Source of the DNA: Zootoca vivipara
Lineage: Eukaryota
DNA length: 64,000 nt
NCBI RefSeq assembly: GCF_963506605.1
Contig: NC_083289.1
Span: 28,148,001 to 28,212,000, forward strand
Reading direction: 5' to 3'
Part shown: in pieces, positions 1 to 64,000 of the stretch
How the letters are laid out: every line of letters starts with the position of its first letter
Position numbering within the stretch: position 1 is the stretch's first letter
Program-made: the position numbers and the translations under genes
The notes under the pieces: generated by a model
What the model was told of the DNA's origin: nothing
Databases searched by the model: none
The model's input: only the letters and a program-made list of their open reading frames with translations

Positions 1-43
1 CTTGGCGGGAGGGCTAGTCTCACTGTCCGCTTTTTTTCTGCAG

Positions 44-3000
44 GTGGCGGCGCCTCGACCCGTGATCGCCTTCCAGGGTAGCCAAGGGGTAAGGATATTT
101 CCCAGCACCGTGCATTGGGCAGGGGTCCTGTCGTGGACCCTGCCGGCATCGCCGGGGCTGGGCAACGGAGCGGCGCCGTGGACGTTGCTATCGCCGCGGG
201 CGCCGCCTGCTTGCTAATGAGCTCCCCGCGGCTTTCTGCAAGGCGGCTAACGAGCCTCGCGCGAGCGGCAGACCGAGCCTGGCTGCGGCGTCCTCCCCGC
301 GGAGTGCTCTGCTGTCTTGGCGCTGGAATGGGGCATCCCGCCCCGTCAAAAGCAGCTTCTTTTTCGGGCTATGTTAGCTCTCCTTTCCCCTCGTCGATCT
401 AGACGGGAAAACCCCTTTAGCAAAGGGAAGAGCGGAAAAGACGGAGCTGGCAGATGCCGCGCCTCCGCTGCTCTGTACGGGGAGCCCCGCGCTCTCTTCT
501 TGCGCAGGGCCAAGGCTGACCCCTGGAAAAACACACAGCCCCACAGTGTCTTTCACTCACGCTGGGCCATGCCCCACTGGCACAGAAACAGACCCTAGCC
601 ACATGTCTAGGGTCAGGTCCTGCTCCGGAGGCCAAGGGGCCAGACCAGATTCCCACTCTTCTCTTTCTATGCTGTCCAGTATCTGAAGGTGCCCTGCAGT
701 GCCACTGCCGGCTGTCGTGACCCACGGACTTTCCGCTTCACCTTCTACCTCTCACGCTATACGAAGGAGCAGCCGCAGGCCAGCTTCGATTGCGTCCGCC
801 AGGCCAGTACCAGGTGAGCTGGCCCAGCCCAAAAGCTGTTTCCCTGGGGTGGGAATGAGGGAGAGAGGCATCCCTGAACATTGCTCTTCTTTGCCCAGGT
901 GGCTGGAGGGCAGAGGAGCTATCCAAGAGAAGATCACCATCTGTGCCATGGTTGTGGAGGCCTCCAAGTCCAGATGGGGGGTAGAGAGGCTGGCCTGCCG
1001 TAGGGCAGCAGCTGCATTCCCAAACCCAGGTGAGGAGAGAGGGGCAAGGGGCAACAAGGGGTTCTTGGATAGGAGCTGAAGGGGGAATTGGCACAAATTG
1101 CCACCACCTCTCTTCCCTACCCACTTCCTGAAAGGAACAATTTGTGAGTGTTGCCATTCAAAGGTCTCTGGTTCTAACCTAGAATGTATATATTCTAAGA
1201 AGCAGTGGAACATGTTTTAAATTTAAAACCACATAGCAAACTGTTTTTACTAACATGTGATCATAATGGAAGTTTAGTTTGGTATCTTATCTAAAACCTT
1301 TGTGTCCTAGAGGGTGGCTGTATTAAATCTGTTTATATAAGCAGTTATTACTACTATAATAAACTGATATGGTAATTTCCCAGTAATGGAAAAGCCGTGG
1401 AAATATAGTGTGTGCTAAATAACTAGTATAAATCTAATGTTTTATTACAGGCACGTCCAACAGGTAAATTGTGATCTACCAGTAGATCACTGGATGTCTG
1501 TGGTAGATCACTGCTAGATCACTGGCACCCCTAAAAAAAGCTCACCCAAAATTTTCCTCCCTAAAAAAGCTGAACTATGACCTGAAGCCCTAAACAAAAA
1601 TGGGCCTCCCTCCCTCCTAAAAGAAGCTCAACAAGTTTGACCTAAACCCCCCAAAACAGGGCTTCCTTTCCTTAAAAAAACTCAACAGCTTTGACCTGAA
1701 CCCCCCCAAAAGGGGGTAGATCACTCCCAGTTTTTAACTCTGTGAGTAGATCAGAGTCTCTTGGGAGTTGGCCACCCCTTTAATTTATTATATACACGGT
1801 GGATTTATGAAATCCTTCCATATGTGAACCATCTTGAGATTTTCAGATTAAGGGTGGTATACAAATTTAATAAGTGGATCTGAAGTGCAACATCCAAATT
1901 TCAGCTCAGTTGCCATATAGACAATCACTGTGGAGGAAGAATGGAAACTGTCTTCTGCAATTGGCATTGGGGAGGGGGCCGAGCTGCTGACAGCCAAGGC
2001 TGACCCTATTTCCTCACTCCCTTTTTTCCTTGACTTTCTGCTTTTCTGCACTGTAGAGACTGGCACCCTCCTCCCAAGGAGAGCAGCCTCAGAGAGCCCC
2101 AGTGGGAAAGGCAAAGGAAGCAGTCCCCCCACCAATGAGCCCCCATGGCCACCAGTGCAGGTGCTGGAAGGAAGAGACCAGAGGGCTAAGAAGCTGTTGG
2201 GCTTGTTGGAGAGGCCACAGCTGCAAGCTGAGGTAGGTCTGGGAGAGGCCACTGGGCTTCCTTGCCTTGCTGGAGCCTCCCTCACCACCCTTTACCCCAC
2301 AGATGGGGCAGCTGAGCCCCCCAGAAAGAAGTTACAGCTTGAAAGAAGACTGTCTGCAACCTAGAAAGGAGGCCTGGACAGGTGCTCTGCAGCAGCACCA
2401 GGAAGCATCTGAGCACTTGCGCAGGTAGAGCAATGAGTCTGGGAGTTGACTACCGGGGAGGGACAGGGGATCCTTGTGGTTTTAGTCATTCTTTCTAGCA
2501 TAATCCTGTGTATTTATGTGTGGGTGCAGTTGTTCCTACTACAGTATTCTGCTCTGCCATGCTCAGCTTTTAACAGCTCTCCTTCCACTTCTGCAGGAAA
2601 GAGGCCCAGCAAGCTTCGGCCAAGCCCTTCCCAAGCCCTCCATCTGAAAAGCTTGCCCCTTCTCAAGGTGGTAGTCCTTTAAGAGCGGTGAGTCCTGCAA
2701 CGGGGGTGGCGCTTTAATTCAGAGCAGTAGCAGCGACAGCTGATGCCATGGAAAGGCTGTAGTTGCATCACTCCCTCTGGGCAGCCTAATTCCCAGGCAT
2801 TGTAGGCTCCTGTGGGCACAAAGGGAGGGGGGGACTTTCTTATCTTCCATTTCTGCTGTTCTCATTTGCTTGCCTGTGTGTGCTACTGCATGGTGGTTTT
2901 CAGTTGGTCTTCCTGCCTAGAGGGAACCCTCATTATCCTTTTGTTCCTAGTATCCACTTGGCAGATTAGACTGTAAGAGAAGGCTTATCATTTGCCATGC

Positions 3001-4612
3001 TCAAACACAATGCTTTAAAGTGGACTGTGCCTGGAAAGAGTGAAGAGTGTGGATAAGCCCAGTCTTTATTTTTCAGAGACTACAACCTCTCCGAGCTGCA
3101 CTTGGGCCAAGGTCCAGGAGATGGCAGGGGCCTCACTTTACAGGAGCCGAGAGCAGCTGGTGGGGACGCAAAATGCAGCCTGCAGCAGCAGTGAAGAGCA
3201 GGGCCCAGACAGATAGCAGTGACATCATAGGGGAGGTTCAGAGCTCGGATGAAGAACCTGAAGCAGGAAGTCATAGAGCACCAGAGGTCGAGTGGCCAGG
3301 GGAGGAGGAGAGGCAGGCAGGTGAGGAGTCTGACAGATGCACTCCCAGCACAAACATCAAATATGATGGCAACTGGAACCTCTGCTCCTGACCTTGAGCA
3401 AAATGGAAAGCTCAGCCTTCCCAGTCTGGCTTAAACCAGGAGGGACTTGTGCTGTCACTTGGGCCTAAAAAGCTATCTAGAACCACCTTCCTAATCTTCC
3501 CAACCTTCCAGGTGTTTGGACTGCAGGCAACCCAGCAGTTGGGCTGATGGGAGCTGTAGACCAAAATATCCAGATGGCACAAGCCTGGGAAAGGATTGAG
3601 CAACGCACACTGGTGGGAGATGCTGGTGTCCAATGCAGGGCTGCAGGGCGACTGCTGCCACCACAATGACTCTCTTCCTTTTCCCTCCCCAGACCATGCC
3701 AGCACCTCAGAGGAAAACCTCAATTACTACTTGTAAGTATTTAGCTGCACTGAACACAAGGCAAGGGCATTTTTCATAGGCCTCAGCCATTTGGGAACCA
3801 GCATCATTTTCACTGGTGCCCAGCCTTGTTGTACATTTGGTGTGGGGATCTCATGCCTAGGGAGCAAATGGAGCTTCTGGAAGACTGTCCATGCTAGAAC
3901 ACAATCCTTGGGACCAAAAAGGGTTCTACTCCGGATGTGGGAGATGGATTGGAGAGGTGGCTACTGCTGTTTGCCTTACCAACCAATAGTGTTTGATACC
4001 TTGGGTCAAATTCCCCAGGGGAGGAGGAAGCTATCCCTTTCCATCTTCTGACTCACATAATGTGTCTTTTGAAACTAGGAAATATGTCCCCATTTGCTCA
4101 GTAAAGCAGTACCGAGCCTACCAGGAGGACTTCACTGCAGACTACACCACATACCGCCACCTCCATGCCAGGATTGGGAGTGTGAGCAGGAGGTTTGCCC
4201 AGCTGGGCAAAAGGCTTAGGCGAATGCAGCAAGGAACCAAGGAGTACAAGGTAACAACATTCCAGGAAACAAAAGGGAACACAGGGGAAGGGTCCTTCCC
4301 TGCCTGTTCCTGGGCTCAACTAGCTCTCTTGGGTTACAGGTCCTAGAAGATCAGATTTTGCAAGAATACAGGCACTTCAAAAAGGTGAGGCTGGAGCAGT
4401 GGGAATCCAGGTTGGCATCGGGTAGGGTGGTGCTTTCTTTCCCCCTGGTGGCTGAACTGTTTCCTTCTTTGCAGGTGTATCCTAACTACCAAGAAGAAAA
4501 GAGGCACTGCGAGTATCTGCACCACAAGCTCTCCCACATCAAGGCTCAAATCCTAAACTTCGAGCAGAATGTCCCTCCAGCTGGTCAGAGGGGCTGTGGC
4601 GAGAGGAGATGA
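44..4612 (+). CDS. ELL3: RNA polymerase II elongation factor ELL3, 5'-partial (first coding exon lies upstream of the window)
   Basis: GT-AG exons 44-88, 680-813, 899-1029, 2057-2232, 2303-2424, 2597-2687, 3077-3320, 3693-3732, 4079-4250, 4340-4384, 4475-4612 join into an open 1338-nt frame. It has ELL N-terminal motifs (RPVIAFQGSQGYLKVP, FTFYLS, IQEKITICA) and a C-terminal occludin/ELL domain (YQEDFTADYTTYRHLHARIG...YPNYQEEKRHCEYLHHKLSHIK). It lies tail-to-tail with PDIA3, as ELL3 does in mammals. Confidence 0.9.
1448..1779. mobile_element. Non-autonomous hAT element with internal tandem repeats
   Basis: Ends CAGGCACGTCCAAC...GTTGGCCACCCCT. Same family as the copy at 39990-40223. Confidence 0.75.
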
Positions 4613-5585
4613 TTAGGGCAGCATCACCTGCAACTCCTCACAGCAAGCACAGAGGGGCTCTAGTGTTTCAATGCAACTGCTTGCTCTTGGGAGTGAGCTT
4701 TGTACAGCTTAAGAACAGGCCCAGTTTACAGTATGTTCCTCTTATATTTTGGTCCAAGTCTGCTCCGCACATCTTGCTAGCTGAAAGCAATTTGAAAAGA
4801 AACACTTAAAGCAGGGCAGGGGTGCTCCCTTTTCCCCATCCTTCTGTAGCAACTTGTTCGTGACAGCCTAAAGTTACTTCAAGCTATCCACAACCAGAGC
4901 AGCCATCTTTGGCTTGAAACAAGCCTGTGCTTTAGAATTGTTTCATCAGCAAGTATATTCTTGTGCCTTAGATTGAAAAAAGTGGAGTGTGGGTAGTCTT
5001 GCATTTTTAGATAAAGACATTCTCAATATGCTAACACTTAGCCTGTCCAACTCCAGCTGACATTTGTTCAGACTCTCACACCCAAGGCAGTAGGAACTTT
5101 GCTAGAAACCTTTTCTTCAAGGAATACTTTAATCTTGCCTGGCTTATGCTGCTTTGTTTTTTAGTTTCTAGTGGCTGCAGAGACAGGGCTTTGTCACACA
5201 GGCTTAAAGCTTGGCACCTACCACATCTCTCAGAGACTCTCCACGTGAGAAGTTATACAAAAAATTGCATTTTGTGAAGATCATTTAAACAGACATGGCA
5301 TCTCCCTTCACTTTGTATCAATCAGTTATGTTATCAATCAGCTACATGTTCATTTGACAATGCTGCTTAGGCCCATCTGCAGAGCTAGGCTATCCCAAGC
5401 TAAAATCAACACGCAAACTTCTCAAGGACAGCTGAATTGTTCAGTAACTTCTAAAGGGAACAAAAGCTATCTGGCAGAGCAGCTTCCCAAGCTAGCACAG
5501 GTAAATGTATGCTGCTCCAAGAGACAGGGAGAAATCTTTCCCCTCCCATCATCACAGAAAGGCAACTTGGGGCCTAAGGGGGTCA

Positions 5586-5591
5586 TTTATT
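5586..5591 (-). terminator. Probable PDIA3 polyadenylation signal (AATAAA)
   Basis: tttatt on the + strand, about 275 nt downstream of the PDIA3 stop codon. Confidence 0.6.
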
Positions 5592-5864
5592 GATTCACTT
5601 CTCCAAATGTACAAAAAATTAGAAAACAAACCCTCCCCCTCCCCACCCACAAATATCAGCCAGTCCAGGGCATTCAAGGCCAGTGCAGTTAAGAGATGAG
5701 GGGGCAGGAAATTAAACAGAACAGCAGCAGCAGCTGGGTCCCCTCTGCTCAATGTGGCTTCACTTTCCAACAGCTTAGACTGCCCCACAGGGCCCCACCT
5801 CCAGGAGTGGCCATGGGCTCTTCTGCAGACAAGGGCGATGATGACACCAAGCCCCCCTCCCCGC

Positions 5865-16772
<10,908 letters not shown>

Positions 16773-17879
16773 GAGGCCCAGCCGCCGGCGAACGAGAAAG
16801 AGGGAGAAAGGTGAGGAAGACGGAGAACGAGCCGGAGAAAGCGGCGGCTGAGGCGACTTTCGTTTTCTCTCGTTCTCGCCTCAGCGGAAAGCTAAAGAGG
16901 AGGCGGAAGTCCCGCCCCTCCAGGAGACGGGGCCGGATTTGCAGTGTGGCAGCTGCTCACTGGCCCACGCCGGCGGGAGGGCGGCCAATGAGGAGGAGAA
17001 ATAGTGGCAGGAGGAGGCTGGGTGGCTCTACGCTCGTCGTCATAGCGATGCCGCGAGGGGCCGCCCTGGGCTCGCGCTCCAGAGCGGGCTTCGCGGGTTG
17101 GCCCGGCCTCCCGCCATTGCCTCCCTCGTCTCCCCCTCAAGAGCTGCGGCTGAGGGCTAGCTAGAGAGATGTCGGCGCCTTTTTCGAAAAGTGCCCCCTA
17201 TTGTGAAGAGCTGGTCCCTCGGCGGAGCGGCTGAAGCCAAACTCTTGTAGCACCCTCGTTGCCCAACTGCAGCACAACAGCCCTGCAATGCTGACAGTGG
17301 GCCTTTCTCTCCGGCGCCTGCCGCCGCCACCCTCCCCACTTACTCTTGCATCTCCAAATAGGAAGGAACCTGGGATGCATTAAAGCAATTACTTTTTTAA
17401 AAAATGTTTTGAGCCAGTGGCCTAGCACTTCTCAGTCAAACCTACGCACACAAATTGCTGGGGAAAGCAGAGCGAGCTAGCTTCCAGCTGCCTTTTCTTT
17501 CTCCAAGATCAAAGCAGCTCGCTCATTTCCCTGACAGACCCCCCCCCCCTCAACCAGGAACTCTTGAGACCAACTGCATCTCTGTTTCCTTATGAGCTAC
17601 TGATCCTAAACCCAGTAACTTGAATGCCATGCATCTAGGCACGTGGGAATTCTATGGGAAACAGACCTACTTCAGCAGTCAATTTAGGAGACATTGTTAG
17701 GAATAAAAGGGAAGCAGACAGAAAGAAAAAACAATATAATATGAACCTTGGTATTGTGGCTCTGAACTGAACCAACCCTACCCTATCCACTACATTCACT
17801 GTTCAAGTTCACTCACAAAAAATAAGCAAGACTGTCGTGTGTGGTCTAGTTGAGATTTGGTGAGTGATTGCCAAAGAAG

Positions 17880-17948
17880 TTGAGATTCCTGCATTGCTAG
17901 GATTTGGATTAGATGACCCTGAGGTCCCTTCCAATTCTACGATTCTAA
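17880..17948 (+). mobile_element. CR1 LINE 3' tail fragment
   Basis: GAGATTCCTGCATTGC...AGATGACCCTGAGGTCCCTTCCAATTCTACGATTCTA. The same tail recurs at about 21485-21550, 42672-42730 and, inverted, at 35307-35360. Confidence 0.65.
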
Positions 17949-17987
17949 GGAGCAGCTCAGCTTTTTTATCTCGTCTCCCCACCCTCT

Positions 17988-19328
17988 CTTTTTTACTATA
18001 ATTTTTATTCATTTTCCATCAAACAATAATTCCAATTTACATCACCAATCTAATCTTTCCATGCTCCACTGAGCTTAAGACTTCCTTCCCCCCCTTCAAC
18101 AAGCTTTCTATTACCAATCTATATGTCGCATTTATTTCTTAAACTGTAAAGTCCATATCGTAGGAATTATTTCAGTCTTGCTAGTGTCTTCAAACTTTTA
18201 CAATGATTATTAATATAGTCAATAAATTTACTCCAGTCTCTCTGGAATTATATGTCCTGGTTCCTGACTCTGCAAGTCAATTTTGTCAGTTCTGCATAGT
18301 CCATCAATTTCGTCTGCCACTCCACAAACATTGGTACAGTATTTCTTGTGATTTCCACTTTTGGCCTAATAAAGTTCTTGCCGCAACTGTGGCATATAAA
18401 AACAGTCTTTGGTCTGCTTTCGCAATTTCTTCCCCCATCAACCCCAGCAGAAATGTTTCCAGTTTTTTAAGGGAAAGTATATTTAAGCATCTTTTTAAGT
18501 CATTATATAACATCTCCCAAAAGCATCTTATTTTGTCACATGTCCACCACATATGATAAAAATCTCCATCTTTTTCTTTGCATTTCCAACACATTCTATT
18601 ATTCATCCTGTACACTTTAGCCAATTTTACCGGTGTCCAATACCATCTATACATCATTTTCATTACATTTTCTTTTAATGCCATGCACGCTGTAAATTTT
18701 AATTTTCATTCCACAGTTTTAACCACACATCATATTCAATATTATGCCCAAAGTACATTGCTCATTTTATCATAACCTCTTTTGTCTGTTCATCCATTGT
18801 ATATCATTCCAGTAACAAATTGTAAATTTTTGATAACAGTTTACTTCTGCCTTCCAACAGCTCAATTTGAAATCTAGATTTTTTTATCCTCAAAACCAAT
18901 TTTCTTCTCTCCCATAAAAACATCATTTAATTCATAAAGTCCGAGCAGGCTTTCTTCCTGGCAGACAATTAAAAGATAATGTAAGACGTATTGGGGATAT
19001 AATAGAATATTTGGAGACCAGGAATGATAAGCAAGCAGTATTAATGTTTATAGATGCAGAAAAAGCTTTTGATAATATTTCTTGGCATTTCATGAAGAAA
19101 AGTTTGGAAAAGATGGGGATAGGAGGATCTTTCCTGAAAGGTATAGATGCAATATATTCTGAACAAAAGGCAAAATTGATTGTGAATAACGTTTTGACAG
19201 AAAATATTGATATAACTAAAGGTACTAGACAGGCGTGTCCGTTGTCACCATTATTATTCATCACGGTCCTGGAAGTATTAACCAATAATTTGAGAGAAGC
19301 TTCAGAAGTAAAAGATATAAAGATTAAT
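17988..19328 (-). mobile_element. 5'-truncated, 5'-inverted L1-clade LINE
   Basis: The - strand at about 17988-18935 encodes the ORF2 C-terminal CCHC region (CWKC...HMWWTC) followed by an AATAAA/A-rich tail. The + strand at about 18936-19328 encodes RT motifs (GFLPGR, IDAEKAFDNISW, GTRQACPLSPLLF). Confidence 0.85.
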
Positions 19329-19460
19329 CTCTTCCCTCTCATGGGAGGGGGAAAGCCCTGGGTCTTTGGTCAGGTATTAAGGACTCTTTTTGCATATGAA
19401 GGTGTTTGCAGGAGATATACAACTTTAAAACTTGGTGACACACAGCTCTTCAGATGAAGG

Positions 19461-19550
19461 CATAGCTGCCAAGTTTTCCCATTTCTCACGAGGAAGCCTA
19501 TTCAGCATAAGGGAATTTCCCTTAAAAAAAGGGAGAACTTGGCAGCTATG
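19461..19550. mobile_element. 90-bp hAT-type MITE
   Basis: TIRs CATAGCTGCCAAGTT / AACTTGGCAGCTATG with a perfect 8-bp TSD GATGAAGG. Confidence 0.88.
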
Positions 19551-19825
19551 GATGAAGGGTGGTATACAAATTTAATAATAACAATAAGCCTGTATTTCTA
19601 TGCGTTTTCTTTCCTGACATGTAGAGATCCTGGCCTAGAGATGCAGCATCTTTTTTATGAAGGCGCTCATTTCATTTGACTGCACATGCCCTGTTACGCA
19701 ATTCCTTTAGCTATGCTCAGCAATGCAACGTGTACATATTGGTTGAAGAGGAGGCAAACTTTTGGCTTAGAGGGGCTGCCCTCGCTGAAAAGGGATTATG
19801 TGTAGACACGGAATTGAGACGAACA

Positions 19826-19918
19826 AGAACTCCAGCTATATGCTAACACATCATTATGCAATTAGCCAATTGCAAGAACTCTAGCTATATGCTAACACAT
19901 CATTATGCAATTAGCCAA
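19826..19918. repeat. Tandem duplication, about 48-bp unit x2
   Basis: AAGAACTC(C/T)AGCTATATGCTAACACATCATTATGCAATTAGCCAA repeated head-to-tail. Confidence 0.85.
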
Positions 19919-20429
19919 ACAAACACAAGTCTTAACTTGAGGGTCACTTGAACAGGACCACGTCAACCCATTGCATCACCACTAGAGACTAGCAACAGGC
20001 CTGGCCATCTCGTGACATGGTTGCACACATCTAGCAGAATCAAGCAGGGAAGAAGTGGTTTTCATGCTCAGCACAGCAGAGTGGTTTAAACCTCTCTCCC
20101 CAGCCCAGTGTTGTGATGGGGGATGCCCACTTCCTGAAGCTGTGATGTTACCAGCTGCTGTCATCTTTGTTGCAATGGGAAAGCACCTGGCCTTTTATTT
20201 GTTCATCAGACTGGACCCTGTATTTATGAGCAATGTTACCTGATGCCACCTTGGCTCGGTGGTCTACAGGCCAGTGGTCCTTCACCATCCCTGCCTTTTT
20301 CCGTATTTGCTATACAAACAGATTTTGATTCTGTAAATGGGAAACCCATTGCTCCCCAAGAAGTTCTGGCAGCTCTGACCTTCAGAAAGTTATTGCTAAT
20401 ATTTCATCGGAATCTCTTTTATTGTCACT

Positions 20430-21780
20430 TGTTTTGGGTCCCACCCTCCAGAGCAGCAGAAAACAAACTTGCTCCATCTTCCATGTAACCTTTCAGATAT
20501 TAGAAGATGACTATCATATCACCTCTCAAGTTTCCTCTTCTCCAGGCTAAACATACCCAGCTTCCTCAACTATTCCTCATAAGGTTTGGTTTCCAGCCCC
20601 TTGATCATTTTGGTTGTCCTCCTCTGCACATGTTCCAGCTTGTCAATATGCTCCTTAAATTGTGGTGGCCAGAACTGAACACGGGACTCCAGGTGGGGTC
20701 TGACCAAGGCAGAATAGAACAGTACTATTACTTCCCTTGATCTAGACCAGGCATCCCCAAACTCGGCCCTCCAGATGTTTTGGGACTACAACTCCCATCA
20801 TCCCTAGCTAACAGGGCCAGTGGTCAGGGATGATGGGAGTTGTAGTCCCAAAACATCTGGAGGGCCGAGTTTGGGGATTCCTGATCTAGACACTATTATT
20901 TCTGCTGATGCAGCCTAGCATTGCACTAGCTGGATCACACTGTTGACTCATGCTAAGGTTGTGGTCTACCAAGACTCCTCGCTCCCTTTCAAGCCAGATG
21001 TCCCTCATTCTATATCTTGTGCACCTGAATATTCCTTGCTAGGTGTAGAACTGTACATTTGTCCCTATTGAGATTTTATCTATTGTGCAGAGGATGGCAA
21101 CCATGATGATCAAGGGTCTGGAAGCCAAGCCTAATGAGCAACATTTGAAGATGAGTAGTCTGGAAAAGAGGAGACTGTTAGGAGACACAATAGCCCTTTT
21201 CAAATATCCTATGGGCTGTCACATGGAAGATGGAGCAAGCTTGTTTTCTCCTGCTCTGGAGGAGATATTTTATTAATCGAATTTATATACCGCCCATTAT
21301 ATACCCATGAACAAATGGCTTCAGGTTACAAGAAAGGAAATTCTGACTAAACATCAGAAAGAACTTTCTGACAGTAAGCACTAATCAACAGTGGAATGGT
21401 GTCCCTCAGGAGGTTGTGTATTCTCCTCCTCTGGAGGTTTTTAAGCAGAGGTTGGATGGCCATCTGTCATGGATGCTTTAGTTGACATTCCTGTGTTGCA
21501 GGGGGTTGAACTAGATGACCCTTGGACTCCCTTCCAACTCTATGATTCTTTATTAGCCTCCCAAGTTTGATGTCAGATTTGATGAGCACCCCCTCTATTC
21601 CTTAATTCAAGTCATTTATACAGATATCGAACAACACTGGGCCCTGGAAAAAATCCTGTGGCACCCCATTGGTCACTTTTCAGGATGATGAGGAACTGTT
21701 GGTGAACATTCTTTTGGTCAGTCAACCAGCTACAAATCCACCCTAACAGTAACATTGTCTAACCCAGATTTCAACATTAA
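20430..21780. mobile_element. Cluster of decayed CR1 LINE fragments in both orientations
   Basis: + strand 21085-21550 reads VQRMATMMIKGLE...SLEKRRL.GD.IALFKY and ends in the CR1 tail. - strand CR1 ORF2-like sequence lies at about 20430-21080 and 21560-21780. Confidence 0.75.
20748..20883. mobile_element. Near-perfect palindromic hAT MITE nested in CR1
   Basis: About 60-bp inverted arms (CAGGCATCCCCAAACTCGGCCCTCCAGATGTTTTGGGACTACAACTCCCATCATCCCT) with a perfect TSD ATCTAGAC. Confidence 0.9.
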
Positions 21781-22494
21781 TGTCTTGCTGTTTTAAAGTC
21801 CAAATTGGCAGTGGAATTTGTGGGGGTTTTTTTAAGTCTGGTAATAAAGCAAGTAAAATTACAGTACAATATACCCTCACTACCCGGCAAGGGAGTTCCA
21901 GGTTTGAAACCCCAGATATCACTCTTGTAATATGTATAAGCCACATAAAGTGCAGTCAGGTACACATGTAAGTTTGGCAACACCTTTAATAAGTGTACAG
22001 TTTTGCTGCGCCCACAGTTCAATCATCTGATGCTGACAGGAGCCCAACTCTGCCAAAAATCTATCAAGGCACAAATGGCTCCCTTTCCACTTCAAGGAAA
22101 GAGTCAGAGCTGAGCAAAACTCTCTGATCTCACCTAGTTTCATGAGGTGCTGCTTGCTATAAATGTTTCCTTTCAGGTATCAGCACCCTTTGCCTTTTTG
22201 GTTTCAGAAACAAATATAGCATCCTCTCCAACTAGTAACTGGTTGCAAACTCCCCCATGTTAGTTTAAAACATGTCAGAAGGAAAGCCTTTGGAGAAAGG
22301 CCACAGCCCAATGATGGAGCAGCTGCTTTGCATGCAGAAGGTCACAGGTTCAAACCACAGCAGCACCTTCAGCTAAAATGATCCAGTAGTGGACAATGAA
22401 AACAACCAATTTCTCTGGCAGAGACCCTCCTAAGAGTTGCAGCCAGCAAAAGTAAATGTGCCAAGCTATTTTTGGCAGCTGCCTATATATCTTC

Positions 22495-22508
22495 CCAGCA
22501 GGGGGCAC
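22495..22508 (+). promoter_or_regulatory. CTCF-binding motif
   Basis: CCAGCAGGGGGCAC closely matches the CTCF core consensus CCA[C/G][C/T]AG[A/G][G/T]GGC[A/G]C. Confidence 0.5.
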
Positions 22509-22744
22509 TGCGGCCCTATCTGGTTTTGGGTCTCCGCACACACCCTACTCCAATTCCCCTTTCCTAGCTGTCTTCCCAATTGCTGTGGGGGACTGAAGGG
22601 GAAAGACTAAAGCAATTTCTTATCACCTGAGCAAAGAACAGAACTATGCTGTGACAGAACTGTCACAGGAATTTGGGTGAGGTGGAAAGAGCAAATAAGA
22701 GCCAGAAAGGCGTTAGTTCCAAATAGTTATAAAGTGGTCAGATC

Positions 22745-22750
22745 TTTAAT
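22745..22750 (-). terminator. Probable polyadenylation signal (ATTAAA) of the ZIP gene
   Basis: tttaat on the + strand, about 165 nt past the stop codon. It overlaps a + strand AATAAA at 22748-22753. Confidence 0.5.
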
Positions 22751-22912
22751 AAAAACATTTGAAGGCACAGCCTATCAGTGTCCGCTTGGGAAGAAGGGGA
22801 AACGGGAGGAGAGAAGCCACCATCTCTTCATTCTAAAAAGCTGCCTCCTGTGAAGCCGAGCCTGCCAGCGTCCATCTCTGCAGGGAAGGGCATCTCACTC
22901 AGCTGCTGGCCC

Positions 22913-24538
22913 TCAGCCCAAGAAGCGCAGGCCAGCCATCCCTGAGAAACCCAGCAGCACAGCAAGGACTTTGAGCAGGCGCCTGGCAGGATCGTTCAGC
23001 TCCTGAGGCAAGATTTCCAGGAAGGTGATGTACATGAAGGTCCCGGCGGCCACGCCTTCCAGCACACTCCGGGTCATGGTGGGACTGCCGCCTGCATCAG
23101 GGTTCTGCATCACAGCCATGCCCAGCCCGACACCCAGAGGGGACATCAACGCAAAGGTGATGATGGAGGCTGCCAGCCAGCGCAGGGGGAGGCGGCTCTG
23201 GAGCAGCAGCAGGGCCAAGCTGGCAGCGATGATGGTCTTGTGGAGGAGAATGGCCACAGCCAGCTGGAGGACCTTTGATTCTGTGTCCTGCAGGCCCACC
23301 GCCAGGCCCTCAAACACTGAGTGGAAGGAGAGCGAGAGGGTCAGCACCAGGGAGCGGAAGGACGAGGGTGCTTTGGTGTCCCCCATGTGGCAGTGGGGGG
23401 TCCCCGCCTCCAAGCGCTGCTGCTGTTGCTGCTCAGCCAGGCTGCCTTCTTCGGAGTGTGAAGGAGAGGGGCAAGGCAAGAGGGGCAGGGAGGCCTCATC
23501 CCCCTGCCGCTCGCTACAGGCCAGGATGATGTGCTCTAGGACCAGGACCAACAGGAAGCCCAGCGCCAGGACCAGTTCGGGCACCGGGAAGTCCAGCTGT
23601 GGGGCAGGGAAGAAAAGGGAGGCACCATCAGGTTAGTAGAGAAACTGTTCCCCCGAGGCCCCGACTCCCACCTAAGGGCATCTCCCCTGGAGCCAGGAGG
23701 GCCAAACCACCAAAGGAGCTCCAGAGCCTCTGGGCTCCTGATAATTCTTCCCCAGGGCTGCAACAATCCCTATCTTGGGAATTAAACAGGTTTCAGTAAA
23801 AGGAAGGCTTGGCTATTGCTTTCAGAAGGTTACAGTGCAGCCCTGGTGTGCTTAATATGGAGGGAAGGTCAGCAGCCCATTTGAAGATCTCCTAACCTTT
23901 CCCACAGGGCAAAGGGCAAATCTGAAAGCAACTCAGGCCTTTGTCCAGTCAACATCTCCCGGCCTCTTCCCTCCTCCTCCGAGCACAGGAGCGTGTGAGT
24001 CAGCTCAGCCCCATCACATGCTGTCTCGCAAAAGCTGGGCGGGCAGGGCCAGCGGGACTCCGGCGTCCAGCAGCGCCAGCAAGATGTTCGCTGGAGCCCC
24101 CCTCCCCACTTTTTGTTCGGGGGCTGCAGCCCGTGATGCGTCTCCAACCCTCCGGGCCCGGTCACAGTGTCCTGATCCCCCGCCCTTCACCACTCGGTAC
24201 CGGGGGGATCTGTTGGCTCAGGTCCTCGCGCAGGTCGGCCAGCGAGTCCGGCACGATGTCCAGCAGGCAAGCGGACAGGAAGACGCCACCGGCTGCGCAG
24301 CTCAGGACGCCCCGCCAGCGCGCAAAGAAGCCTGCAGAGGGAGAAAGAAAAGCGGGCGCTGAGAGGGAGAGGAGCCGGGCCGCGACCCCCTCCCAGCTCT
24401 GCCCTGCTCTCGCCCTCACTCACCGGTCCCGGCAGCTCCCCGGAGGCTGAGAAGGACGGCAGGCAGGAGGCCGCAGAGAAGCGGCAGTACCGCCAACCCC
24501 AGCAGGCAGCCCAGCTTCAGAACCTGCAGCGAGCCCAT
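22913..24538 (-). CDS. ZIP (SLC39A) subfamily II zinc transporter, ZIP1-like, 309 aa
   Basis: Exons 24424-24538 (gccATGG Kozak; MGSLQVLKLGCLLGL...), 24201-24331 (SCAAGGVFLSACLLDIVPD) and 22913-23596 (LDFPVPELVLALGF...HSVFEGLAVGLQ...LLHK...EGVAAGTFMYITFLEILPQEL...LRFLG*) total 930 nt and are open. HSVFEG in TM4 and HK in TM5 mark the ZIP1/2/3 subfamily. Exact orthology is unresolved, so no symbol is given. Confidence 0.93.
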
Positions 24539-24830
24539 GGCGCAGCCTGGACCACGCGCCCCGCCCCGCCTGCGCCGAGGGGCATTTAAACCTTCGCGCC
24601 ACGTGACGGGTACCGCCCATTGGAGGGCGCCGATTGGCCAGCTGCCGCCTCAGGGGCGGGGCTCGCGCCCACGTGCACCAGGGTAAGGCTGGGAGCGTGG
24701 CTGCGGGCTCACTTCTCAGCGGCTTTATCTCCACCCGAGGGGGAAATTATGACTGGGGAGGGAACCGCCCGTGGACTTTGACCCCGAGAGCAGAGGCTCT
24801 CCTCTGGCCCCTTGGCACCCGCTGGCCAGG
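24040..24830. promoter_or_regulatory. CpG island / ZIP gene promoter
   Basis: CpG-dense. TATA-like TTTAAAT on the - strand about 50 nt upstream of the ATG, two CCAAT boxes (24619-24623, 24633-24637), GC boxes and two CACGTG E-boxes. Confidence 0.7.
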
Positions 24831-25768
24831 ACTATGGACAAGAGCAGTAGCTGCGGAGGAGGGCGGAGGCAAGGGGGCGTCATTTGGTTCTGTAGCCTCT
24901 GCTACTAGAGGCCCCCATGGAAGGGAGCCCGCAGGCAGGGCCAGAACAGCCCCCTCCCCTCCTGCCCTTGCTGGCCAGGCCATCTAAGAGCATAAGGAGA
25001 GCCTGGTGGATCAGACCCGTGGACCATCTAGTCAGCATTCATTCTGTCCTCACAGTGGCTGACTAGATTCCCCCAATGGGAAAACGGCAAGCAGGATCCT
25101 AGCACCCGAGCAAATCTCCCCTCCTGCAGTTTCCAGCAGTTTCTGCCTTCAGCTATGGAGGCAGAGTGTAGCGAGCCATCAATCACCGTGAGTTTATCTA
25201 ATGTTCCTTGAAAGCCAGCCAAGTTGGTATCCATCACTGCCACTCCTATCGGAGTGAATTCCACAGCTGTGTGAAGAAGGACTTCCTTTGTCTTGAATCT
25301 TCCATGTGCTTCCTTGGGGGTTGGTGAGAGTTGCCTTGAGCTGAGTCAATTTGACCTTTAAGCCCAGCCTTGACTGCTGGCAAGGCCAAAGAGCCTCTTC
25401 CAGAGTGTGCAATGGACTGCAGCATGAGTCATGGAAGGCTCTCAGAAAATCTGACTGGGTGGGCTGTAGGGCCATTGGAAGCTTCAGTGCAAGGCGGTGG
25501 CGGTGTGGCCACGTGACTTTGGAACCCTCAGAAGTAGATGACGGCTGTTTGGCTATCTGTTCTGCTTGGGTGTGGACTCCATTTAGAGAAGGGAGTTCTT
25601 AATGCATCCTATGGCACTTCTTTTCCAGAAGAGAGGTCTGCCAGGCCTACTTTGTGGGAGCCTTTGTGGTGATGGTGAAAACTTCCCCTTTTGTACACTG
25701 GAATTTACTCTGTTGCATCTATTAGTTTTTAGACTTTAGACACAACCCTACTGACAGTTTGTGAACTA

Positions 25769-25998
25769 CAGTGGTACCTCAGGTTACAAACACTTCAGGT
25801 TACAAATGCTTCAGGTAACAGACTTAGCTAACCCAGAAATAGTACCTCGGGTTAAGAACTTTGCTTCAGGATGAGAACAGAAATTGAGCGTCATCGCGGC
25901 AGCGGGAGGCCCCATTAGCTAAAGTGGTGCTTAAGAACAGTTTCATGTTAAGAACGGACCTCCGGAACGAATTAAGTTCTTAACCAGAGTTACCACTG
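25769..25998. mobile_element. Tc1/mariner (Tigger-like) MITE
   Basis: TA|CAGTGGTACCTC...GAGTTACCACTG|TA. Confidence 0.8.
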
Positions 25999-26527
25999 TA
26001 CAGCAAAGGCACCTCTGTGTTAGTGCAACTTAAGATACATCTCTACCGCTTCATACAGAGACAGGAAACTTGTGGCCCTGCAGATGTTGCTAGACTCCAG
26101 CTCCCATCACCCCTGATCATTGGACATTCTAGCTTGAGCTGTTGGGAGTTAAACTGGAGGGTCTCAGGTGTCCCAAACAAGCTATGCCACTACAATGCTA
26201 CAGTGCAACTCTGCTGATACAAAATCCTATGCCACTTAAATCTCCATTCAGGTTTCCCACATCAAAGTAGGTGGCATATGTTAAAAGGCACCCGTTGAGC
26301 AGAGTGGTGTATCAGTCTGGAGTTGGAGTCAGAGATCCTTTCCTATTTGTGCAGCAGAGTAGCTGCCATCTTCAACCTCCTAGAGCTGCCCCTTCAGCTC
26401 CAAAGGGGAGCTTCTCAGCCACTGTGTGCTCCAAAGTCAAGGGCAGAGGAACACTGAAAATACATGTCAGACTTCCATTTCAAGAGAACAAGTTGTAAGT
26501 TCTGTTATGTACAAAGGAACTTCACAG

Positions 26528-26902
26528 GTTGTTGTTGTTGTTTAGTCGTTTAGTCGTGTCCGACTCTTCGTGACCCCATGGACCAGAGCACGCCAGGCAC
26601 TCCTGTCTTGCACTGCCTCCCGCAGTTTGGTCAAACTCATGTTCGTAGCTTCGAGAACACTGTCCAACCATCTTGTCCTCTGTCGTCCCCTTCTCCTAGT
26701 GCCCTCAATCTTTCCCAACATCAGGGTCTTTTCCAAGGATTCTTCTCTTCTCATGAGGTGGCCAAAGTATTGGAGCCTCAGCTTCACGATCTGTCCTTCC
26801 AGGGAGCACTCAGGGCTGATTTCCTTAAGAATGGATAGGTTTGATCTTCTTGCAGTCCATGGGACTCTCAAGAGTCTCCTCCAGCACCATAATTCAAAAG
26901 CA
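26528..26902 (-). mobile_element. BovB (RTE clade) LINE 3' end
   Basis: Intact terminal ORF peptide AFELWCWRRLLRVPWTARRSNLSILKEISPECSLEGQ...LMLGKIEG.RRRGRQRTRWLD...VHGVTKSRTRLND, followed by a (CAA)n tail. Confidence 0.92.
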
Positions 26903-27830
26903 CCATAAGGTAGCACAGGTAGCACAACTTAAAACACACCAAAGGAATGTATTGAAATACTTCAAGGCATTTGCCCATGTACGTGCACAGAAAACAGTAG
27001 ATTTATCTGGGAAGCAACACAAGGAAATCTGCACTGGTTGTTCTAATTCCTCATTATTGCATACTCATAGGATTATTTTCTAATCTTAGAAGGGGCATGA
27101 CTGTCATGATCATGAAGGGACCCTGCACTTCTGAAATTGGCACCCCACACTGATTGAACACAACAGAAAGTAAACACAACTAAGTACTGGACCCACCTCT
27201 CCCCACTCCATGCCCAGGCCATCACAATAGACAAACTCTGCATCCAATCACAGGGCACCAACTGTGTTATATAACCCCCCCTCCAGCCCACTACTCAGAG
27301 GGCAGGGCATGTGGCAATCACCTGAGTCAGTTTTTAAGATCATCTGAAGAGACCTGCTGGCTGCTCTTTGAGGGGCATATTGCTGACACCATGGAAACAG
27401 GCTTTCTCCATGATAACCCCCACTGCCCAGGCAACTCGTGAGGTGGAGAATTGGAGACAGCAATGACCCTTAAATGCTTCTTAAAAACATGTATGTTTAC
27501 TCGTTTTCCCAGATTCCAACTCTTCAAATTCTTTGCCTTGCACACTGATTGGTTTTGTAGAATACATATTTTTTTCCTGGGTTTTTAAGGACTCTCTTTG
27601 AATGCTGTAGTTTGTATTTTTATGGTTTTCAAATGTAAGCTGCTTAGATTTGTCCTACTAAGCAGTATACAATATTTATAACATAAATAATGGAGATGGG
27701 GTATTTTTTTTCCAGAAAGTGGCACACTTTACCCAAGGTGCTTGAGGGCATTGCTGATTTGGATTCCTGGCATTTGGAGCAGCTTCCTCTAAAGCTAGGC
27801 AGAGTAGAAAGGGTGGGCATGTCCTTAGGG

Positions 27831-27966
27831 GCATGGACATAACCAGGATTTATGTTGCGGGGGCAGGCTTCATTGGGGGGGGGGAGCGAATCTCAGTTAA
27901 GTATTTTTATTGATGTACTTAATTTAGGGGGCCATCTTACCCCTGCCCCCCTTGGTTATGCCCATG
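27831..27966. mobile_element. Short hAT-type MITE
   Basis: TIRs CATGGACATAACCA / TGGTTATGCCCATG, similar to the ends of the element at 50935-51312. Confidence 0.6.
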
Positions 27967-28159
27967 CTCAAGGGGTCTGGGACTTTCTACAGAGCTGAGC
28001 TGCCTTCCAAAGGGGATTCCCAAGGGGCTGGAACTAGCACTGGTCTCTGGGATGACTGGCCTTTGGCTGACTCTGAATCAGCACAGGGCCTTGGAGCTCA
28101 GGAGGCAGAAATTCCAGCTTCTTCCCCTTTCTCTAGATCACAGGCAACTTTGCCTGTCT

Positions 28160-28203
28160 CCCTCCTCCTCCTCCTCCTCCTCCTCCTCCTCCTCCTCCTC
28201 CTC
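28160..28203. repeat. (CTC)n microsatellite
   Basis: Direct reading. Confidence 0.95.
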
Positions 28204-29174
28204 AAGTGACAGGCCCCATACTGCTTGCATACCCAAGGCATCAATAATGGATCAAGCCCCCATTGTTCCCCTTGATGTGTCAGGATGGTGGGACCAGCCT
28301 CAGGTTACCAGGGAGGGAGAGAGAGGGCAGGGTAGCTGCACCTGGCAAGCTAAACAGGCACATTGGTTTCGTGGAGCTCCTTCTGTGTGATGTTTGGGCT
28401 TCCTGTGGGGCTTCTGTGCACCAGAAGGTTCGGGTCACCTCCCATAGACCACTAGAGACAGCAGAAGCCTGGGCTCACACTTGTGGGCATGAAGCATCCT
28501 ATAGCTCTGATCTCGCAGCCTGGCACCCTTGAACCATCCCGATTCCCACTGTTACTTTCTGAGTTGATCAAAGAGAGTGCCCCAGTGGCCTCTAGGCCTC
28601 CTCTTCTTGAAGGACTCCATAGTTTGCCATAGCATGGAAGGGGGGCAGAGTGCTGCCCAAGAAGTAGAAAGAGATATCTGAGGAAGCAGATCCAGGGGCT
28701 GGGGCAGCTTGTATGCCAGAGCAGACAGACAGCATTCTGCCCTCTTATGGTGCAAGATGGTGCATCCCCTCTCCCCAATTCCACATGGAGTAGCTGATCA
28801 GGTTGGCCGACGGGTCTCATTCCCAGCCAGGCAATGGGATTGCAGAGCCTTCTTGTCTGCAGGGCAGCTTTGTGGATACAGGGCAGATGGCAGGGCTCCA
28901 TCCCCCACAATGGGCAACTTCCCTCTAGGGTCTAAGGGTAGGGAGGCCTAGCTCCTTGCCAGCCTGTAGGGGTTTTGTTGCCCCCATGGCCGGACCCTGC
29001 ATGTCAGGCTGGGCTCCTTTCCTTCCTGGATGTAACTAATGCTCTGGATGGCAGAAAGGGATCGGCTCTGCAGGACCAGCACCACATCTCCGGTGTCAGC
29101 TCCTGTTTCAAGCCTCTCGGAGCAGCCGCCTTTTCCCTGGGCCCAGCCGCTGTGCACATGGGATGGGTGCCAAC

Positions 29175-32100
29175 ATGGCCCCTTTCTTCTGGGGCCTCTG
29201 GGGGCTCTTCTTGCTGACGCATCCTCTGCCAGGTACAGGGGCGTAGTAGCAGGGAGGGGAGTCAAGGGTCTGTGTGTGGGCATGCAAGTGGCCTCCTGCA
29301 TTTGTCTGTGGCCAGTGACCCCTGTCCCCTTTCTCCCAGCAGGGGCAGCGGGGGAGCCGAGCAGGAACCTGCGACAGGGTTTGGCAGGGCTATTGACACC
29401 TCCCGGAGAGCAGCGCCAAGGGGGCTCTGTTTCTCCCGGGCCCAGCCCAGGCTCGGCACATCAGCAGCACATGCACCGCTTAGTGCATCCCCTTCTCCTC
29501 AGCCTGGAGTCCCTGTGGGGCAGGCATCCTCCCTCTCCCCAGGCCCGGAGCCCTGAATCCTGCCTGTCCAGCTTCCTCCACAACATCTCTCTGTACCTCC
29601 AGGGCGAGGAGGAGCAGGAAGCCCCGGAGTCCTGGGAGAGCCTCCTGCTGCCACTGCTGCTGCCACCACCTCAGGCCGAGAAGCTGCTCTCACCAGCATC
29701 CTCTGGACACCGGCTCCTCCAAGACATCCTCTTTTCCTGGCGGCGAGGCAGCCGGCATTGGGATGGGTGGCTGAGCTTTACCCAGGACTTGCTGAGCCTC
29801 CTCCTCAGTTGGGCCCAAGACCCCCCACAGCACCTCCATGGGCAGCAGGGCTGGGAGGTTCTCAGCAACCTGATGGAAGCCCTGGGCCAGGCTGTCCTCT
29901 CTGGGTTGCTTGGCTCACAGGGGTCCCTTTGCCCCCCAACAGGGCAGAGTGGGTGCCAAGCGAATGCCAGTTGGCTGGGGCAACTACTGCGGCTCTTTGA
30001 GGGCACTGGCTGGACAGCCTTCCTGCACATTCGCCCAGCAGGCTTCGCCCCCACCGATGGCCAGCAGAAGCCCTTTGGCCTGGTCCCCGCGACCCCCCGA
30101 GAGCTGCCCCCTGGCAACCGCAGTGCCCCCAGCCTCTCAAAAACCCTCTACCGGACAGAGCAGCCAGGCACGGGCGGGAAAGTGCAGGAACCGGCAGGAG
30201 GCTCTGAGGGCAACATCTTGTGGGAGGCGCTGGAGGAGCTGAGGCAGAGACTGTGGCAAAGGGCAGGCCCAACCCTCGTCACCAGCTTCCGAAGGAGGGT
30301 CTTGCATGTGACGGGCCTGCTGGCAGCTGAGGCTTCAGAGGCAGTGGGGGTCCCCCAGCCTGACCCAGATGGGAAGTGCTCCGTAGGTAGGTGGGTGGGT
30401 GAATGAATGGGGCTGCAAGCCATGGCAGGGAGGGCACAAGGAGAGGGAGAGATGGGCCAGGCCTCCTCGGGGGCCGCAACCCTAACCATCCTCTTCTCTG
30501 TCCCTAGGAAGTCTGCAGCAGCTGCTGCTGTGGTAAGTGGTTGTGGGGACAGCTTCTGGAGGGGGAGAGTGTTGCTTTTGTGTTCGAGTCCTGCTTACTG
30601 GTTTCCCACAGGCATTGGTTGGCCATTGTGAGAACAGGATGTTGGATCTTTGTCCTGTTGCAACAGGGCCTTCTTAAATGTCCTGGAAGGGGGTGACCAG
30701 CCTCCTTTCCCTGGACTAGGTGGTGGTGATGCTGTTCTTGTTGCCACTCTTGGGCTGAGTTTCGTCGTTCCTTGGGCAAAGGGTGGCAAGGCCATGGGGT
30801 ATGACATGGCATGGAGTGACATTCAGAAGGGGTGGTAGTGCTGTCAGGGCAGTGATCTGAGCAGAGGGCCATTTGTGGCAGGACCCTGGGGGCATGGTGG
30901 CTGCTGGCTTGCCCTGCTGGTGATCTCTGGCACGGCACTCTGAATCACCTTGTGCCTGGTAAGTGGTGGACCCTCCTCTTCTCTACTGTTCGCAGGGGAA
31001 TCAGACACAACATCAGCTGGGACACCCTGCGTGTGGACTTGGCCTCCAAGGCCTCCTTCCCATGGCCTCCTGTGGTGCCCAGTTGCTTGCTGCCTGCTGG
31101 GGAAGGGCACAGGGTGAGCGAGACCCTCCCTCCAGCCCCCCGGAGAGCATTTCCTGATCCCCCCTCCCAGGCAGAAGTCCTGGAGGCCGCCTGCAACGAG
31201 AGCATCCCCGGCTTGCCAGGAATCTCCAACTTCACCATCTACTTGTATTGCACCCTCTTCAATGGTTCCAAAGAGCCCCACCGGCCCCCACCAGACCTGG
31301 AGGCCTTGTGTTCCAGCACCACCTGGTACTTCTCCTCCATCGAGGGCGACCCGGTCTGGATACGAGCCTGCAAGGAGTACTTCCCCCAGCAGTTCAACAG
31401 CACAGTGTGTAGCAATGCCTCTGTCCTCTTGCACCTTGGGCCCCACCAGGAGCTTGTGGAGGAGCTCTGTGCCAACCTCTCCATGCCCTTCCAGCCCAGC
31501 CGTTGCTCAGAGGCTCTGAACAGGCCTCTGCTCGGCCGGGAGGACTTCTGGACCTGCCTCTCCCTGGAGAGCCAGACACTCTGGACCCAAAACCTCTGCA
31601 GCAGCAGCAGCCTGCGGGAAGTCTCTGATGCCACCAGGCAGTGGATGGGCACCCTCTGCCACAGCCCGCTGGCCCAAGGGGCTGGGCTGAATACCTCTCT
31701 GCGCCAGAGCATGGAAGTACCAGCTTGTGGTGCTAGGGCCTGGAGCCCTCAAGCGCTGCACAACACCAGCTTCCTAGCTCAGTGTGGAGACGCCCACCTG
31801 CAGAGCTTCCAGGAGCTTGTGTGCAGCAATGAGTCCCTACTGGAAGCCCTGCAGCTGGCCCACCCCTGGGTGCTGGTTCACTGCTTGGCTGTTGAGCAGG
31901 ACAGGAGCTGCTCCCTCCCGTGGCTCCCAGGGGTGCTGCCATTGCCCCCACAGCTCTGCCAGGATGCGCCGGCCTTCCTGATGGCACTGGTATCCCAGTT
32001 AGCCCGGTGCAAAGAGCCCTCCCACTCCTCTTCCCAGTGGGCTCCCAGTGCCGGCTACCTGCTGCGGCTGCTGGACTTCCTGCTGGCTTCTCCTGCCCTT

Positions 32101-35100
32101 GGCGAAGTGGGGCAAGAGGGAGCCAGGCAGCAGCTGGGCCAGGCTCTCCTGCTCTCCAGCCTCCTGGGCAACAGCTCCTTTGGGACTTCTCTCCAAGCCA
32201 ACTTCTCCCTGAGCATCCTGGAGGATGTGAGCCAGTTCCTGCAAGAAGGCGAGCTGGATCCGGCCACCAAAGAAGACCTGCTTAACTGCTTTGGGGTGGG
32301 TGATGCTCTGGGGACAGGAGGACGGTTGGGGAGGCTACTGTCCATAACCACATGGGGAATGCCTGATAGGAATGTGTCCCCTCCCTAGGAATGCTAAGAA
32401 GGGGGTCTGCCCTCTGGGCTGCATGAATGGATTTAGACATGAAGAGAGGATATTTTCATTCATTGCTCATGTGAGTCAGATCATGGGTTCAGTCCCTTCC
32501 TCTTCCAGGAAAGTTTCACAGAATTGTAAAAAATCTGAAGGGTCATCTAGTCCAACCCGCTGAAAAATCATCAAGAAATACTAAAATGTACTTATTTTTC
32601 CCCACCGAGGGAACATTTAGTCAGTGGACCACATACAATCACTCCAAACTATATCAAGCACTCTGCTCCTTCTCTGCTCAGCATACAATGGAAAATAAGG
32701 TTTAACACTTTTCTCCATGGTGCATCTTACACACTTATAGCCACCTGTCTCACTCTCACCTACCAACCTAGATGGCTTTCAAAGAGCATTAGACCAATTC
32801 GTGGGAGGAGAGGCCTGTCGATGGCTACTAGCCATGAGGACTAAGGCAATAATGCTTTTGAATCCCAGTTTCTGGAAACTGCAGGAGGAGAGAGGGCTCT
32901 TGTGCTCAGGTCCAGCTTGTGAGAACAGGATGCTAACCTAGAGAAACCCCTTTTGGCCTGATCCAGCAGGCTCTTCTTCTCTCTCCTCCTTGCAGCCTTT
33001 GCTCTGGAATCTCCTGGAGAGGGAGGAGAACATCTCAGCCCTGGAGTTCTTCATACAGGTACCTTCCTTCCATTCCAGTCTCCAGTCCTGTTGGTCCTAA
33101 AGCCACTTCCTTTGCCCAATACTGGTCCCTGGAGCAAAGCTGCACCTCTCCTCCTTCTCTTCCTCCTCCAACCCCAAGGCTGACCTCTCCCCCTTTCCCC
33201 TCCTTCCTGGCCAAGGCGCCTCCCTTGTGGCAGCTCCAGTGAGGCAGGGAAGGGAGTGGCACTTTTGTTGCTGCCTTGCCTCCTCCTCTCCCTCCCACTT
33301 TTCCAGGAATACCTGCAGATGCCCCATAAGGTTGTCCAGAGGCTGCTGTGGTCAGTGGAAGGTGAGACCACCCAGAGGTTCCTGGCCCTGCTGCACCGCT
33401 CTTGGGATCACCTGCAGATGAAGGTAGGTCTGTGGCAGAAGGGCTGGACTTGATTAGGGGTGCAGCACCTGTGAAGCCTTGACATGCCCACCAGGCTCCA
33501 CATGGAAAGGGGGGTATTTGTTTAATGTAGGTGTTGGTTGGCAGCTCCAGACCTCAGCGCCTTGTGAAACCCTCCAAGGGAACTCCCTTTCCCTCTGCTC
33601 AGGGCTGGCTCTAGGCCCGCCCCCGGTGGCGCCGCTGTGCCCGCTGAGAGGCGCAGCTGAGGCTGCCCCAGGCGTGCCCCTGCTGTTCAGTGGCTTCAGG
33701 CTGCTCTCCGGAGGCGCGCGGGCCTGGGGCCGCCTCCGCCGCGCGCAGGGGCGTTGCAACAGCCCTACAACAGGCTGGGTGGCGCAGTGTAGCTGCGCCC
33801 GCCAGCCACGCTGGGAAACGGGGTGGGGCGCCGGAGGGATCCGTCGTGCCAGGGCGCCGGGCATGGTTAAGACGGCCCTGCCTCTGCTTCCCTCCACCAG
33901 GTACCTCTGTGGGATGAGCGGGCAGTGGAGTCACTGGCTGCCCAGCTCCTGAGCAAGTTCCCTCAGCTGACCCCACAACTCTTCCTCCACCTCTCTCACT
34001 TTGTCCCTTTCATGGCTGCCTCGGACATCCTGCGCTTGCCATCCGCCCTGCTGGCCAACGATAGCGTGTGAGTGGCCCCCCCAAGCGCCTGCATGGCTTG
34101 GCCCAAGCCTTCCTGGGGCGTCTTTCCCCAAACCTCCTCCAGAGCCATCAGGCCCTCCCTGCCCAGTTGAACCCCTAGTGAGTTTAGCCCCAGGTCCTAA
34201 TGAAGGTGGGTTTAGTCCCCAACTCCACTTTCAATCTTGTGGCAGGAACCTTCAGGAAAGATGGTGCTCGAGCATTTATTTATTAAATTTGTCAGTCGCT
34301 TTATCATGTCCAGGGTAACCCAAAGTGACTTACAACCAATCAAATAGACAATAAATCCCACATAGATACATTAAAACCAAGAGGAAGGAGAAATATATTA
34401 GAAACATCCCACATGCTTCTAAAAGGTCACAGAGAGCTCAAGGCCAAATGCCTGGCTATAGAGGAAAGTTTTTGCCTGGTGCCTAAAGATAAATAATGAT
34501 GGTGAGCCTTCCTGGGGAGAGCATTCCACAAACAGGGAGACACTGCAGGAAAGGCCTGTTCTCATGTTGCTACCCTCTGGACCTCTTGTGTGGTCAGAAT
34601 AGAATGTCCTTTCTGTCACTTCTGAGTAGCCATAACCAGCCCCTCTTACTGCAGGGAGGGTCTGGGCCCTCTCATTTCACCTGAAGCACTCCTTATGTTG
34701 GTCTTCCTAGGCTGTGCCCATCCCCCTGGCCTCATGCGTGGCATTGGCCAGGTAGTCCTTCACTCAGCATGCGGTCTGTGTGCCTGTAGTTTTCTCAGGT
34801 GAGGGGTGGGGGAACTTCTCTTGCTAACATAGCCTCTTTCTTCCCCTCTCCGACCCTCAGCTTGGCCATCATTAGCAGCCAAAGTGCCCGGATGACGCTG
34901 GCACAAAAGCGAGCCCTAGTGCAGCGCCTCCTGCAGGCCGAGCACCTCCTGGGTGAAGTCCCTTCCTGGCCCCCGGAGTTCCTTCACAGCCTCCAGCCTC
35001 TCCTTCCTCACCTTCCGCTTGGCCATTTCCTTCAGCTAACACAGCAGCAGGTGGGACCAGGGTGCAGAGGCTGAGAGCAGCCCGGGTGTGTGTGTGTCCT

Positions 35101-36352
35101 GGGCATCTCCTTCAATTGCCCCTGGAAAGCTGGGCAAGCACTCTGCTGCCTCTGTGGGGATAAACCCTTTGTGAGAAGGTGCAGTCCCTGCCTCCAGCCC
35201 CCTCCCCACAGGACTGGAAGCTGGTGGCACACCCTCTGGAACCCCGGGGGGGGTGAGCATGCCCCAGAGTACCCACTTATGCCAGGGATGGTGTTTTAAT
35301 AAAATAATAGAATTGTAGAGTTAGAAGGTTGGTCATGTTGTCCAACCCCTGCAATGCAGGAATCACAGCTAAAGAATCCATGCCAGACGGCCATCTGACC
35401 TCTGCTTTAAAACCTCCAGGGAAGGAGAGCCCACCACCTTCCAAGGCAGTCCATTCCACTGTCAAACAACGCTTAAATGTTGGTGTGTCCCTCCAGATCC
35501 AGAGCTTGGTGAATGGCTGGCAGGAGGCTGAGCTGGGCCTGGCTCAAGGGCGCCATGTAGCACGCAGTTTGCTCAACAGGAGCCACGAGAGCACCGAGGA
35601 GCAGGTGGGCAGGTGAGTGGTGGGGAGGCAGGCTTGGGAGCAAACTGACTTGGGTGATTGATTTTGTGTCCCAGGATATCCCACTGATTGGTGGGTGCAG
35701 CTGTTCAAGGAAGAGGAAGAGATTTCCTCCCAAGGCAGCACTCCACATGGCTTTGGGTCCAAGGGAGAGCAAGGCATGCTACATTCAAGAGACAAGCCAA
35801 AGGTGACCCCGGTGACATGATTATTGCTAGACCAGGCAGGAGTTATGTCCCCAAAGTAAAAGGTAAAGGGACCCCTGGCCATTAGGTCCAGTTGTGACCG
35901 ACTCTGGGGTTGCGCACTCATCTCGCATTATTGGCCGAGGGAGCCGGCGTATAGCTTCCAGGTCATGTGGCCAGCATGACAAAGCCGCTTCTGGCAAACC
36001 AGAGCAGCACATGGAAACGCCGTTTACCTTCCCGCCGTAGCGGTTCCTATTTATCTACTTGCATTTTGACGTGCTTTCGAACTGCTAGGTTGGCAGGAGC
36101 TGGGACCGAGCAACGGGAGCTCACCTCGTCGCAGGGATTCGAACCGCCGACCTTCTGATCAGCAAGCCCTAGGCTCAGTGGTTTAACCCAAAGTATTAAA
36201 CCACTTTGTCCCCAAAGTATTTCCTGGCAAAGATGCATCACGGCAACAGGAGCTGAAGAACCCCAGATGGAAGGATATTTGTCCACATAGTTCTCTTTCA
36301 AAGTCTGTGGACACTTGGGTTGTACAGAACATGTGAACTTCAGAAGGGCCCT

Positions 36353-36411
<59 letters not shown>

Positions 36412-39400
36412 GTCAGGCTGAAGGGGTCCATCTGGTCCAGCATCCTGTTTTCACAGTGGCCAGCCAGATGCCCCAGTGGGAAGCCCAAAAGCAGGAGCTG
36501 ATTGCAACAGCAACTCTCCCCAACTTGATTCCTATGAACTGGAGCTTTCTTGAAAGAGCAAAAGCTCTTCAGAGGGGGAGGAGCATCACCCTTTGTGCAT
36601 CTGGAGCAACATCCAACCAGAAGCATCAGAGTTTGGGGTCCAGAACAGCAGGAAGGCCTACATGGGGTGTGGCTAGCACCAAGCGAGCAAGTCCCAACAG
36701 CCTACTTCTGCCTGTTCCCCCTCCCCCATCCTCACAGGCTCGGGGCTCTCACCTGCTTCCTCAGCATTGGGGACTTGCGTCTGATCTCCCCCTTGCAAGA
36801 TCCGTGGGGGCCGATCGAGAAGCACCTCCTGGAGTGTGTGGCCAGAGGGGTGGTGGACCCTCATGGGCAGGTGAGTGGTGAAGAGGACCAGGCTCTCTTG
36901 GGCACAGCAGAGCCTAGCCTAGGGCCAGTGCTGCTGAGGACATTTCTCCCCACTGTCCCTCAGCCTCCTTCTGGGGGCAAGCCACTCTTCACAGAGATCC
37001 AGCTCTGGTGATGCTCTCCCAACTGGAAGCAAATCTGCAGAACCCTCCTCTTCTCCAGGACTGAAGCCTCCTTTACCAAAGCTGGCTCCTTCCCCTGGTT
37101 GGGCCACCACCTCATCTGACTTGCCATTGCCTTCTCCTCCTCCTCCTCCTCCTCCTCCTCCTCCTCCTCCTCCTCCTCCTCCTCCTCCTCCTTCCAGCTG
37201 GCCCATGCCCTGGCAGAGCTCCTGCCTTCCTCGGTGGGCTCCCACGAGCTGCAATCCTGGCGGGGTCTTGTGCCAGCCATGGGGGTGGAGTTCCTGCGGG
37301 GCCTGTCAGAGTCTCAGGTAGGGGCTATCCTCCCAGAGCTGCAAGCAGCACAGCTTAGCCGTGCCCAGGTGAGTTGTACTGAGGGTATGCCCTGCATCTG
37401 CCGTGGGGGTGGGTGGGTATTAGGCAAATTTGACCTCTCCAGAGTTGGGGGCAGCAGCAGCCTACCTCAGGAGACATCCTGCCTAGGTCAATCCCACCAA
37501 CTCCCTGTCATGGGGATGAGCTAGGGCTTCCACTTCCTTATGCTCAGGCAGCTTCCTTGTTTGTTTGCTTATTTATTTAGTAAAATTTATACACTACTTG
37601 ATTGTTGTTGGGTTGTTTTTTTTAAAGCCACCCTCTAAATATAAAACAATGGCTATCAATAAGAAAAATTAGCAATAATTTTTAAAAACTTTCATAAAGT
37701 TGTAATAGCAAAAAAAACTGAAAGCAGATTTAGGGGTGGATCTATACTCATGTTTTATAACATAAAAAATGTGTTATTAAAATGTGACACCAGAGGGCAC
37801 TGCAGAGCAGCGAGCCACCAGCCATGGGAAACTGCATTAAACGTTACAGAACATTACGTATATTTAATAACGTTTAAAAGATCAATGTAGATCCAGCCTA
37901 AAACTCAATCAACTTTCTAAGCATCTGGGTGGGCTTATATAAATAAGAATGTTTTTAGCAAGCACTGAAAATAGTACAAGGAAGGACCCTGCCAGATATC
38001 AATAGGCAGGGAGTTCCAAAGTGGAGGTGCTGCCACACTAAGAGATCCTTCTTCCCTTCAGGCTCTCCTGCTGCTCTCGCAGGCACTGCGGATGGAGAAT
38101 GTGAGTATCACCCAGAAGGTGAAGCTCAGAGGTAGGTGTGGAGGTCTGGGGCAGAGACCTCCTTGTTTGACCTGGTCCAGACAGCAGGGACAGGTCAGCA
38201 GTTGGCAGGCCCACAGCTCTGAAGATGGCAGACCCCAGCTTGGCTTGGAGAATCTGCCACCTCACCTGCCCACTCACTCTTCTTCAGGAATGAAGAGCTG
38301 AAACGAACTAGTGAGAAATAAAGTCTAGTCTGGGGAGGGAGGAGCTCCCTGGGAATCTTGCCTCTGTTATAACCGTTTTGTAAACCTGCAAGCTACAGAC
38401 ATGCTTGTTCAATCCAAAACGGAATGCAAAGCATTTCCCTGTCTGCTGATATTGTTGGGCAGGGGGATCCAAAGCCCCACCAGTACCACCACTCCACCCC
38501 TTGGTTTTCAGTGATGGGCTCTGTGGCCTCCCTCCCACCCTGCCTTCTGTCTCTGCAGGTGACGCTGAGTGGGGCTGAGCCTCTCTGCTCCCTCCTCGCT
38601 GGCCTGGGTCCCCAATCTCTGGAGGTGGCGGTGGCGGCTGTCTTGGCCAGAGGCTGTGCATGTGTGGGCCCCACTCTGCCCCATCTCTCAGGAGCTCAAA
38701 AGGCAGGTCTGCTTCAAGCTCTGCAGGTATCTGGCGAGGCCCACAGGGATCCGGGCGGCTGTGTGTGTGTGCCCTCGAATGGCTTCAGCCTCCCTAACCG
38801 CGTGTCCCCTTCTTGTGCCTGTCCCAGAGGCATGGCCCAGAGTCCCCTGTCCTCAGTGCCCACCTGGACTGCCTCCTGCCTGCTGTCCCTCTCAAGCTCC
38901 TGCAGGTGGACACCCAGGCCCTGCTGGGGAGGAGCAGCTGGCACCGGAAGGCACCTTGGTCCCCACAGCAGGTATGGGAGAAGAGTGCTGGGCAGGGCGA
39001 TGGGAGGCCAAAGCAAAGGGTGTCATTCACTCCCTGTGGTGTCTCCATAACTCAGGGGTAGAGCATGCAGACAGCCATGGGCTCAGCACCCACCAGCATC
39101 TCCAGGGGAAGCTGGGAATTGTTCCCTGCCTGGAAGCCTGGAGAGCTGCTGTCAGTCCATGCTGACAGTGCTGAGCTAGATGGACCCACGGTCTGGCTTG
39201 CCACAAGGCAGCTTCCTAGCTTCTTTTTACGTCCCTCTTTCTCAGGCCCAGTTCCTTTGGCAGAGCATTGAAGCCAGTGCCAACATGACGGGGGACCTGA
39301 TCTGGTGAGAGCCACACCCCTGCCAACTCCCCTCCTCCCTCCCTCCTCTGCTAATGGGATGACATGGGTGGTGATGGCTGAACTCTCTCCCCATGGCAGG

Positions 39401-42400
39401 GCACTGGGACACCTGGCTATGGGGCTATCCTGCACCTCTCTGCAGACCTTTGAAGCTGGGGCAGATTTTCTGGCTGTTCTGGAAGCTCTCTACAGCCAAG
39501 ACCTCCACCTGCCCTGGAGCCTGGTAAGAAGGCATTGGGGAGAGGCCTACCCTGGATGGGAGCAGGGAAGGGGCTCAGCGGGTGCAGAGCAGTGGGCCTG
39601 GGTACATAATGCCCCCCTCCTCAATTAATGCCAAGCTGCGCCTTTGTTTCCAGAAAGGATGCATCTGGGAGGAGATCCAGAGGAGACCCAGCCTATCTAC
39701 TACAGAGTTGCTGGGGCTGGGACCCCAGTTCCTCATGGACTTGCCGTAGGTGACCTGCATCCCAACCCCGAGTCCCTGGCCTCCCTCCCACCCAATACAT
39801 CCGGTTAGGTAGGTGGCAGCAACCCTTTTGTGCTGCCTCCTTGTGACCAAGGATTTGATGGGCACCAGACCTCTTGGCTGCATGGAAGCTCCCCCTAGTG
39901 GCTAAGAAAGACATCAAGGGTGCAGGGTATGTTTTGGCGAGAGGAGAGAGCGCCGTATTCAAATATCTGCCACAGAAAAGGCTTTAGAGCAGGCATGTCC
40001 AACAGGTAGATCAGGGGTCGTCTGCAGTAGATCACTGGGATATCATTGGCTCCCTCAAAAGAAGCTAAACATCTGTGGCTCCCCTAAAAAAAGCTCAACA
40101 TTTTACCTCCAGCTTGAAAAAAACTCAACAACTTTGACCTGAACCCCCCAAAAAGGGGGTAGATCACTGCCAGTGTTTAACTCTGTGAGTAGATTGCAGT
40201 CTCTTGGGAGTTGGACACCCCTGCTTTAGAGGAACCTATAGGAAGACCTTCCTGAGTCTTCAGGCATTTCAGCAGGCGGCAGGTTTCCTGTACTGACTAA
40301 GGTGGGGTGTGTGTGTTCCTTTCACCCCCTTGATTCTGTGCTACTGGGCCAGATCAACATCCAGCGCTCCTCCCTGCCTTGCCTGGCCTGCTTCTTGCTG
40401 CTGAAGTGAGGTGTCCCTTCTTGGCCAGGACTCACCTGCTGGACAAGCTTCCTGGCAAGTCCTTCCTGCTGATCTTGGACTATGTAAGGAGCCACCCACG
40501 CAACCTGCTGGTCTTGCCACCCCCTCGACGGGCCGCCCTCGCCCGGCACAGTTTGCAGGCACTACTGGTAAGGGGGAGAGGAGCAGCGACCAGTTTTGAG
40601 AGCCAGAGTGGCACAGCTGGAACCCAGTGCACTTCTCCACCTCCCCACCACCACCATCAGCTCTGCTGTGGGTTTATTGATTTGCTTGGGATCTGTGAAA
40701 TGGGGACAATAGTTATATTGTGAGGTCCAAAATGAGCCAATAATCGGAGGCTCACCTGGGACACATTCCATCCTTTCCAGGTGCAGGAGGACCACAGGGA
40801 AGGGTGCAGGGAGGGAAATTCCTAGGGGCACTCTCCTCTCCACCCCCCTCTCCCTGTGTCAAAATGCAACGGTGAGCTCTGATGGAGTGCTGTGTCTTCA
40901 GGCACCCTGCCCTTGGCCTCAGGGATGGGACAGCAGCAAAGTTACCCTTCCCAGGCCATACTCCTTGCAGCACCACCACTCCTGGCTGGGACCAGTGTGA
41001 GCCACCTCCCTCCCCTCTGTATTTCAGCAAAGGTCCCAAGGGGAGGCAGACATCTCAGTGGAGATATTGACCTTGCTTGGCCCTTTGGTGGGCTTCCTGG
41101 AGCTCGACAACCTGGTCCATGCCAATCCTGCAAATCTGCTCCAGCACCTGGATGAGCTCCGGGAGACCTGCCTCGATAATGGAGTTGCGGAAGTGGTTGG
41201 GCAACTGCTGATGGCAGATGGTGCTTTGGGGTGAGGAAGGTGCCTTTTTGGACCCTGGCTGAGCTCAAGGCCTTGGCTTGCCTACATGACCACCTCACTG
41301 TTTCGCCACTACAGGGACCCAGTGCACTGGAGCCAGGTGGAGCTGGAGCAGCTGGGGCATTTGGTGTTCAGGCTCCCTCCGGAGAGTATCCAGCAAATCC
41401 CCCAGGTGAGGCAGAGTGAGGGTCTGTATCCATGTCTATCTCGTGTGCTGGAGTGTGCTTCAGCATTCTGTCTCACTGCCAAATAGCTCTGATAGCATCC
41501 AGCAATCAGCTGCAGGCTGCCTCTGGAAATGGAGGCTCCACCTAGCAGCCAGGGCTGACCTCCAGTGGCATCCTCACCAGTGGTGGACCTATATTTGGGG
41601 GCCCCTGAAGCTTGAAATGTTATGGTGGCCCCTTCACAACCTGGAATGAGGTCTGGGTAACCTCTGTTACCTTCTTCAGTGGGATTGTTCCAAGGCAGAT
41701 CACTTAAAATTAATAATAATAACTACTACATCTCAGTTTTTGATTAAAATTGCTGCCCTCAATCATCTCACACGCCAAAGTCATTGGTGTAAACAAAAAT
41801 TTCCTATGCCTTATCATTTTCAAGTTACTTCAACAGTTCACCTTTACAACATCTGTGCTGTTGACTCTCAAATTTTGGGATCGTTGAATTATATCCAACA
41901 AAAATAATAAATTTAGTCGTGCAAATTGGGTCTAAAGGTAAAGGGACCCCTGACCATTAGGTCCAGTCGTGACCGACTCTGGGGTTGCGCACTCATCTCG
42001 CATTATTGGCCGAGGGAGCCGGCGTATAGCTTCCAGGTCATGTGGCCAGCATGACAAAGCCGCTTCTGGCAAACCAGAGCAGCACATGGAAACACCGTTT
42101 ACCTTCCCGCTGTAGTGGTTCCTATTTATCTACTTGCATTTTGACGTGCTTTCGAACTGCTAGGTTGGCAGGAGCTGGGACCAAGCAACGGGAGCTCACC
42201 CCGTCACAGGGATTCGAACCGCCGACCTTCTGATCAGCAAGCCCTAGGCTCAGTGGTTTAACCACAGCGCCACCTGTGCAAATTGGGTCTACTAGACCTA
42301 AAATTGTTAAGTCATGTGAACTAAAATCACTTCTGGGGCCCCTCTGGGATTAGGGCCCCTGAAGCTTGTTTCATTAGTTTATAGTAGATCTGCCCCAATC

Positions 42401-42452
42401 CCCACCCTCTGGACCTTTGCTCATGCACTGCTTGACAAGTACTTCTTTATAA

Positions 42453-42520
<68 letters not shown>

Positions 42521-45500
42521 ATTGCCAGACATTGCATAAAAGGGCTTCCTATTGTCTCATTATCTGATTGCTTGGGGAGGTGGGGTGGGCTGAGGGGGTG
42601 AAGTGGGGAGAGGAGCCCCACAGATGAGCTCTGCTGTGTCAGTGTGTCCCTGCCTCTCTGGCATCCTTAGTTGTGATTCCTGCATTGCAGGGAGTTGGAC
42701 TAGATGATCACTGGGGTTCCTTCCAACTGTAAGGTAAAGGTAAAGGGGCCCCTGACCATCAGGTCCAGTCGTGTCCGACTCTGGAGTTGCGGCGCTCATC
42801 TCGCTCTATAGGCTGAGGGAGCCGGCGTTTGTCTGCAGACAGCTTCCGGGTCATGTGGCCAGCATGACAAAGCTGCTTCTGGCGAACCAGAGCAGCGCAC
42901 GAAAACGCCGTTTACCTTCCCGCCGGAGCGGTCCCTATTTATCTACTTGCACTTTGATGTGCTTTCAAACTGCTAGGTGGGCAGGAGCTGGGACCGAGCA
43001 ACGGGAGCTCACCCCGTTGCAGGGATTCGAACCGCCGACCTTCTGATCAGCAAGCCCTAGACTCTGTGGTTAAACCCACAGCGCCACCTGGGTCCCTCCT
43101 TACAACTGTACAGTTCCATAATTTTATGACCTGCCTCTCCCATCCTGTTCTGCTCCAGGCGGTGTTGAGCAAGGACCTTGTGGAGCAGCTGTTGCAGAGC
43201 CAGAAGCTGTGGGAGGAGAGTGAGCAGGGCCGGCTGTGTGACCCTCAAGGGCCAGGTGGGGGGTTGCAGGCCCAGAAAGAGGCCCTGGTGAGGAGGAGCC
43301 TGGAGGGCTCCCAGGAAGGTGAGTTTCTGTCTGAGGAGGTGCCTCTGAAGCACACTCAGACCAAGGGGAGGGGTTAGGGACCCTCCCTGTCCCTTTGGGT
43401 TAGCTCATTGCCCATCCCCACCCCTGCTGGACTCTCTGTGCAGAACCTGTGCCCAGCTGCTCCGACATCCGGGCCTCTTTCCCCTCGGCCTGGAGCGCCA
43501 CCCAGATCAGCGCGATGGAGCTGGACCAGTTCCATGACTGCCTGAGCCTCATCAGTCAGGACCTCGCCCTCCGTCCATATCAGCGCCAGGCTGCTCTCAG
43601 CAAAGCCAAACAGGTGAGTTCTCCACCAGACTGTATTCTGACCCCAGAGGGTCCCAAGGCCAAGTTTGACTCAGAGCAGACCCTCCAAGTGTCCCTATTT
43701 TCAAGGGACAGATTTGACCCCAGAATGTCCTGTTTTTCCTTAAGACGTCCCTATTTTCATTGGAGAAATGTTGGCGGGTATGTGAGAGTAGACCCACTGG
43801 AATGAATGAACCTAAGTGAGTCTCGTCAATTAACTTTAGTAGGTCCCTTCCAGTGTGTAGGCCAGGCCTTGAAACCCACCCAGGGCCTTGGCTGAAGGCG
43901 GTTCCTGCCATAAATAGCCCTCAAACACTTTGGGCCTCCCTCAGCCCCAAAGGACCGGGGCGGGGGTTGCCCAGGGAAGCAGCCTGTCCAGCCTACAGAG
44001 ATGCCTTTCATGCAGTTGGACCTTGAAACCCTCTTGTTCAGGAGTGGGGGGTGTCTCCATGGTGCGAAGGGACAGTGGCTTAGGAGGGTCCCCCTGTGCT
44101 TGCAGGTTCTGGGGCCGACCTGGGCAATGGGCGCAGTGGAGATGCTGCAGTTGGGCTTCCTGGCCCTCCAGTTGAGCGAGGAGGAGCTACAGGAGCTGGA
44201 GATTCCTGACTGGGGAGCCTTGTCAGTGCTGGGGGCCCTGGAAGGCTGGACAGAGAGGCAGGTGAGGGGCCCTTCATTTTCCTGGCTCACCCACTGCATA
44301 CCTCCCAAGTGTCCCGATTTCCCAGGCAAAGTCCCAGAATGACGAAAGCCATCCTGGCTTCTGATTTGATCCATGAAGACAACTGTGTCCCTGTGGCCAG
44401 TTTGAGCTTCAGAGGGAATATGCCACCTTCAATCCCCTTTTTCTAGTCTCAGGCCTTCTGAGCCAGCCTGGCCAGAAGCTGCCAGCCAGCCACAGCCACG
44501 TGGCTTTGCCTGGGTGCCTGGCCAAAGTCCTGATGTGATCTCCCCATTGTCTCTCTCTGCACACCCAGATGCAAGCTGTGGTTGGCAGCCTCCTTGCAAA
44601 GCAGCACAAGGTGAGCGCGGAAAATCTGGCACTGCTGGACTTGGTTTCTCTCGGGCACCTCCTTTGTGGGCTGCAGGTGGCGGAGATCAGGCAGCTCAAC
44701 AGCCAGGAATTCAGGTAGGGAGGCTGGAAGGCACAGGGATTGGCAGAGGGGATGGAAGGTGCTGTTCCCAGCCTTCTACGGTTGCAGGCAGGACACACGC
44801 ACATCCAGTTTCTGTTTCAGTGCAGAGGCCTCCACTTGCCTCCCTGCACCCTGACTACAGCCTTCTTCCTTCCCCACAGCAAAGCGGCCTCCTTCCTGGG
44901 GTTGCTCCATCTCAGCTGCTCTGAGGAGAAACTGGATGCCCTGGCCTGGCTCCTGGTCACCCCCTCTGCCTTTGGGCCTGTCGCCATGTGGGGCCCAGGG
45001 ATTTTCACAGAGATTGGGACGCTGGCAGGTAGGTGGCTGTGTGGTGGAGGGAGTCCTTGCTTCTGTCTTCCTTTTGGGGCAACACACCCTGGGTGGGCAC
45101 CACCTGCCTCTTTCTCTCCTTCCCAGCGGGGCTGCCAGACATCGTCCTCTCGTCCCTCGTCCCAGAGCAGCTTCGGGCTCTGACCCCAGTGGCAGTTGCC
45201 TTGATCCCCGCCCCAAAATTTGCAGTGAGTGCCTTGCTGTCCTGGAGGTCTGGGACGGGGAGGGGGAAGCCTGGGGCGGGCCTCTCAGCTGGGACTCTAA
45301 ATGTGGGCCAGGCAGGGGCTGCCCCTCCAGTGCTGGGCCCAGCGGAAAGGGGTGTGTGTGTGTGGGGGGGTGGAGCACCATCCCACTTGCGCTGGCAGCT
45401 CCTGGTGGGTTCTGCCTCGCCTTTCTCTGCTCCCCCTCAGGTGGTGTTCAGCCCAGCCCAGCTGCTCAGTCTGACAAGCCCCCAGGCATCGGCCGTGACA

Positions 45501-45803
45501 GCCCAGCAGTACGGACTCCTCAGCCCTAGGCAAAGATGGGCCCTGGAGCTGGCGCAGTGCGAAGGGGAGCCCTGCCAGGGCCACAGGAGTATGTGCCACC
45601 CCTGCCTTGACCCCTGCATGCCTCACCATGGGCACTGCCCACACTGGCATGCCACTTCCCAGCTCTGTGCTGCCCCTCCAGTGACCCTTGGCTCCTCTTC
45701 CTCCACAGGCAGAAGTGGCTCAGGGCTCCGCCCAGCTGTTTTGCTGCTGCTTCCATCTTGCTGCCTCCTTTTGACTTTCGGGCCCCCCCTGGCCTTGCAA
45801 TAA
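29175..45803 (+). CDS. STRC: Stereocilin, about 1855 aa
   Basis: 28 exons: 29175-29232, 29340-30386, 30508-30532, 30996-32295, 32996-33058, 33307-33423, 33901-34067, 34861-35050, 35497-35612, 36738-36870, 37198-37368, 38062-38100, 38559-38726, 38828-38971, 39246-39304, 39400-39523, 39654-39745, 40429-40567, 41028-41230, 41315-41405, 43159-43318, 43444-43613, 44106-44261, 44569-44714, 44880-45028, 45127-45224, 45441-45588, 45709-45803 (5568 nt, open). It has a signal peptide, the motifs GSLQQLLLWGIRHNISWD, ISNFTIYLYC, FPSAWSATQISAMEL and WGPGIFTEIGTLAAG, and a hydrophobic GPI-type tail. It lies tail-to-tail with CKMT1, as in mammals. Confidence 0.95.
34270..34600 (-). mobile_element. Decayed L2-type LINE 3' fragment
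   Basis: TTTATTTATT tail and ...FRHQAKTFLYSQAF peptide on the - strand. A similar remnant lies at about 37560-38040. Confidence 0.55.
35859..36190 (-). mobile_element. Sauria-type SINE
   Basis: (ACCTTT)n tail on the - strand, B-box-like GGTTCGAATCC, TSD TGTCCCCAAAGTA. Nearly identical to 41935-42275. Confidence 0.88.
36353..36410. repeat. (CAG)n microsatellite in STRC intron 9
   Basis: Direct reading; lies between exons 35497-35612 and 36738-36870. Confidence 0.95.
37133..37192. repeat. (CCT)n microsatellite abutting a STRC splice acceptor
   Basis: Direct reading; ends 5 nt before the exon starting at 37198. Confidence 0.95.
37731..37900. mobile_element. MITE-like inverted-repeat element
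   Basis: TAGGGGTGGATCTATA...TGTAGATCCAGCCTA imperfect TIRs. Carries a CTCF-like ACACCAGAGGGCAC at 37787-37800. Confidence 0.55.
39990..40223. mobile_element. Non-autonomous hAT element
   Basis: TIRs CAGGCATGTCCAAC / GTTGGACACCCCTG with a perfect TSD CTTTAGAG. Confidence 0.88.
41935..42275 (-). mobile_element. Sauria-type SINE
   Basis: Perfect 16-bp TSD GTGCAAATTGGGTCTA; body nearly identical to 35859-36190. Confidence 0.92.
42454..42515. repeat. (AT)n microsatellite
   Basis: Direct reading. Confidence 0.95.
42732..43100 (-). mobile_element. Sauria-type SINE inserted into a CR1 tail
   Basis: Same family with a small internal variant. TSD CAACTGTA; the flanks rejoin into the CR1 tail motif. 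Confidence 0.85.
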
Positions 45804-45804
45804 A
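45799..45804 (+). terminator. AATAAA overlapping the STRC stop codon
   Basis: ...TTG CAA TAA AG... Confidence 0.55.
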
Positions 45805-46165
45805 GCTGCCCCTTTGCACTGACTCTGGCTGGTGCCTGCGACCGTCTTGTGCCCCCCTCCCCACTCGCTGCCTCCAGTACCACGGGGCAGACGAGGCGAC
45901 CAGTGTGACCACCTGTCTCAGAACTGTTTGACACGGGCTGGCAGCATCTCTGCAGGATAATTTTGACTGGGGATTGAACCCTGCGTCTTCTGCATGCCGG
46001 GCAGGTGCTCTGGCCCTTCTCCCTCTCCCCTGCCCTCCAAGTGGTACAAATCTCAGCCAGAGACAGGAGAATGTTACAGCAGCCAGAGGTTTATGGGGAT
46101 TGGTGCAGTGCATCATGTGCCTTCTGCCCACTGGTGTCTGCAAAGAGCCCTGGGCTGGGCTGGGC

Positions 46166-55902
<9,737 letters not shown>

Positions 55903-64000: not shown

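Follow-up and report, generated by a model that had tools for sequence, protein, structure and literature searches.

A stretch of 64,000 nt of Zootoca vivipara DNA (hereafter the window, within which positions are counted unless another sequence is named) contains an intact member of the ZIP (SLC39) family, subfamily II, encoded by three exons. This gene is an intact, spliced fourth paralogue of the subfamily and a predicted zinc importer. It is likely the whole-genome-duplication sister of SLC39A1 and likely the source of a later copy, SLC39A2, and mammals, birds and crocodilians have likely lost it. Within this reading, the existence of the paralogue and the wrong placing of many fish gene names are firm. 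The gene is already present in databases, as 'ZIP1-like' or as Xenopus 'member 1 like', and what is gained is a corrected orthology, with no new transport mechanism.

Gene model and neighbourhood

An exhaustive GT-AG search of the minus strand returned one open reading, which encodes 309 aa. The features of the gene and of its surroundings are as follows:

4.0-4.6 kb: Occludin_ELL exons by Pfam (ELL3 by gene order)
8326..16772, minus: protein disulfide isomerase (PDI) gene (PDIA3 by gene order); thioredoxin-domain exons at 8.3-13.6 kb, first exon starting at 16772
22450..22912, minus: 3' untranslated region; contigs stop at 22721 and 22738, one continues past 22450, end not fixed
22913..23596, minus: coding exon 3, 684 nt; TM3-TM8, metal site (His174, Glu178, His201, Lys202, Phe269, Glu276) and stop
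23597..24200, minus: intron 2, 604 nt, GT-AG, phase 0; spliced out in contigs from X1 and X5
24201..24331, minus: coding exon 2, 131 nt; TM2, Asp63/Asp67
24332..24423, minus: intron 1, 92 nt, GT-AG, phase 1; spliced out in contigs from X1 and X7
24424..24538, minus: coding exon 1, 115 nt; start codon and TM1; record 4 of the X1 contigs covers up to 24549
23941..24856, no strand: CpG island covering the promoter and exons 1-2
24559..24675, minus: putative promoter-like motifs, from pattern matching only, without a control
24559 and 24653, minus: GC boxes of the promoter-like region, with a TATA-like hexamer at 24585 (pattern matches)
24600 and 24670, minus: CACGTG boxes of the same region, with two CCAAT boxes at 24619 and 24633 (pattern matches)
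30856..37521, plus: stereocilin exons; range of Pfam matches (30.9-37.5 kb), the gene being longer
46602..47443, minus: creatine kinase exons (46.6-47.4 kb; CKMT1 by gene order)

Exon 3 matches the Pfam Zip family with 157 bits (E 8e-46; curated cut-off 35.1), exon 2 matches it weakly (E 9e-5) and exon 1 has no Pfam match. Hydropathy analysis shows eight hydrophobic segments in the 309-aa protein, the first of them at residue 12, behind a short N-terminus. The protein is identical to a database entry from a lacertid lizard, P0001, named 'zinc transporter ZIP1-like'. A glutamine tract in the TM3-TM4 loop (23415-23440) varies in length among close relatives through insertions of one and three codons.

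In the contigs of three out of four runs the predicted introns are skipped exactly at their predicted ends: contigs of X1 and X5 lack intron 2, and contigs of X1 and X7 lack intron 1. The runs were taken for RNA by guess and three come from relatives 90-99% alike. Neither the contigs of run X8 nor the raw runs X19-X21 contain splice joints at the window gene. About 6% of each raw RNA run, all carrying the same species label, was read: two of the three have a few reads on the 3' end of the gene, at low depth and with the first mate always on the plus strand, as for a minus-strand transcript in a usual stranded library, and X21 has no reads on the gene. A complete 3-exon, 309-aa ZIP subfamily II gene with a CpG promoter between PDIA3 and STRC had been proposed in a sequence-only reading of the window, and the model, the Pfam matches, the spliced contigs and the CpG island agree with that description.

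The Occludin_ELL, thioredoxin and stereocilin exons were identified by a Pfam scan of 150 window frames of at least 75 aa (all 86 to the left of the ZIP gene and 64 of the 261 to its right), and the names PDIA3, CKMT1 and ELL3 combine these families with the human and mouse gene order in Table S4 of PMC2572835, rather than a comparison with mammalian proteins. In the part of that source concerned with this block, both species have the order CKMT1-STRC-CATSPER2-PDIA3-ELL3, and no SLC39 gene is listed there (PMC2572835). The lizard ZIP gene occupies the slot held in mammals by CATSPER2. The interval from the PDI gene to stereocilin (16800-29100) yielded no CATSPER2-like exon, none of its 123 plus-strand frames of at least 30 aa matching an ion-channel family, and CATSPER2 was not identified elsewhere in the genome among the 150 of 484 candidates scored. 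Adjacency of stereocilin and ZIP is shared by a lizard lineage other than lacertids, since an iguanian gene model (P0349) fuses stereocilin to a window-type ZIP. A LINE-type reverse-transcriptase fragment lies at 18918-19454, between the PDI gene and the ZIP gene. Elsewhere in the genome, C-terminal exons of CATSPERB are found in three tandem sets (G000:C1:21898849-22075828; ~21.90, 21.98 and 22.07 Mb), either a triplication or an assembly effect, and a creatine-kinase match without introns and with one internal TGA (G000:C14:50831124-50831759) is likely a processed pseudogene.

Paralogues in the genome and phylogeny

A genome search with exon 3 identified four subfamily II genes among 12 candidates, on chromosomes C14 (the window gene), C17, C13 and C6. 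The C17 gene (339 aa; exons of 199, 131 and 690 nt) lies 8 kb from a CRTC exon (TORC_N) and 19 kb from a bZIP exon, neighbours which, by the human gene order, we take to be CRTC2 and CREB3L4, and corresponds to SLC39A1; this answers the question, raised from the window alone, of whether the genome holds a separate SLC39A1. The C13 gene (exons of 115, 131 and 597 nt), 10 kb from the sole Rsm22/METTL17-family match, corresponds to SLC39A2, its 280-aa model probably missing a short exon when compared with database relatives of 298 aa. The C6 gene, with two coding exons and 318 aa, corresponds to SLC39A3. Because the same genome holds these three genes beside SLC39A1-, SLC39A2- and SLC39A3-type neighbours, the window gene is the fourth paralogue of the set, and a translocation does not account for it. 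In mammals NDRG2 is a close neighbour of SLC39A2/METTL17; in the lizard this pair (C13, 40.78 Mb) is ~9.7 Mb away from an NDRG-family match (C13, 31.11 Mb).

The window gene shares with SLC39A1 (ZIP1) three coding exons, intron positions, an ancestral TM2 (Asp63, Asp67), a lysine at the second metal site and a paralogous chromosome, the two proteins of this genome being 46% identical; it differs in the absence of the 20-30-residue N-terminal extension, in its C-terminus and in having PDI/stereocilin instead of CRTC2/bZIP neighbours. Its likeness to SLC39A2 (ZIP2; 42% identity) lies in a common clade (see below), in the 115/131-nt first coding exons in this genome, in the metal-site residues and in C-terminal length, whereas ZIP2 is located on C13 by METTL17 and has a pH-sensing His63 where the window protein has Asp63. 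The 131-nt exon 2 is of the same size in all three genes. SLC39A3 (ZIP3; 30% identity) has in common the subfamily II fold and the main ligands but has two coding exons, Glu rather than Lys at position 203 and a clade of its own. That mammalian ZIP2 is also 309 aa long is a coincidence, as an insertion behind TM2 is combined there with a loop of reduced length.

Sequences were collected in three homologue searches (best 120 of 570, of 919 and of 542 matches) and in a search of 50%-identity representatives. The main tree, rooted on ZIP3, was a maximum-likelihood (ML) tree of 77 rows and 298 columns, in which we call A the lineage of SLC39A1, B that of SLC39A2 and W the window gene with its relatives, many fish 'ZIP1' included. 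Two lineages are shown for jawed vertebrates, A (support 96/87) and W+B (97/95; 91/96, unstarred, in a 34-row tree). The former comprises mammalian ZIP1, the C17 gene, birds, crocodile, amphibians, a 340-aa coelacanth protein, ray-finned 'ZIP3'/'ZIP1-like' and shark proteins of 319-329 aa; the latter comprises the window gene, turtles, amphibians, ray-finned 'ZIP1', lungfish, a coelacanth pair, shark proteins of 307-309 aa and SLC39A2. The claim that the window gene is an old paralogue held when tested; as a 'Zip1 paralogue', in contrast, it was misleadingly labelled, since the tree puts it on the SLC39A2 side.

Inside W+B, the window gene lies outside clade B (100/100), which holds the C13 gene, and within a tetrapod W clade (100/99) that includes Xenopus 'member 1 like' and joins ray-finned 'ZIP1' at 93/82; the TM3-TM4 loops of the frog and ray-finned proteins carry 6-12 His versus 3 in the lizard. 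Nesting in the mammalian SLC39A1 or SLC39A2 clade, in a genome with no other copy, would have indicated a simple translocation; the gene falls outside both clades and has three paralogues in the genome. The coelacanth W-type genes (P0094 and P0109) are sisters (100/99) on contigs of 287 and 51 Mb; they group with ZIP2 in a quick tree, are left open in the 77-row ML tree and fall outside W+B in FastTree, and one of them could lie at the SLC39A2 locus. A Pristis protein (P0092), taken for W by its search rank, is placed in A by the tree. At conserved columns W matches A at 18 and B at 9, as would be expected if ZIP2 evolved fast, but this also shows that few shared changes underlie the W+B grouping. 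In the 77-row tree the long branches of hagfish and lamprey join A weakly (96/74); if this is true, the A/W split preceded the second genome duplication. In the same tree ZIP3 groups with an amphioxus ZIP3-like protein, so the SLC39A3 split predates vertebrates.

Approximately unbiased (AU) tests were run on 34 of the 77 rows with IQ-TREE constrained searches under LG+F+G4 (5000 replicates, with a warning raised) and PMSF (10000 replicates), the constrained topologies having been found under LG+F+G4 only. Grouping with A is rejected for fish 'ZIP1' (p 0.0007 under LG+F+G4 and 0.0013 under PMSF), for tetrapod W (0.007 and 0.002) and for all W (0.003 and 0.0003). None of the alternatives inside W+B is rejected, namely tetrapod W with B (p 0.066 and 0.106), fish W with B (0.53 and 0.33) and all W without B (0.16 and 0.19), so that four branching arrangements there are not separated by the AU tests.

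That SLC39A1 or SLC39A2 was duplicated or translocated into the PDIA3-STRC interval in squamates alone is scarcely credible in the light of these results. The greater identity of the window protein to the SLC39A1 of its genome than to SLC39A2, and its database label ZIP1-like, are what such an event would leave, but turtle and amphibian orthologues share its 100/99 clade, grouping with A is rejected, B excludes it at 100/100 and separate SLC39A1 and SLC39A2 genes stand beside their usual neighbours. Genome copies, tree and AU tests together led us to rule out this explanation.

Distribution and the names of fish genes

Relatives belonging to W were found in squamates, turtles, amphibians, coelacanth, lungfish, ray-finned fish and sharks. 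The tetrapod W clade of a 362-row FastTree contains 66 rows, of which 7 from turtles and 37 from squamates make up the amniote part; the 13 rows without a name all nest beside named squamates or amphibians. None of the 66 is a named mammal, bird, crocodilian or tuatara, though these are present in A or B. The absence from mammals, birds and crocodilians refers to the best 120 of 570 matches from 7997 scored candidates and is limited by search depth and annotation, and the search of 50%-identity representatives, in which members are hidden, cannot show absence from mammals or birds. W was likely lost in mammals, birds and crocodilians, judging from protein searches and a published gene list rather than from mammalian genomes. 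The sequence-only reading, which had the gene kept in squamates and fish and lost in mammals, was right for squamates and fish but too narrow, as turtles, amphibians, coelacanth, lungfish and sharks also have it and none was seen in birds or crocodilians; its loss in mammals is likewise an inferred one.

A and W occur in one species in the sharks Heterodontus and Heptranchias, in Polypterus, Amia, Trachinotus and Seriola, and in coelacanth, and at least 10 squamates and 2 turtles have all three of A, B and W. No row among the 122 of the ZIP2 clade bears the name of a fish, shark or coelacanth. A true SLC39A1 is retained in fish as well, variously named 'ZIP3', 'ZIP1-like' or 'ZIP1'. The 29 ray-finned W rows are named 'zinc transporter ZIP1' in 16 cases and 'ZIP1-like' in one, and 12 have no informative NCBI name; among the matches listed, seven ray-finned A rows are named ZIP3, seven ZIP1 and most others ZIP1-like. 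In Amia, W is named ZIP1 and A is named ZIP3, and salmonid and herring 'ZIP1' belong to A. On these placements, 'fish slc39a1' is W in many, not all, species. The suspicion that fish 'slc39a1' may not be the orthologue of mammalian SLC39A1 is upheld by the AU rejection of fish 'ZIP1' with A. It had been argued from teleost-'Zip1' motifs as well: all four match the fish 'ZIP1' alignment rows, but coelacanth and shark SLC39A1 have KV(L/V) behind GLQ too, and this motif is not diagnostic. Further misannotations came to light: a turtle W protein (P0025) bears a chemokine-receptor name and a turtle ZIP2 (P0271) that of a METTL17 isoform, the latter, like the stereocilin-ZIP fusion P0349, because the genes adjoin.

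The placement of zebrafish DrZIP1 is presumed from 'ZIP1' of the cyprinid Puntigrus and a carp paper (PMC4281218). In the parts of that carp survey consulted, zebrafish SLC39A3 falls among the SLC39A1s and is considered a likely second SLC39A1, and SLC39A2 is read as lost in fish (PMC4281218). In the passages seen elsewhere, fish ZIP1 is treated as the counterpart of ZIP1 (PMC3944790, PMC5053974), and a table pairs fish zip1 and zip3 with human ZIP1 and ZIP3 (PMC3944790). Such fish-to-human comparisons of ZIP1 and ZIP3 are likely mismatched. Should the tree hold for zebrafish, 'zip3', which is among four gill transporters whose response to zinc supply has been reported (PMC3091702), would be ZIP1, whereas 'zip1' would lie on the ZIP2 side and have no one-to-one human counterpart. 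Full-text searches, a scope outside which most subscription journals fall, turned up no description of the W paralogues as a group, of where they lie or of how they stand to SLC39A2, and the corrected orthology may already sit in that literature or in orthology databases. On the synteny of fish slc39a genes, the text and supplement of PMC5824609 contain nothing, the main text of PMC4290089 does not contain 'slc39a', and the mentions of 'slc39a1' in PMC11224465 and PMC8574217 concern other neighbourhoods.

Origin of the lineage and predicted transport properties

A and W would have separated in a vertebrate genome duplication, on chromosomes that became paralogous. This origin is the simplest reading because A and W are both present in sharks and C14 and C17 share tropomyosin and MEF2 genes. 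Human 1q21, 15q, 19p13 and 9/5q are taken to form one paralogon, with the 15q-like and the 1q21-like chromosome as a pair from the second round. In the lizard, tropomyosin genes are found on C6, C11, C14 and C17, while MEF2 is represented on C14, C17 and C11; no further family was found to be common to C14 and C17. CRTC was not found on C14; only two CRTC genes with two CRTC domains were found (C6:10.43-10.48 Mb and C17:34.60-34.64 Mb), and a third, CRTC3-like gene was not seen. Genome domain searches gave no tropomyosin, MEF2, CRTC or creatine-kinase match on C13. SLC39A2 is best read as a relocated W copy because it is found here only in tetrapods and lies off the paralogon; less securely than the first step, it would be a later, fast-evolving copy that moved off the paralogon and gained His63, and mammals would then have kept only this copy.

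In its full form this scenario is held tentatively. The PDIA3-STRC gene could be the parent of SLC39A2, with fish 'Zip1' the pro-orthologue of ZIP2 and the window gene together and fish 'Zip3' being SLC39A1; the lack of ZIP2 in fish would be an effect of naming, and His63 would have arisen in the tetrapod copy before the parent was lost by mammals, birds and crocodilians. If so, lizards, turtles and amphibians hold the before-and-after pair side by side. An alternative in which W and SLC39A2 were both duplicated before the gnathostomes, and sharks, ray-finned fish and coelacanth lost SLC39A2, making the window gene and fish 'ZIP1' plain orthologues and neither the parent of SLC39A2, is rather unlikely: the AU tests do not reject all W without B, and the ML grouping of tetrapod with ray-finned W (93/82) is as it predicts, but it requires several independent losses, no fish, shark or coelacanth name appears among the ZIP2-clade rows and C13 bears none of the four marker families just mentioned. 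Improbable, too, is that fish 'ZIP1' is the specific orthologue of SLC39A2 and the window gene a sister paralogue lost by ray-finned fish. Here the ML trees (the 77-row tree and the free 34-row PMSF tree) join ray-finned to tetrapod W, and fish W has Asp63 and a W/A-type TM2 instead of His63, against an AU test that does not reject fish W with B.

Return to the preferred reading, of a W lineage that is the duplication sister of SLC39A1, brings up its transport properties. In the portions of PMC6527156 available to us, the ligands of human ZIP2 are His175, Glu179, His202 and Glu276, Lys203 takes the place of a second ion, and loss of His63 abolished pH sensitivity (PMC6527156). Their equivalents in the window protein (His174, Glu178, His201, Lys202 and Glu276, with ZIP2 numbering taken on the 309-aa rabbit ZIP2) are all kept; the metal-site residues are invariant in W and the frame is open across the tetrapod W rows. 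W is predicted to be a single-site divalent-metal (zinc) importer at the plasma membrane, like ZIP1 and ZIP2, because all mapped ZIP2 ligands are present, including the lysine in place of the second ion. The window protein matches no solved structure by sequence at E<=1, and its ESM Atlas matches are all generic Zip clusters, headed by one with the name ZIP2, without usable taxa.

The TM3-TM4 loop of the lizard protein has 3 His in 55 residues. In the rows compared, the His count is 2-9 for SLC39A1 and SLC39A2, 0-3 for lizard, worm lizard, python and turtle, and 6-12 for frog and fish. An acidic-dileucine-like motif in the amniote loop, imperfect in the lizard, resembles the endocytosis signal of ZIP1. 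The low histidine count, a long squamate stem branch (0.40) and the low depth in the three raw RNA runs might be read as marks of a decaying, non-functional copy in squamates; given an open frame with the metal-site residues kept, spliced contigs in three of four runs and a CpG island, we regard this as very improbable.

Position 63 is His in 104 of the 122 ZIP2 rows (14 gaps) and Asp in 52 of the 66 tetrapod W rows (11 gaps), in all 29 ray-finned W rows and in 122 of the 131 A rows, as well as in cyclostomes; among these groups His is confined to ZIP2. Because W has Asp at this position and not His63, we predict that it is without the ZIP2-type modulation by pH, and W and ZIP2 offer a natural Asp63/His63 pair for the evolution of the ZIP2 pH response.
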